Made by a program: the position numbers and the translations under genes. A stretch of 64,000 bases of DNA from NCBI GenBank assembly GCA_963770895.1, contig CAVYRF010000001.1:1056001-1120000 (forward strand), read 5' to 3'. Positions 1 through 64,000 of this stretch are shown here, piece after piece; within the stretch, counting starts at the first letter, position 1; each line of letters opens with the position of its first letter. This stretch comes from an uncultured Acidobacteriota bacterium (GTDB lineage: Bacteria > Acidobacteriota > Thermoanaerobaculia > Multivoradales > UBA5704). Under the pieces are notes generated by a model. It was not told the origin of the DNA and did no database searches. It worked only from the letters and a program-made list of their open reading frames with translations.

Positions 1-1
1 A

Positions 2-3000
2 GACCTCTATCCGCTTTCGCCCCTGCAGCAGGGGCTGCTTTTCGATAGCCTCGCCTCGCAACGCGGTCACACCTACTTCGAACAGTACACACTCGCCTTT
101 TCCGGCGATCTCGACGCCGCAGCCTTCATGCGGGCGTGGCAGCGGGTGGTGGATCGCCACCCCGTACTGCGCACCAGCTTCCATTGGGAGCGCCTCGACG
201 AACCGTTGCAGCGGGTGCACGGCGCGGCCGCGTTGCCCTGGCAGAGCCTCGACTGGAGCGGCGCCAGCGCTGCCGAAGTACGCCGCCGGCTCGACGAGCT
301 GCGCGGCGCCGACCGCGCGCAGGGCTTCGACCTCAGCCGCCCGCCGTTGATGCGCGGCACGTTGGTGCGGACCGGCGAGCGCGAGGCGCGCTTCGTGTGG
401 AGCTTTCACCACCTGCTGCTCGACGGATGGTGCTTCGCGCTGATCTGGCAGGAGGTCTTTGCGCTCTACGAGGCCGACCGCCGAGGTGAGGTGGCGGAGC
501 TGCCACGGCGCCGCCCCTATCGCGACTACATCGCCTGGCTGCAGCGCCAGGACTTCGCCGCGGCCGAGCGCTATTGGCGTGCGAACCTCGCGGGCTACGA
601 GCCGGTGGAGATCGGCTTCGACTCCGACGCCGGCACCGCAGGCAGCGGAGCGGGAGACGAGGCCGCGGTGGAGGCGTTCGCCGAGCGGCAGCTGACGCTG
701 CCGGCAGTGCTCACCGCCGCGCTGCAAGCGATGGGCGCGGCGCGCCACCTCACCCCCGGCACTCTCGTCCAGGCGGCCTGGGCACTGTTGCTGGCGCGCT
801 GGACCGACCGCGAGGAGGCGTGCTTCGGTGCCGTGGTCTCCGGCCGGCCGCCGGAGATCCCGGGCGTCGATGCGATGATCGGACTGTTCATCAATACCCT
901 GCCCCTGCGCATCGAGATTGACGGCGCGCAGCCCCTCGATGACTGGCTGCGGCGCCTGCAGTCGCAGGCCATCGAGATGCGCCAGTTCGAGCACTGCCGG
1001 CTGGTAGACGTCCAGCGTTGGGGTGGCCTGCCGGCCGGCGCCGCGCCGTTCAGCAGTTTGCTCAGCTATCAGAACTATCCGTTCGAGGTCCGCCCGGATG
1101 ATGACGGCCTTGCGGTGACCGGCTTGGAGGTCGCGGCGTCGAACCGCTTTCCCCTGGTGCTCGTGGTGGTGCCCGGGCAACGGCTGCTGCTGCGCTTGCG
1201 ACACGACCGCCGCCACGATGGACCCAAGGTGGAGCGGCTGCTCGGCCAGCTGCAGAGCCTGCTTGCAGCCTTTGCCGATGTCGACCTCGGTGGCGTCTCA
1301 CGGAGCGCCGCGGTGCCTCTGGCCGCCCTGCCGCTGCTCAGGCCCGCTGAAAGCCACCAGATCCTTACGGAGTGGAACGCCACGGCGCCCGGCGCCGTGG
1401 CGGCGGATGACGCCGCCGCCGTCTGCGTACACCGGCTTTTCGAGCGCTGGGCGCGGCTCACCCCCGACGCGCCGGCCGTGGTGTTCGAGAACGAGCGGCT
1501 TACCTACGGCGGGCTCGATCGGCTGGCGAACGGCTGGGCCCACCACCTGCGGCGGCTGGGCGTCGGTCCCGAGACGGTGGTCGGCCTGTGCTGCGAGCGC
1601 TCACTGGCCATGATCGTGGGTATGTTCGCTGTGCTCAAGGCGGGAGGCGCCTACCTGCCTCTCGAACCCGCCTTGCCGGCCGAGCGTCTGAAATTCATGA
1701 TGAGCGCGGCCGGCGCCGAGCTGGTGCTTGGCGAAGGCCGGCTCGCCGCCACGTTCGACGAGCTGCCGGGTGGCCATGGGGTCCGTTTCCTCGCCCTCGA
1801 AACCGACGCCGGCAGCGGAGTGCCATCGCCTCGCGGCATGGCACCCTCCTGCGGAGTGAGCGCCGGCAACCTCGCCTATGTCCTCTTCACCTCAGGCTCG
1901 ACCGGCCGGCCCAAAGGCGTGGCGGTCGAACATCGCCAGCTCGCCGCTTATCTCTCGGGCATCGTGCCGCACCTCGGAGCGGCGGGCGCGGGCGGCAGCT
2001 TCGCGACCGTCTCCACTTTTGCCGCCGACCTTGGCAATACGGCGGTCTTTCCGGCCCTCACCGGCGGCGGCTGCCTCCACGTCATTGCGCGCCCGCGCCT
2101 CCAGGATCCGGCGGCGATGGCCGAGGTCATGGCCGGCGAAGCAATCGAGGGTCTGAAGATAGTGCCCTCCCACCTCGCCGCCCTGCTCGCCGGCGCGGAG
2201 CCCGCGGCAGTGCTGCCGTCTCGATGTCTGGCGCTCGGCGGCGAGGCGCTGTCGTGGGAGCTGGCCACGCGGCTGGACGTGCTGGCGCCAGCCTGCCTCA
2301 AGCTCAATCACTACGGTCCGACCGAAACCACGGTCGGCGTTGCCACCTATCGTTGGACGGCGGGCGAGCGGCGGCCGGCGGCGCGCACGGTGCCGATCGG
2401 GCGACCGCTCGCCGGCGCACGCGCCTACGTGCTCGACCGTGATGCGCGACCGGTACCGCTAGGAGCCGACGGCGAGCTGTACCTCGGCGGCGGCGGCCTG
2501 GCTCGCGGCTACATCGGTCGTCCTGACCTTACCGCCGAGCGTTTCGTGCCGGAACCCTTTGGCGATCGCCCGGGAGGAAGGCTCTATCGCACCGGCGATC
2601 GGGTGCGCCTGCTGGACGATGGCAATCTTGAGTTCCGTGGCCGGGTAGATTCCCAGATAAAGGTGCGTGGCTACCGCGTCGAGCCTGCCGAAATCGAGGC
2701 CGTTCTGTGCCGTCATCCGGCGGTACGCCGGGCGGCGCTTGTGGCCCGCGAGGACCGGCCCGGCGACCGACGCCTGGTGGCCTACGTCGTGCTCGCGCCC
2801 GGCGCCGCGGCGGGTGGCGACGCCGGCCTGATGCTGCGCGCGTGGGCGGGTTCGGAGCTTCCCGAATACATGATTCCCGAAACGGTCGTCGTGCTCGATG
2901 CCATGCCGCTGACGCCCAACGGCAAGCTCGATCGGACCGCCCTGCCGGAGCCGGGAACGGCGCCGATCGGCGCTGAGCAGGTGGCGCCCCGCGACCTGAT

Positions 3001-4057
3001 GGAGCTGCGCCTCGTCACGCTCTGGCAGGAGCTGCTCAAGGTACGACCAATCGGCGTGACGCAGGACTTCTTCGCTCTCGGTGGCAACTCCATGGATGCG
3101 GTGCGGCTGCTGGCCCGCCTGCACAAGCAGTTCGGGCGCCGCCTGTCGATCGCGCGGCTGGTCGAGGGCTCGACCGTCGAGGGATTGGCGGTGCTGCTGC
3201 GCCGGGAGGAGAGGCAGCCAGCCTCGTCCCTCGTGCCGCTGCAGCCGCGCGGCTTCCATCGTCCGCTGTTCTGCGTCCAACCTTCGGGAGCGCTCTGCTA
3301 TCTCGACCTCGTGCGCTGCCTGCCGGCCGACCAGCCGGTCTACGGCCTGCAAGCAGCGGCCGTCGGCGGGGGGGAGAGCGCGGCGCCGGCGACGGTGCCG
3401 GAGATGGCCGCCCGCTACCTCGCGGCGCTGCGCGACGTGCAGCAGGCGGGTCCTTATCGCCTCGCCGGCTGGTCGATGGGCGGCTCGGTGGCCTACGAGA
3501 TGGCGTGCCAGTTGACGGCCGCCGGCGAAGCCGTCGAGCTGTTGGCGCTGATCGATTCGCGGGTGGTGCAGGAGGCCGAGCGCCGGGAGGAAGTGGACGA
3601 GAATCGGCTGGTCGAAAACCTCGCCATGGAAATGAACCTGCCGCTCTCCGATCTCGGTTGCGCCTGGGGAGAGGCGGTCGGGCAGGGACTCGACGCGCAG
3701 CTAACGCTCCTTTTCCTGCATGCCAAACGGCTCGGGCTGCTGCCGCCGGATCTCGATATGGCGCAGATCCACCAGCACTTTTCCCTATTGCGATACCAAG
3801 GCATTGCGATTCGCACCTACCTGCCGCGGACTTACCCGGGACGCCTCTTGCTTTTGCGGGGCAGCGAACGGCCGGGGCCGGCAGGCGGCGATCCGAGCCT
3901 GGGGTGGAGTGCGCTTGCAGCCGGCGGTGTCGAGATCCGGAAGATTCCTGGCGACCATTTCACATTGCTCAAACCACCGAACGTCCAAACCTTGGCGGAC
4001 GCCCTCGTGGCAGCCCTCGCGGCCTGCGGCGCGGACGACGTCAGTGAAGGCGGCTAG
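2..4057 (+). CDS. NRPS terminal module C-A-T-TE (5' partial, gene begins upstream of the window)
   Basis: Frame is open from base 2 (DLYPLSPLQQGLLF, C1 motif). HHLLLDGW C-domain core; A-domain motifs YVLFTSGSTGRPKG, YGPTE, YRTGD, NGKLDR; T domain FFALGGNSM; TE GWSMGG and C-terminal GDHF. Confidence 0.97.
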   Translation, partial: DLYPLSPLQQGLLFDSLASQRGHTYFEQYTLAFSGDLDAAAFMRAWQRVVDRHPVLRTSFHWERLDEPLQRVHGAAALPWQSLDWSGASAAEVRRRLDELRGADRAQGFDLSRPPLMRGTLVRTGEREARFVWSFHHLLLDGWCFALIWQEVFALYEADRRGEVAELPRRRPYRDYIAWLQRQDFAAAERYWRANLAGYEPVEIGFDSDAGTAGSGAGDEAAVEAFAERQLTLPAVLTAALQAMGAARHLTPGTLVQAAWALLLARWTDREEACFGAVVSGRPPEIPGVDAMIGLFINTLPLRIEIDGAQPLDDWLRRLQSQAIEMRQFEHCRLVDVQRWGGLPAGAAPFSSLLSYQNYPFEVRPDDDGLAVTGLEVAASNRFPLVLVVVPGQRLLLRLRHDRRHDGPKVERLLGQLQSLLAAFADVDLGGVSRSAAVPLAALPLLRPAESHQILTEWNATAPGAVAADDAAAVCVHRLFERWARLTPDAPAVVFENERLTYGGLDRLANGWAHHLRRLGVGPETVVGLCCERSLAMIVGMFAVLKAGGAYLPLEPALPAERLKFMMSAAGAELVLGEGRLAATFDELPGGHGVRFLALETDAGSGVPSPRGMAPSCGVSAGNLAYVLFTSGSTGRPKGVAVEHRQLAAYLSGIVPHLGAAGAGGSFATVSTFAADLGNTAVFPALTGGGCLHVIARPRLQDPAAMAEVMAGEAIEGLKIVPSHLAALLAGAEPAAVLPSRCLALGGEALSWELATRLDVLAPACLKLNHYGPTETTVGVATYRWTAGERRPAARTVPIGRPLAGARAYVLDRDARPVPLGADGELYLGGGGLARGYIGRPDLTAERFVPEPFGDRPGGRLYRTGDRVRLLDDGNLEFRGRVDSQIKVRGYRVEPAEIEAVLCRHPAVRRAALVAREDRPGDRRLVAYVVLAPGAAAGGDAGLMLRAWAGSELPEYMIPETVVVLDAMPLTPNGKLDRTALPEPGTAPIGAEQVAPRDLMELRLVTLWQELLKVRPIGVTQDFFALGGNSMDAVRLLARLHKQFGRRLSIARLVEGSTVEGLAVLLRREERQPASSLVPLQPRGFHRPLFCVQPSGALCYLDLVRCLPADQPVYGLQAAAVGGGESAAPATVPEMAARYLAALRDVQQAGPYRLAGWSMGGSVAYEMACQLTAAGEAVELLALIDSRVVQEAERREEVDENRLVENLAMEMNLPLSDLGCAWGEAVGQGLDAQLTLLFLHAKRLGLLPPDLDMAQIHQHFSLLRYQGIAIRTYLPRTYPGRLLLLRGSERPGPAGGDPSLGWSALAAGGVEIRKIPGDHFTLLKPPNVQTLADALVAALAACGADDVSEGG

Positions 4058-4060
4058 GCC

Positions 4061-5074
4061 ATGACGCAACACCCGCTTGTACCCTCGAATCAACCGCCGG
4101 TTTTCGATGCGGTCGAAACCGGCTTTCTCTCCGTGGCGGCGGCCTTGCCGCTCGTTTGCCAGCCGCGACGGCCCGACCTCGACGCCTTCGCGTGGGCCGG
4201 TGCGCATCTTTCCGGCCTGCACGCCGCGTTGCGGCACTACGGAGCCATCCTCTTCCGCGGTTTCGACGTGCCATCGGTCGCCGCCTTCGAGCGTCTGGCC
4301 GGCACCTTCTGCCCCGATCTCTTCGGCGATTACGGCGATCTGCCACGCGAAGCGCTCGGGGAGAAGGTCTATGAATCGACTCCATACCCTGCCGACAAGA
4401 CGATCCTGTTTCACAACGAAAGCTCGCATCTCCATCGTTGGCCGGAGAAACAGTTTTTCTTCTGCGTCATACCGGCGCGCGAGCGCGGCGAGACGCCTAT
4501 TGTCGACTGCCGCGACCTTTTCCGCCGCCTCGATTCCCCGGTGGCGCGCCAGTTCGAGGAGCGCAAATTGATGTATGTCCGCAACTTCGTCGAGGGCCTC
4601 GACATGCCATGGCAGAAATTCTTCCGCACCTCCGACCGCCGAGCGGTCGAGGTGTCCTGCTCCGCCGCTGGCATGGAGGCTGAGTGGACCGATGACAACG
4701 GGCTGCGGCTGCGGCAGATCGCACCGGCGGTGATTCGCCATCCGCGCACCGGCGAGAAGTGCTTCTTCAATCAGATCCAACTCCATCATGTGTCCCAGCT
4801 CGATCCCGAGTTGCGCGAATCGCTGCTCGAGATTTACGGTGAGCAGGGGCTGCCGCGCAACGTTTTCTACGGCGACGGATCGCCGATTCCCGACGCGCTG
4901 GTCGCCGAGCTGCAAGATCTCTACTGGCAGGCCTCCGTGGCTTTTCCATGGCAAAAGGGAGACGTCTTGATGGTCGACAACATGATGATTGCCCACGCCC
5001 GTAATCCTTTCGTCGGCCCGCGCAAGATAGTGGTTGCCATGGGCGAGCTGGTCGGCATCGCCGACATCGGTTGA
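4061..5074 (+). CDS. TauD/SyrP-family Fe(II)/2-oxoglutarate dioxygenase (probable aspartyl beta-hydroxylase)
   Basis: GAILFRGF, YESTPYP..ILFHNESS, GETPIVDCR, FFNQIQLHH, WQKGDVLMVDNMMIAHAR; starts 3 bp after the NRPS stop. Confidence 0.92.
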   Translation: MTQHPLVPSNQPPVFDAVETGFLSVAAALPLVCQPRRPDLDAFAWAGAHLSGLHAALRHYGAILFRGFDVPSVAAFERLAGTFCPDLFGDYGDLPREALGEKVYESTPYPADKTILFHNESSHLHRWPEKQFFFCVIPARERGETPIVDCRDLFRRLDSPVARQFEERKLMYVRNFVEGLDMPWQKFFRTSDRRAVEVSCSAAGMEAEWTDDNGLRLRQIAPAVIRHPRTGEKCFFNQIQLHHVSQLDPELRESLLEIYGEQGLPRNVFYGDGSPIPDALVAELQDLYWQASVAFPWQKGDVLMVDNMMIAHARNPFVGPRKIVVAMGELVGIADIG

Positions 5075-5083
5075 GGAGCATCC

Positions 5084-7558
5084 ATGTGGCAAGACTTCCG
5101 GTACGCGCTGCGTCTCCTCGGCAGGAATCCGCTGTTCACCCTCATGGCGACCCTCTCGCTGGCGATCGGCATCGGTGCCAACAGCGCCATCTTCAGCGTC
5201 GTCGACGCGGTGCTGCTGCGCCCGCTGCCGGTTGCCGACCCGCGCAGCCTGGCCGTGATCTACAGCGGTCCACCCGACTCGCGGTACGACCCATCCTCCT
5301 ATCCGGACTTCCTCGATTTCCAGGCTCAAAATCACTCTTTCAGCGGCCTCGTTGCCCATAGTCCCCTGCTGGTCAGCTACACCAACGGCGATCGCTCCGA
5401 GCAAATCCTCGGCGAGATCGCGACGGCCGACTATTTTCAAGTGCTGGGTATCCCGATTTCGCGCGGTCGCGGCTTCGTGGCCGAGGAAGACCAGGGGCCG
5501 GGCGCGCATCCGGTGGTGGTCGTCAGCGACAGCTTCTGGCGGCGGCGCCTGGACGCCGCGCCGGATGCGGTCGGGCGCCTGCTCAAGCTCGACGGTCACG
5601 ACTTCCGCATCATCGGCATCGCTCCGGCGAGCTTTCGCGGTCTGACGGTCGGTGTCGTGACCGACCTTTGGGTGCCGATAAGCATGGCCGATCAGGTGGC
5701 CGCCGATCGGCCGGGAGTCCGTACCCGCCGCGACCGGCACTGGCTGCAGATCATGGGCCGCTTGCGTCCAGGCACCCGCTTGCCGGCAGCGCAGACCGAT
5801 CTCGGTCTCATCGCCAGCCGTCTCGCCGCCGAGTATCCAGACTCGAACCGCGGCCACGGCGTGGCCGTGCTGGCGGCGAGCAGCGTCGTGGTGCATCCCG
5901 AGGCCGATGCCGCAGTCTTCGGCGCCGCGGGCCTCCTCGGCTTGGTGGTCGGCGCGGTGCTGCTGATCGCCGCCGCCAACGTCGCCAACCTGCTGCTGGC
6001 ACGGGCTTCGGCAAGACGCCGCGACATCGCGATCCGGCTGGCGATCGGCGCCAGCCGGCTGCAGCTCATCCGTCAGCTCCTGGTCGAGAGCGTCCTCCTG
6101 GCACTCCTTGGGGGCGGCGCCGGGCTGCTGCTCGCCGCCTGGGTGCTGGCGCTCCTGGTACGCTTCCGGTTGCCGCTGCCGATCTCGGTGACACTCGAGA
6201 TCGGCATCAGCTCGCATGCGCTGGTCTTTACTTTCGGGCTTGCGCTGCTGACCGGTGTGCTGTGCGGGTTGGCTCCGGCTCTCGTCAGCTCGCGGCCGCG
6301 CCTGGTCGCCGAGATCAAGGATGACGTCACGGCCGCGGGCGGCCGGCGGCGGCGTTTCGGCTTGAGCAATCTCCTGGTCATCGCGCAGGTCGCCGTGTCG
6401 CTGCTCCTGCTCATCGGCGCCGGCCTGTTCGTGCGCAGCCTGGAGAGCGCCCAATCGATCGATCCCGGCTTTCGTATTACGGATGTGGCGCTGGCGACTG
6501 CGCAGCCGGCAGTCACCGGCTACGACGAGACGCGGGTCCGCGCGTTCTACCATGAGCTCGCGCGGCGAGCCGCGGCGCTGCCGGGAGTACAGGCGGTCGC
6601 CATGACCGACTGGGTGCCGCTGACGCTCGGTTTCAAGACCAAGAAGATCGCTGTCGAAGGCAGCGGCGGCGAGCCGATGGTCGGAACGGCGGGCGGCACA
6701 GGTCCCGGCGCCGGCGTCGAGGTCGACAGCGCGGTCGTCGAGCCGGGATACTTCAAGGCGCTCGCCATTGCGCTGCTGCGTGGCCGCGACTTCAATGAGA
6801 CCGATCGGGCGACGAGCCCACGGGTTGCCGTCATCGACGAGACCATGGCCAGCCACATGTGGCGCGGCCGCGACCCGCTCGGGGCGCGATTTCGGCTGGT
6901 GGCGGGACCGGCGGGGTGGGTCTCGGTGGTGGGCGTGGTGCGCGACAGTAAGGTGCGCAGCCTTGGGGAGGCCCCGCGGCCCTACTTCTACCTGCCGTTC
7001 GCGCAGAGCTATTCACCGTCCATGACCCTGTTGCTGGTGACCGCGGGCGCGCCGGAGGCGGTGTTGCCGGCGGTGCGGCGCGAGGTGGCTGCGCTCGATC
7101 CTAACGTGCCGATCGCCGAGGCCACGACTCTCGCGCAGCACCTGCAGCTCTCGCTGTTCCCCGCCCGGGTTGCCGCGCTGTTGCTCGGGCTGTTCGGCCT
7201 CGTCGGCCTGCTGCTCGCGGCGGTCGGCCTGTACGGCGTCGTCTCCCAGTCGGTCGCCCGGCGCACCCGCGAGATGGGAATCCGCCTCGCCCTCGGCTCC
7301 CAGCGCGGCGAGCTCCTGGCAAAGCTGACCATGGAAGGCATGGTGCTGGTTGGTATCGGCGTCGGCATCGGGCTGGCCGCCGCCTACGCCAGCTCGCAAG
7401 TGCTGGCCTCCCTGCTCTTCGGCATCAGTGCCGTCGACCCGCTCACCTTCACTGGCGTGCCGCTGATGCTGCTCCTGGTGGCTCTCCTCGCGACCCTGGT
7501 GCCGGCGTGGCGGGCGATGCGGATCGACCCGGTCAAGAGCCTGCGCGCCGGCCAATGA
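5084..7558 (+). CDS. ABC transporter permease, duplicated MacB/FtsX type (ADOP-like)
   Basis: WQDFRYALRLL start, LAIGIGANSAIFS, ANVANLLLAR...IRLAIGASR, second repeat RRTREMGIRLALG, C-terminal PAWRAMRIDP. No ATPase gene adjacent in the window. Confidence 0.93.
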   Translation: MWQDFRYALRLLGRNPLFTLMATLSLAIGIGANSAIFSVVDAVLLRPLPVADPRSLAVIYSGPPDSRYDPSSYPDFLDFQAQNHSFSGLVAHSPLLVSYTNGDRSEQILGEIATADYFQVLGIPISRGRGFVAEEDQGPGAHPVVVVSDSFWRRRLDAAPDAVGRLLKLDGHDFRIIGIAPASFRGLTVGVVTDLWVPISMADQVAADRPGVRTRRDRHWLQIMGRLRPGTRLPAAQTDLGLIASRLAAEYPDSNRGHGVAVLAASSVVVHPEADAAVFGAAGLLGLVVGAVLLIAAANVANLLLARASARRRDIAIRLAIGASRLQLIRQLLVESVLLALLGGGAGLLLAAWVLALLVRFRLPLPISVTLEIGISSHALVFTFGLALLTGVLCGLAPALVSSRPRLVAEIKDDVTAAGGRRRRFGLSNLLVIAQVAVSLLLLIGAGLFVRSLESAQSIDPGFRITDVALATAQPAVTGYDETRVRAFYHELARRAAALPGVQAVAMTDWVPLTLGFKTKKIAVEGSGGEPMVGTAGGTGPGAGVEVDSAVVEPGYFKALAIALLRGRDFNETDRATSPRVAVIDETMASHMWRGRDPLGARFRLVAGPAGWVSVVGVVRDSKVRSLGEAPRPYFYLPFAQSYSPSMTLLLVTAGAPEAVLPAVRREVAALDPNVPIAEATTLAQHLQLSLFPARVAALLLGLFGLVGLLLAAVGLYGVVSQSVARRTREMGIRLALGSQRGELLAKLTMEGMVLVGIGVGIGLAAAYASSQVLASLLFGISAVDPLTFTGVPLMLLLVALLATLVPAWRAMRIDPVKSLRAGQ

Positions 7559-7571
7559 GGCAAGACAAGAC

Positions 7572-8717
7572 ATGAGCAACCTTGCGGCCGTCGAAGCGGC
7601 ATTGGCGTGTCATCCAGAGGTTGCCGAGGCGGTGGTGGCGGCGTCCGGCAGGGTGGGTGAGGCGGGCAAGGAAGGCACCTGGGCTTGGATTGTGCGGCGT
7701 GACGCGGCCCGCTGCGGCCCGCCGCACCGCCTTCCCTGTGGGCTCACGGTCTTCCAGCTCAATCAGAACGAAACCGATCACCTCTACCGCCAGATCTTCG
7801 AGGATCTCATTTACCTCCGCCACGGAATCGCCCTTCCCGACGACGCCTGCATACTCGACATCGGTGCGAACATCGGGCTGTTCACGCTCTTCGCACACTC
7901 CTGCTGCGAGCGAGCACGCGTCGTCGCTTGCGAACCCAGTCCCCATGCCTTCGAGCGGCTGCGACGCAACGCCGAACGCTACGGCCTCGCGGTCGTGGCC
8001 GAGCCGTGCGCGGTCTTCGACCGCGAGGGGATGGCGCCCTTCAGCGTCTATCCCCGCGCCTCCGTCATGTCGGGACTCTTCGTCGATCCGGCGGCGGAGG
8101 AGCGGCTGTTTCGCACTTTCGCCGGCGAGCAGCTGCGAGAGGAGGGGGACCGGGAGATCATCGCCGCCGCCATCGACGAAATGGCCGCGGGCCGCTTCGC
8201 CGTCGAGGTCGTTGAAAGGCCCCTGCGAACGGTTTCGAGCATCTTGCGCGAGCGGGCCATCGCACGCGTCGACCTGCTCAAGATCGATGCCGAAAAGAGC
8301 GAGCGTGAGGTGTTCGCCGGAATCGCGGAGGATGATTGGCCGAAGATCCTCCAGGTTACCGCCGAGGTGCACCGCGACGATTGGGTCGCCGAGATCACAG
8401 CCCTCCTTGCGGCCCGTGGCTTCACCGTCGCCAGCGAGCAGGATTCAACGATGCGCGATACCGAAATCCACCACCTCTACGCGCGCCGCACCCGGCCCGA
8501 GGATGGCAGGGTCTGGCATGAGCGCCCCTGGCGCACCCTCGTGCCCGCCGCACCGCCTCCGCCCCTGGCGACCCTCGACGCGCTGCGCGACTCCTTGCGC
8601 GAGCTCATCTGGCGCACCCTGCCCGGCGCCCCAGTTCCGGCCGGCTTCACCTTCCTCGACCGCCTGCCGCGGCTTGCCGGCGGCAAGGTCGACCGCGCCG
8701 CCCTGCCGCAGCCCTGA
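7572..8717 (+). CDS. FkbM-family O-methyltransferase flanked by adenylation-domain C-terminal subdomain segments
   Basis: LDIGANIGLF, ACEPSP, VDLLKIDAEKSE (FkbM). N-terminal LAAVEAALACHPEVAEAVV and C-terminal LPGAPVPAGFTFLDRLPRLAGGKVDRAALPQP resemble A8-A10 segments. Confidence 0.88.
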   Translation: MSNLAAVEAALACHPEVAEAVVAASGRVGEAGKEGTWAWIVRRDAARCGPPHRLPCGLTVFQLNQNETDHLYRQIFEDLIYLRHGIALPDDACILDIGANIGLFTLFAHSCCERARVVACEPSPHAFERLRRNAERYGLAVVAEPCAVFDREGMAPFSVYPRASVMSGLFVDPAAEERLFRTFAGEQLREEGDREIIAAAIDEMAAGRFAVEVVERPLRTVSSILRERAIARVDLLKIDAEKSEREVFAGIAEDDWPKILQVTAEVHRDDWVAEITALLAARGFTVASEQDSTMRDTEIHHLYARRTRPEDGRVWHERPWRTLVPAAPPPPLATLDALRDSLRELIWRTLPGAPVPAGFTFLDRLPRLAGGKVDRAALPQP

Positions 8718-8719
8718 GC

Positions 8720-8812
8720 CTAAGGACTCTGGTCCGTAAGCCCCCGAAGACGGATCTGCGCCCGGTAGCGGACCTCGCCGCCGAGAGTCCGGAGCTTGGA
8801 AAGCGTTGCCAT
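8720..8812 (-). pseudogene. N-terminal remnant of a tyrosine recombinase/integrase
   Basis: MATLSKLRTLGGEVRYRAQIRLRG then a stop after 30 aa, with GGAGGAG RBS upstream. The 'RYRAQIR..G' pattern is typical of phage-integrase N-termini, and it lies just 3' of a tRNA. Confidence 0.6.
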
Positions 8813-8920
8813 GATGCGCTCCTCCGTACCCCGAACCGGGCAACTTGCGGCGGCAGTGTGCCATGAGTGCACCTTGGGCCATCTGGTCGGGTGCCGAAGC
8901 ACCCGGCCTGCCCGAGGGGG

Positions 8921-8962
8921 GCAAGCCTAAGTAACTGATATTGTGGGGTTTATTTGGCTTGC
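8921..8962 (-). promoter_or_regulatory. Imperfect inverted repeat with IHF-like site immediately 3' of tRNA-Thr (att junction or terminator)
   Basis: GCAAGCC...GGCTTGC arms; minus-strand TATCAGTTACTTA matches WATCARNNNNTTR. Confidence 0.45.
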
Positions 8963-8965
8963 TTC

Positions 8966-9040
8966 TGGAGCCGGCACCCGGATTTGAACCGGGGACCTAC
9001 GGTTTACAAGACCGTAGCTCTACCCCTGAGCTATGCCGGC
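8966..9040 (-). tRNA. tRNA-Thr(TGT)
   Basis: Reverse complement GCCGGCATAGCTCAGGGGTAGAGC-TACGGTCTTGTAAACCGTAG-GTCCCCGGTTCAAATCCGGGTGCCGGCTCCA: cloverleaf, TGT anticodon, encoded CCA. Confidence 0.97.
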
Positions 9041-9171
9041 CTGGGGGGAGGATAGCAAATCGCGGAGGGCTGGCGGCCGTTGGAGGCTGCTTTGGCGGCG
9101 CGGCTTTGGGAGGCCCTTGTCGCGGTGGGGGGCGCTGGCAGCGGCGGATGTTGGTTGCAGCGGTTCTGGCA

Positions 9172-10299
9172 TCAGCGGATGGCGGAGTGGATGAGCCAGA
9201 CGAGGATGGCGGGGATGCCTAGCAGGAGGGCGGCCATGATGAGCCAGGCGCTCAGGTAGGCGAAGTTGAGGGTGTAGCCGATGCCGAAGCGCTTTTCCAC
9301 CCAGAGGGCGGGGTCGTCGGGGTTGTAGTAGAAGACGCCTCCTTTCCAGCAGGAGTCGGGGGTGCGGTCGCCGATGGGGGGCGGGACGGAGGCTCCGGGA
9401 TGCGGGGGCGCGGCATGGACCAGGCGCGAGCCGCCCTGGCCCATGCTGGCCAGGATGAGGGCGAAGAGGATGACCAGGATGCCGGAGCCGAGGGTGAGGC
9501 CGACGACCATGGGGGGATTGAGGGGGCGCCAGGTGGGGGTGTCCCAGAGGGGGAGGAAGGCGGCTCCGATGGCGGACAGGGTGGCCTGGTAGGCGGCGGC
9601 GAGCAGGAGCCAGCCGATGGCGCGGCGGAAGCGGCGCTCGGCGTGGCCTGGCGCGCCGGTGACTTGGATGGGGCGTGTGCGGCGCTGCATGAGGAGGGCG
9701 GTGAGCAGGACGGTGGTGGTGATCAGGAGGCCGACCAGCAGGGGGCTGAAGACTCCCATGGTGGTGCGCGACGACCAGCCGTTGGGGCGGCCGTCCAGGC
9801 CCCAGTGGATCGGGTAGCGCTGCGGCAGGGTGTCCCAATGGGTCTGGAGGTAGATCGCGGCGGCGGCCAGCAGGACGTAGGGTCCGAGGTGGAGGCTGCC
9901 GCCTCCGGGCAGGCCGGCGCCGCCACGGGGCGCGATGTCGGCTTCGCGGAGGGTGGTGGGGACGGTGGAGTGGGGCAGGACCCAGTGCCGGGCGCCGGCG
10001 TAGGCGGCGTAACCGCCCAGGATCTGCCAGGCGGTGCCTAGAAGGCTGCCCAGCGGGGCGCTGACGTTGCGCAGGCCGAAGACGATGCCCAGGGCGATCA
10101 GGGTGTTGACGGCGATCCACAGGCGGTAGCGCCGCACGACGCCGCGGCCTTCCGGGGTGGTGCGGAGCCAGGGCTGCACGGTGACCCCGAAGAAGAGATC
10201 GGGGCGGGTGAGGTGGGGGGTGATCCAGGCCATGAGGCCGATGAGGGCTGGGGGGAGGGCCAGCGCCAGGGTGAGGGTGTTGCCTGCGCTCAGGTCCAT
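9172..10299 (-). CDS. DUF1648/DUF5808 membrane protein
   Basis: Multiple TM helices, LFFGVTV, LPQRYPIHWGLDGRPNGW (DUF1648), WKGGVFYYNPDDPALWVEKRFGIGYTLNF (DUF5808). ATG at 10299 overlaps the GntR gene end. Confidence 0.88.
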   Translation of the reverse strand: MDLSAGNTLTLALALPPALIGLMAWITPHLTRPDLFFGVTVQPWLRTTPEGRGVVRRYRLWIAVNTLIALGIVFGLRNVSAPLGSLLGTAWQILGGYAAYAGARHWVLPHSTVPTTLREADIAPRGGAGLPGGGSLHLGPYVLLAAAAIYLQTHWDTLPQRYPIHWGLDGRPNGWSSRTTMGVFSPLLVGLLITTTVLLTALLMQRRTRPIQVTGAPGHAERRFRRAIGWLLLAAAYQATLSAIGAAFLPLWDTPTWRPLNPPMVVGLTLGSGILVILFALILASMGQGGSRLVHAAPPHPGASVPPPIGDRTPDSCWKGGVFYYNPDDPALWVEKRFGIGYTLNFAYLSAWLIMAALLLGIPAILVWLIHSAIR

Positions 10300-10691
10300 C
10301 TGGGGACTCCTTGGCGAAGGGAGGTGGCGGTCTGTTCGAGCTTGCCGGCGACCGTGGCGCGGGGGATTCCGGCGGCGACGGCGTTGGCGATCACGTCTTC
10401 GAGCCGGCGGGCGAAGGTGGCTCCGGCTTCGGGGCCGGGGGACGGCGGCTCGCGCTCCAGGACGGTGGCGCCGCGGCCGCGCCGGAGGTCGAGCCAGCCC
10501 TGGGCGGCCAGTTGGCGGTAGGCCTCGGCGACGGTGTTGTGGTGCACGCCCAGGTCCATCGCCAGCTGGCGCACGGTGGGGAGGTGGGTACCGGGAAGGA
10601 GCTCGCCGGCGACCAGGAGCGCTCGCAGGCCGCTGGCGATCTGCTCGTAGGCCGGGGTCGCGGCGGCCAGGTCGATCCTCAGGCTCGGCAT
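10290..10691 (-). CDS. GntR-family (YtrA/YhcF-like) transcriptional regulator
   Basis: PAYEQIASGLRALLVAGELLPGTHLPTVRQLAMDLGVHHNTVAEAYRQL..GWL..RRGRG; short C-terminal domain; GAGGAGG RBS. Confidence 0.93.
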   Translation of the reverse strand: MPSLRIDLAAATPAYEQIASGLRALLVAGELLPGTHLPTVRQLAMDLGVHHNTVAEAYRQLAAQGWLDLRRGRGATVLEREPPSPGPEAGATFARRLEDVIANAVAAGIPRATVAGKLEQTATSLRQGVPRWT

Positions 10692-10697
10692 CCTCCT

Positions 10698-10730
10698 CAC
10701 TGTACATTGTACACAGACAGCATACAAGTG
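10698..10730. promoter_or_regulatory. Candidate GntR operator
   Basis: TGTACA repeated and a TTGTA-N11-TACAA inverted repeat just upstream of the GntR start. Confidence 0.4.
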
Positions 10731-10882
10731 GCTGCCGGGGCGGAGTCCGCTGCCGGGGCGGAGTGGCCGGGCCGCTCCCGTGGATTGATCGCACTTCGTT
10801 GAATAGGGGAACGCCGGCGGGCAGCGACCTGGCTGGCGCAGTCCTTTTCCTTCAACGATCTTCCGGAGTGGAGGCTTTGGCT

Positions 10883-12148
10883 ATGAGAACCCTTGGCGGT
10901 GCGATGGGTGTGGCAGGTGCGTACGGCGCGGGCGTGGCGGCGCTGGCGGTGGTTTTGGCGGCTGCGTGGACGGCGCCGGCGATGGCGTCGGGCGCGGCGA
11001 CGCCCTACCAGGTCACCGCGACGGTGGCGGTGCAGGATGGGCCTTTGACGCGCACGGAGCTGACGGTGAGCACGGGGAGCGGGCCGCTGGACAGGTTCAA
11101 GATGGTGCGGGTGGCGGCGAGCGACCCCCATGCAAACTTTGTGGGCTCGTTGTTGCTGGTGCCGCCGCTGGGCACGACGTTCAACTTTTACGAGCAGCGC
11201 GACCAGTTCAATACGTTTGGCAGCGCGATGACGGAGTTCTTCGCCTTGCGCGGTTTCGACGTCTATGGCTATTCGCCGCGCTACGAGGGGATCCCGGCGG
11301 GGACTTGCGAGGCGGGCGCCATCGACTGCTCGGCGATGAAGGGGTGGGGGATGCAATCGATCGTGGACGACGTGACGTTCGTCCGCTCGCAGATTTCGGT
11401 GCTGCACCCCGGTGCCAAGGTGGTGATCGGCGGCCTGTCGCTGGGCTGCCTGTCGACGATCTCGGTGGTGAACGCGCATCCCGGCGACTATGTTGGCGCG
11501 GTGACGTGGGAAGGGTTGATGTACAGCGCCAATGCGCAGGTGCGGGCGCTGGACCAGGGGTATTGCTCGGCGTTGCAGGCGCAGCTTGCCGCCAACGTGT
11601 TCTATGACGGCGTGGACGAAAACGTTTTGAAACAGGTGATGGAGCTGTCGCGCGTGACGCCGGGCGGTCTGACGCCGAATCCGCTGTTCCCGCCCAGCTT
11701 GACCAATCACCAGACGATGGTGGCGGCGGTGAGCACGCCGACGCCGGGGCCGGCCAGCATGACGGTGCCCAACGAGATACTGATCGCCGGCGACCTGGCG
11801 CAGGACCGGCTGCTGTTCGCGTCGGAGCCGCGGGTGTACGAAAACGTTTCGCGGTTCACCAGCTATGCGCCGGTGGCGCTGCTGGCGGACGTCACCTGTT
11901 CGATCGCCGGCGAGCAGAGCCAGTTCACCTCCAACCTGGGGCAGTTCAAGGCGCCGCTGCTGGCAATCGGCGGCGGCCACGCCTTCGGGGCTTACATGAG
12001 CGACCAGATCGGGCTCTTCGGTTCGGCGCAGAAAACATTTCTGTTGCAGCCTGATTTCGGCCACGTGGATCACTACATGACGCCGCTGCACCTGCAGTAC
12101 GTCGAAGAACCGATCCTCGCCTTCCTGCTGGGAGTGTTCGCCAGGTAG
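10883..12148 (+). CDS. Secreted alpha/beta-fold hydrolase
   Basis: Signal peptide (…WTAPAMA), RGFDVYGYSPR, nucleophile elbow GLSLG, C-terminal FGHVD. True start at ATG 10883 after GGAGG. Confidence 0.75.
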   Translation: MRTLGGAMGVAGAYGAGVAALAVVLAAAWTAPAMASGAATPYQVTATVAVQDGPLTRTELTVSTGSGPLDRFKMVRVAASDPHANFVGSLLLVPPLGTTFNFYEQRDQFNTFGSAMTEFFALRGFDVYGYSPRYEGIPAGTCEAGAIDCSAMKGWGMQSIVDDVTFVRSQISVLHPGAKVVIGGLSLGCLSTISVVNAHPGDYVGAVTWEGLMYSANAQVRALDQGYCSALQAQLAANVFYDGVDENVLKQVMELSRVTPGGLTPNPLFPPSLTNHQTMVAAVSTPTPGPASMTVPNEILIAGDLAQDRLLFASEPRVYENVSRFTSYAPVALLADVTCSIAGEQSQFTSNLGQFKAPLLAIGGGHAFGAYMSDQIGLFGSAQKTFLLQPDFGHVDHYMTPLHLQYVEEPILAFLLGVFAR

Positions 12149-12215
12149 GGACATGCGCACGGCGGCCGCGGCGCGTGGAGTTGCCGCCGGCCGCCGGGTG
12201 TGATTTTGTACGCGG

Positions 12216-13979
12216 ATGCGACCCTCCGCGCTGGTCCTTGCCGCCGCCTGTTTCGCGGGCTCCGCCTCGCTCGCCGCCGCCGCCGCGCATGCCGACGACC
12301 TGCCGGCCCTGGCGCGTGACATCTGGGCCTGGCGGGCTGTCGGGCAACCGATCAATGCCGACGACATCCCCCGCATCGAGCGGCCGGCCGGTTGGGCGCC
12401 GGACTGGTCGGCGGCGGCGGTGGCCGCGCGGCGCCAGGCGCTGGCCGGCTTCGAGGCGCGCTGGCACGCGCTGGCGGACGCCGGCCGGCCGGTGGCGGCG
12501 CAGGTGGACTATCGGCTGCTCGGGTCGGTGTTGGCGCGCGTGCATTGGGAGCTGGACGCGGTCCGCCTGTGGCGCCGCGACCCCGGCTTCTACGTGGCGC
12601 AGACCCTGGGGGCGCTGGTGGACGCCTTGTTGCCGCCGCCGCCTTTTTCGCCGCCGCGCGGCCGCGACGTGCTGGCGCGCCTGGCGGCGTTCCCGCGCGT
12701 GCTGGCGGACGGCCGCGCCAACCTGGATCGGATCGTGCCGCCCTTCGCCCAGCTGGCCCTGGACAACTTGCAGGACGTCGGGCCGCGCCTCCGCCAGGCG
12801 ATGACGGCGCTGGCGCCGCTGCTGGACGCCGAAAGCCGCGGCCGGCTCGACGGCGCCACGGAGACGGCGGTCGCGGCGCTCGCGTCGTACCGCGCGTGGC
12901 TCGCCTCCACGTCCACTCCCGGCGCAACCTCGACGCCCCCCACCCCCTCGACGCCCTCCGCGCCCTCGACAACCTCCACACCCTCCAGGCCATCCGACAT
13001 CGCGGTCGGCCGCGACGCCTACCTCTTCTATCTCCACAAGGTCGCGCTGCTGCCGTTCACGCCGGAGCAGATCCTGGCCATGGGCCGGCAGGAGTGGGCG
13101 CGCACGGTGGCGGCGGAGGCGTTGGAAAGCCGGCGCAACCGCGGCGTGGCGGAGCTGCCGATCTTCGCCACGCAGCAGGCGCAGATCGACCGCGCCCGCG
13201 TCGATGAGGTGGCCATCCGTGGCTACCTGGACCAGAAAGGCATCCTGACGGTGCCGGCCTGGATGCCGCCCTATGCCTACCGTGCCATGCCGGCGTATCT
13301 CGACCCGCTGGCTGACTTCGGCGAGGGCACCAACTTCCCGTTCACGCCGCAGCCCGGCCAGGAATCGACGCGCTACGTCCCCCGGCCGTCGCCGCGGCTG
13401 GGCTACTTCGCCCTGTCGATGGCGCGGGACCCGCGCGCCGACATGGTGCACGAGGGCATTCCCGGTCACGGCTTCCAGCTCGCCCTGTCGCGCCGGCACG
13501 AGGACCCCATCCGCCGCCATTGGTACGACTCCGGCGCCAACGAGGGCCTGGGCTTCTACGCCGAAGAGATGATGCTGCAGATGGGGCTGTTCGACGACAG
13601 CCCGAAGACGCGGGAGATGATCTGGAACTACGCCCGCCTGCGGGCGCTGCGCGTCGAAGTCGACGTCCGCCTGGCGCTCGGCACCTTCACCATCGACCAG
13701 GCGGCGGACTACCTGCGCACCGCCGTGCCGATGGATGCCGCCACCGCCCACGCCGAAGCGGCGTCGTTTGCCGTCGCTCCCGGCTTTGCCATCGGCTACC
13801 AGATCGGCAAGCTGCAGATCGTCAAGCTGCTGGCCGAAGCCCGCCGCCGCCAGGGCGACGCCTTCGACCTGCGCGCCTTCGACGATTTTGTCTGGCGCAA
13901 CGGCAACGTCCCCCTGGCGCTCCAGGCCTGGGAGCTGCTCGGCCTGCGCGACGACCTGGCAATCCTCGACGGCGACTGA
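12216..13979 (+). CDS. DUF885 family secreted protein (zincin-like)
   Basis: Signal peptide; VHEGIPGHGFQL, EGLGFYAEE, RALRVEVD, PGFAIGYQIGKLQI, FDLRAFDD. Confidence 0.9.
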   Translation: MRPSALVLAAACFAGSASLAAAAAHADDLPALARDIWAWRAVGQPINADDIPRIERPAGWAPDWSAAAVAARRQALAGFEARWHALADAGRPVAAQVDYRLLGSVLARVHWELDAVRLWRRDPGFYVAQTLGALVDALLPPPPFSPPRGRDVLARLAAFPRVLADGRANLDRIVPPFAQLALDNLQDVGPRLRQAMTALAPLLDAESRGRLDGATETAVAALASYRAWLASTSTPGATSTPPTPSTPSAPSTTSTPSRPSDIAVGRDAYLFYLHKVALLPFTPEQILAMGRQEWARTVAAEALESRRNRGVAELPIFATQQAQIDRARVDEVAIRGYLDQKGILTVPAWMPPYAYRAMPAYLDPLADFGEGTNFPFTPQPGQESTRYVPRPSPRLGYFALSMARDPRADMVHEGIPGHGFQLALSRRHEDPIRRHWYDSGANEGLGFYAEEMMLQMGLFDDSPKTREMIWNYARLRALRVEVDVRLALGTFTIDQAADYLRTAVPMDAATAHAEAASFAVAPGFAIGYQIGKLQIVKLLAEARRRQGDAFDLRAFDDFVWRNGNVPLALQAWELLGLRDDLAILDGD

Positions 13980-14104
13980 CCGCGCCACAGCGTCACGGAC
14001 GGGGGCGCGGTCATGGAGCTGTCTCCCCGTCGTAACCGAAATGCCGCTTCCGCCTGGCTATACTGCGCCCGCTCCATCTCACTTGTAAGAAAGGGCTACG
14101 CACG

Positions 14105-15706
14105 ATGACCACGGCGGCACCCACTGCAGCTCCGTCAATTCTGGAAGCAAAACTGGCCAACAGCAAGGCGGGCAAGATCGGCGGCTGGGTCTTCGCCGTG
14201 GGCCTGATCATCGGCCTGCTGTATGCGGGGGCGCATCTCATCGCCGACCTTTCGCACGTGAAGACCTATTCGGCCTTTCCTTTCGTCCTGCTGGGCGTGG
14301 CGCTGCTGATCGCCCTGGCGTTCGAGTTCGTCAACGGCTTCCACGACACCGCCAACGCAGTCGCGACGGTGATCTATACCCACTCGCTGGACCCCCACAT
14401 GGCGGTGGTCTGGTCGGGCGCCTGGAACTTCATCGGCGTCCTGACCTCGACCGGCGTGGTGGCCTTCGGCATCATCTCGCTGCTGCCGGTCGAGCTCATC
14501 CTGCAGGTGGGCAGCGGCTCCGGCTTCGCCATGGTGTTCGCCCTGCTGGTGGCCGCCATCATGTGGAACCTGGGCACCTGGTTTCTGGGCCTGCCCGCCT
14601 CCAGCTCGCACACGCTGATCGGCTCGATCATCGGCGTCGGCATCGCCAACCAGCTGATGGCGCCGCGCACCGGCACCAGCGGTGTCGACTGGGGGCAGGC
14701 CGCCAACATCGGCAAGAGCCTGCTGCTGTCGCCGCTGGTCGGCTTCGTCGCCGCTGCGCTGCTGCTGATGCTGTCCAAGCTGCTGATCCCCAAGCCGGAG
14801 CTGTACGCCGCGCCCAAGGGGACCGAGCCGCCGCCGTTCTGGATCCGCTGCCTGCTCATCCTGACCTGCACCGGCGTCAGCTTCGCCCACGGCTCCAACG
14901 ACGGCCAGAAGGGCATGGGCCTGATCATGCTCATCCTGATCGGCACCGTTCCCACCGCCTACGCCTTGAACCACGCGGTCAGCCCGCGCGACACGCAGGA
15001 CTTCATCGCCGTCTCGGCGACCACCTCGGAAACGCTCAGCCATCACCTGACTCCGGGCGCCAACATCGCCGATCCGCGGGAAGACCTGACCGACTACGTG
15101 CGCACCAAGGAGTTCAAGCCGGCGACCATGCTGGCGCTGCGCCAGATGGTCAACGAAGTCGGCAACGAGATGGCGATCTACAAGGACCTGAAGGCGGTGC
15201 CGCAGGACCAGACGCCCAACTTCCGCAACAACCTCTACCTGGTGAGCGAGGCGATGCGCCTCATGGACAAGTCGGGCAAGCCGGCGTTCTCGGCCGACGA
15301 GAAGGTCGTCCTGGCCAACTACAAGAAGCACGTCGACGAGGCGACCAAGTTCATCCCCACCTGGGTCAAGGTGGCGGTGGCGATCGCGCTCGGCTTGGGC
15401 ACCATGGTGGGCTGGAAGCGCATCGTGGTCACCGTCGGCGAGAAGATCGGCAAGACCCACCTGACCTACGGCCAGGGCGCCGCGGCCGAGCTGGTGGCGA
15501 TGACCACCATCCTGGCGGCCGATCGCTTCGGCCTGCCGGTGAGCACGACACACGTGCTGTCCTCGGGCGTCGCCGGCACCATGGCGGCCAACGGTTCAGG
15601 CCTGCAGTGGAGCACGGTGCGCGCCCTGGCGATGGCCTGGATCCTCACCCTGCCCGCCTCGATCATCCTGTCCGCCTCGCTGTTCTGGCTGTTCCGCCAG
15701 TTCTGA
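14105..15706 (+). CDS. pit: Inorganic phosphate transporter, PiT family
   Basis: NGFHDTANAVAT, GLPASSSH, FAHGSNDGQKGMG, GLPVSTTHVLSSGVAG. Confidence 0.96.
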   Translation: MTTAAPTAAPSILEAKLANSKAGKIGGWVFAVGLIIGLLYAGAHLIADLSHVKTYSAFPFVLLGVALLIALAFEFVNGFHDTANAVATVIYTHSLDPHMAVVWSGAWNFIGVLTSTGVVAFGIISLLPVELILQVGSGSGFAMVFALLVAAIMWNLGTWFLGLPASSSHTLIGSIIGVGIANQLMAPRTGTSGVDWGQAANIGKSLLLSPLVGFVAAALLLMLSKLLIPKPELYAAPKGTEPPPFWIRCLLILTCTGVSFAHGSNDGQKGMGLIMLILIGTVPTAYALNHAVSPRDTQDFIAVSATTSETLSHHLTPGANIADPREDLTDYVRTKEFKPATMLALRQMVNEVGNEMAIYKDLKAVPQDQTPNFRNNLYLVSEAMRLMDKSGKPAFSADEKVVLANYKKHVDEATKFIPTWVKVAVAIALGLGTMVGWKRIVVTVGEKIGKTHLTYGQGAAAELVAMTTILAADRFGLPVSTTHVLSSGVAGTMAANGSGLQWSTVRALAMAWILTLPASIILSASLFWLFRQF

Positions 15707-15768
15707 GGCCGCGGCGGTTGCCGCACCACGGCCCGGCCGGCATGACGGCGCGATAAGCTCGCGCCGTC

Positions 15769-16941
15769 ATGCTCATCGCCGATCTTGCCACCCCCTGCCT
15801 GCTGCTCGAAGAAGCGAAGCTGGACCGCAACCTGGAGCGCCTGCGCCAGCGCCTGGCGGCGCACGGCGGCGTGCGCCTGCGGCCGCACGTCAAAACCGCC
15901 AAGTGCTGGGACGTGGTACGCCGGGCGTTCGGCACCGGCGGCGGTGACGACGGCGGTCTCGCTGCCGGCACCGGCGCCGGCATCACGGTGTCGACGCTCC
16001 AGGAGGCCGAACAGTTCCTGGCGCACGGCGTCACGGACATGATCTACGCCGTCGGGCTGGCTCCCGGCAAGCTCGACGCGGTGGCGGCGCTGCGCCGCCG
16101 CGGCGCCGACCTGGCGGTGCTGCTCGATTCGGTGGCGGCCGCCCAGGCGCTGGCCGCGGCGGGTGCGCGGCACGGCTTGCGCCTGCCGGCGCTGGTCGAG
16201 ATCGACAGCGACGGCCACCGCGCCGGGGTGCGGCCCGGCGATCCTCTCCTCAGTGAAATCGGCCAGGTGCTGGCCGGCTCGCCGCACGCCGAGCTGCGCG
16301 GGGTGCTGACCCATGCCGGCGAGTCCTACAACTGTGCCGACGTCGCATCGATCCGCGCCATGGCCGAGCAGGAGCGGCGGGCGGTGGTGGATGGCGCGGC
16401 GGCGCTCGCCGCGGCCGGCCTGCCGTGTCCGGTCGCGAGCGTCGGGTCGACGCCGACGGCGTTTCTGGGCGACTCGTTTGCCGGCGTGACCGAGGTGCGG
16501 GCCGGGGTCTACATGTTCTTCGACCTGACGATGCTCGGCCTGGGCGTCTGCGCCGTGGGCGACATCGCGATCAGCGTGCTGACCAGCGTCATCGGCCACC
16601 AGCGCGACAAGGGCTGGCTGCTGACCGACGCCGGCTGGATGGCGCTGTCGCGCGACCGCAGCACCGCCGGCCGCCCCTGGGATGCCGGCTACGGCCTGGT
16701 CTGCGACGAACTCGGCCAGCTGCTGCCCGGCTTGCAGGTCGTCGAAACCAATCAGGAGCACGGCATCGTCGCCCGGCCGGGTGGCGGCGCCCCCCTCGAC
16801 CTCGACGCCTGGCCGATCGGCTCCCGCCTGCGCATCCTGCCCAACCACGCCTGCGCCACCGCCGCCCAGCACGCCGCCTACCAGGTGCTGCGCGGCACCC
16901 CCGAGGTGGTGGCGACGTGGCAGCGCTTCGGCGGTTGGTGA
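15769..16941 (+). CDS. Fold-type III PLP enzyme, D-threonine aldolase/D-serine deaminase family (D-threo-3-hydroxyaspartate dehydratase-like)
   Basis: LRPHVKTAK (PLP Lys), ITVSTLQEAE, EIDSDGHRAGV, SVGSTPT, EVRAGVYMFFD, DAGWMALSRD, NQEHG, ILPNHACAT. Confidence 0.9.
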   Translation: MLIADLATPCLLLEEAKLDRNLERLRQRLAAHGGVRLRPHVKTAKCWDVVRRAFGTGGGDDGGLAAGTGAGITVSTLQEAEQFLAHGVTDMIYAVGLAPGKLDAVAALRRRGADLAVLLDSVAAAQALAAAGARHGLRLPALVEIDSDGHRAGVRPGDPLLSEIGQVLAGSPHAELRGVLTHAGESYNCADVASIRAMAEQERRAVVDGAAALAAAGLPCPVASVGSTPTAFLGDSFAGVTEVRAGVYMFFDLTMLGLGVCAVGDIAISVLTSVIGHQRDKGWLLTDAGWMALSRDRSTAGRPWDAGYGLVCDELGQLLPGLQVVETNQEHGIVARPGGGAPLDLDAWPIGSRLRILPNHACATAAQHAAYQVLRGTPEVVATWQRFGGW

Positions 16942-19325
16942 TGCTGCGGGCGGCGCGCGACGCGCATTGGTTCCGCTGGCGCCGCCTGCGCAGGTGGAGC
17001 GCCGGCGCGGCGTCGGCGCTGGGCGCCCTGGTGGTGGCGCTGTGGCTGGCGGACATCTGCGGCGCCGGTGGCGCCGGTGGCGGCAGTGGCGGCGACGCGC
17101 CGACGCGGATGCAGCGGCTGGCGCAAGGGGGGGCGCGGGTGGCGATCGTGGCGCTGCTGGCGGCGGTCGCGGTCTGGGCGGCGGCGGCCCTGGCGGCGCG
17201 GCTCGCCGGCTCGCGGCGGCCTGGCAGCCGCTGGCAGATCGTCGCGGCGCTGGCGCTCCCCGCCGTCCTGGCCGCCTCGTTCGCCGTGCGCTTTGCCGGC
17301 CTCGATTCCGAGGTGAACGGGCGCTACTACCTGGACGAGGGCACCTACTATCACCATGCGACGGAGATCGATGACGGCGAGCCGCTGCCCTACACCTTCG
17401 TCTATCCGCACCTGACCTACTACGCCGACGCCCTGACGCTGTGGGCGGCGGCGCGCTTTCCGGCCGCGGTCGCCGGCGCCGCCCGGCGCTGGCTGGGGCT
17501 CACCGACCCGCTGGCGGTCGCCTGGCTGCTGCTGCGCGGCGTGGTGGCGCTGCTGTCGGCGCTCACCGTGCTGCCGGTCTACGGCATCGCCCGGCGTCTG
17601 GCCGGCGGCGGCCGCCGCACCGGGCTGGCGGCGGCGCTCCTGGCGGCGGCGCTGCTGGTGGTCTCGGACCTCTACAACGAGGGCTCCCACCTCAACACCT
17701 GCGACGTGCCGGCGGCGTTTTTCGCCACCGTCTGCCTGTACTTCGTCACCCGGCTCCTGGACCGCGAGACGGCGCGCGACTACGCGCTGGCCGGGGCGGC
17801 GGCGGGCCTGGCGGGAGCCAGCAAGTACCCGGCGGCGCTGGTGGTGGCGGCGGTGGCGGCGGTGTGGCTCGTCTGGCGGGTGCGGCGGCGCGATTGGAAC
17901 GGCGGCCTGCTGTGGGCGGCCCTGGCCTGCATCGCCGCGGTGCTGGCGGCGATGCCCGCCCTGCTGGCCTACCCGCGGCTCGCCTTCACCGGCTCGCGCG
18001 GCATCTTCTTCGGTGCACGGCAGTACGGCGGCGGCGGCTGGCTGGGGGTGATGCCCGACAGCAACGCCGCCTTTTACGCCGGCCGCCTGGTGGACACCTT
18101 CGGCTGGCCCGCGGTGGCGGCGGGCGCGTCGGGGCTGGTCCTGCTGGCAATCCGCGAGCGCTGGCGTGGCGCGCGCCTGGGGCGCCTGCTGGCGCTGGCC
18201 CCCTTTCCGATCCTGTTCCTGGTCCTGGTCACCTCGATGAACATGGTGGTCAAGCGCAACCTCTACCCGGCGGTGCCGGTGGTGGCAGCCTACCTGGGCG
18301 CCGGCATGGCCCAATGGTTGGGTCTCGCCGCCCGGCGCGCGTCGGCGCGTCGGCGGCCGGCGCCAGGCGCTCCGTTGCCACCGCCTCTCGGCGCCGTGCG
18401 GGCCGGTGGCGGCGCGGCATGGACCCTCGCCGCGGCGGTGCTGCTGGCGGCCACCCTGTGGCTGCCGGCGCGCCTGGTCGCGCTGCAGACCGCGGGCTAC
18501 CTGCGGCCCAGCACGCGCGAGGAGGCCGCGGCGTGGATGCTGGCGCACCTGCCGCAGGGCGCGGCGATCGTCAAGGAGCAGTACACCCCCGATTTCGCGC
18601 CGGGCCGTTTCGCCGTCACCCGCCAGCGGTTTGCCGCGCGCATGTCGCTGGCCGAGCTGCGCGGCGTGCAGAACGACTATCTGCTGCTGTCGAGCGCCGC
18701 CTACGCGCGCTTTGCCGACCCGGACCAGCTGTTCACCGACACCCAGCGCGAGATCGCCGCGCGCTACGCCCAAATCTTCCGCAGCTTTCCGCTGGTGCGC
18801 GAATGGGATCCGGACGACGTGCAGCTGGGCCCCGTGCTGCGCCTGTACCGCCTCGACCCGGCGGCGGACCAGTGCCCGCCGTCGGTGGTGCTGCCGGCGG
18901 CCGACGCGTCGGTGCCGGACGACGCGATGCGGCCGGTGCCGGAGCGGCCGCTGCGCTACCTCGCGGCCGGCCAGTGGAGCCTCTTTCACGTCTGCCTGCC
19001 TGCCGGCCGCTACCAGCTCGACCTGCTCGGCGCGCCGCGTCCGCCGGCGCGCGTGCGGGTGACCGACCCCGCGGGCGCCCTGGTCGACCGCATCGAGCTG
19101 CGGCCGCCGGCCCGCGACGCACCCCCGCCCACGGCCGGCCCGTCGCCGCCATCGCCACCATCCCCGCCGCCGGGCGGACCGGACCCGGCCGCCGCCGGGG
19201 GCGTGCTGACCGTCGCCCGCGCCGGCAAGCTCCTGCTGTACGTCGAGCTCGCGCCCGGCAGCCGCCTGCGCGCGCTCCGCCTGACGCCCGCCGCCCCCGC
19301 CGCCTCCGCCGCCGGGCACAGTTGA
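16941..19325 (+). CDS. ArnT/PMT (GT39/GT83-like) membrane glycosyltransferase
   Basis: YLDEGTY acidic motif after the first TMs, many TM helices, GLAGASKY, soluble C-terminal domain. TGATG overlap with the upstream gene. Confidence 0.8.
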   Translation: MLRAARDAHWFRWRRLRRWSAGAASALGALVVALWLADICGAGGAGGGSGGDAPTRMQRLAQGGARVAIVALLAAVAVWAAAALAARLAGSRRPGSRWQIVAALALPAVLAASFAVRFAGLDSEVNGRYYLDEGTYYHHATEIDDGEPLPYTFVYPHLTYYADALTLWAAARFPAAVAGAARRWLGLTDPLAVAWLLLRGVVALLSALTVLPVYGIARRLAGGGRRTGLAAALLAAALLVVSDLYNEGSHLNTCDVPAAFFATVCLYFVTRLLDRETARDYALAGAAAGLAGASKYPAALVVAAVAAVWLVWRVRRRDWNGGLLWAALACIAAVLAAMPALLAYPRLAFTGSRGIFFGARQYGGGGWLGVMPDSNAAFYAGRLVDTFGWPAVAAGASGLVLLAIRERWRGARLGRLLALAPFPILFLVLVTSMNMVVKRNLYPAVPVVAAYLGAGMAQWLGLAARRASARRRPAPGAPLPPPLGAVRAGGGAAWTLAAAVLLAATLWLPARLVALQTAGYLRPSTREEAAAWMLAHLPQGAAIVKEQYTPDFAPGRFAVTRQRFAARMSLAELRGVQNDYLLLSSAAYARFADPDQLFTDTQREIAARYAQIFRSFPLVREWDPDDVQLGPVLRLYRLDPAADQCPPSVVLPAADASVPDDAMRPVPERPLRYLAAGQWSLFHVCLPAGRYQLDLLGAPRPPARVRVTDPAGALVDRIELRPPARDAPPPTAGPSPPSPPSPPPGGPDPAAAGGVLTVARAGKLLLYVELAPGSRLRALRLTPAAPAASAAGHS

Positions 19326-19350
19326 CAAACCACCATGCGTGGCTGAAGAT
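19322..19350 (+). promoter_or_regulatory. Candidate sigma70 promoter for pksE
   Basis: TTGACA-17 nt-GAAGAT in the intergenic region upstream of pksE; the -10 is weak. Confidence 0.35.
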
Positions 19351-19576
19351 CGGGTTGGACATCAACTTCTCTGCATGCTCGAAAAGCCTTCAATCGTCAG
19401 TTGAAGGAAGGCGCGCCTGTCGGGAGAAGACGCGGCGCGGGCAACCGCCGCTGGCTGGCATTTCCCCGGATGCCGGGCACCTGCGCCGCCGTCGCGCCGC
19501 CTGTCGGGAGTGAGCGGCAGGAGGGCTCCGGCGCACATACAGAGGTGATGGCCGGGCAGAAAGCTTGGAGTCAACC

Positions 19577-26016
<6,440 letters not shown>

Positions 26017-26020
<4 letters not shown>

Positions 26021-28041
26021 CCAACGACAAGCAATCCTTCCTGCGCCGCCACGCGGCGCGGCTCGCGGGCTGCGCGATCGTCGCCGTGCTGTACGGCTTC
26101 GCGCGGATGCCGACGCTGGCACCCGCCGAGCGCGCGGTGCTCGCTTCGCGCTTCGCCTTTGAACGCCTGGCGCTGCCGCACCTGCCGGCGGCGCTGGGCG
26201 GGGCGGCGCCGGCGCACACCGTGCGCCAGGTCAACCCCAGCGTCGCCAACATCCAGGCGTGGATCTCCAGCGTCGGCGCCGGCGTCGCGCTCGCCGACGT
26301 CGACGGCGACGGCGTTGCCAACGACCTGTGCTGGGTCGATCCGCGGGTCGATCGGGTGATGGTCGCGCCGGCTCCCGGCACCGGCGACCGCTTCGCGCTG
26401 TTCACCCTCGACCCCGGCTCGCTGCCCTACGACGCGGCGACCATGGCGCCGATGGGCTGCCTGCCCGGCGATTTCAACGAGGATGGGCTGACCGACCTGC
26501 TGGTCTACTACTGGGGGCGCTCGCCGATCCTGTTCCTGCGGCGGGCCGACGTGACGGCCCCCGCGGCCGCGGCGTTCGTGCCCAGCGAGCTGCTTCCCGG
26601 CGGCCCGGAGCCTTGGTACACCAACGCCCTGACCAGCGCCGACGTGGACGGTGACGGCCATCTCGATCTCATCGTCGGCAACTACTTCCAGGAGCGGTCG
26701 CAGCTGCTCGACGCCCACGCGCGGGTGCCGGTCGAGATGCAGCGCACCATGTCCCACGCGCCGAACGGCGGCCGCCACCACCTGCTGCTGTGGCAGGGGG
26801 GGACGGCCGGAGCGCATCCGACCGCCAGCTTCCGGGACGTGCAGGGGGCCTTCGACGAGCAGACCAACCACTCCTGGACTCTGGCGGTGGGCGCCGCCGA
26901 CCTCGACGGCGACGGCCTGCCAGAAATCTACTTTGCCAACGATTTTGGCAACGACCGGCTGCTCTCCAACCGCTCGACTCCCGGCCACCCGCTGCTGGTG
27001 CCGGTGCTGGGCCGGCGCACCCTCGGCACGCCGCAGTCGAAGGTGCTGGGGCACGACTCGTTCAAGGGCATGGGGGTCGATTTTTGCGACCTCAACGGCG
27101 ACGGCATGCCCGACATCTACGTCAGCAACATCGCCCAGGACTGGGCGCTGGAGGAAAACCACTTCGTCTGGGTGAGCAACGGCCACCCCGAACAGCTGCG
27201 CCAGGGGATCGCCCCCTACGCCGACCGCAGCGAACCGCTCGGCCTGGCGCGCAGCGCGTGGTCGTGGGACGCGCGCATGGTGGACTTCGACAACGACGGG
27301 GTGCCGGAGGCGATCCAGGCTTCGGGCTTCGTGCGCGGCCGGGTCGACCGCTGGCCGGAGTTGCAGGAGCTGGCGATGGGCAACGACGACCTGCTGCACC
27401 TGCCGCAATTCTGGCCGCATTTCCGGCCGGGCGACGACCTGAGCGGCCACGCGCACGATCCCTTCTTCGTGCGCGCCGCCTCCGGGCGCTATTTCGACAT
27501 CGCCGCCGATCTGGGGATGGGCGACACCCAGATCAGCCGCGGCATCGCGGTCGGCGACATCGACGGCGACGGCCGGCTGGATTTTGTCGTCGCCAACCAG
27601 TGGGGCGACTCGTACGTGTTCCACAACCTGAGCCCGGCCGTGGGGTCGTTCCTCGGCCTCGACCTGCGGCTGCCGGTGACCGCCGGCGCCGACGGGCCGG
27701 GCGCCCGGCTGGGCCGCCCGGCGGTGGGCGCGGCCGCCACCGTCACCCTGCCCGACGGCCGGCGGCTTTCGGCGCAGGTGGACGGCGGCAGCGGCCACTC
27801 CGGCAAACGCGCGCCGATCCTGCACTTCGGCCTGGGGCGGCTGCCCGCGACGACGCCGTTGCGCGTCACGGTGCGCTGGCGCGCGCCGGGCGGCGCGTTG
27901 CGCAGCCGGACCTGGACCACCACTCCAGGCTGGCACCGGATTCTGCTCGACGATGCCGCCGCCACAGCCGCCGCCGCCGCCGGTAACGCCACCGGCGGCG
28001 ACGCCAACCCGCGGCCGATGCAAGGAGGGAGCCGCTCATGA
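26017..28041 (+). CDS. unbV: Enediyne cassette protein E4 (ASPIC/UnbV, FG-GAP repeats)
   Basis: GTG start overlapping the pksE stop (GTGA); WISSVGAGVALADVDGDG, MAPMGCLPGDFNEDG, SKVLGHDSFKGMGVD, WPELQELAM, QVDGGSGHSGKR..LHFGLG. Confidence 0.9.
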
Positions 28042-28982
28042 GCGATGCCAAGGACCTGCGGCTGGCGGCGCTGCGGCGTTTCGCCTTCGCCATCACGCTG
28101 CTCAACGTGCTGGGTCACACGGTGTTCGGCTTCGAGCAGGCATGGGCCGCGCCGCTGGTGGGTCTCGCCACCGCCTACGCGGTCGAGATCCTGCTGGAAG
28201 TCGTCGCCGCCTGGCAGCAGGGGCGGCAGCCGCGCTTCCTGGCAGGCGGTTTCACCGCCGGCGGCATGGTGGATTTCCTGCTGTCGGCGCACATCACCGG
28301 ACTGGCGGTTTCGATGCTGCTGTACACCGGTGAGCGCATGGCGCCGATCGCCTTCGGCACGGCGGTCGCCATCGCCTCCAAGTACGTCTTCCGCGCGCCG
28401 GCGCCGCGCGGCAACGGCACCGTCCATTTCCTGAACCCCTCCAACTTCGGCATCACCCTGACCCTTTTGGTGTTTTCCTACGTCGGCATCACCCAGCCGT
28501 ACATGTTCACCGAAAAGCTCAACCCCACCGGTGCCTGGATCTTGCCGGTCATCCTGGTGTGCGCCGGCAGCTTCCTCAACGGCCGCTTCACCCACAAGCT
28601 GCCGCTCATCGCCGGCTGGGTCGGCGGCTTCGTGGCACAGGCGATGGTGCGGTGGGCGATCTTCGGCAACCTGCCGCGCGGGTCGCTGATGCCGATGACG
28701 GGAGTGGCGCTGCTGCTGTTCACCTTCTACATGGTCACCGATCCGGCCACGACGCCGGTGCCGGCGCGGCGGCAGGTCGCCTTTGGCGCCAGCGTGGCGG
28801 CGCTCTACGCCGTGCTGCTCGCCTCGCACGTCGTGTTCACGCCGTTCTTTGCCCTGACGGTCGCCTCGACCGCGCGCGGGGCCTGGCTGTGGGTGGCGGC
28901 GCGCCGGCGGGCTGCCGCGGTGGCGGGCGCGACCGATCGTGCCGCCGCGGCGACCTTGCCCGCGGCGCCGCTCGGCGCTTAG
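28038..28982 (+). CDS. unbU: Enediyne cassette membrane protein E5 (UnbU)
   Basis: RLAALRRFAFAITLLNVLGHTVFGFEQ, FLLSAHITGLAVSMLLY, HFLNPSNFGI, FTFYMVTDPATTP; ATGA overlap with unbV. Confidence 0.9.
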   Translation: MSDAKDLRLAALRRFAFAITLLNVLGHTVFGFEQAWAAPLVGLATAYAVEILLEVVAAWQQGRQPRFLAGGFTAGGMVDFLLSAHITGLAVSMLLYTGERMAPIAFGTAVAIASKYVFRAPAPRGNGTVHFLNPSNFGITLTLLVFSYVGITQPYMFTEKLNPTGAWILPVILVCAGSFLNGRFTHKLPLIAGWVGGFVAQAMVRWAIFGNLPRGSLMPMTGVALLLFTFYMVTDPATTPVPARRQVAFGASVAALYAVLLASHVVFTPFFALTVASTARGAWLWVAARRRAAAVAGATDRAAAATLPAAPLGA

Positions 28983-28991
28983 GTCAGGCGC

Positions 28992-29555
28992 CTAAACGAC
29001 GAACGGCACCAACGCCTTGACCCGCCGTTTGTAGTCTGGGTAGGCGGTGGGGAAGTGGCGCTCCATCACCGCCTCCTCCTGGCGCAGCTTGTACCAGAAG
29101 CTGGCGATGCAGATCGCCAGGCCGACCAGGCCGCCGACCCGCCCGAGGTGCATGACGGTGCCCAGGAACATCAGCAGGACGCTGGTGTAGATCGGGTGGC
29201 GCACCCAGCGGTACGGACCGCGCTCGATCAGCTCGTGGTCTTCCTTGAACGTCACCTGCGCGCTCCAGTTGCGGCCCAGGGTGATGCGCGACCAGAGCGC
29301 GCCCAGCAGGCCCACGGTGGCGATCACGGCGGCGGCCAGCTTGACGGCGGGCGTGTGCGGGATCACCTGCACGGCCAGGAAGCGCGACGGCGCGGCGAAA
29401 AGCACGAAGAAGGCGACGCAGAGGAAGAGCAGGTGCCCCGACCGGACCTTCCACGGCTGGCGCTCGGCGGTGCGCTTGACGAACAGCGAAGACACCAGCC
29501 AGTAGACCATGCAGACGATCCAGCAGCCGCTGATCCAGTGCCAGGTGGTGATCAT
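28992..29555 (-). CDS. Isoprenylcysteine carboxylmethyltransferase (Ste14/PEMT) family protein
   Basis: LGRNWS..HELIERGPYRWVRHPIY, EEAVM..FP..YPDY; hydrophobic. Confidence 0.92.
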   Translation of the reverse strand: MITTWHWISGCWIVCMVYWLVSSLFVKRTAERQPWKVRSGHLLFLCVAFFVLFAAPSRFLAVQVIPHTPAVKLAAAVIATVGLLGALWSRITLGRNWSAQVTFKEDHELIERGPYRWVRHPIYTSVLLMFLGTVMHLGRVGGLVGLAICIASFWYKLRQEEAVMERHFPTAYPDYKRRVKALVPFVV

Positions 29556-29689
29556 GGGTCAGGTCCTCTCGGCGGCCGGCGGATGCGCCGGCCCGGGGAG
29601 CGGCCGCCGGGGCGAGCCGCGAGCCGGCACCGGTGCATGGCGCGGCGCCAGGCGCCGCAAGACCGCGCGCAGCCGCGCGGCCCTGGCCT

Positions 29690-30145
29690 TCAGTTGGCGC
29701 CGCTGGCGCCGGCCGTGCCGGCCGAACCGGCAGCGGCGCTCTGCACCGGCGTCCAGCGATGGAAGAACGTGACGATCTCCGCGACGGAGAGCAGGCTGCT
29801 GGCATTGCGGAACTCGCCGTCGCGCTGCGAGGCGACCAGGCTGCCGTCGGGCTCCAGGACGGCCACCGCCGGGATGCCGCTGCCGACGTGCATGCCGTAG
29901 TCGCGCATGATGTCCAGGTTGCGGTCGCGATTGCCGACCGAAACCTGCACCACGACGTAGCCCGGCTCGATGATGGGGACCACCAGCCGGTGGCCCAGCG
30001 CCTTCTCGAAGGCGTGGCAGTCGGGGCACCAGTCGGACCCGAACACCACGGCGACGCGCTTGCCCTCGCGGGCGGCGCGGCCACGTGCGGCGTCGATCTC
30101 GGCGCGCGCATCGGCCGAGGCGGTTGCTGAGGATTTGGTGTCCAT
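29690..30145 (-). CDS. Thioredoxin-family protein
   Basis: VVFGSDWCPDC, GIPAVAVL; ATG at 30145. Confidence 0.88.
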   Translation of the reverse strand: MDTKSSATASADARAEIDAARGRAAREGKRVAVVFGSDWCPDCHAFEKALGHRLVVPIIEPGYVVVQVSVGNRDRNLDIMRDYGMHVGSGIPAVAVLEPDGSLVASQRDGEFRNASSLLSVAEIVTFFHRWTPVQSAAAGSAGTAGASGAN

Positions 30146-30179
30146 GGCGCTATTGTAACGCGCTCGTCGCCAGACGTCC

Positions 30180-31463
30180 TCAAGTGTCGCCGGGAGCGGC
30201 CGTAGTGGTGGGAGCCGCCGGTTCGCCGGGTGCGCCGGCAACGACCGGAGCGCCGGGTGCGGCGGCGGCGCGGTCCAGCTGTTCCATCGCGTAGGCGTAG
30301 GCTCCCAGCGCCACCGCGCGGCTGGTGCCCAGGCGGGACAGGCCGACGCCGGTGCGTTTTTGCGGGTCGTAGGCGACGCGCCGCATGGAGCCGGGGACCG
30401 CCACCGTGGCGGCGCGCCCGGCCAGGAACTGGACGCGCCCGGCGTCGTCTTCCAGGTTGAAGGCGGCCAGCTCCGTGCGCGGCACGCGCGCGCCGGCGGC
30501 GGCGCCCAGGGTGCCGTTGAGCTCCGCCACCAGGGCCGGCAGGAAGTGCGCGGCGGCGGCGGCGAGGCCGCCGCCGACCACCACCAGGCCGTCGAGCAAG
30601 GTGAGCGCGTTGGCGACCGCGTCGCCTGCCACCTGCCCGAGCCGCTGGAAGGCCTGGCGCGCCGCCGCGGCGTCGCCGGGCGCGCTGCCGTTGGCGATGG
30701 CGTCGATCTGGCGCGGGTCGGGCGCCGCGTCCAGGGGGATGCCGGCGGCGCCGGCATAGGCGCGGCGCACGGCGCGCAGGCTGGCGCCCTCCTCGGCGCA
30801 GCAGCCGGCGTCGAGGTGGTTGCGCATCAGCCAGATCTCTCCCGCGGCGCTGTTGTCGCCGCGAAAGACCCTGCCGTCGCTGACGATGCCGCCGCCGAAG
30901 CCGGTGCCCAGGGTGATGCCCAGCAGGTTGCGGTAGCGCTTCGCGCTGCCGGCTTCTTCCAGCAGGCGGTTGACGTGCGGCAGCAGGCCGAACAGCGCCT
31001 CGCCGTAGGTGAACAGGTCGCCGTCGTTGTTGATGTAGACGGGGACGCCGAAGCGGTCCTGGAGCATCGGCCCCAGCGCGACGCCGCCGCGGAACGCCGG
31101 CAGGTTCGGCAGGTCGCCGATGATGCCGGCGGGGTAGTCGGCGGGGCCGGGAAAGGCGAAGCTGATCGCCGCGATCGTGCCGCCGGCGGCGGCGCGCGCC
31201 CGCCCGAAGCCCTCGACGATCTGCTCCAGGCAGGCGGCAAGATCGTCACCCCGGCACGGCACGGTGACCGGCGGCGCCGCCTCGCCCGCGGCGTCCATCG
31301 CGGCGAAGGTGAACGTGGTGCCGCCGGCGTCCAGCGTCAGCACCGTACGCCCGCGCCGTCCAGCGCCAGCGGCGTCGGCGGCGCCAGTATCGCCAGCCGC
31401 GCCAGTATCGCGAGCCGCGCCAGCAGCGCCACCAGCGTCGGCGGGAGCGGCGTCGGCGGTCAT
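30180..31463 (-). CDS. ROK-family sugar kinase
   Basis: LTLDAGGT, AFPGPADY, VYINNDGDLF, ITLGTGFGGG, AAGEIW. Confidence 0.9.
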   Translation of the reverse strand: MTADAAPADAGGAAGAARDTGAAGDTGAADAAGAGRRGRTVLTLDAGGTTFTFAAMDAAGEAAPPVTVPCRGDDLAACLEQIVEGFGRARAAAGGTIAAISFAFPGPADYPAGIIGDLPNLPAFRGGVALGPMLQDRFGVPVYINNDGDLFTYGEALFGLLPHVNRLLEEAGSAKRYRNLLGITLGTGFGGGIVSDGRVFRGDNSAAGEIWLMRNHLDAGCCAEEGASLRAVRRAYAGAAGIPLDAAPDPRQIDAIANGSAPGDAAAARQAFQRLGQVAGDAVANALTLLDGLVVVGGGLAAAAAHFLPALVAELNGTLGAAAGARVPRTELAAFNLEDDAGRVQFLAGRAATVAVPGSMRRVAYDPQKRTGVGLSRLGTSRAVALGAYAYAMEQLDRAAAAPGAPVVAGAPGEPAAPTTTAAPGDT

Positions 31464-32695
31464 GGTTGCGGCTGGAGCGGCCGGCGCTGTGCGGCGAAGG
31501 CCAGGGCGGCCAGGTAGACGAAGGCGGCCAGCGGCACGGCGAAGGCCAACCGCACGCCGCCGCGGTCCGCGAGCTGCCCCATGAGCACCGGCAGCACGGC
31601 GCCGCCGGCGATCGCCATGCACATCAGACCCGACAGGGCGCCGCTGCGCTCGGGACGGCTTTCGACGGTGAGCGCGAAGAGGAGCGGCCAGACGTTGGCG
31701 AAGCCCAGGCCGCAACAGGCGATGCCCAGGATCGCCAGCCCCTGGACCGCGCTGAGGATGAGCACCAGCCCGGCCAGGCCGAGCAGCACCGTCACCAGCA
31801 GGAATCGCCGCGCGCCCATGAAGCTGAGCACCGCCGACCCCGCCAGGCGGCCCACGGCCAGGGCGATGAAGAACATGCCCGGACCTAAGCTGGTCGCGGT
31901 CGAGCTGAGCTGCATGCCGAAGCTGCCGGCGAGCAGGGTCGCGAGCCAGGAGTTCAGCCCCACCTCGGCGCCGACGTAGAGAAAGATCCCCGCGACGGCC
32001 AGCGCCACCGCCGGTTCCGCCAGCAGGGCAAAGCTGCTGGCGATGCCGGCGGGTCGCGCGCCGCCAGCCGCGCCGCCCGCGCGCCGATCGCCGGCAGCGC
32101 CGGCATCGCCTGCAGCCACGGCGGGCGCCGCGGCCGGCGGCGCGGCGCGCAGCGCGAGCATCAGCAGCAGCGTCAGCAGCGTCGCCGCCGCGAACACCGG
32201 GAAGATCCGGTACCACGCAAAGCCGGCGCCGATCACCAGCGTCGTCAGGTAGGGGCCCGAGATCGAGCCCAGGCTCTTGATGAACTGGGCGAACGTGAGG
32301 TTGCGCGCGTAGCGCCCCGGCGCGCTGACGTCGCGCAGGATCGGGTTGCCCGCCACCTGCAGCGCCGCCATGCCGGTGCCGACCAGGAAGATGGCGCCCA
32401 GCAGCAGGCCGAAGCTGGCGATCGTGATGCTGGGAATCAGCTCGCCGGCGAGCACCACGACCAGCGAGCCCACCATCAGGAGCCGCTTGCCGTACCGGTC
32501 GGCGACCACTCCGGCGGGCACCGACACCAGCGCAAAGGCGATGAAGCCGAAGAAGGGGAGCAGCCCGGCCTGCGCGCCCGACAGGTGAAACTCCTTCTCC
32601 GCGAAGCCGACCAGCGTCCCCACCGCGTCGGCAAAGCCCATGACGAAAAAGCCGCAGAAGATGGGCAGGGTGCGCAGGGCGCGCGGATCGTTCAT
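31460..32695 (-). CDS. MFS sugar transporter (FucP-like)
   Basis: FFVMGFAD, LQVAGNP, GIFLYVGAEVG, AIAGGAVLP; ATGA overlaps on both sides. Confidence 0.9.
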   Translation of the reverse strand: MNDPRALRTLPIFCGFFVMGFADAVGTLVGFAEKEFHLSGAQAGLLPFFGFIAFALVSVPAGVVADRYGKRLLMVGSLVVVLAGELIPSITIASFGLLLGAIFLVGTGMAALQVAGNPILRDVSAPGRYARNLTFAQFIKSLGSISGPYLTTLVIGAGFAWYRIFPVFAAATLLTLLLMLALRAAPPAAAPAVAAGDAGAAGDRRAGGAAGGARPAGIASSFALLAEPAVALAVAGIFLYVGAEVGLNSWLATLLAGSFGMQLSSTATSLGPGMFFIALAVGRLAGSAVLSFMGARRFLLVTVLLGLAGLVLILSAVQGLAILGIACCGLGFANVWPLLFALTVESRPERSGALSGLMCMAIAGGAVLPVLMGQLADRGGVRLAFAVPLAAFVYLAALAFAAQRRPLQPQP

Positions 32696-33936
32696 CGCGG
32701 CTGGCTTTGCACGTCCGGCGTGGCGATGTGCTCGGGCCGGAAGCCCAGGCCGACGATGCGCGCGGCGACGCGGCGCAGCAGCGGTGCCAGCAGGGCCAGC
32801 AGCTTGCGGGCGGCCCACGGCACCGGCAGCGCCTGCTTGCCCGACGGATCGCCGAACATGCGCCGGTGGATGAGCACCTGGATCGCCTGCATGCGCCGCA
32901 CCGGCGGCTCGCGCCGCCGCTGGACGCGCTGCAGATCGGATTGCCCCAGCGGCGTGCGCTGGCGCAGGTTGGCGGCAAGCAGGTTGGCGGTCGCCACCGC
33001 GTCCTGGATCGCGTAGTTGATGCCGACGCCGCCGGCGGGAGACATGGCGTGCGCCGCGTCGCCGATGCACAGCAACCCCGGCCGCTGCCAGTGGCGCAGG
33101 CGGTTGACCTGCACCGTCAACAGCTTTACCTGGTCCCAGCTGTCGAGGTCGGCGGTCGCGTCGGCCAGAAACGGCGCCGCCTCGCCGATCCTGGCGTGGA
33201 ACGCCGGCAGCCCCTGGCGCTGCATGTCCGGGAACGCGCCCTTACGGATGATCAGGCCGCACTGGTAGTAGTCGCCGCGCGGGATGGTGACCAGCAGCGT
33301 GCCGCCCTTGATGCGGCCCAGCGACGGCGCCGGCTCGTCGACCTTGGGGGCCAGACGGAACCACAGCACGTCGATGGGGACGCCAAAGTCGACCCGCTGC
33401 AGCCCTGCCCGTTCGCAGACCGTGGAGTGGCGCCCGTCGCACGCCACCACCAGGTCGGCGCGCACCCGCAGCTCGCCCCCCGCCGTCCGCGCCTTCACCC
33501 CCACGACGCGGCCGCCCTCTTCGATCAGGTCCGCCACCTCCGCCTGCATGAGCAGCTGAAACCCGGGATAGCGCCTCGCCTGCTCGGCCAGGAAGTTGAG
33601 CAGGTCCCACTGCGGCATCAGGGCGATGAATTTGCAGAGCGTCGGCAGGCGCGAAAAGTCGGGCCCTTCGATGTCCCGCCCTTCGAACGAAAGGTAGATC
33701 CGGTGCAGCTCCTGGTGCGGCAGGCGCAGAAACGCGTCCAGCAAGCCCAGCTCGTGCATCACCTGCAACGTCGAAGGGTGCACCGTGTCGCCGCGGAAAT
33801 CGCGAAAGAAATCGCCGTGCTTTTCGAGCACCACCACCGGCACCCCCGCCCGCGCCAGCAGCAGCCCCAGCATCATCCCCGCCGGCCCGCCGCCGGCGAT
33901 GCAGCAAGAGGTCTTGATCTCCTGCGGAGTGTCCAT
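32692..33936 (-). CDS. FAD-dependent oxidoreductase/monooxygenase
   Basis: IAGGGPAG, DFFRDFRGDTVHP, ACDGRHS, IGDAAHAMSPAGGVGINYAIQDA. Confidence 0.93.
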   Translation of the reverse strand: MDTPQEIKTSCCIAGGGPAGMMLGLLLARAGVPVVVLEKHGDFFRDFRGDTVHPSTLQVMHELGLLDAFLRLPHQELHRIYLSFEGRDIEGPDFSRLPTLCKFIALMPQWDLLNFLAEQARRYPGFQLLMQAEVADLIEEGGRVVGVKARTAGGELRVRADLVVACDGRHSTVCERAGLQRVDFGVPIDVLWFRLAPKVDEPAPSLGRIKGGTLLVTIPRGDYYQCGLIIRKGAFPDMQRQGLPAFHARIGEAAPFLADATADLDSWDQVKLLTVQVNRLRHWQRPGLLCIGDAAHAMSPAGGVGINYAIQDAVATANLLAANLRQRTPLGQSDLQRVQRRREPPVRRMQAIQVLIHRRMFGDPSGKQALPVPWAARKLLALLAPLLRRVAARIVGLGFRPEHIATPDVQSQPR

Positions 33937-34063
33937 GGTCAGGGAAGTCTAATCCAGATTCCCCGCCTGGCAGGCGCGGCGTCTGCCGTCGCCGGGGCCG
34001 CGGCACTCGACTTCGGCTACTCTGGGAGGGGTGATCCGGAGGCCGGATGAGGGGGTCGGGACC

Positions 34064-35662
34064 ATGGCAAGCGATGAGACCACGGAAAGGGGGGCGGCCG
34101 CGGCGGACGTGGCCGCGGTGGACGCGCCGCCGGTTTCCGCGGCGTCGGGGCGGGCGGTGTTGGCGGCGGCGATCCTGGGCTCGTCGATGTCGTTTCTGGA
34201 CGGCACGGCGGTCAACGTCGCCCTGCCCGCCTTGCAGAGCGGCCTGGGCGCCACGCTCACCGACGTGCAGTGGGTGGTCGAAGCCTATGCGCTGTTTCTG
34301 GCCGCGCTGCTGCTGGTCGGCGGTTCGCTGGGGGACCGCTATGGACGCCGGCGGGTGTTCGTGCTGGGGGTCGTCGTCTTCGCCCTGGCATCGGCGGTGT
34401 GCGGGATGGCCCCCTCCATCGGCTGGTTGATCGCGGCGCGGGCGGTGCAGGGGGTGGGCGCGGCGCTGCTCGTGCCGGAAAGCCTGGCGCTCCTGTCGGC
34501 CAACTTCGAGGGTGCGCGCCGCGGGGCGGCGATCGGCACCTGGTCGGCTTTTTCGGCCGTCACCGCGGCGGTGGGGCCGCTGTGCGGCGGCTGGCTGATC
34601 GACCACCTGTCGTGGCGCTGGGTGTTCTGGCTCAACCTGCCGCTGGCGGTGGTGGTGATCTACCTGTCGCTGCGCCACGTCCCCGAGAGCCGCGATCCCG
34701 CGGCGCCGCACCGGCTGGACCTGGCGGGGACGCTGCTCGCGACGCTCGGCCTGGGCGGCCTGACCTACGGCCTTACCGAGGCGGGCAGCCGCGGCCTGGG
34801 CCAGCCGCTGCTGGTCGCGGCGATGATCCTGGGTGGCCTGGCGCTGGTGGCGTTCGTCGCCGTCGAGGCGCGCCGCGCGGCGCCCATGATGCCGCTGTCG
34901 CTGTTCCGCTCGCGCGCGTTCGCAGGCGCCAACGCATTGACGCTGTTTCTGTATGCCGGGCTGGGCGGGGTGCTGTTCTTTCTCCCCTTCGAGCTGATCC
35001 AGATCCATCACTACCCGGCTACCGCGGCGGGGGCCGCGCTGCTGCCCCTGATCGCCCTCATGTTCCTGCTGTCGCGGTGGACGGGCGGCCTGGTCGCCTG
35101 CCACGGCGCGCGCCTGCTGCTGGTATGCGGGCCGGTGATCGCGGCGATCGGCTGCGCGCTGCTGGCGCTGCCGGGCACCGGCGGCAGCTACTGGACCACC
35201 TTCTTTCCCGCCGTCTCGGTGCTCGGGCTCGGCATGTCGATCAGCGTGGCGCCGCTCACCACGGTGGTGATGAACGCCGTCGAGGTGCGCCACGCCGGCC
35301 TTGCCTCGGGGATCAACAACGCCGTCTCGCGCACCGCCGGCCTGCTCGCCGTGGCGCTGCTCGGCCTGGTCATGGTGGCCGCTTTCACCCGTGAGCGCGA
35401 CCGCAGGCTGGCGCCCTTGAACCTGCCGCCGGCCGTGCGCCAGGCGCTCGATCGCCAGCTGCCCGCGCTCGCGGCAGCCGACATCCCGGCCGGCGTCGGT
35501 CCGGCCCAGAGCGCCGCCCTGCGCGCCGCGCTCGACAATGCTTTCGTTGCCGGCTTCCGCCGGGTCGCCGCCGCCAGCGCCGCCCTGGCGCTCCTGGCCG
35601 CCCTCTGCGCCGCGGCGAGCCTTGGGGAGCGCGCCGCGCCCGGCCGCGCGGGAGGGTCCTGA
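34064..35662 (+). CDS. MFS efflux transporter, DHA2 (14-TM) family
   Basis: [49 protein letters not shown]. Confidence 0.93.
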
Positions 35663-35719
35663 TACACTCTTTGAACTGCCCAGCAGCCTGCGCTCTTGGT
35701 TGGAGGATGCTCGCGATTG

Positions 35720-37123
35720 ATGGACGGATCGTTTCTAACCTATCGCGCGGGCGAGCTGTGTGTTGAAGGTTTGGCGCTGCCGGCGCTGGCGCAGGGACGC
35801 GAAACTCCCTTCTTCATCCTGAGCGAGCGCCGGCTGCGCGTCGCCTATGCGGGCCTGGCGCGGGCGTTTGCCGCCGCCGGCGTGACGGCGGAGCTGCGCT
35901 ACTGCGCCAAGACCAACTCCGAGGCGGCGGTGCTGGCGATCCTGGCGGGCTGCGGCGCCGGCCTCCTGGCCTGTCACCCGGCGGAGGTCGAGCTGGCGCG
36001 AGCGTGCGGCTTTGCGGGCTCGCGCATCGCCTACCAGAAGCCGGTGCTGACGCCGCGCGAGCTGGACGCCGTGCTCGCCCAGGGCGTCGGCCTGGTGCAC
36101 GTCCACCTGGCCTCCGACGTGGCACTGATCGAGGCGGCCGCGGCGCGCGCCGGCCGGCCGGTGCGCCTGTCGCTGCGCCTGGCGCCGCCGCGGGCGCTGT
36201 CGCCGCTGCGCGCGCTGGGCCGGCGGGTCGGCCTGGACGAAGACCAGGCCGTCGCCATCGCCGCCGCCGTCCGCGGGTCGCGCTGGCTGCAGGTGGTGGG
36301 TGTGAACCTCTACATGGGGACCCAGCAGCGGGCCGCCAGCCTGGAGCGCGCCGCCGGCCAGGGCTTCGCGCTGCTGCGCCGCCTGGCCGCCGCCGGGGTG
36401 GAGCTCGAAGAGGTGAACCTGGGCGGCGGCATCCCCTCGCCCACGCTGTCGCGGCTGTCGCTCGCCCGGCTGGTGCCGCGCCTGCTCGACAGGCCGGCCG
36501 GCGGCCGCTCGCCCGCCGCGCCCGGCCGCGGCATTGGCGGCGCGCCGGGTGCGACGATCCACCCGTTCGCTCTCCGTGTCGCCCAAACCTTTGCCGCTCT
36601 GGGCCGATCCCTGCCGGCGAAGGTCCGCCTGGTGGTCGAGCCGGGGCGTTCGCTGGTCGGCGCGGCCGGCATCCTGGTGACGCGGGTGCGCGCGGTGCGC
36701 GGCCGCTGGCTCTACCTCGACGCCAGCCGCGACTTCCTTCCCGAGTCGCCCTGGCTGCTGACCCGCCCGGTGCTGCCGGCGCTCGAGCCGCGCTCCGCGG
36801 CCCGGCGGTTTGTCCACCTGTCGGGATGCGGCCTGAGCACCCTCGACGTGCTCGACCTGCACCGCCGCCTGCCCAGGGTGGACGCCGGCGAGCTGCTGGT
36901 CCTGGGCGACGCCGGCGCCTATTCCATCTCGCGCGCCGCCCGCTACACCGGGCTGTCGCCGGCGGTGTACCTGCTCGGCGAAGACGGCTCGCTGCTGCTG
37001 GCAAGGCGCGCCGAAACGGTCGCCGACCTGACGGGTCCGATGGCGCCGGCCATGCCGCAGGCTGCCGCCGTGCCTGCCGGCGCCGCCGGCGCCGACGCCC
37101 GGCGCGGAGACCGCCTGGCGTGA
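35720..37123 (+). CDS. Divergent Orn/DAP/Arg-decarboxylase (LysA-like) fold-type III PLP enzyme
   Basis: TPFFI, RYCAKTN (PLP Lys), VNLGGG, VEPGRSLV, DAGAYS. The canonical HIGSQ and CESGD motifs are replaced. Confidence 0.78.
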   Translation: MDGSFLTYRAGELCVEGLALPALAQGRETPFFILSERRLRVAYAGLARAFAAAGVTAELRYCAKTNSEAAVLAILAGCGAGLLACHPAEVELARACGFAGSRIAYQKPVLTPRELDAVLAQGVGLVHVHLASDVALIEAAAARAGRPVRLSLRLAPPRALSPLRALGRRVGLDEDQAVAIAAAVRGSRWLQVVGVNLYMGTQQRAASLERAAGQGFALLRRLAAAGVELEEVNLGGGIPSPTLSRLSLARLVPRLLDRPAGGRSPAAPGRGIGGAPGATIHPFALRVAQTFAALGRSLPAKVRLVVEPGRSLVGAAGILVTRVRAVRGRWLYLDASRDFLPESPWLLTRPVLPALEPRSAARRFVHLSGCGLSTLDVLDLHRRLPRVDAGELLVLGDAGAYSISRAARYTGLSPAVYLLGEDGSLLLARRAETVADLTGPMAPAMPQAAAVPAGAAGADARRGDRLA

Positions 37124-38214
37124 GCGGCGGCGAGGCGGTTGGGGGTGCGCCCCGCGCCGGCCTGGCCGAGGAAGTCCTGGTGACCGGCGCCTCCGGCTTT
37201 CTGGGCCGGCCGTTGGTTGGAGCGATCGCTGCCGCGGGACGCTCGGTGACCTGCCTTTCGCGCCGGCCGGTCCCGCCGCCAGCCGTGGAGCAGCGGGGCC
37301 GCGTGCGCTGGGTTCAGGCCGACGTGCGGCACCCGCAGAGCTACCAGCCGCACCTGCGGCCGGGGATGACGGTCTACCACCTGGCGGCACTGCGCAGCGG
37401 CGCCGGCCGGCACGCCGGCGACTTCGAAGCTGTCAACGTCGCGGCGTGCGGCGAGCTGGCGCGCCGCTGTCTCGATCGCGGCATCCGCCGCTTCGTCCTG
37501 GTGACCTCGGCCCATCTTTTCGGGCCTTCCCAGCATGGCGAAACGCGCCGCGAAGCCGGCGCCTGGTCCGACGCCGCCGGCAGTCTGGAGCCCATTCCGG
37601 GCGGCGGCAGAGAGCCGGCGCTCGGCTGCTACGAGCGCTCGCGGCAAGCGGGGCTGCTGGAGGTGCGCCGCCTGGCGGCGGCAGGACTGGACGCCGTGAT
37701 CGTGTGCCCGACGATCATCTTTGGCCCCGACCACCCCTCGCATCCCAACCGCGTCACCGGCGAGCTGCGGCGCATCGTCGCCGCCAGGCCCATCACCGTC
37801 CTGATCGCCGGCGGCACCGCGACACGCGACCTGGTGTACGTCGACGACGTGGTTGCAGCGGCGCTGGCCGCCGAGCGGCTGGCGCCGCCGGGAACCGAGC
37901 TGCTGCTGGGCGGCGAGCCCGCCTCGCATCGTGAGCTGCTTTTGCGAACGCTGGCGCTCCTCGGTCGCAGCGGTGCGCGCCTGCCGGCGATTTCGCTGCC
38001 GGCGGCGGCGGCCCTGGCCGCGGCGCGCGCGGCGGACCGCGTGCTGCGGTACGATGCCGGCTGCGGTTACGCCGCGGCGGTGATCCGGATGCTGCGGGAT
38101 TGGCGTTTCGATTCAGGGAGGGCGCAAAAACTGCTCGATTACCGGCCGCTGTCTCTCGATCAAGGCCTGGCCAAGACCCTGCGCTGGCTGCGCGGCAAGG
38201 ACGCGGCGCTTTGA
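37120..38214 (+). CDS. NAD-dependent epimerase/dehydratase (extended SDR)
   Basis: VLVTGASGFLG, YHLAA, YERSR, PTIIFGP, RDLVYVDDV; GTGA overlap. Confidence 0.85.
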   Translation: MSGGEAVGGAPRAGLAEEVLVTGASGFLGRPLVGAIAAAGRSVTCLSRRPVPPPAVEQRGRVRWVQADVRHPQSYQPHLRPGMTVYHLAALRSGAGRHAGDFEAVNVAACGELARRCLDRGIRRFVLVTSAHLFGPSQHGETRREAGAWSDAAGSLEPIPGGGREPALGCYERSRQAGLLEVRRLAAAGLDAVIVCPTIIFGPDHPSHPNRVTGELRRIVAARPITVLIAGGTATRDLVYVDDVVAAALAAERLAPPGTELLLGGEPASHRELLLRTLALLGRSGARLPAISLPAAAALAAARAADRVLRYDAGCGYAAAVIRMLRDWRFDSGRAQKLLDYRPLSLDQGLAKTLRWLRGKDAAL

Positions 38215-39098
38215 TCGATTCCAACCAGCCCGATCGATCGCAAACCGAGACGCCGCCAGGACTGTCGCTGCGCGAGCAGCAGCGCCAGGACTGGGAGCGC
38301 ATCGCGGGCTCCGTGTCCGATTTCTTCGGCGCCCCCAGCACGCAATATTACCGACGCTGCGAAATCGCACTTTTCGAACGCAGCTTTGGATCCTTGCGCA
38401 ATAAACGTCTGCTCAAGCTCGACCTGTGGAACGAAGCGTTTAACACCCGCATCCTGCATTGGGCGCGCGATCAGGGCGCCGAAGTGTACGGGCTCGACCT
38501 CTCACAGGTGGTCGCCGCCCGCGCCCAGCGCAACGACCGCGAAGCCGGCGCCGGCGGCGCGGCGCTCCGCCTGGTGCGCGCCGACATTCGCGAGATCCCG
38601 TTCGCCGACGCCTCCTTCGACCTGGTCTACACCATGGGGACCATCGAGCACATCGACGAATACGCGCAGGCGATCGCGGAAGTCGAGCGCGTGCTGCGGC
38701 CGGGCGGGCTCGCCGTCATCGGCGTACCGCACCGCTGGAATCTCTTCCTGCGGCCGCTGATGGTGGCGGTGCTCACCGCCTGCGGGCGCTACCTCTACGC
38801 CCCCGAAAAGTCGTTCGGCGGCGGCGAGTTTCGTCGCCTGATCGAAAGCAAGGGCCTGCGGCCCATCTGGCGCAGCGGCGTGCTGACCGCGCCGGGCATC
38901 CTGCGCATGGCCGACCTCTACTTCTACACCCGCAAAAACCCGCTCTGGCGCCTGTCCCGGCTGTGGGTCCCGTTTTTCGAGATGGCCGAAACCCGCTGGC
39001 GTTGGCCCGGCCGCTTCGGCTACCTGATGGCCGTGCTCGCTGAAAAACCGCTCGCCGGCCCGCCGGCGGCAGGATCGCCTTCCGGCATGACGACGTGA
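38211..39098 (+). CDS. Class I SAM-dependent methyltransferase-like protein
   Basis: YGLDLS, ADIREIPFADASFDLVY..GTIEH, RVLRPGG; TTG start overlapping the upstream stop (TTGA). Confidence 0.82.
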   Translation: MIDSNQPDRSQTETPPGLSLREQQRQDWERIAGSVSDFFGAPSTQYYRRCEIALFERSFGSLRNKRLLKLDLWNEAFNTRILHWARDQGAEVYGLDLSQVVAARAQRNDREAGAGGAALRLVRADIREIPFADASFDLVYTMGTIEHIDEYAQAIAEVERVLRPGGLAVIGVPHRWNLFLRPLMVAVLTACGRYLYAPEKSFGGGEFRRLIESKGLRPIWRSGVLTAPGILRMADLYFYTRKNPLWRLSRLWVPFFEMAETRWRWPGRFGYLMAVLAEKPLAGPPAAGSPSGMTT

Positions 39099-39154
39099 GC
39101 GCCGGATGGCGCGGCGATCGGCCGGGCATGCTGCGCAATTGATATATTTCAGCA

Positions 39155-41323
39155 ATGAATCTCTCATCCTTGCGCGCCATCTGGCGCCGGCTGCCGCTCG
39201 CCCCGTTGCTGTGCCTGCCGCTGCTGGGTGCCGCTCCCGTCGCGACCTCTCCGGCCCCCGCCGTACCGCCGTCTCCCGCCGCGTCGAGCCCTGCACCGGC
39301 CGGCGCGGACCTGATCAAGAAGTGGCCCGAGCTCACGGGCGTCGTCGAGGAGTACCGCGGCTTGCGTTTCAAGAGCTCGGTGCCATGGGAGCTCATGTCG
39401 CCGGCAGAGTTCGCCAAAGCGGTCGCGACCGGCCTCAACATCGGCGCCCCTCTGGAGGGTGGCACCACGGAGATGGAGCTGGGCCTCAAAGCCTTCGGGT
39501 TGCTGCCGCAGACGCTGACGCTGGAAGACTACCTGCCGAAGCTGACCCTGGCCCAGCTTGCCGGCTTCTACGATTCGCGGCGCAAGAGACTGGCCCTCAT
39601 CACCGGGCCGCAGTCCCTGTTCGGCGACGAAGCGCGCGCCGGCCTGGGCGCGCAGGCGTTCGTCAGCTCGCAAGAAGGGCTGGTGATCCACGAGCTGACC
39701 CACGCTTTGCAGGACCAGCATTTCGGTCTCGCCAATCTGGCCCCCACCGGCAACGGCCTGTCCGATGCCGACCGCGCGCGCGTCGCCCTGGTCGAAGGCG
39801 ACGCCACGCTGACCATGCTCGGCGACATCGCCGGCGTCTCGCCAGGCGACCTTCCCGTCATCGGGATCAAGCTGCAGAAGCTGCTCGGCGATCCGCAGCA
39901 GTTCATGGCGATGGCGTCGGGTGTCCCGGGCACGGCCGAGCTGGCATCCGCGCCGGCCTGGTTTCGCGACACCATGCTGTTTTCCTACCTGCAGGGTGCC
40001 GGCTTCTGTGCCAGCGTGCTGGAGCACGGCGGCCAGCGGCTCCTCGACTACGCGTTCAGCACCGACCCGCCGCGTTCCACCGAGCAGATCCTGCATCCGG
40101 AAAAGTGGTACGGCAAGCCTGACGAACCGGCCGCGATCGCCTGGCCCGACCTGACGGCGGAGCTGCCCGGGTACGCCAAGGCGGCCTCCGGGCAGCTGGG
40201 GGAGCTGGGCATCGGCATCCTCCTGCGACAGGGCCTGAAAGACACTCCACAGGGCGCCGCGGGCGCCGCCGCCGGTTGGGGAGGCGACCAGTTCGCCGTC
40301 TACCGGCTGCCGCCGGCCGGTGGATCAACTCCTGAAGGGAGCCGGGCCCAGCAGCCGACCCTCCTGGCCTGGATCACCCAATGGGACACCGATGAAGCGG
40401 CGGCCCGGTTCGCGGCGGCGGCAAAGGCCCTGGGACCCGATTGGGACGTCCAGCGCTCCGCCGCCCGCCGCGTGATCGTCCTGCGCGGCGCGCTCGCCGC
40501 CGGCACGCGGACCGCTCTGCTTGCCAAGCTGGCGGCGGCGCCGGCCACGTTCGCCCCTGCCCGTAGCATCGATCCCGCGGCGATCGATCCGCGGCGGCTG
40601 GTCGGCGCCGTCGGCCCCCTCGTCGCCGCCCGCGTTGCCGCAAAGCGCCTGGCGATGCTTCCCGCCCAGCCGCTCTCCACCATCGTGGTGAGCGAGGACG
40701 GCGGTACCTACACTTTTCCAGGCATCGGCCTCACGTTGCGCTTGCCCTATGCCGTCGTCGGCTGGAAATCCCAGCCGCCCGCCAATCCGACGATGCTGCT
40801 TGAGCTCACCGACCCGCGGCTGGGGGCCGGGCTGCTCGTCAGCGCATTCGACACGCTCCTCCCAAAGCCCTCCTTCGACGTGGTCGAGACGAACCTGGAG
40901 CAAGGCATGAAGGCGAACAATCCAACCTTCGCCAAGCTCAATGGGCGCATCGTTAAGGAGAACGGCCGGCGCGCCTACGAAACGCTGTTCAGCGAATCCG
41001 TGAAAGGCGTCGAAATTCTCGGCGTGCAACGCCTCTTCCTCGACGGTGGCCGGGGCGTGATCGTCTGGATAGGCGCCAGGAAGGACCACTGGGATGAGAC
41101 CCGGTTCATCGCGCGCAATGTGTTCGCGGCCCTTGCCTTTGGTCCCGCCGCGTCGGTCCCGCCGGTCGCGCCGCTGACCACTCAGCCGGCTCAACCGGCG
41201 GCGCCGGCACCGGCCGCTCTGCCAGCGCCGCCCGCGCCCGCCTCCTTGCCAGCACCGCCGCCGCCACCCGCCCGCCACAGGCTGCGCAAGCTGCGTCGCC
41301 TCGCGGAGGGTGATGCCTGCTGA
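39155..41323 (+). CDS. Secreted zincin-like metallopeptidase-domain protein
   Basis: Signal peptide, AGFYD, IHELTHALQDQHF, ALVEGDAT, PPRSTEQILHP, AAAGWGGD. Confidence 0.8.
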   Translation: MNLSSLRAIWRRLPLAPLLCLPLLGAAPVATSPAPAVPPSPAASSPAPAGADLIKKWPELTGVVEEYRGLRFKSSVPWELMSPAEFAKAVATGLNIGAPLEGGTTEMELGLKAFGLLPQTLTLEDYLPKLTLAQLAGFYDSRRKRLALITGPQSLFGDEARAGLGAQAFVSSQEGLVIHELTHALQDQHFGLANLAPTGNGLSDADRARVALVEGDATLTMLGDIAGVSPGDLPVIGIKLQKLLGDPQQFMAMASGVPGTAELASAPAWFRDTMLFSYLQGAGFCASVLEHGGQRLLDYAFSTDPPRSTEQILHPEKWYGKPDEPAAIAWPDLTAELPGYAKAASGQLGELGIGILLRQGLKDTPQGAAGAAAGWGGDQFAVYRLPPAGGSTPEGSRAQQPTLLAWITQWDTDEAAARFAAAAKALGPDWDVQRSAARRVIVLRGALAAGTRTALLAKLAAAPATFAPARSIDPAAIDPRRLVGAVGPLVAARVAAKRLAMLPAQPLSTIVVSEDGGTYTFPGIGLTLRLPYAVVGWKSQPPANPTMLLELTDPRLGAGLLVSAFDTLLPKPSFDVVETNLEQGMKANNPTFAKLNGRIVKENGRRAYETLFSESVKGVEILGVQRLFLDGGRGVIVWIGARKDHWDETRFIARNVFAALAFGPAASVPPVAPLTTQPAQPAAPAPAALPAPPAPASLPAPPPPPARHRLRKLRRLAEGDAC

Positions 41324-41380
41324 GCCTTGGCGCCACGCACGCCGCGCCACCTTGGCGGTGGCGCGGGCGATGAGCGCCTG

Positions 41381-43477
41381 GTGAGCGCGCCGTTTCCCGG
41401 CGCTCTCACGCTGCTCGCGCCGTGCGCCGTGGCGTTGCTGATCGCGGTCACCGCCTACGTCGCCGGCCGCACCCTGACCCGCGCCGTGCCCGCCGCAGGG
41501 GTTCTGGAGGTCGCCGTCCTGTCGCTCTGTGCCGGGTTGCTCCTGCTGGCCCAGCTGGGCCTGGCGCTCGGGCTGTGCGGCTGCCTGGCGCGCGGTCCCG
41601 TGCTGGCGGCGTTCGCCGCGCTGCACCTGCTCGGTCGCCGGGCCTGGCGCGAGCTGCGCTCCGCCTTCGACCATGCCCGCGAGGGGCGCGCCGCTCGCGC
41701 CGCAGCCCTTTCCGGCATGCCGCCTGTCCCCCGGCCCGGCCGGCGGATCCCGCCGCCGGCCGCGGCCGCGGCGGCGGCGCTCGGCGTGACTCTGGCTGCT
41801 GCGATGCTCCTGGCGCTCTACCCGCCGCTCGGCTTCGACGCGACCCTGTATCACCTGCCTTTTGCCAAGGCCTTCGCCGCGACGGGCCGCCTGCCGTTCC
41901 TGCCGGCGCTGCGCTTTCCGGTCTTCCCGCAGCTCGACGAGATGCTGCTGGCGCTCGCCCTGCTGTTGGGCGGCGAGCTCGCTGCGCAGCTGGTCATGAC
42001 GCTCGCGACTCTGCTCACCGTCGCGCTGCTGGTCGCCTGGGGCCGCAGCGCCTTCGGCGAGGCGAGCGGCGCGGGATGGCTTGCCGCCGCCGCCCTGGCC
42101 GGCAATCCGCTGGTCGTCTACCTGGCCGGCAGCGCCTATATCGATGCCGGCCTGGCGCTATGGGTCACCGCCGCCCTCTATTGCCTGCACCGTTTTCGCC
42201 TGGGCGAGCGCCGGCGCCGGTTGCAACCGGCCGCCGTCCATGCCGCCGCCACTGCGCCCGCGGGCGCCGCCGGCGCCGCGCTCGCCGCGGGTGGTCAGGG
42301 CAACGCCGCGGCCGCCGTGGCCGGACAGGAAAGCCCCGCGCCCACCGCGGCCGGGCGCGACCTCCCCGCCGCTTCGCCCCGTCTCACGGGGCGCCGCGAC
42401 GCCGTCGCCTGGGTGGTCCTCGCCGGCGCCTTCGCCGGCGGCGCCGCGGCCGGCAAGTACCTGGGACTCTTCTTTGTCGTCGCCATCGGCGCGATCGTGG
42501 CGTGGACCGACCGCCGCCGGGCGCTCTGGTTTGCCGCCGTCGCGGCCGCGGTCATGGCGCCCTGGTACGGCCGCATCGTCTACTACACCCACAACCCCGT
42601 TTTCCCGTACTTTCCGCAATGGTTCGGCCACTCCCCATGGGACCCGCTGCTCTTCCGTCCGGTCTTGTCGGCCGGCGCGTGGGCGTCCGCCCTGGGCCCC
42701 CACCTGCTGGCGCTCGTTCGCCTGCCCTGGGACCTGTCGTTCGGCTGGCGGTCTGCCGGCGCCGTGGCGCCGCTGTCGCCCGCGTACCTGGCGGCGCTGC
42801 CGCTCCTCGCCGCGGCTCTGGCGCGCGACGCCCGCATCCGCCGCCTGCTGCTGCTGGGCGTCGCCTTCGTCTTCGCCACCCTCTGGCTGCCCCGCGAGCC
42901 GCGCTACGTCGTCGCGGCCCTGCCGCTGCTCAGCATGGCCACCGGCGCCGCGCTCGCACCGGCGCTCGCCGCCGCCGCCGCGCGAGCCCGCCCGGCCGCC
43001 GGGCGGTGGTTCGGCATCGCGCTCTGCGTCGCCCTGCTGCTGCCCGGCTGGCTCTACGGGCTGGATCGCCTGCGCCGCCTGGGCCTGCCGCCGGTCAGCG
43101 CCGAGCAGCGCGACGCCTGGCTGGCCCGGCGTCTGCCGCTCTACCCGGCCCTGCGCTTTCTCAACCGGTCCCGCGGCGCCGCCTACACCGCCTATGGCCT
43201 GCAAGCAGAGAATCTGAAGTACTTCGCCGCCGGCACGCTGCTCGGCGACTGGACGGGTCCGGCCAGCTTCCTGCGCCTGCCCGCCCTGGACGGCGACCCC
43301 GACACCTTCGCCCGCGCCCTGCGCCGCCTGGGCGCCGGCTATCTCATCGTCCCCGCGCCACCCGGCCCGGCAGGCTGCGGCGCCGTCTTGCACCGCCGCT
43401 TCCAGCTCCTCTACGACGACGCGCGCGCCTGCGTCTTCGACCTTGCAGCCGCCGCGCCTCCCGGCGCAGGATCGTAG
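41381..43477 (+). CDS. Multi-TM GT39-like glycosyltransferase/membrane protein (start uncertain, 41327 or 41381)
   Basis: FDATLYHLP, YIDAGL, AAAGKYLG, PWY.R....HNPVFP, RYV. Confidence 0.72.
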   Translation: MSAPFPGALTLLAPCAVALLIAVTAYVAGRTLTRAVPAAGVLEVAVLSLCAGLLLLAQLGLALGLCGCLARGPVLAAFAALHLLGRRAWRELRSAFDHAREGRAARAAALSGMPPVPRPGRRIPPPAAAAAAALGVTLAAAMLLALYPPLGFDATLYHLPFAKAFAATGRLPFLPALRFPVFPQLDEMLLALALLLGGELAAQLVMTLATLLTVALLVAWGRSAFGEASGAGWLAAAALAGNPLVVYLAGSAYIDAGLALWVTAALYCLHRFRLGERRRRLQPAAVHAAATAPAGAAGAALAAGGQGNAAAAVAGQESPAPTAAGRDLPAASPRLTGRRDAVAWVVLAGAFAGGAAAGKYLGLFFVVAIGAIVAWTDRRRALWFAAVAAAVMAPWYGRIVYYTHNPVFPYFPQWFGHSPWDPLLFRPVLSAGAWASALGPHLLALVRLPWDLSFGWRSAGAVAPLSPAYLAALPLLAAALARDARIRRLLLLGVAFVFATLWLPREPRYVVAALPLLSMATGAALAPALAAAAARARPAAGRWFGIALCVALLLPGWLYGLDRLRRLGLPPVSAEQRDAWLARRLPLYPALRFLNRSRGAAYTAYGLQAENLKYFAAGTLLGDWTGPASFLRLPALDGDPDTFARALRRLGAGYLIVPAPPGPAGCGAVLHRRFQLLYDDARACVFDLAAAAPPGAGS

Positions 43478-43492
43478 TCACACGGAGACCCC

Positions 43493-44134
43493 ATGACCCC
43501 TGCCGCCTACCAGCACCTCCAGGCATTCCTGTCGCCCGCCGAAGTCGCGCACTTTCGCCAGCTGGTGGACGATCACGCCAGCCTGATGGCCGAGATCCAC
43601 GGCCGCGGCGGCCTCGGCCCCCGCTACAAGGTGATCGACGGCGACCAGATCCGCGACCGCCTGCCGGCCATCGAAGCCCTCGGTCAGCAGCGCGTCCGGC
43701 CGGCCGTCGAACGCTTCGCCGGCGAGCCCCTGGGCGCCTTCGCCAGTCCCCGCCGCGCCCAGCGCGTGCAGGTTTACTCCCGCCGCGACCAGGGCTTTCG
43801 CTGGCACCGTGACGGCCACCCCTACGTCGCCCTGGTCACCCTGGAAAACGGCAACGCCGGCCAAACCCAATTCATCTCCCCAGCCCTCTCCCGCATCCTC
43901 CGCTACCTGATCTATCCGCTCTATCCAGTGCCGCAGCTGTTTTCCCTCCTGCCCCGCAGCGCCGTCACCTGCGACGCCGGCGATCTCCTGATCATGCGCG
44001 GCCGCCTGACCATCCACCGCGGCGTCACCCTTGCCGAAAGCGGCCGCCGCAGCCTCTTCGTCTACGCCTTCGACCGCGCCGGCGAGCACCCCAGCCCCCT
44101 GCGCGACCTCATCGCCCGCAAGCTCAACTACTGA
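43493..44134 (+). CDS. 2OG-Fe(II) oxygenase-like protein
   Basis: FRWHRD (HxD), GDLLIMRG..TIHRG (distal His), RRSLFVY (Arg). Confidence 0.72.
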   Translation: MTPAAYQHLQAFLSPAEVAHFRQLVDDHASLMAEIHGRGGLGPRYKVIDGDQIRDRLPAIEALGQQRVRPAVERFAGEPLGAFASPRRAQRVQVYSRRDQGFRWHRDGHPYVALVTLENGNAGQTQFISPALSRILRYLIYPLYPVPQLFSLLPRSAVTCDAGDLLIMRGRLTIHRGVTLAESGRRSLFVYAFDRAGEHPSPLRDLIARKLNY

Positions 44135-44227
44135 CGCCGGCCGAGGGTCGGGGGCTTGTGCAAGCGCGATATGTTGACGTAGCATAGAGAGGTGGCCAGC
44201 CTTCGTGAAACCAATAAGGAAACCGAG

Positions 44228-45139
44228 ATGACCGTCCGCCGGTTGCTCATCGCTTCTCTCGCTCCGTTCCTGGCCCTCACCGGCGCCGCTGCGCCCGTAG
44301 CGGCCCAGAACGTGCTGGTCAATCCGACCTTCGACACCAACCTCTCCGGCTGGACGATCGGCACCGACTCCGTCACCGTCACCTGGGACGGCACCCGCGA
44401 CGCAGACAGTTCCACGACCTCCGGTTCGGCCAGGACGGTCTGGGCGGCATCCACCGTGACCGGCAACTACGAGGCGTTCACGCAGTGTGTCAACGTCGAC
44501 CAGAGCGTCAACTACCGCTTCGGCGGCAAGGCGTTCATCCCCAGCGGCCAGGCCCTCGCCGGCCAGGCATACTTCCTCGCCGTACCGTTCAACCAGAGCA
44601 ACTGCCAGGGCGCGCCGCCACCCTCCGCCGCCGTCAGCACGCCCGCCGTCACCGCGCTCGACCAATGGACCGAGACGCTCGGAACCATCACCCCGATCGG
44701 GAGCTCGATCCTCATCGGCGCCTACCTGTCGGTGCCCGCCGGCGGCACCTTCACCGCCAACTACGACGACCTCCTGCTCGAGCCGGTCACCACCGGCTGC
44801 ATCGCCGACGGCCAGACCCTCTGCCTCACCGGCGGCCGCTTCCAGGTCACCGCCACCTACAACGCCGGCGGCAGCCTGGCCGGCCAGGCGCAGGTCGTAC
44901 CCGCGGGCGACAGCGGCCTCCTATGGTTCTTCAGCTCGACCAACATCGAAGCCGTCGTCAAGGTGATCGACGGCTGTGCCGCGGGAGGCCATTTCTGGTT
45001 CTTTGCCGGCGGTCTCACCAACGTCCAAGTCGTCCTCTCCGTCGTCGACACCCGGACCGGCGCCGTCAGGACCTACACCAACCCTCAGGGCACCGCCTTC
45101 GCCCCGATCCAGGACACCGCCGCCTTTCCCTGTCCGTGA
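44228..45139 (+). CDS. Secreted protein with carbohydrate-binding-like N domain and Thermoanaerobaculia-type C-terminal domain
   Basis: Signal peptide AQNVLVNPTFD..GW; C-terminal TLCL.GGRFQV..WFFSSTNIEAVVKVIDGC..FWFFAGGLTNV..YTNP.G....IQDT.AF.CP. Confidence 0.8.
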   Translation: MTVRRLLIASLAPFLALTGAAAPVAAQNVLVNPTFDTNLSGWTIGTDSVTVTWDGTRDADSSTTSGSARTVWAASTVTGNYEAFTQCVNVDQSVNYRFGGKAFIPSGQALAGQAYFLAVPFNQSNCQGAPPPSAAVSTPAVTALDQWTETLGTITPIGSSILIGAYLSVPAGGTFTANYDDLLLEPVTTGCIADGQTLCLTGGRFQVTATYNAGGSLAGQAQVVPAGDSGLLWFFSSTNIEAVVKVIDGCAAGGHFWFFAGGLTNVQVVLSVVDTRTGAVRTYTNPQGTAFAPIQDTAAFPCP

Positions 45140-45297
45140 GGGTGCCCATGGGCGAAGCTCGCGGTGTCTGCCCCCGCGCCGCCTCCGCGGCAGGTCGAGA
45201 GGAAGACCAGCGGCAGCGGCTGGCCAGTCTCCCCGCAGGCGACCGCGCGCCAGGTCGCCGGCGACGTCCTGGCAGGGAGACCGGCGCCGAGGGAAGA

Positions 45298-45460
45298 GCT
45301 GGCTGCCGCCCGAGCGCGCACCGCGGGCTCAGGGTTTGGCGAGTGCGCGGTTGCGTGGGCAATGGTCCTGGTGGGGCAGGCGGATGGATCTGGCGCTATT
45401 GGCCGGAGTGAGAATCGCACGGGGGCCGTGGTGTGCGCGAGGCAAACGGATCGAAGGAAT
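45298..45460. repeat. Dispersed ~163-bp repeat, copy 1
   Basis: Aligns by eye (about 85% identity) with 52717-52880. Confidence 0.9.
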
Positions 45461-45474
45461 TTGGCTCAAGCGAG

Positions 45475-46818
45475 ATGCTGATGCTCGATTTTCATCGTGT
45501 CTTCTGCGTTGCAGTTGCTCTATTCGCCAGTGTGGCGGTGCCTGCGGACACGCAGTCCTCGCCCGGTGCATTCGTTCCGCTGTCGCAACATCTCGCGTCG
45601 GTGAGCAGCTCCCGCTATGCCGACCTGGTCAACTCTCCTCAGTTTGCCGTTGCAAGCGAAGCTGACTTTGAGGGCATGCGGGCGCATCTTCTGGCTCAAT
45701 ATCAAGGCGTGACGGCGGTCCATAGCTTCCTGCTCGGTGGCCGGTACGTCGATTGTATTCCCGTCATGCAGCAGCCCTCGGTTCGGCAGCTCGGCATCAC
45801 GACGCTCGCGCCGCCGCCGCTGTCGCCGGCTCAGAACGAGCTGCCCTCTGGTGAGAGCTTCGAGCCGCTGCTGACTCGCGGTCTCAGCGATTCGTTCGGC
45901 AATGCGATGCGTTGCGACGACGGGTCCATCCCGATGCCACGGGTGGGTCTTGAGGATCTGGTCCGGTTTCCCTCTCTCCACGCGTTCCTTGCGAAGAATC
46001 CTCCTCCCCCGACGACGCCGATCACCTGTCCAGCGGACTACCGCTATGCCGTGGGGCAGGTCGGTGCGCAGGTGCCGTTTTACGGAGCCTTGACGACGCT
46101 TTCGATCTGGTACCCGTCGATCGATCGGAGCTATGGGCCCCACCAGCATTCACTGTCTCAAATATGGGTGGAGGGGACGTCCTCGACCCAACCCTTGCAA
46201 ACCGTGGAGGTCGGGTGGACTGTCGATCCCAGCCGGACCGGCACGACCGCGGCAACACTTTTTGTGTACTGGACTTCGACCGATTACCAAAGCGACGGTT
46301 GCTATGACTTGAACTGTGCGGGCTTCGTGCAGACGAGCAGCCGTTGGGTGCTGGGCGCCCCCAACTGGCCAGGCCCCAGCGTCTCTGGCAAGCCGCGGGA
46401 GCAGGTATCCATCGGCCCGGTGCAATGGACATTGTCGGACGGCAATTGGTGGCTTTCCATCGGCTTCTGTTCGCCGTCGCAAAGCTCAAACTGTACGATT
46501 GGGTACTATCCGGGCAGCATTTACCGAGGCGGCCAGCTGGCTCACCATGCCACCGTCCTGCGGTTTGGCGGTGAGGTCTACTCTCCCACCCCGCCGGCAT
46601 TCTCCCAAATGGGGAGCGGCGCCTTGGCAAGCGCCGGCGGCGACTCCGCGGCATCTCAAAGCGGTGTTTGGTACATCGATGCTGCGGGCAGTCTTATGCC
46701 AGCAAACCTCAGCCTCGTAAAGTGCAACACCAGCTCCGCGTGCTTCACCTTTGCGTGCATCAACAGCGACTGCAGTTCCTTTTACTTCGGTGGCCCAGGT
46801 GGCGCCTCTTGTCCCTAG
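45475..46818 (+). CDS. Neprosin-family (glutamic, post-proline) endopeptidase with pro-domain
   Basis: Signal peptide; pro-domain VDCIPVMQQPS; HSLSQIWV, QTVEVGWTV, LFVYWT, GCYDLNCAGFVQ, GNWWL, IGYYP, FGGEV. Confidence 0.88.
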   Translation: MLMLDFHRVFCVAVALFASVAVPADTQSSPGAFVPLSQHLASVSSSRYADLVNSPQFAVASEADFEGMRAHLLAQYQGVTAVHSFLLGGRYVDCIPVMQQPSVRQLGITTLAPPPLSPAQNELPSGESFEPLLTRGLSDSFGNAMRCDDGSIPMPRVGLEDLVRFPSLHAFLAKNPPPPTTPITCPADYRYAVGQVGAQVPFYGALTTLSIWYPSIDRSYGPHQHSLSQIWVEGTSSTQPLQTVEVGWTVDPSRTGTTAATLFVYWTSTDYQSDGCYDLNCAGFVQTSSRWVLGAPNWPGPSVSGKPREQVSIGPVQWTLSDGNWWLSIGFCSPSQSSNCTIGYYPGSIYRGGQLAHHATVLRFGGEVYSPTPPAFSQMGSGALASAGGDSAASQSGVWYIDAAGSLMPANLSLVKCNTSSACFTFACINSDCSSFYFGGPGGASCP

Positions 46819-46960
46819 TATTACTCCGTTAAGTCGATGTTGCCAATGAGCCGATTCGAGCGTACGATGGCGGCATGGACTCGCGGGCGTTGGCCTCGGC
46901 AGAGAGCCGGTTGCAGGCGTTCCTCGCAGATAAAGTGGCGCTCCTTGGGCGCGCGGAGGA
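46815..46960 (+). mobile_element. IS701-like left end and truncated transposase N-terminus
   Basis: CTAG followed by TATTACTCCGTTAAGT, then MDSRALASAESRLQAFLADKVALLGRAE, after which resemblance is lost. Confidence 0.5.
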
Positions 46961-47035
46961 TGTAGCAGCTCGGCACTGTGCAAGCGTGAGTTCAGCGACA
47001 GAGGGGACCACCAGGCACGCCGCTCAGCGTGAAGA

Positions 47036-47479
47036 TCACCCGGCTCTCGCGAGTGCGATCCAAACCAATGCCATCGCTGCCATCACGCCGCAATTCGCCC
47101 ACCCAGACCACTTTGCCAGGTCGACAGGCATCGAGATCGGCGGAATCGGGGTTGTATCGGAGTCCTCGCAAAGTAGGGCATGCCGCGCAGCCTCAAGGTG
47201 ATCCCGGGAGCTTTCAGAGAAAATCGCCATCTTGGCGCTCGTGATGGAGGTAAGAACAGTCTGCAGGACGAAGACGATTGCAATTGCGTGGCTATGCTTA
47301 AGTGGTCTATCATGACTTACAATCAAAGCAATGCCAGCAATGTCGAATGTCAGAAAGACCGTGTAAAATTTCAGCCAAAGATCCCAACACGTGCGGAAGT
47401 TGGTGTTGACCTCTTCGTATTGCTTTTGCAGTAGCCAAGTTCGGCTGCTGGCACCACGGTCGGAAGGGTTCGCTAACAT
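47036..47479 (-). CDS. Small low-GC 3-TM hypothetical membrane protein
   Basis: 147 aa, GGAGAGG RBS, three hydrophobic segments, visibly AT-richer than the flanks. Confidence 0.65.
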   Translation of the reverse strand: MLANPSDRGASSRTWLLQKQYEEVNTNFRTCWDLWLKFYTVFLTFDIAGIALIVSHDRPLKHSHAIAIVFVLQTVLTSITSAKMAIFSESSRDHLEAARHALLCEDSDTTPIPPISMPVDLAKWSGWANCGVMAAMALVWIALARAG

Positions 47480-47876
47480 GAAATCCTCTCCGAAGTGCAA
47501 TTGGTCTGCACCTAGCATGATCTAGTAAGTTCAACTACGAAGTATCGCTCCAAGCTCTTTGGCCGTCAAGAATATCTAGCCTCATCAATAGGTTCACTTC
47601 CCACGGGCCGCTCAACAGCAGGCCGACCGCGCGGGTGCTCTTCGCGCCCGGCCGCGACGCGCCCAGAGCGCGGCGAGCAGGAGCAGGGCGAGCGCCGGTA
47701 GCGGGCCGGCCCCCTACCCCAGGCAGACGTAGGCCGACGGGAGGAGCAGCGTGCCGCCCGCCCAGGAACCTCCGCCTCGCACTGGGCGCGGCGCGCGGCG
47801 GCGAGAAGGATGCCGGCGATCCCCAGCAGCACGAGAGCGGTGACCACCGTCCCCAGACGGGGACTGGCCCCCCCCA

Positions 47877-48085
47877 GAACAGCCGCAGCGCTGCGAGCGC
47901 ATCTCGCTCGATCCCCTCGGCCGATAAAATCGCTCCCCGGCCAGCGCCTTCACCTCCGCTGTCCGACCCGCGGTCAGGTCGATCACCGCAAGCGCGAGCT
48001 AAACGACCGCCGCTTCGAGGGCATCGCGCCTCTCGACCAGGTCGTCCCGCACCTCCGCCAGTTCCGCTCGCGCCTCCTTTCCTGG
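47877..48085 (-). pseudogene. C-terminal fragment of a TPR-like protein (stop and frameshift)
   Basis: EARAELAEVRDDLVERRDALEAAVV*LALAVIDLTAGRTAEVKALAGE / AILSAEGIERDALAALRLF read across two frames. Confidence 0.5.
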
Positions 48086-48186
48086 CCCTCATCCACACGC
48101 GCGCTCAGCCGGTGGGTGTCCTCACAGTGTGTTGGTGTCTCCGCCGTTAATTCGTGTATGCTGCATTTCAACCTACCGTGGAGGAG

Positions 48187-48495
48187 ATGAAAATGAGGAA
48201 AGCTTTGATCAGTTTCGTCTTGAGTGCGGCGGTCTTTTCCTTTGCGCATGCTGCTCTTGCGGCTAACGCGGGGGTGGGAGCGGCTGCCGCCGTTTCGGCG
48301 AACGTGGCTGCGAAGGGGCCGTCTGCTGCGGCGGAGCCGCAGGCCGCCGGCTTTACAAGGTGGCTGAGCACCGGGAGCGTCAAGCTCCCTCCCACCCAAC
48401 CGGACAGTTTTTGCCAGTTTTGCGCTGCCCATGACGCTTCCTGCTGCTCGTCCGGGGAGCTGTCTCAGAACTACATTACTTGGTACTGCTGCTAG
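48187..48495 (+). CDS. Secreted Cys-rich small protein (signal-pro-core)
   Basis: GGAGGAG RBS; signal peptide, Ala-rich linker, C-terminal core FCQFCAAHDASCCSSGELSQNYITWYCC. Confidence 0.72.
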   Translation: MKMRKALISFVLSAAVFSFAHAALAANAGVGAAAAVSANVAAKGPSAAAEPQAAGFTRWLSTGSVKLPPTQPDSFCQFCAAHDASCCSSGELSQNYITWYCC

Positions 48496-48768
48496 CCGAA
48501 GCCTAGGGTCTCACCGCCGTCTCGCCCTGTTCCTGACGCGGGACGAGACGGCGGAGTTGCTGGGAGGCCCGCCGGCCCCTGGCGGGATGGGGTGCCGGCG
48601 GCATGTGCGGTGGGACACCCGCCGCGGAGGCCACGCCGTGGCGCGATCCCGGTCATCGGCTGTTCCTCCCCCTTGCCGCGACCTGGCAGCCCGACGCACC
48701 GCGGCCCGCGAGCCGCGGTCCTCGCCCTTCGCGCAGCGCCGCAAGCGGCGAGCTGGTATCCTGGAAAA

Positions 48769-50859
48769 ATGACAGCCATCACTCGGCGTGCATTCATTGG
48801 CCTGGCGGCAGCCTTCGGCGCGACCGCTGCTTGGGGCCGTTCCACCGGCACCGCGTCGCGGAGTGCGTGGAAGGAGCGGCGCAACCTCTATCCCGAGGGC
48901 GTCGCTTCGGGCGATCCCGATTCCCATAGCGTGCTGCTGTGGACCCGACGACCGCCGTCCGCCAGCGCCGCAACGGTCACGCACCTGACCGTGGAGGTGG
49001 CCGAGGACGAGGGCTTCCACCACGTTGTGGCGACGGCGCAAACGCCGATCTCGGCGGCGTCGGATTGGACCTGCCGGGTGCTGGTGGGCGGCCTGCAGCC
49101 GGCGCGGGTCTACTGGTACCGCTTCACCGACCCTTCAGGGTGGGGCAGCCGTGTCGGGCGCACGCTGACCGCGCCGTCCGACGACGATGGGCGCCCGGTG
49201 CGCTTCGTCTTCGTCAGCTGTCAGAACGCCAACGACGGCGCGCAGAACGCCTACCGGCGCATGATCCACGAGGACGAGCGGGCGCCCGAGGGCGAGCGCA
49301 TCGGCTTCGTGCTGCACCTCGGCGACTTCATTTACGAGATCGTGTGGTACCCCGAGGACCGGCCTCAGGGCATGTACGACCGGCGGGTGCGCGACCTGGT
49401 GCGTTATCCGCACGGCGAAAAGATCCACGACTTCCACGTCCCGACGACGCTCGACGACTACCGCGCCGTCTATCGCGCCTATCTCGCCGATCCCGACCTG
49501 CAGGATGCCCGCGCCCGCTGGCCGTTCGTCAACATGTGGGACAACCACGAGTTCAGCTGGCAGGGCTGGCAGGCCATCCAGCGCTTCGACGGCCAGAATC
49601 GCCCGGCGCAGACCCGCAAGGTGGCGGCCAACCAGGCGTTCTTCGAGTTCCAGCCGGCGCGCCTGGTGCGGCCGGGAGCGGCTCCCACCGAGAAGCTGGA
49701 GCGCTTCGAGGCGCCGCCGGTCGCCGATGTACCGGTCGAGCGTTTCGACGGCCACGGTATGGGCCAGGAGCCCAACAACCTGGCGGCCATTCACAGCCTG
49801 ACCGGCTATCGGGCGCTGCGCTGGGGGCGTCACGTCGAGCTGATCGTCACCGATCAGCGCAGCTACCGCTCCGAGGATCAGACCAGCCGCACCGAGGCGC
49901 ACGCCTTCGACAGTCCGGACTTCCCGCAGCTGGTGCCGGTCGAGGCGCTGGAGATGATGGATGGCTGCCGTGCCTACAACGGTGGCCGGCCGCCGGCGTC
50001 GCTGCCGTACGGCGGCGCCCGGGTGGCCAATTTCTGCCGCGATCTGCCGCCGCAGACCATCCTGGGGGCTGAGCAGCTGGCCTGGTTTCTCGACCGCCTG
50101 CGCGGCTCCCGCGCCACTTGGAAGGTCTGGGGCAACACCACGGCGACGCTCGATGCGCGCGCCGATCCGCAGAACCTGCCGCCGGGTGTGGCCAAGCAAC
50201 CGTGGCCGGGCGCCGCCTATGGCGCCATGAACATGGGCGACCACGGCAACGCCTTCGTGGAGCGCGGGCAGATCTACGACTTCGTGCGGACCCACGGCAT
50301 CACCGGCTTCGCCACAGTGGCCGGCGACCGCCACAGCTTCTGGGCAGGCCTGGCGGCGAAGGCCCTGCCGCCGCAGGCGTTCGAGCCGGTGGGCATCGCC
50401 TTCGTCACCGGCTCCATCTCGGCGCCGGGACTGGTCGAGGCGCTGGAGCACAACCTCGCCAAGGACCACCCGCTGCGCGCCCTTTACGTCGGCCAGGGAC
50501 CGCAGGACGCGCGGCCGCAGCCGACCCTCAACCTGCTGCTGCGCCACGGCGTGCGCGCCTGCCTCGAATACGCGCGCAGCGGCGACATCGCCAAGGCGCG
50601 GGCGCTGTCCAACCGCGAGCTGGCGCCGCACCTGGCGTTCGTCGATATGGGCGGCCACGGCTACTCGGTGGTGCGGGCGGCCGCCGACGCGCTGGAGACC
50701 GAGTTCGTCTGCATCCCGCGGCCGGTGGAGCGCGCCGCCCGCCCGGACGGCGGCCCCTTGAGCTATCGCGTCGTGCACCGCACGCCGCTGTGGCAGGCCG
50801 GCGAGACGCCGCGCCTGGAGCAACGCATCGTCGAGGGCGACCCGCGGTTCTCGGTGTAG
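48769..50859 (+). CDS. phoD: Alkaline phosphatase D family, Tat-exported
   Basis: TRRAFI Tat motif, GVASGDP..SVLLWTR, FVSCQ, LHLGDFIYE, WDNHE, DQRSYR, LGAEQLAW, GDRHS. Confidence 0.92.
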   Translation: MTAITRRAFIGLAAAFGATAAWGRSTGTASRSAWKERRNLYPEGVASGDPDSHSVLLWTRRPPSASAATVTHLTVEVAEDEGFHHVVATAQTPISAASDWTCRVLVGGLQPARVYWYRFTDPSGWGSRVGRTLTAPSDDDGRPVRFVFVSCQNANDGAQNAYRRMIHEDERAPEGERIGFVLHLGDFIYEIVWYPEDRPQGMYDRRVRDLVRYPHGEKIHDFHVPTTLDDYRAVYRAYLADPDLQDARARWPFVNMWDNHEFSWQGWQAIQRFDGQNRPAQTRKVAANQAFFEFQPARLVRPGAAPTEKLERFEAPPVADVPVERFDGHGMGQEPNNLAAIHSLTGYRALRWGRHVELIVTDQRSYRSEDQTSRTEAHAFDSPDFPQLVPVEALEMMDGCRAYNGGRPPASLPYGGARVANFCRDLPPQTILGAEQLAWFLDRLRGSRATWKVWGNTTATLDARADPQNLPPGVAKQPWPGAAYGAMNMGDHGNAFVERGQIYDFVRTHGITGFATVAGDRHSFWAGLAAKALPPQAFEPVGIAFVTGSISAPGLVEALEHNLAKDHPLRALYVGQGPQDARPQPTLNLLLRHGVRACLEYARSGDIAKARALSNRELAPHLAFVDMGGHGYSVVRAAADALETEFVCIPRPVERAARPDGGPLSYRVVHRTPLWQAGETPRLEQRIVEGDPRFSV

Positions 50860-51021
50860 AGCGGCGGGCACGAGAGGCGGCGGGTCGCCCGCGGGCGGCC
50901 CTGGGGCAGCCGCGGCGCGATCCGGTTCGGTGCGGGTTACGCGGTATGGAAGATGCGGTCGTCGCACTCGGTCGCCTTCGTCATGGCAATGCCGTTGATT
51001 GGCACCCCCGGCGGCCCCCCT

Positions 51022-51099
51022 GGCACCCAGCTTGACCTGGCTCCAGCGGCGAGACGCCCGGAGCTTCCGGACCAGGAGCTTCACGCCCTCAGGCTCCAT
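51022..51099 (-). pseudogene. XRE-type HTH N-terminal remnant
   Basis: MEPEGVKLLVRKLRASRRWSQVKLGA after GGAGG, then the sequence degenerates. Confidence 0.35.
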
Positions 51100-51288
51100 C
51101 CTCCACATCGTGCCCGGTTCCCCCATGGTTGGTGCACATTCTCTGACGTATGAGGTAACTTTCTTCACCACCCTTGGCGCTCCAGCGGGCGACCACCTCC
51201 GGCCGGCTGCCCCCCGACAGGAGCCTACCCACGACTCGGTGCTATTGTGCGTATATACGTTTATGAGATTTTGAGACCGGAGGCCCAG

Positions 51289-51543
51289 ATGAAGAAGACG
51301 ACGCTCCGCTTCGTGACCCTTGCCCTGGCGATCACCCTGTGCGTGCTTGCCCAGAACCCTCGCGCGGTTGCCGCGGCGGCTTGCCCGACCCTGACCTGTG
51401 CCGAGTTGGCCAACGAGCTCAACGAGATCGGCTGCGGGGTGAACAGCATCAAAGGCGATGGCACCTGCACCGAAGGCGGTACGACGCACAACCTGCTCAT
51501 TCTTCACGGGGCCTGCGGACAGGGCGGAGTGTGCTACCAGTAG
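51289..51543 (+). CDS. Secreted 6-Cys small protein
   Basis: GGAGG RBS; MKK signal peptide; mature part CPTLTC...GC...TC...AC...VCYQ; AT-rich upstream region. Confidence 0.75.
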   Translation: MKKTTLRFVTLALAITLCVLAQNPRAVAAAACPTLTCAELANELNEIGCGVNSIKGDGTCTEGGTTHNLLILHGACGQGGVCYQ

Positions 51544-51866
51544 CCGGATCGCCGGTGGGGAATCCTTACGAGTTCCGCCTCAACACCGACACGGAGACGA
51601 TTCCCCTGATGGTCGTGCGATGCGCAGGCGCCGACGGCCGCTTCCCGGGGGACGTCCACGAAATCGGGGCGTTCCCGCCGGCCGAGACGAGCGAGGACAT
51701 CGTCTGGGTCGATGGCTATTTCGCCCGCTGGCCCGAGGACGAACCCGTGACGCGCCGCGATCTGGATCGCTTGGCATAGCCCACCGACGAGCAGGGCGTC
51801 AGCGCCACAAGGTGGTCCACCATGCGCCCGTCTCGTTCGACGCTGGCCGAAGCTCCAGGGCTCCGG

Positions 51867-52169
51867 TCACACGCTGTGCAGGCGGATCCGCTTGTCTCCG
51901 AAGTTGGCGACCACCTCGATCTCCCCGCCGAGGGCTTCGACATATTTCCGTAGCGTGGACAGACGGTGGTCCGTTCGGCGCTCGGTGTCCGAGACTTGAC
52001 CCTGTGACTGCTGGACCAGAGCCGCCATGTCCTGCTGGGTCTTGCCTACCAGCTCCCGGAGGCCTCGGAGGTCCATGTCGAGGATCTCCTGCTCAACCTC
52101 TTGGTGAAGCTGCTTACGCCGCGTCGTTCCCATCTTGTGCTGCAGATCCTTCCACTGATGGACGCTCAT
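51867..52169 (-). CDS. XRE-family HTH antitoxin (HigA-like)
   Basis: LRGLRELVGKTQQDMA..QSQGQVSDTERRTD..LSTLRKYVEALGG; AAGGAG RBS. Confidence 0.9.
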   Translation of the reverse strand: MSVHQWKDLQHKMGTTRRKQLHQEVEQEILDMDLRGLRELVGKTQQDMAALVQQSQGQVSDTERRTDHRLSTLRKYVEALGGEIEVVANFGDKRIRLHSV

Positions 52170-52174
52170 CGTGC

Positions 52175-52534
52175 TCACTCCTTGGCGAACTCTTCCGCGC
52201 GCTCACGCTGGTATTGCTCCCAGACCGTTTCCGCCCAGGGCACGTACTTTTCATAGAACCGGGCCTTGCCGCTCTTGTCCCCACCCAGGAGCAGGACCGC
52301 CTGGTGTTCGGGATCGAAGCAGTAGAAAACCCGCACTGGCCTGCCCCGATGCTGGACCCCACAGCTCCCGCAGCGGGTATCGCGACCCTTGGATTGCGCT
52401 CGAGTATGGGAATCCGAGCTTCATCCCCAATTCTTCAAGCAGGGTCACCAGAGACGAAAAACCGACTCCTGTTCGTCGATTGCCAGGGCCTCGTACCAGC
52501 CCTTGAACTCATTGGTAACGACGACTTCGACCAC
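52175..52534 (-). pseudogene. RelE/HigB (Gp49-like) toxin with two frameshifts
   Basis: VEVVVTNEFKGWYEAL..ESVFRL / TLLEELGMKLGFPYSSAIQGSRYPLREL / QHRGRPVRVFYCFDP..AVLLLGGDK spread over three frames. Confidence 0.85.
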
Positions 52535-52539
52535 GCCTT

Positions 52540-52568
52540 ATTATCGTTCAAAACCGATATCGTGTCAA
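52540..52568 (-). promoter_or_regulatory. Sigma70 promoter of the TA operon with operator inverted repeat
   Basis: TTGACA-17 nt-GATAAT; TATCG-N8-CGATA inverted repeat overlaps the spacer and -10; GTG start follows the -10 after 5 nt. Confidence 0.75.
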
Positions 52569-52716
52569 CATGTTAGAGGGGCCGGCCCCGTCGGGGGGCT
52601 ACCGAGTGATGAGACCTCATCGCCGCCGCACTGCTCGCCCTGGCGGCGGCAACTCCAAAGACGATGCTTCGGGCTGCACCGTGCCGGGATCGAGTTTCGG
52701 GGGCTTCGCTCGCAGG

Positions 52717-52880
52717 GCTGGCAGTTGCCCGAGCGCGCACCGCGGGCTCAGGGTGTGGCGAGTGCGCGGTGGCGTTGGCAAAGATCTTGGTGGGGCAGGG
52801 GGATGGCTGTGGCGCTAGAGTCCGGCGGGAGAAGCGCACGGGGGCCGTGGTGCGCGCGAGGCAAAGGGGTCGAAGGGAAT
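52717..52880. repeat. Dispersed ~163-bp repeat, copy 2
   Basis: Same orientation as 45298-45460. Confidence 0.9.
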
Positions 52881-53095
52881 CGGAGGGCACGCCTCTGCCG
52901 GGCCTGGCCATGCCTCCCTGCTTGCGGCGCCGCCGGCTTGCGGCCGGAGTACCAGCGGTGCTTGCAGCGGCTGGCAAGTCCCGCACCGCAGCGCGCGCCG
53001 CGGACCGCTACCGCGGCTGTTTCTACGAGGCGGCGTTACGGAGAGTGGAGGCGTGGCGGGCCTGGGCGGCATCGACGAGGTGAACTAGGCGCTTA

Positions 53096-54374
53096 GGCAG
53101 CGTCAATAAATAACATTGACCTGCCGTGGAGATGGTGATACAACGATTTGGAGATGACAGATCTTCGATCGCTTCAGCAAAAGGTGGCTCTCCTCTGGCC
53201 CCATCTGGACGAGCGTGCACGACGACTCTTTGCGGCGAGCGAGGCTCGTCAACTGGGGCATGGCGGTGTGTCGACGGTCAGTCGGGCATGCGGTTTGTCT
53301 CGCGTCACAATCACGAAGGGTCTACAGGAACTCGAGAGTGCCCCTCTACCTGCGGGTCGGGTCCGGCGCGAAGGCGGTGGGCGACCATCGCTGGAAATGC
53401 TCGACCCCGACCTGCTGAGCCGGTTGGAGGCTCTCGTGGAGCCGCTGACGAGCGGCGACCCAGAGTCCCCGCTACGCTGGACAAGCAAGAGCACCCGCGT
53501 CCTCGCCGCGGAACTTGCGGCTCAGAACCATCCGGTCAGCCATGAGAAGGTGGCGCAGTTGCTGCGACAAATGGACTACAGCTTTCAAGGCAACCGGAAG
53601 GCAGACGAGGGGAGCAGCCATCCGGATCGCGATGCTCAGTTTCAATACATCAACGAGCAAGTGCGCAAAGCCTTGGCTGCAAAGCGGCCGGTCATCTCGG
53701 TTGACACGAAGAAGAAGGAGATCCTCGGCAACTACCAGAACAAGGGCAAGCAGTGGCGAAAGAGAGGGGATCCGCAGCGGGTCAATGTCCACGACTTTCC
53801 AGCTCCCTCCGTGCCGCGCGCGTACCCGTACGGTGTCTACGATCTGGGTCGAAACACTGGCTTCGTGACGATAGGCATTGACCACGACACTGGCGCCTTC
53901 GCGGTGGCGTCGATTCGCGGTTGGTGGCGCGCCGAAGGGCGGCGGCTCTATCCCAAGGCAAGGACTCTTCTCATCACCGCTGATGGTGGGGGCAGCAACG
54001 GCTATCGTCTGCGTCAATGGAAAATGGAGCTTCAGGAGCTGGCCGACGACTCAGGGCTCTCCATCATGGTTTGTCACTTTCCTCCCGGGACGAGCAAGTG
54101 GAACAAGGTAGAGCACCGCCTGTTTTCTTTCATCTCATCCAACTGGCGAGGAGAACCGCTTCGCGACTACGAGACTATCGTGCGTCTGATCGCCAAGACC
54201 ACCACCGCTCAGGGGCTTAGGGTGACATGCCGACTGGACCGACGAGCCTATCCCGTCGGGCGCAAGGTCTCTGACAAGGAGATCGCCACCGTGAACCTGC
54301 TGCCCCAATCCTTCCATGTCGAATGGAACTACATTATTCGGCCTCATGTGTAAATGTTGTTTATTGACGACGCC
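53096..54374 (+). mobile_element. ISAzo13-family insertion sequence
   Basis: Terminal IRs GGCAGCGTCAATAAATAACATT / AATGTTGTTTATTGACGACGCC; 3-bp TTA duplication on both sides. Confidence 0.92.
53154..54353 (+). CDS. ISAzo13-family transposase
   Basis: LDERARRL.AA.EA, GDPESPLRWTSKS, HPDRDAQF, ISVDTKKKE, ITADGGGSNG, PPGTSKWNKVEHRLFS. Confidence 0.96.
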   Translation: MTDLRSLQQKVALLWPHLDERARRLFAASEARQLGHGGVSTVSRACGLSRVTITKGLQELESAPLPAGRVRREGGGRPSLEMLDPDLLSRLEALVEPLTSGDPESPLRWTSKSTRVLAAELAAQNHPVSHEKVAQLLRQMDYSFQGNRKADEGSSHPDRDAQFQYINEQVRKALAAKRPVISVDTKKKEILGNYQNKGKQWRKRGDPQRVNVHDFPAPSVPRAYPYGVYDLGRNTGFVTIGIDHDTGAFAVASIRGWWRAEGRRLYPKARTLLITADGGGSNGYRLRQWKMELQELADDSGLSIMVCHFPPGTSKWNKVEHRLFSFISSNWRGEPLRDYETIVRLIAKTTTAQGLRVTCRLDRRAYPVGRKVSDKEIATVNLLPQSFHVEWNYIIRPHV

Positions 54375-54481
54375 TTAGCGTCTCTTGCCGGGGCCGCTTT
54401 TGGGGAATGGGGCGGCACGATGCCGCCCCGCTGTGCCTCTGGACTACTCAACTGCGATCACTTCTCTGCTCTGTCGCCGGC

Positions 54482-54859
54482 TCAGGTGGCGAGCGGTCGC
54501 AGCTCGCGATCGACGGCGGCGACGATTGCGCTTACCTGCACGGCCATCTTGCCGGCAAAGCGGGCAAGGCGGGCTTCCTGGGGTTCGAGGCACGATTCCT
54601 CGGCCGCTTGGCGCATTGAGTGAAAGAACCCCTCAATGAAGCGCAGCTCGGCCAGGGCGGCGCGCATCTCCGCGTGGCTGGTGGACTCGTCGCCGGGGAA
54701 CTCGGCCGTCACGATCGCCATTTCGTAGATCATCCGGCCGACCTGGCGCAGCGCCTCGCGCGACACCGGATCGTCAATGCAGATCAGAGTCGTTTCCCTG
54801 AAGGAATCGGCGGCGTTCCAGGGTGGCGGGGGCGGGTTAGACTGGCTGAAGCTCGGCAT
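54482..54859 (-). CDS. Hypothetical protein (mobile-element associated)
   Basis: 125 aa ORF with GGAGGA RBS; MPSFSQSNPPPPPW start, helical body. Confidence 0.65.
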   Translation of the reverse strand: MPSFSQSNPPPPPWNAADSFRETTLICIDDPVSREALRQVGRMIYEMAIVTAEFPGDESTSHAEMRAALAELRFIEGFFHSMRQAAEESCLEPQEARLARFAGKMAVQVSAIVAAVDRELRPLAT

Positions 54860-55160
54860 GAGGCACGTCCTCCTGCTGGGTTAGGCGTCGGTCGGGGCTG
54901 CGATCCCCGCCCGGCGCTGCTTGTAGGGATGGGGCGGCGCGCGCCGCCCCGCCGTGTATCAAGTGTCGGGATTCGTGATGGCGATCACCCTGTCGCCGGC
55001 CGAGTAGCAGTCGGTGTCGGGTTTCGGCGGGGTGGCGTAAGCACGCCGCCAAGGCGTTTGACCAGGAAGGCGACGAAAGGCAGGGCGCCGCCTGGCGTCC
55101 TGCATCAAATCGGCAACAATTCTAGGGTCTAGGGTGTTGGTGCTGCGGGGGTGCTGGTTA

Positions 55161-55173
55161 CAACTCGTTGATT
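55161..55173 (-). promoter_or_regulatory. IHF-consensus site just 3' of tRNA-Tyr
   Basis: Minus strand AATCAACGAGTTG matches WATCAANNNNTTR exactly. Confidence 0.5.
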
Positions 55174-55177
55174 TTAA

Positions 55178-55264
55178 TGGTGGAGGCGGGAGGATTCGAA
55201 CCTCCGTAGGGCGAAGCCCGGCAGATTTACAGTCTGCTGCCATTGTCCACTCGGCCACACCTCC
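55178..55264 (-). tRNA. tRNA-Tyr(GTA)
   Basis: Reverse complement GGAGGTGTGGCCGAGTGGACAATGGCAGCAGACTGTAAATCTGCC-GGGCTTCGCCC-TACGGAGGTTCGAATCCTCCCGCCTCCACCA; long variable arm, CCA. Confidence 0.97.
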
Positions 55265-55284
55265 AGCCCGAACGGGCGGAGCGG

Positions 55285-55313
55285 AGTATATGCAGAACCG
55301 GGTGGCGCCTCAA
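55285..55313 (-). promoter_or_regulatory. Sigma70 promoter for tRNA-Tyr
   Basis: TTGAGG-17 nt-TATACT followed by a GC-rich discriminator. Confidence 0.6.
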
Positions 55314-55376
55314 GTTGGGTGATGTGGCGGACGCGGTGGGCGCCGCGGCCGGTGCCGCCGTCCGCGTGCACGGGGG

Positions 55377-55760
55377 CTAGATCCTGACGAGCAGGCGGCC
55401 GGTCCACAGGCCCAGGAGGCCGGCGGCCAGGCAGCCCAGGAGGGTGGCGGCGACGTTCAGAAGGGCGTACCCGGGGTTGTCGGATTGCAGGAAGCGGACG
55501 GTTTCGTAGTTGAAGCTGGAGTAGGTGGTGAAGCCGCCCAGGAGGCCGGTGGTGAGGGTGAGGCGGAGGGTGGGGGAGAAGAAGTCGGTCGCCAGGGCGG
55601 ATTCCATGATGGTCCCCAGGAGGAAGGAGCCGATGAGGTTGACGGCCAGGGTGCCCCAGGGAAAGGCGGGCCCCGCGGTGCGGGCCAGCCAGGAGGAGAG
55701 CAGGTAGCGGGCGCCGGTGCCGACGGCACCTGCCGCACAGATGGAGAGGAATCGCGCCAT
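55377..55760 (-). CDS. crcB: Fluoride efflux channel CrcB/FluC
   Basis: GAVGTGARY, FPWGTLAVNLIGSFLLG, TGLLGGFTTYSSF. Confidence 0.95.
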   Translation of the reverse strand: MARFLSICAAGAVGTGARYLLSSWLARTAGPAFPWGTLAVNLIGSFLLGTIMESALATDFFSPTLRLTLTTGLLGGFTTYSSFNYETVRFLQSDNPGYALLNVAATLLGCLAAGLLGLWTGRLLVRI

Positions 55761-55834
55761 GTGGAGCCTCCTAGTCGCCGGGCGCGGCGTGGCCGGCGAT
55801 GCTGCGGATGCCGGGCGCCACCGTGGAAAGTGCG

Positions 55835-55893
55835 ATCAGGAGTCATTGGCCGCTCCACCGGGAGCTGCGATTGAGGGCGGACTCCACCGCCGC
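55835..55893 (-). ncRNA. Fluoride riboswitch (crcB motif)
   Basis: GGCGGTGGAGTCCGCC..AATCGC..GCCAATGACTCCT upstream of crcB, matching the GGCGATGGAGTTCGCC...GCTAATGACTCCT pattern. Confidence 0.88.
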
Positions 55894-56024
55894 TCCAGGA
55901 ATCCTACCGGAGGGCGAGCCGTGGAGGCCAGGGGTGCTCCAGGAGGCGCGTGCTGGTTGGGCCTGACGCGCGACGGCGACAGCCGCGGCGGCGCCGGGGG
56001 CGCAGGCCCTCGCGTCGCCGGGGG

Positions 56025-56917
56025 CTACGCGGGGCCTGGTCGTCCTGGCTGCGTGGGGCTTGCGGCTTCCAGGGCGATGGGCAGCTTGTAGACCTGGTCG
56101 GGCTTGGTGCGGTCGGAGATCTCGACCCGGTACTGGCCGGGCGGCAGGAAGCTGCGGGTCAGCTCCAGGGTGAAGGGTTGGGCGACGGGCGGCACGGCCT
56201 GGCCTGCCCATGCTTTGTGTTCGGGGCGCCCGGGGGGCGTGGCGTAGATGGCCAGGTCGTAGTGGGCCTGTGGGGTGATCGGAAGGTCGTCGAACACCAG
56301 GAGCGTGCGGTCGCCCATGGTGACGGTGAGAGGTTCTGGACCGCGAGGGTGCTCCAGGTAGGCCAGGCGCACGTTGGCCGCGGGGGGGCGGGCCAGCGCT
56401 GCGGCAGGCGGTTGGCTACCGCTGACAGGCCGGCTGCGCAGAGGAGAACGCTGATGACGGCGACGGCGGCGCGCGCGCCGCGCGACCAGCGCGCCGGTGC
56501 GGTGGGCTCGACGGCTCGCCAAGGGGCGACCTTGTGCGGCGGCGGTGCCCCATGCCGGTCGGAGCGCGGTGCGGCGGATTGCGCGGAGGGGGCCGCGGTG
56601 GCCTGCGCGTACCGCGACGTCGTGGCCTCAGGCTGGCGCTCGCCTTCGTCGCCGGTGACCAGGGATTGGCCCCGGTAGTAGGCGTCCAGGTCGAGCAGCA
56701 GGTGCGGGCAGGTGTCGCAGGTGGCCAGGTGCTCGCGCACCTGGGCCTCGTCGGCCGGGGGGAGCTCGCCGGCGGCGTAGGCGACCAGGGTTTCGAAGCT
56801 GGGATGGGGTGAGATCCCGGCCGGCTCGCGCGAGATCGGCGCCGGACCGGCGGCGGCAAGATAGCGCAGCGCCAGGGTCAGCGAGGGTGCATCTTGCTGT
56901 AGCGTGTCGTGATTCAT
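56025..56917 (-). pseudogene. zf-HC2 anti-sigma-like membrane protein, frameshifted near 56410
   Basis: HPSFETLVAYAAGEL...VREHLATCDTC zinc finger plus TM in one frame; the extracytoplasmic domain (…TLELTRSFLPPGQYRVEI) is in another frame. Confidence 0.72.
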
Positions 56918-56971
56918 GGTGTCAGCTCCTCTCCTCCTTCAGAGATTCTTGGTCAGCCTCTCCCCTCCGGG

Positions 56972-57673
56972 TCAGAGGCCCGCCGGACGCAGCGCGCGCG
57001 GCACCAGGCGGCGGGCTTCCGCCAGCAGGGACGCTGCCTCCGCTTCTCGCAACCGCAGCACGGTGGCGACCTGGGCTTCGCTCAAGGGCAGGCGGTAGCG
57101 CAGTTGCAGGCAGGCTCGCGTGACGGGGGGCATGGCGTCCAGCGCCAGCTGCAAGGCTGCCAGGTCCGGCTCGCTGACCGGCGGCGCACTGGCTGCGGCC
57201 GCCGCGTCGTCGCCGCCCAGCGGCTCGGCCGGCCCGGCGGCACGGCGCAGCCACCGGTCGCGGGCCTTCTGCGCCGCGAAGGCGATCAGGCGTGCGTCGA
57301 GCGCGGTGGGCCGGGGCGGGGCCGCGCCGGGCGACCAGGAGGCGAAGACCTCGTTGAGCAGCACCGAGCGTTCGCCGGCGGCCACGCCCAGGCGGGCGAA
57401 GAAGGCGTCCAGATCGTCGCGGTAGCGCAAGGCGGCCTGGCGGTCCGCGACGGCGCGCCGTCGCTGCAGCCGCGCGGCGGCCACCATGGCGCCGAGCAGC
57501 ACCGGTACCGACAGCACGACCGCTGCCCCCAGCGCCGCTTGTTCGCTGAGCAGGCCGGCGGTCTGGGCCGCGGCCACTGGCACCAGCACCAGCACGAAGA
57601 CGGCGGCGACGCCCCAGAGGCGCGCCGCCACGCTGGCCGAGTCGCGCACCAGGTTGCTCCCCCGGCGGGTCAT
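56972..57673 (-). CDS. ECF-sigma-like protein with two N-terminal TM helices
   Basis: Two hydrophobic segments, then degenerate sigma2 (YRDDLDAFFARLG..LLNEVF..RLIAFAAQKARDRWLRR) and sigma4 (ALDAMPPVTRACLQLRY..LSEAQVATVL..AASLLAEARR). Confidence 0.62.
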   Translation of the reverse strand: MTRRGSNLVRDSASVAARLWGVAAVFVLVLVPVAAAQTAGLLSEQAALGAAVVLSVPVLLGAMVAAARLQRRRAVADRQAALRYRDDLDAFFARLGVAAGERSVLLNEVFASWSPGAAPPRPTALDARLIAFAAQKARDRWLRRAAGPAEPLGGDDAAAAASAPPVSEPDLAALQLALDAMPPVTRACLQLRYRLPLSEAQVATVLRLREAEAASLLAEARRLVPRALRPAGL

Positions 57674-58086
57674 TTCAGCCACCTCCCGCGGTTGCGAATG
57701 AAGTTCAGCACCCCGTAGACCAGGAAGATCACGAAGAACACGGCCTGGGCGAGCTCGTGGAGATTGGCCAGGAGCCCGCGCAGCACCGCGCTGCCGGGAA
57801 GCTGTTCCAGGATCAGAGTGAAGTAGAACGGCAGGACCAGGATGACCATCGACAGGAAGTCGGCAAGCATGTCGATCAGCAGGTCGCGGATGCGATGCCA
57901 CACTTCGATCAGCCAGTGCCGGCGGCGGCGGCGCGGCGGCTTGCGTCGCGGCGGCGCGTGGTGAGACGGCGCTGCGGTGGCACCTGGATCGGCTGCGGCC
58001 GGGGGCGGCGTCTGGAGCGGTGCCTGGGGATGCGGCGCGGCGCCGTCCGCTGGCTCAGGCGAAACCGGTTTCCGTTCCAAGTTCAC
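57670..58086 (-). CDS. Small 2-TM membrane protein
   Basis: Pro-rich N-terminus, RRRRR, two hydrophobic helices; ATGA overlap with the sigma-like gene. Confidence 0.65.
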   Translation of the reverse strand: MNLERKPVSPEPADGAAPHPQAPLQTPPPAAADPGATAAPSHHAPPRRKPPRRRRRHWLIEVWHRIRDLLIDMLADFLSMVILVLPFYFTLILEQLPGSAVLRGLLANLHELAQAVFFVIFLVYGVLNFIRNRGRWLK

Positions 58087-58269
58087 GACAGTCTCCCGAA
58101 GCGTGGTGCGGGCGCGTCCCCCGGCATGGACCGGCGGGCTCTTGCCGCCAGGGGTGAAGACACGGTCGGGCAGATTTTTGTTGAGCCGGGTTGGCGCACG
58201 GCGCGGCCAGCGGCGGCGCTCCGGTGAGCAGGAGCGCCGCTGCCGTGGCACGCGGGTGCGCCGTCCGGT

Positions 58270-58461
58270 TCACGGCTTGGCGGGGCGGGGCGCCTTGAGA
58301 TCGCGCGGGCCGCTGCGGTTGGACTCGGCCGGCAGCTTGGGCGCGATGGTGATGCTGCGGTCATTGGACGGAGGGTTGATCTCGGTTTGCGACACCGGGA
58401 GGGGTCCGCCGCGGACGCGGCCTTGCTTCTTGTTCGCGGTCTGATCGTCCTGGTCGTTCAT
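58270..58461 (-). CDS. 63-aa hydrophilic peptide
   Basis: Strong AAGGAGG RBS; MNDQDDQTANKKQGRVRGG...; directly downstream of the CHAT gene. Confidence 0.55.
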   Translation of the reverse strand: MNDQDDQTANKKQGRVRGGPLPVSQTEINPPSNDRSITIAPKLPAESNRSGPRDLKAPRPAKP

Positions 58462-58568
58462 CGATGCCTCCTTGCCCAGCGGTTGAGAGGTTGCGTCGCC
58501 GGCCTGACGGCGGCGGCGCTCGGGTCTGGTGCGGTAAGACACGCTTGGCGCCGTTGTGTGCAGAGGCG

Positions 58569-61500
58569 CTACTGCCAGTCACCTTCCAGGATGAAGCCGG
58601 CCCAGTGAAAAGGGTCTTGCCACTGCCGCTGCTGGCGCATCTCGGTCTGCGCCAGGCGCAGGGCTTCGCTGGCCGGGACCTTGCCTTTGAGCAGGTGACC
58701 GTAGAATCGGCGCATCAGCTCCATGGTGCTGCGGTCGCCGACGTTCCAGAGGCTGACCAGGACTCTACGGGCGCCGGCGGCCAGGAACGCTTGCGGCAGG
58801 CCGAACATCCCCTCGCGGTCGATCTCGGGACCCAGCGCGGTGGCGCAGGCGCTCAGCACCACCAGGTCGGCGGGCAGTCGCAGGCCCGCCAGGTCGTGGA
58901 CGCGCAGGTAGCCGTCGCGCGGAGCGCCCCGGCGGTCGACGGCGGACAGCAGGATCGCCGACAGCTCGGGATCGGCGCCGAGGGTGGTGCCGTGGGTGGC
59001 AAAGTGGAGGATGCGGGTGCCCTCCAGGGCGCCCCCGGTCACCAGCTCGCGGGTGGCGTCGAAGCCGGTTCGTGCCAGCCGCTGACCGCTCGGCACCAGG
59101 GCCAGGATGGCGTCGGCCTCGGCCTGCGTGTCGGCGAGCCGCGGCAGCTCGCCGGCGACGGGCGGCGGCGGCAGGGCCGGTGTGCGCGGCTGCCGCAGGC
59201 GCGGGTCGCCGGGGCCGAAGACCGGGTCGGCGACAACCGCCAGCTGCCGCCGCGGCGCCGGTTGGCTGGCGGCGCGCCGGCGGAGCTCGTCGATCACCGG
59301 CAGCGACGGGACGTAGACCGTCTGGTGGTGCAGCGCGAGCGGCCCACCCTGGCCGTCCGGCTCGGGCAGCGCGGCGAAGGGCAGGTATTGCAAGGCGCCG
59401 TTGGCGGCGATGACCAGCCGCTTGTCGCCCAGGATGCCGCTGGCCTGACCCAGCAGGATGCGGCTGAGCGCCAGGGCCTCGCGCTCGCCGCGCTCGCCGC
59501 GCTCGCCGCGCTCGCCGCGCTCGCCGCGCTCACCCCCCCCGTCGCCCCCGCTGCCCCGGCCGCCGCCACCGCTCCCACCGCTCCCGGCGCTGTCGCCGTC
59601 GTCCACCGGCGGCACCGTGGTGGTGTGCGCAAAGACGTCGAGCAGCGAGCGCACGCGCGCCTCGATGTCGCCGCGGCCGGGCAGCTCGAAGCTCTGGATT
59701 CGGCCGTCGGCGGCGAGGACCCACAGGAAGCTGCGCGGCTCGGCCAGGTAGTACTCCAGCAGCAACGAATCGCGGTCCAAAACCGCGGTGTCCGGCACCG
59801 CCGCAAGCGCCGCCGTGTCCGGGTCCTGGTCGCTTCCGCCGCGCGCGGCGCCCGCCGCGCCACCGCTACCGCCGCCGCCGCGCCGCACCCGCACCTCGAT
59901 CTCGCCCGCGGCGTCGAGCCTGGCGCGCAGCTCGCGCTCGATGGCGTCACGTGCGGTCCAGGCCAGATCGGGGTTGCGGCGCGCCAGGTCGAGCTGGTCG
60001 ATCCTGCGATTGAGCGACGCCCACTGCTCGCCCAGGGCCTCGCCGCCCGCGGTGCTCGCCGCGTCCGCCAGCTCGCGCCGCGCCACCAGCTCGTCGAGCA
60101 GGCGCCGCCCGCGGGACTCCTCGCTCCGCGCCAGCGCTTGCCGCGCCAAGCCCGCCGCCGGCTGCGATCGATGCGACCTCATCAGGTTGTCGATGAGCAG
60201 ATCGAAGTAGCCTTCCTGCAAGGCGAGGTAGGAGGTGCGCAGATCCGGCCGCACGGCGGCGGTGCGCAGCGACTCGACGAGCCGCAGACCTTCCTCGCCG
60301 TGGGCGCGGGCCAGGTCCAGGCTGCCGCGGTCGGTCTCTGCCTGGGCCTTGGCCATGCCCAGCTGGGCGACGGCCTCCAGGCTGGCGTCGTGCTGCTTGC
60401 GAGCCTCGGCCAGCGCCCGGTCGAAATCGGCCAGGGCCCGCTCCGGCCGGTGCAGCCCCAGCTCGCTCTGAGCCAGGCCGACGCGGACCGCCGCGGCGTC
60501 GAGCGGAGCGTTCAGGCGGTCGAGGATGTCGACGGCCTGCTGGAACGTGGCCAACGCCTGCAGCTCGTCGTGCTGGCGCAGCAGGCAGGCCGCAATCGAG
60601 CTCAACGCCACCGCACGGTTGCGCGACGGCGCGGTGTCGCTCTCCGGTTGCAGTTCCAAGGCGCGGCGCAGGTAGGCGAGCGCCGCGCCCTGGCGGCCGG
60701 CGGCGGCCTCGACCCGGCCCAGCTGGGTCAGGGTCGCGACCCGATGCGGCCGGCCCGGGCTGCGGTTGAGCAGCGCCAGTGCGCGCCAATGGCAATCGCG
60801 CGCCCGTCCCCAATCGGCGAGCGTCGCGTACACCCAGCCCATGCCGTTGAGAGCATTGGCCTCGGAGCCAAAGTCGCCGATGGCCTGTGCCAGCTCGCAG
60901 GCCTGGCGGAAGGTGGCGAGCGCCTGCCAGCTGTCGCCGTGGAGGTGGAGGAGCCGGCCGAAGTTGATCAGGGTCGAGACCTCGCCCCCCTGGTTCTTGA
61001 GGGTGCGCCAGAGGGCGAGCGCGCGCACGAAGGCCTCGCTCGCCGGCACGAAGTCGCCCTCCCCGCCGGCGGCCTGGCCGATCTCGTTGTTCGCCACCGC
61101 CTGGTCGTACGGCTGCGCCAGCGCGATGGCGATCGTCAGGCAGCGCTGGAACAGAGGCACGGCGTCCCGGTTGGCGCCGTGAATCACGTAGAGCCGGCCG
61201 AGCCGGAACAGCGGCTCGACCTGCGGCTCCTGGTCGCCGAGCCCTTGCCACAGGCGCAGGGCCCTTTCGTACTTGGCCGCCGTCTGCCAGAAGGGGCCGT
61301 GCGTCTGCTCGAGGGCTGCCGCTTCCCTGGCGGCCTGCTGGGCGGCGGCGCGGTCGCGGTCCGCGGCGCTGGCGGACCGCAGCGCCAGGACCTCCTGGTC
61401 GTAGGCGCCGTGATCGCCGGCATGAGCGGCATGGACCTCCAACCGGTAGCGGCCATCGTCGGGCGCGACCAGGTGCACGTCTTCGGGGCCCTTGGCGCCG

Positions 61501-61826
61501 TTGGGGCTGTCGGCGACAAAGAGCAGCCGCCGGCCGGGAGCAAAGACGTCGATCGCCACGTCGACGCCGCGCTGGTCGGCGCGGAAGTGCAGATACTGGC
61601 CGGCGGTCAGCTCGATCTCATAGACGTCCACCTCGCCGGCGCCCAGCTCGCACCGGCGGGGCGGTTGCAGCGCAACCGGCAGCACCCGCGCGGCGGTCGG
61701 CGCCGTCCCCGTCTCCGTCGCCGGCGGAGGCGCGAGCCGCTGCAGCTCGGGCGATGGCGGCGAGGGCGGTGGCGGCAGCCGTGGTGTCCACGGGCTGCCC
61801 GGCGCGCGCATCGCGCCCAGGCCCAA
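58569..61826 (-). CDS. PPC-TPR-CHAT (caspase-like) protease; start may extend upstream to include the RRRWLWLGLG anchor
   Basis: PPC-like YLHFRADQRGVDVAIDV..DSPNG..GPE; TPR repeats; CHAT LQYLPFAALP, LHFATHG (His), LVVLSACATALG (Cys), VSLWNVGD, PFHWAGF. Confidence 0.93.
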   Translation of the reverse strand: MGLGAMRAPGSPWTPRLPPPPSPPSPELQRLAPPPATETGTAPTAARVLPVALQPPRRCELGAGEVDVYEIELTAGQYLHFRADQRGVDVAIDVFAPGRRLLFVADSPNGAKGPEDVHLVAPDDGRYRLEVHAAHAGDHGAYDQEVLALRSASAADRDRAAAQQAAREAAALEQTHGPFWQTAAKYERALRLWQGLGDQEPQVEPLFRLGRLYVIHGANRDAVPLFQRCLTIAIALAQPYDQAVANNEIGQAAGGEGDFVPASEAFVRALALWRTLKNQGGEVSTLINFGRLLHLHGDSWQALATFRQACELAQAIGDFGSEANALNGMGWVYATLADWGRARDCHWRALALLNRSPGRPHRVATLTQLGRVEAAAGRQGAALAYLRRALELQPESDTAPSRNRAVALSSIAACLLRQHDELQALATFQQAVDILDRLNAPLDAAAVRVGLAQSELGLHRPERALADFDRALAEARKQHDASLEAVAQLGMAKAQAETDRGSLDLARAHGEEGLRLVESLRTAAVRPDLRTSYLALQEGYFDLLIDNLMRSHRSQPAAGLARQALARSEESRGRRLLDELVARRELADAASTAGGEALGEQWASLNRRIDQLDLARRNPDLAWTARDAIERELRARLDAAGEIEVRVRRGGGGSGGAAGAARGGSDQDPDTAALAAVPDTAVLDRDSLLLEYYLAEPRSFLWVLAADGRIQSFELPGRGDIEARVRSLLDVFAHTTTVPPVDDGDSAGSGGSGGGGRGSGGDGGGERGERGERGERGERGEREALALSRILLGQASGILGDKRLVIAANGALQYLPFAALPEPDGQGGPLALHHQTVYVPSLPVIDELRRRAASQPAPRRQLAVVADPVFGPGDPRLRQPRTPALPPPPVAGELPRLADTQAEADAILALVPSGQRLARTGFDATRELVTGGALEGTRILHFATHGTTLGADPELSAILLSAVDRRGAPRDGYLRVHDLAGLRLPADLVVLSACATALGPEIDREGMFGLPQAFLAAGARRVLVSLWNVGDRSTMELMRRFYGHLLKGKVPASEALRLAQTEMRQQRQWQDPFHWAGFILEGDWQ
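59482..59535. repeat. 9-bp tandem repeat (cgctcgccg)x5 plus one imperfect unit, encoding (GER)n
   Basis: Directly visible; in-frame within the CHAT gene. Confidence 0.9.
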
Positions 61827-62112
61827 GAGGGTCCCCAGCCCCAGCCAAAGCCATCGCCGGCGAACGAAACGGGCCAGACGCCCTCCCCATTTCAGGTGAC
61901 TGCAAAATTATGTCGAATCAGGTCGCGGATGACAACACCTGCGACTATCCAAAAGACGCGCGAATCCGGGCGCCGGCGGACCATCGGGGGGGCTCGGCCG
62001 GGCGCCCGCCGGCGCCGCCCGCCCGCCCGGCGCGTGGCGCGGATATGATGCGACGCTGCGGCCAGGGAGATGCCGACCTGGCATCACGTTCGCGACCAAA
62101 GGAGCGCCCGTC

Positions 62113-63780
62113 ATGGATGCGAAGCTGCGCTGGCTCAGTGGGATCGCCGCAATCCTGGTACTTGGCGCCGCAAGCCATGCCGCCCCCGCGGCGCCGGCTG
62201 CCGCCGGGACCCCCGACCTGGCTGCCGGCGAGCGCTGGTGGGCGCACGTCCGCTACCTGGCCGACGACAAGCTGGAAGGGCGGCTGACCGGCAGCGCCGG
62301 CTATCGCCAGGCGGCTGCCTACGTGGCGCAGCACTTCAAGGAATACGGCCTGCAGCCGGCGGGGGTGGACGGCTACTACCAGCCCGTGCACTTCCTGGCG
62401 CAGCGCATCCAGGCCGCGGCATCAGACCTGGCGCTGGTGGGCGCCGGCGGCAAGGTGGAGCGCCTGGCGCTCGGCGAGGACGCGCTGCTCGGCGCCCGCC
62501 AGCCGCAGCCGCCGGCGATCGAAGCGCCGCTGGTCTTCGTCGGCTACGCCCTGCACCTGCCGGACGCCGGCTTCGACGACCTGGCGGCGGTGGACTGCAA
62601 GGGCAAGATCGTGGTCTATCTCAACGGCGGACCGGCGGACATCTCGGGCGCTCTCAAATCGCACGCGCGCGCGGCGCAGGAGTTCGCCAAGGCGCTGCAG
62701 GGGGCCGGCGCGGTCGGCGCGATCGCGCTCGCCAACCCGCAATCGATGGACATCCCCTGGGCGCGCCAGGCGCTCGCCGCCTCGCAGCCGGGCATGCGCA
62801 TCGCCGAAGCCGCCATGCAGGACGTCGCGGGGCACTTCTTCGTCGCCACCTTCAACCCGGCGCGGGCGGAGAAGCTCTTTGCCGGCTCGGGCCACACCTT
62901 CTCCGAGCTGCTGGCGCTGGCCGACGCGGGCAAGCCGCTGCCGCGTTTCCCGCTCGCGGTCAGCCTGCGCGCCAAGGTGGCCGCCACGACCGAACCCGTC
63001 GAAGCGCCCAACGTCGCCGGCTTGCTGCGCGGCAGCGACCCGGCGCTGGCGTCGCAGGTCGTGGTGTTTTCGGCGCATCTCGATCACCTGGGCGTCGGCG
63101 AGCCGATCGACGGCGACCGCATCTACAACGGCGCCATGGACAACGCCGCGGGCGTCGCCTCGCTCCTGGAGGTGGCGCGCAGCATGGCGGCGCCGGGGGC
63201 GGCCCGGCCGCGGCGGTCGGTGCTGTTCCTGGCCGTCTGCGGCGAGGAAAAGGGGCTGCTCGGCTCGCGCTACTTCGCCGGCCATCCGACGGTGCCGCGC
63301 GGCGACCTGGCGGCCGATCTGAACGTCGACATGTTCCTGCCGCTTTTTCCGCTGCACTACCTCACGGTACAGGGGCTCGACGAATCGTCGCTGGGCGACG
63401 ACGCGCGGGCGGTGGGGGCGGCGATGGGCGTCGAGATCGTGGCCGATCGCCATCCGGACCGCAACGCCTTCATCCGCAGCGACCAGTACAGCTTCATCCG
63501 CAACGGCGTGCCGGCGGTGGCGCTGGGGTTCGGCGCCGCTCCCGGCTCGCCCGAAGAGAAGACCTTGCGGGAATGGATCACCCACCGCTACCACGCCCCC
63601 TCCGACGACGTGAACCAGCCGGTCGACCTGGCGGCGGCAGGTCGGTTCGACGCCTTCGTGCTGGCCCTGGCGCGGCGGGTGGCCGACGCCGACGCGCGGC
63701 CGGCATGGAAGGAAAAGAGCTTCTTCCGCCGCTTCGCCACGCCGGCGGCAGCGCCCGCCGCCGCCGCCCCGGCAGGCTGA
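62113..63780 (+). CDS. M28 family peptidase with PA domain
   Basis: LADDKLEGR.TG, SAHLDHLG, YNGAMDNAAG, GEEKGLLGS, RSDQYSF, YHAPSDD. Confidence 0.94.
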   Translation: MDAKLRWLSGIAAILVLGAASHAAPAAPAAAGTPDLAAGERWWAHVRYLADDKLEGRLTGSAGYRQAAAYVAQHFKEYGLQPAGVDGYYQPVHFLAQRIQAAASDLALVGAGGKVERLALGEDALLGARQPQPPAIEAPLVFVGYALHLPDAGFDDLAAVDCKGKIVVYLNGGPADISGALKSHARAAQEFAKALQGAGAVGAIALANPQSMDIPWARQALAASQPGMRIAEAAMQDVAGHFFVATFNPARAEKLFAGSGHTFSELLALADAGKPLPRFPLAVSLRAKVAATTEPVEAPNVAGLLRGSDPALASQVVVFSAHLDHLGVGEPIDGDRIYNGAMDNAAGVASLLEVARSMAAPGAARPRRSVLFLAVCGEEKGLLGSRYFAGHPTVPRGDLAADLNVDMFLPLFPLHYLTVQGLDESSLGDDARAVGAAMGVEIVADRHPDRNAFIRSDQYSFIRNGVPAVALGFGAAPGSPEEKTLREWITHRYHAPSDDVNQPVDLAAAGRFDAFVLALARRVADADARPAWKEKSFFRRFATPAAAPAAAAPAG

Positions 63781-63830
63781 GAACTTCCCGCCGCCGCTCG
63801 CGTACTGGTGCTCTACCCAAGGAGCATGGC

Positions 63831-64000
63831 ATGCACAGCGTAAGGCGGTTGGCAGATTGGGCAGGGCCGGGGGTCCTGTCGTTGCTGGCGGCGGTGGCGG
63901 CGGTTGCGCCGTGCCGCGCCGCGGACGGTCCGGCGATCTTCGCGCCGGGGGTGATCTCGGGGCCCGCCAACGACGCGGACCCGTGCTTCACGCCCGACGG
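63831..64000 (+). CDS. TolB/PD40-repeat secreted protein (3' partial)
   Basis: Signal peptide then IFAPGVISGPANDADPCFTPDG. Confidence 0.65.
   Translation, partial: MHSVRRLADWAGPGVLSLLAAVAAVAPCRAADGPAIFAPGVISGPANDADPCFTPD

Follow-up and report, generated by a model that had tools for sequence, protein, structure and literature searches.

A free-standing FkbM methyltransferase flanked by adenylation-subdomain pieces: a predicted in-trans O-methyltransferase at the end of an NRPS gene row

A gene of the window (the whole 64,000-nucleotide stretch of DNA analysed, from an uncultured Acidobacteriota bacterium) encodes an FkbM-type methyltransferase which stands alone as a separate protein and carries, on both sides of its catalytic core, pieces of the C-terminal subdomain (Asub) of a nonribosomal peptide synthetase (NRPS) adenylation (A) domain. 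The best explanation, to which slightly better than even chances are given, is that of a predicted SAM-dependent O-methyltransferase derived from a KtzH-type insertion between core motifs A8 and A9, which would methylate carrier-bound beta-hydroxy-Asp in trans. Direct observations of the domain anatomy, of the descent from embedded Asp-coded forms, of the conservation of the gene set, of the constraint on the coding sequence and of a folded model constitute its starting point.

Gene row and domain organization

The features of the methyltransferase gene and of its upstream neighbors are collected in Table 1.

Table 1. Features of the methyltransferase gene and of the preceding genes in the window
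Feature	Position	Strand	Remarks
3' end of the NRPS gene, last module C-A-T-TE	2..4057	+	Pfam Condensation, AMP-binding, AMP-binding_C, PP-binding, Thioesterase
TauD/TfdA-family Fe/2-oxoglutarate dioxygenase, SyrP-like, 337 aa	4061..5074	+	PF02668 E 6e-39; begins 3 nt past the NRPS stop
ADOP-family duplicated MacB/FtsX-type permease, 824 aa	5084..7558	+	MacB_PCD + FtsX; TIGR03434 884 bits vs cut-off 622
Free-standing Asub(post-A8)-FkbM-Asub(A9/A10) methyltransferase gene	7572..8717	+	381 aa + stop; 13 nt past the permease stop
N-flank, post-A8 part of the A C-subdomain	7584..7709	+	Residues 5-46; helix (2-12) and two strands (17-25, 35-42); without A8 hairpin
FkbM class I methyltransferase core	7734..8489	+	Residues 55-306; PF05050 + TIGR01444
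Pro/Ala-rich linker, core to subdomain	8490..8576	+	Residues 307-335
C-flank, A9/A10 part of the A C-subdomain	8577..8714	+	Residues 336-381; ends with the LPxP linker motif

The NRPS-TE, TauD, permease and methyltransferase genes follow each other with successive gaps of 3, 9 and 13 nt. This four-gene row, of which the methyltransferase is the last member, appears operon-like and would close a giant cluster of the peptide-antibiotic type, the whole NRPS gene encoding 10,086 aa (G000:C1:1029797-1060057). The code of the A domain in the last module, read off an alignment, is DLTKAGHVG(K), which we take to be an Asp code according to the Stachelhaus codes. The Asp module postulated in the initial annotation was recovered as far as the code is concerned, and the SyrP gene postulated along with it is indeed found in the row: the SyrP-like TauD enzyme (PF02668) is 56% identical to P0214, named 'syrP protein' by its source.

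Standard A domains with a full Asub match and a T domain are present in six modules (1-4, 9 and 10). Module 7 possesses both as well, but its A10 motif is degenerate (GKVDY). Module 8 contains an inserted methyltransferase followed by the C-terminal half of Asub, and the two KR-containing modules end with a FAAL-like C-terminal piece of their own. The possibility of a split A domain, where the window protein would complement an A core devoid of subdomain, was rejected since the A domains of the cluster have their own C-terminal pieces. The A domain of module 1 displays the code DFWSVGMVF, presumably Thr-like.

The ATG of the methyltransferase open reading frame is the earliest start codon past the upstream in-frame stop. 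Three public soil or organism runs, belonging to two studies, contain contig pieces that read across the junction from the permease stop to the methyltransferase start with zero indels; one of these runs may be the sample of origin, and the methyltransferase stop codon is spanned by one contig piece. Downstream of the gene, the terminator/promoter scan returned a single weak terminator-like site (9133-9146), not above shuffle expectation. A profile search matched residues 96-284 to PF05050 (FkbM) with an E-value of 2.5e-17 and 64.0 bits for a cut-off of 22.7, and TIGR01444 scored 95 bits for a cut-off of 37.7. The Pfam scan of the same protein gave no PF00501 match, i.e. the A core with motifs A1-A7 is absent, and no PP-binding match; the protein terminates in 'ALPQP', with no T domain in cis. 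A separate gene with its own ATG and stop, lacking both A core and T domain, had been described from the letters alone and is confirmed by the reading frame and the Pfam scan. The two profiles suggested at that stage behaved differently: PF05050 is well above its cut-off, whereas PF13193 (AMP-binding_C) is just below it, with 23.0 bits (cut-off 24.5) for residues 7-24 against profile positions 2-19, a match which is weak alone.

When compared to 10 embedded relatives and to the A domains of the cluster itself, both flanks could be aligned, column by column, to the segments of the A subdomain that border the insertion. In this alignment, the N-terminal piece consists of the helix and strands located past core motif A8. 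The protein lacks the A8 hairpin (GRxDxQVKxRGxRxE), and nothing similar is found in the 35 upstream in-frame codons. The last 41 residues match the A9/A10 end of LgrA (6mfy, E 4.1e-7, phmmer against solved A domains), with weaker matches to GrsA, SrfA-C and TycA/B (E 0.07-0.6). The A10 Lys is kept in this C-flank and an Ala takes the place of the A9 Tyr. The flanks, initially labeled A8-like and A9/A10-like, are thus A subdomain pieces placed on either side of FkbM as proposed, but the A8 hairpin itself is missing.

The SAM motif of the core is intact (D96, G98, A99, N100, G102). The core keeps 29/29 of the columns conserved at a level of at least 95% over 101 relatives and, judging from a dN/dS of 0.16-0.19, it is under strong constraint.

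The AlphaFold2 model of the protein is confident (pLDDT 91.9, pTM 0.85) and both stubs are folded in it, the N-flank with pLDDT values of 80-93. The lowest confidence is observed in the linker, in a block of ten residues (311-320, pLDDT 67). The model is superimposable on the FkbM structure 2py6 with a Z of 15.9 and an rmsd of 2.0 over 168 aligned residues, and its best Foldseek match is the interrupted A domain of TioS (5wmm_A, E 1.5e-9).

Stand-alone relatives and descent

Five stand-alone relatives of 377-425 aa, displaying the same N- and C-terminal ends, no T domain and 63-73% identity, were found among the 60 matches of the near-length search. A sixth, P0061 (778 aa), was retrieved among the 218 matches of the longer-length search and is a fusion to a TauD hydroxylase. 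Overall, these six proteins are 60-73% identical to the window protein and have their ends in common. In the model of the natural fusion P0061 (pTM 0.55), the residues located between the two halves (398-452) have a pLDDT of 31-40 and the stubs are of low confidence; a fixed packing of methyltransferase against TauD finds no support in this model, and neither does it speak against their binding. Among 401 genomes sampled from the phylum, that of the window (G000) included, 13 gave a match with an E-value of 1e-30 or less, and none of these searches revealed a short flanked form; after the window protein itself, the best match is 45% identical and lies within a 2901-aa frame. The related-locus search of genome contigs with the window protein alone as query returned 0 relatives.

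The seven stand-alone forms constitute a single clade (SH-aLRT 100) of the 101-row maximum likelihood tree. Its sister is the embedded form P0062 (support 99), and both are nested within embedded forms. DLTK/DLSK-type codes are found in all eight of the closest embedded relatives and in 36 of the 74 embedded A domains examined; as read from these codes, taken as Asp codes, the embedded relatives surrounding the stand-alone clade are Asp-coded A domains. The core-only stand-alone relatives in the tree, LptK not being among its rows, group with FkbH/PKS-linked forms, apart from the clade of the window protein. The notion of an excised Asub-MT-Asub unit is supported by a seven-member clade nested inside interrupted A domains of the embedded, Asp-coded kind: the methyltransferase insert and the part of the A C-subdomain welded to it would have become a separate protein in this lineage. 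A split in situ from module 10 of the window was also considered and is unsupported, the A core of this module being 48.5% identical to P0062 versus 50-53% to other Asp cores.

The same protein could be regarded as a decaying, functionless remnant left by deletion from an interrupted A domain, in keeping with the absence of the A core, of the A8 hairpin and of the T domain and with the relaxed constraint on its flanks. This explanation is disfavored and we consider it very improbable: the homologues are not always full-length NRPSs as a relic had been expected to imply, the seven members hold intact frames at 57-86% mutual identity and in varied gene orders, the constraint on the core and its complete set of family-conserved columns have been described above together with the confident model, and one lineage has fused the enzyme to its TauD partner (P0061).

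Hydroxylase partner

The gene set of the window recurs around relatives of the methyltransferase, in three loci designated L007, L008 and L009. The order in L008 is T-TE, methyltransferase, TauD and permease, with a 4-nt overlap between the methyltransferase and the adjacent TauD gene, whose product is 67% identical to the TauD enzyme of the window. In L007, a permease orthologue (83% identity) adjoins the methyltransferase and precedes it. L009 contains an embedded relative: the permease is followed by a TauD orthologue (58% identity to that of the window) and by an NRPS in which two A domains, both Asp-coded, harbor an FkbM insertion. Permease orthologues are found near the methyltransferase in L008 and L009 as well. 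A search for stand-alone homologues located beside SyrP genes, as suggested in the initial annotation, was positive, TauD being adjacent in L008 and fused in P0061. As a side observation, TauD P0185 and methyltransferase P0006, and likewise TauD P0229 and NRPS P0068, may share a contig, as suggested by equal lengths of the longest contig (35296 and 10917, respectively); since equal length was the sole indication, these pairs were excluded from the evidence.

Five same-phylum genomes have Asp-coded A domains with an embedded FkbM that is 37-43% identical to the window protein, and they were searched for the hydroxylase using both protein and profile queries. No PF02668/TauD gene was found in four of these genomes (94-100% complete), and in the fifth the TauD genes are located on other contigs. 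An Asp-coded module together with FkbM does not, therefore, by itself imply beta-methoxy-Asp. In the wider family, FkbM would thus act on Asp-coded modules without TauD hydroxylation, with carboxyl methylation or another hydroxylase as conceivable routes.

These genomes bear on a first alternative, according to which the side-chain carboxylate of tethered Asp or hydroxy-Asp is methylated to a methyl ester and the TauD hydroxylation is an independent decoration. The four genomes devoid of TauD-family genes indicate that activity of the lineage on Asp-coded modules needs no hydroxyl made by TauD, and Glu-type codes such as DAKDLGVVD also occur among the embedded relatives. We nevertheless regard ester formation as unlikely. 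TauD is adjacent or fused at every readable context of the 16-row clade that includes the protein (window, L008, P0061, L009), while the forms of the TauD-less genomes, at their lower level of identity, probably belong to a sister clade. Moreover, the FkbM activities listed in supplement file 7 of PMC9259500 are O-methylations, mostly on hydroxyls, including those of hydroxy-Asp (LptK) and hydroxy-Trp (CymP).

Fate of the subdomain stubs

Constraint on the stubs is clearly weaker than on the core in the sequences compared: dN/dS amounts to 0.42-0.73 for the N-flank, a value obtained from only 39-40 codons, and to 0.38-0.43 for the C-flank, from only 44 codons. The A8 hairpin is lost in all seven stand-alone forms. 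The A9 Tyr is present in none of them (0/7) versus 56/74 embedded forms, and the A10 Lys in 4/7 versus 74/74. These losses of A9 Tyr and A10 Lys among the stand-alone forms indicate that the adenylation role is lost. The linker, by comparison, displays a pairwise identity of 0.54 in the stand-alone clade versus 0.27 in the embedded relatives. Most likely, the stubs now serve as a structural platform for the folding of the methyltransferase core.

The initial annotation had assumed that the excised unit keeps the docking surface for the T domain. This assumption is unsupported, the A8 hairpin and the A9 Tyr being gone in 7/7 forms and the A10 Lys being replaced in 3/7; because of the relaxed constraint on the stubs and of the missing hairpin, a conserved docking surface is not demonstrated. 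It is conceivable, though rather doubtful, that the stub acts as a docking adaptor which binds the Asp module either at its A core or A-T linker site, the place where the C-subdomain of the module itself normally docks, or at the carrier, and sets the methyltransferase active site in the path of the swinging pantetheine arm. The Asub-MT cassette would be a portable, plug-in tailoring module, a proposal that we also hold to be improbable. If true, the stub would mimic an NRPS subdomain in trans, and nature would already add methylation to an uninterrupted A domain without re-engineering that domain.

Proposed function

The preferred reading, methylation of carrier-bound beta-hydroxy-Asp in trans, can be summarized as follows. 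Asp would first be loaded on the carrier of the last module (C-A-T-TE). The C-3 of the tethered residue would then be hydroxylated by the adjacent SyrP-like TauD dioxygenase, and the resulting hydroxyl methylated in trans by the free-standing methyltransferase, yielding 3-methoxy-Asp. The residue would finally be condensed and the product released by the TE domain. The in-trans role and the timing on the carrier are deduced from relatives, and the substrate, the order of the steps and the 3-methoxy-Asp product are likewise predictions.

An active enzyme could also operate off the assembly line or at another position, its stubs being inert baggage. In this case, its target might be the peptide after release, hydroxy-Asp in free form, the presumably Thr-like residue installed by module 1 or an alpha-hydroxy acid supplied by the A-KR modules. 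The cluster does offer further hydroxyls, through module 1 and the two KR modules, and the loss of the adenylation signatures and of the A8 hairpin is compatible with inert stubs. There is, however, little likelihood in our opinion that such a target is the actual one. The closest embedded relatives are all Asp-coded, and the other methylation of the cluster is served by the methyltransferase embedded in module 8. The ancestral domains reportedly act on the amino acid borne by the carrier of their own module (PMC8341866) and the partner TauD family on carrier-bound Asp (PMC7100376).

Significance

Side-chain O-methylation in NRPS systems is known in two formats, with the methyltransferase either inserted into an 'interrupted' A domain or present as an ordinary free-standing enzyme. 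The stand-alone clade is a natural intermediate, in which the embedded domain is off the assembly line with the welded subdomain piece included; selection has continued to act on it, and the hydroxylase partner is retained. Together with close relatives that are still embedded and are accompanied by these partner genes, it makes a matched cis/trans pair. Such a pair bears on the dependence of an inserted tailoring domain on its host, on the share of the A C-subdomain in carrier recognition by the inserted enzyme, and on the transfer of the cassette in order to O-methylate other modules, an engineering goal for interrupted A domains. The analysis also flags a large group of Asp-coded FkbM-interrupted A domains, some with TauD and some without; the literature searched gave no account of their chemistry, be it formation of 3-methoxy-Asp or of an Asp methyl ester.

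Comparison with known systems

No description of a free-standing Asub-MT protein was found in the literature searched, subscription-only papers being outside its coverage. Mentions of 3-methoxy-Asp in the same literature were confined to papers on cystobactamid/coralmycin and on A54145-type lipopeptides and to one marine cyclopeptide review. The parts of a beta-methoxy route are present in the cluster, namely a TauD/SyrP-type dioxygenase and a module, read as Asp-coded, with its carrier domain.

The nearest known kinds are the KtzH-type interrupted A domains and the LptK-type stand-alone enzymes. LptK, from the A54145 cluster, reportedly works with the SyrP-like hydroxylase LptJ. Like the window protein, it is a free-standing FkbM enzyme located beside an NRPS and a hydroxylase, with the same chemistry as that proposed here, and it is listed for 'O-methylation of Asp' (PMC9259500 supplement file 7). 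It differs in being core-only, without A-subdomain flanks (gene of 789 nt by table coordinates). KtzH itself is listed in the same file as an embedded FkbM for O-methyl-Ser, and its type is classified as interrupted A domain family 2a, A8-Ms(O)-A9, with a type II M domain in Lundy et al. 2020 (PMC8341866). The KtzH type shares with the window protein an FkbM-type methyltransferase, the SAM motif D-x-G-x-N-x-G and the insertion between a8 and a9 of the A C-subdomain. In contrast, the window protein is encoded by a separate gene and is devoid of A core (A1-A7), A8 hairpin and cis T domain. The substrates described for the KtzH type are Ser and Thr, with 0 occurrences of 'l-Asp' or 'aspart' in the main text of PMC8341866, whereas the lineage described here is Asp-coded.

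The cystobactamid system (CysQ/CysJ/CysH) resembles the proposal in its sequence of events, a TauD-type hydroxylase followed by a trans O-methyltransferase acting on a carrier-bound residue of the Asp family to give a beta-methoxy group. According to PMC7966384, once the TauD-type CysJ has acted, CysQ methylates the carrier-bound hydroxy-Asn in trans, and this methylation requires a domain of the partner NRPS, a requirement interpreted as protein-protein contact. The system differs in its substrate, Asn carried by a stand-alone A-AMDH-T module. Finally, in TioS A4a-M3S-A4b (PDB 5WMM), the inserted methyltransferase contacts the A C-subdomain alone, as reported in PMC10510592, and this Asub-MT contact unit is exactly what stands alone in the window. 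The methyltransferase of TioS is of a different type (N-/S-methylating) and resides in a complete A domain; its overall TM-score to the model is low (0.20) because the A core of TioS has no counterpart in the model.

Gene anatomy

The initial annotation had described a free-standing gene in which an FkbM methyltransferase (MT) sits between two pieces of an adenylation (A) C-subdomain (Asub), and this observation is confirmed. The PF05050 profile covers residues 96-284 of the product (E 2.5e-17, 64 bits for a cut-off of 22.7) and TIGR01444 scores 95 bits (cut-off 37.7). The combined profile scan that had been suggested is thus above threshold for the methyltransferase only, as AMP-binding_C matches residues 7-24 weakly, at 23.0 bits, slightly below its cut-off of 24.5. 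The C-terminal 41 residues match solved adenylation domains at their A9/A10 end (E 4.1e-7 for LgrA), and alignment with embedded relatives places both flanks in the A C-subdomain, one before and the other after the a8-a9 site at which insertions are usual. Of the two flanks originally proposed, the A9/A10-like one stands; the supposed A8-like one is the stretch following core motif A8, whose hairpin is missing. Nothing resembling this hairpin is found in the 35 in-frame codons 5' of the ATG, a stretch that runs over the 3' end of the permease gene. Profile search revealed neither an AMP-binding core nor a PP-binding domain, which together with the reading frame bears out a separate gene with its own ATG and stop, devoid of A core and T domain.

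The junction between permease stop and MT start is spanned without indels by contig pieces from three public runs of two studies (one run possibly being the source sample), and the MT stop codon by a contig piece from one of these runs. Within the spacer preceding the start, window position 7567 is A here and G in the contigs of the three runs; no clear Shine-Dalgarno sequence was seen in this spacer. The gene is regarded as real and functional-looking.

Features of the gene cluster and of other regions of the genome (G000)
Feature	Coordinates	Strand	Description
NRPS gene 1, upstream			5,481 codons; FAAL-like starter, four C-A-T modules, terminal C
NRPS gene 2 (N2), upstream	G000:C1:1029797-1060057		10,086 codons; A-KR-T, C-A-KR-T, C-A-T-E, C-A(Methyltransf_25 insert)-T-E, C-A-T-E, C-A-T-TE
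First two N2 modules	G000:C1:1029797-1041000 (N2 residues 26-3713)		A-like N-part, FAAL/DIP2-like adenylating domain, KR, T
Module 8	G000:C1:1047000-1049900 (N2 residues 5746-6611)		A domain interrupted a8-a9 by Methyltransf_25/11, a different MT type
Last module (C-A-T-TE)	window 2-4057		Code DLTKAGHVG plus A10 Lys
TauD/TfdA dioxygenase, after NRPS			PF02668, E 6e-39; 56% identity to a protein named SyrP by its source
Permease, between TauD and MT			ADOP-family duplicated MacB/FtsX; TIGR03434, 884 bits
MT	window 7572-8717	+	381 codons; ATG is the first start codon past the upstream in-frame stop
G+C-rich stretch	window 20001-26000		G+C 0.76-0.78 vs ~0.70 around; coincides with the next entry
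Open reading frame	window 19565-26020		2,151 codons
Two embedded FkbM-interrupted A domains	G000:C2:4122404-4123552 and G000:C2:2134095-2135069		Frames of 7,495 and 3,547 codons; codes DVWHLSLVD and DVWHASLVD, presumably Ser-type

Distribution and origin

A near-length search of the protein library returned five stand-alone relatives among 60 matches (P0002-P0006; 377-425 aa, 63-73% identity, all metagenomic). They share the same architecture, starting directly after A8 and finishing at or a few residues past LPxP without a T domain; the homologues are thus not all full-length NRPSs, the case in which a deletion relic had been envisaged. The best match of a longer-length search (218 matches, of which the best 120 were listed) is P0061 (778 aa, 60% identity), a single protein carrying a TauD domain C-terminal to the MT; next come full NRPS modules with the MT embedded in the A domain, such as P0062 (1804 aa, 61%). 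The library comprises 1.84 billion representatives, of which 1,597 proteins match at E<=1e-30. Among the best 150 of these, P0002 alone is short and matched over its full length; all others measure 539-7,027 aa. Free forms are therefore rare and embedded ones common. The free flanked form was not found when 401 genomes sampled from the phylum, G000 among them, were searched; 13 have a match, the best besides G000's showing 45% identity inside a 2,901-aa frame. Nor was it found in the GTDB species set with a single-protein query.

Another group of proteins, P0359 (725 aa, N-terminus 'MGEIE', thioesterase at the C-terminal end), P0325, P0352, P0389, P0410 and P0372, open with Asub-FkbM-Asub, starting at A8 or immediately behind it, and continue as T-TE or T-C-... 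They may be a second A-core-less kind, whose A domain is split, or genes truncated where a contig stops.

In 74 relatives, specificity codes were derived for the A core that immediately precedes the embedded MT. Those beginning with DLTK or DLSK number 36 and include all eight closest relatives (P0062-P0069); the remainder include what we take to be Ser-, Thr-, Gln- and Glu-type codes. IQ-TREE (quick search under LG+G4, SH-aLRT supports only) gave a maximum-likelihood tree whose 101 rows comprise all seven stand-alone forms, the 74 embedded ones, 10 of the 19 core-only stand-alone proteins and every sixth of 63 others. The seven stand-alone forms, fusion included, make up a single clade (support 100) whose sister is the embedded, Asp-coded P0062 (99), and this group is nested in additional Asp-coded forms of the embedded type (99, 94). 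Core-only FkbM proteins (~270 aa) fall in a separate clade with FkbH/PKS-linked forms. From this topology, the free form arose once, out of an Asp-coded interrupted A domain, and later diversified, which bears out the excised Asub-MT-Asub unit first put forward.

Constraint and structure

Comparison of the window gene with its relatives at loci L007 and L008 gave dN/dS values of 0.16-0.19 for the core (252 codons), 0.38-0.43 for the C-flank (44 codons), 0.42-0.73 for the N-flank (39-40 codons) and 0.25-0.95 for the linker (28 codons), the flank values being imprecise because these regions are short. Mean pairwise identities within the stand-alone clade (N-flank 0.57, core 0.77, C-flank 0.69) follow a profile similar to that of seven close embedded forms (0.53, 0.65 and 0.59). 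The window protein retains all 29 core columns conserved at 95% or more in the 101 rows. The A10 catalytic Lys is present in 74/74 embedded forms and in four of the seven stand-alone ones, the window protein among them, the other three having Thr; the A9 Tyr occurs in 56/74 and 0/7, respectively, and the A8 hairpin, seen in 10/10 aligned embedded forms, is absent from 7/7 stand-alone ones. Judged from these residues, the adenylation role is gone and the methyltransferase is intact.

An AlphaFold2 model (53-row alignment; pLDDT 91.9, pTM 0.85) shows both stubs folded, as a helix (2-12) and strands (17-25, 35-42) at one end and a helix (335-349) and strand (358-362) at the other. By Foldseek, its best PDB match is 5wmm_A, the interrupted A domain of TioS (E 1.5e-9), and the best VIA-align match of the core is the FkbM structure 2py6 (Z 15.9, rmsd 2.0 over 168 residues). 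According to a review (PMC10510592), the methyltransferase of 5WMM contacts only the A C-subdomain, and an embedded domain of PchE shifts together with that subdomain, the two behaving as a rigid body. The free protein is therefore the counterpart of this rigid unit minus the A8 hairpin. The predicted fold of the natural fusion P0061 (pTM 0.55) has low-confidence inter-domain packing.

The docking surface for the T domain, initially thought to be kept, is not supported by this comparison: a docking role of the stubs is possible but unsupported, since the hairpin and the A9/A10 signatures have been lost. Completion of a truncated A domain does not require the stub either, because no A domain of the cluster lacks a C-terminal piece: seven modules show a full Asub match, module 8 has the C-terminal Asub half behind the inserted methyltransferase, and the two KR modules end in a FAAL-like piece. 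The likeliest reason for the stubs to persist is that the core evolved to fold against them.

Gene neighborhood and link with TauD

In genome coordinates the window covers G000:C1:1056001-1120000. Domain maps of the NRPS genes were drawn using Pfam and phmmer with the domains of the last module as queries. The code of that module, read off an alignment of the A domains of the cluster, is presumably an Asp code. Gaps of 3, 9 and 13 nt separate NRPS, TauD, permease and MT, and the genes 3' of the MT are unrelated (DUF1648/DUF5808, DUF885, PHO4). The first two N2 modules are unusually built; their second (FAAL/DIP2-like) adenylating domain is preceded by a degenerate A10-like motif in which another residue takes the place of the Lys. 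Modules 2, 4 and 8 have the unusual code DIFHFGLII in common. The genome is very NRPS-rich and has, close to other NRPS genes, six additional TauD paralogues.

The order NRPS-TE, TauD, permease, MT of the window recurs with variations. At L008 (64% relative) NRPS T-TE is followed by MT, TauD (4-nt overlap) and permease; P0061 keeps this MT-TauD order in one polypeptide; L007 (73% relative) shows permease and MT, its contig ending inside the permease. At L009, where the MT is embedded (54% and 47%), a permease and then a TauD (58% to the window's) precede an NRPS that contains two A(FkbM) modules, both Asp-coded. The MT of this shared toolkit is therefore found in cis or in trans. L008 provides a stand-alone homologue beside a SyrP-like gene, the case for which a search had been proposed.

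More distant Asp-coded embedded forms (37-43% identity) were considered in five genomes of the phylum (loci L020, L021, L023, L024 and L025 in G038, G034, G194, G174 and G322). Four of these genomes, 94-100% complete, lack any TauD-family gene, both in a protein search and with PF02668; the TauD genes of the fifth lie on contigs other than that of the embedded form. Some Asp-coded FkbM domains must therefore act without TauD hydroxylation, and members of the family may form a methyl ester or rely on a different hydroxylase. Within the window's own clade TauD is linked consistently; in the wider family the pairing is not universal. By contrast, of five genomes checked whose embedded forms have non-Asp codes, three (G266, G176 and G137) carry a TauD within a few kb of the embedded MT.

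Among metagenome relatives, A(FkbM)-T proteins of ~915 aa with the same (Asp) code are frequent (e.g. P0085, P0129, P0140, P0144, P0147). TauD is also fused C-terminally to NRPS proteins after a C domain (P0078, P0325; P0210, P0216, P0241 and similar), and P0078 combines it with an FkbM-interrupted A domain whose code is presumably Gln-type.

Proposed pathway

The last module would load Asp onto its carrier domain T10, where TauD would hydroxylate C-3 of the tethered residue; SyrP-type action on carrier-bound Asp was reportedly described by Singh et al. in 2008. The free MT would then methylate the hydroxyl using SAM, after which the residue would be condensed by C10 and the lipopeptide released by TE. 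PMC7100376 likewise has SyrP-type enzymes acting on carrier-bound Asp. We infer the regiochemistry of methylation in the window's clade. The initial anatomy and in-trans pathway idea appear largely right.

Comparison with known systems

The window MT shares its methyltransferase type and insertion point with KtzH (family 2a interrupted A domains). For this family, PMC8341866 gives the SAM motif DVGx(N/H)xG and Ser/Thr substrates only, and its 'stand-alone' refers only to complete interrupted A domains outside modules. The MIBiG table of FkbM-family members (PMC9259500 supplement file 7) includes KtzH, FrsG, CalA, an aurantimycin NRPS and AmbE as embedded forms, and LptK ('O-methylation of Asp', A54145) and CymP (hydroxy-Trp) as free core-only ones. 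In cystobactamid synthesis, according to PMC7966384, CysQ methylates CysH-bound hydroxy-Asn in trans, following the TauD-type CysJ, and requires a CysH domain, which its authors read as protein-protein contact. No description of a free protein made of Asub stubs and an inserted MT was found in the open-access literature searched. Given LptK, CymP, KtzH and CysQ, the proposed chemistry is already known; what is new is the format, a free inserted domain with its subdomain stubs, which a small clade conserves and which in one case is joined to the hydroxylase in a single protein.
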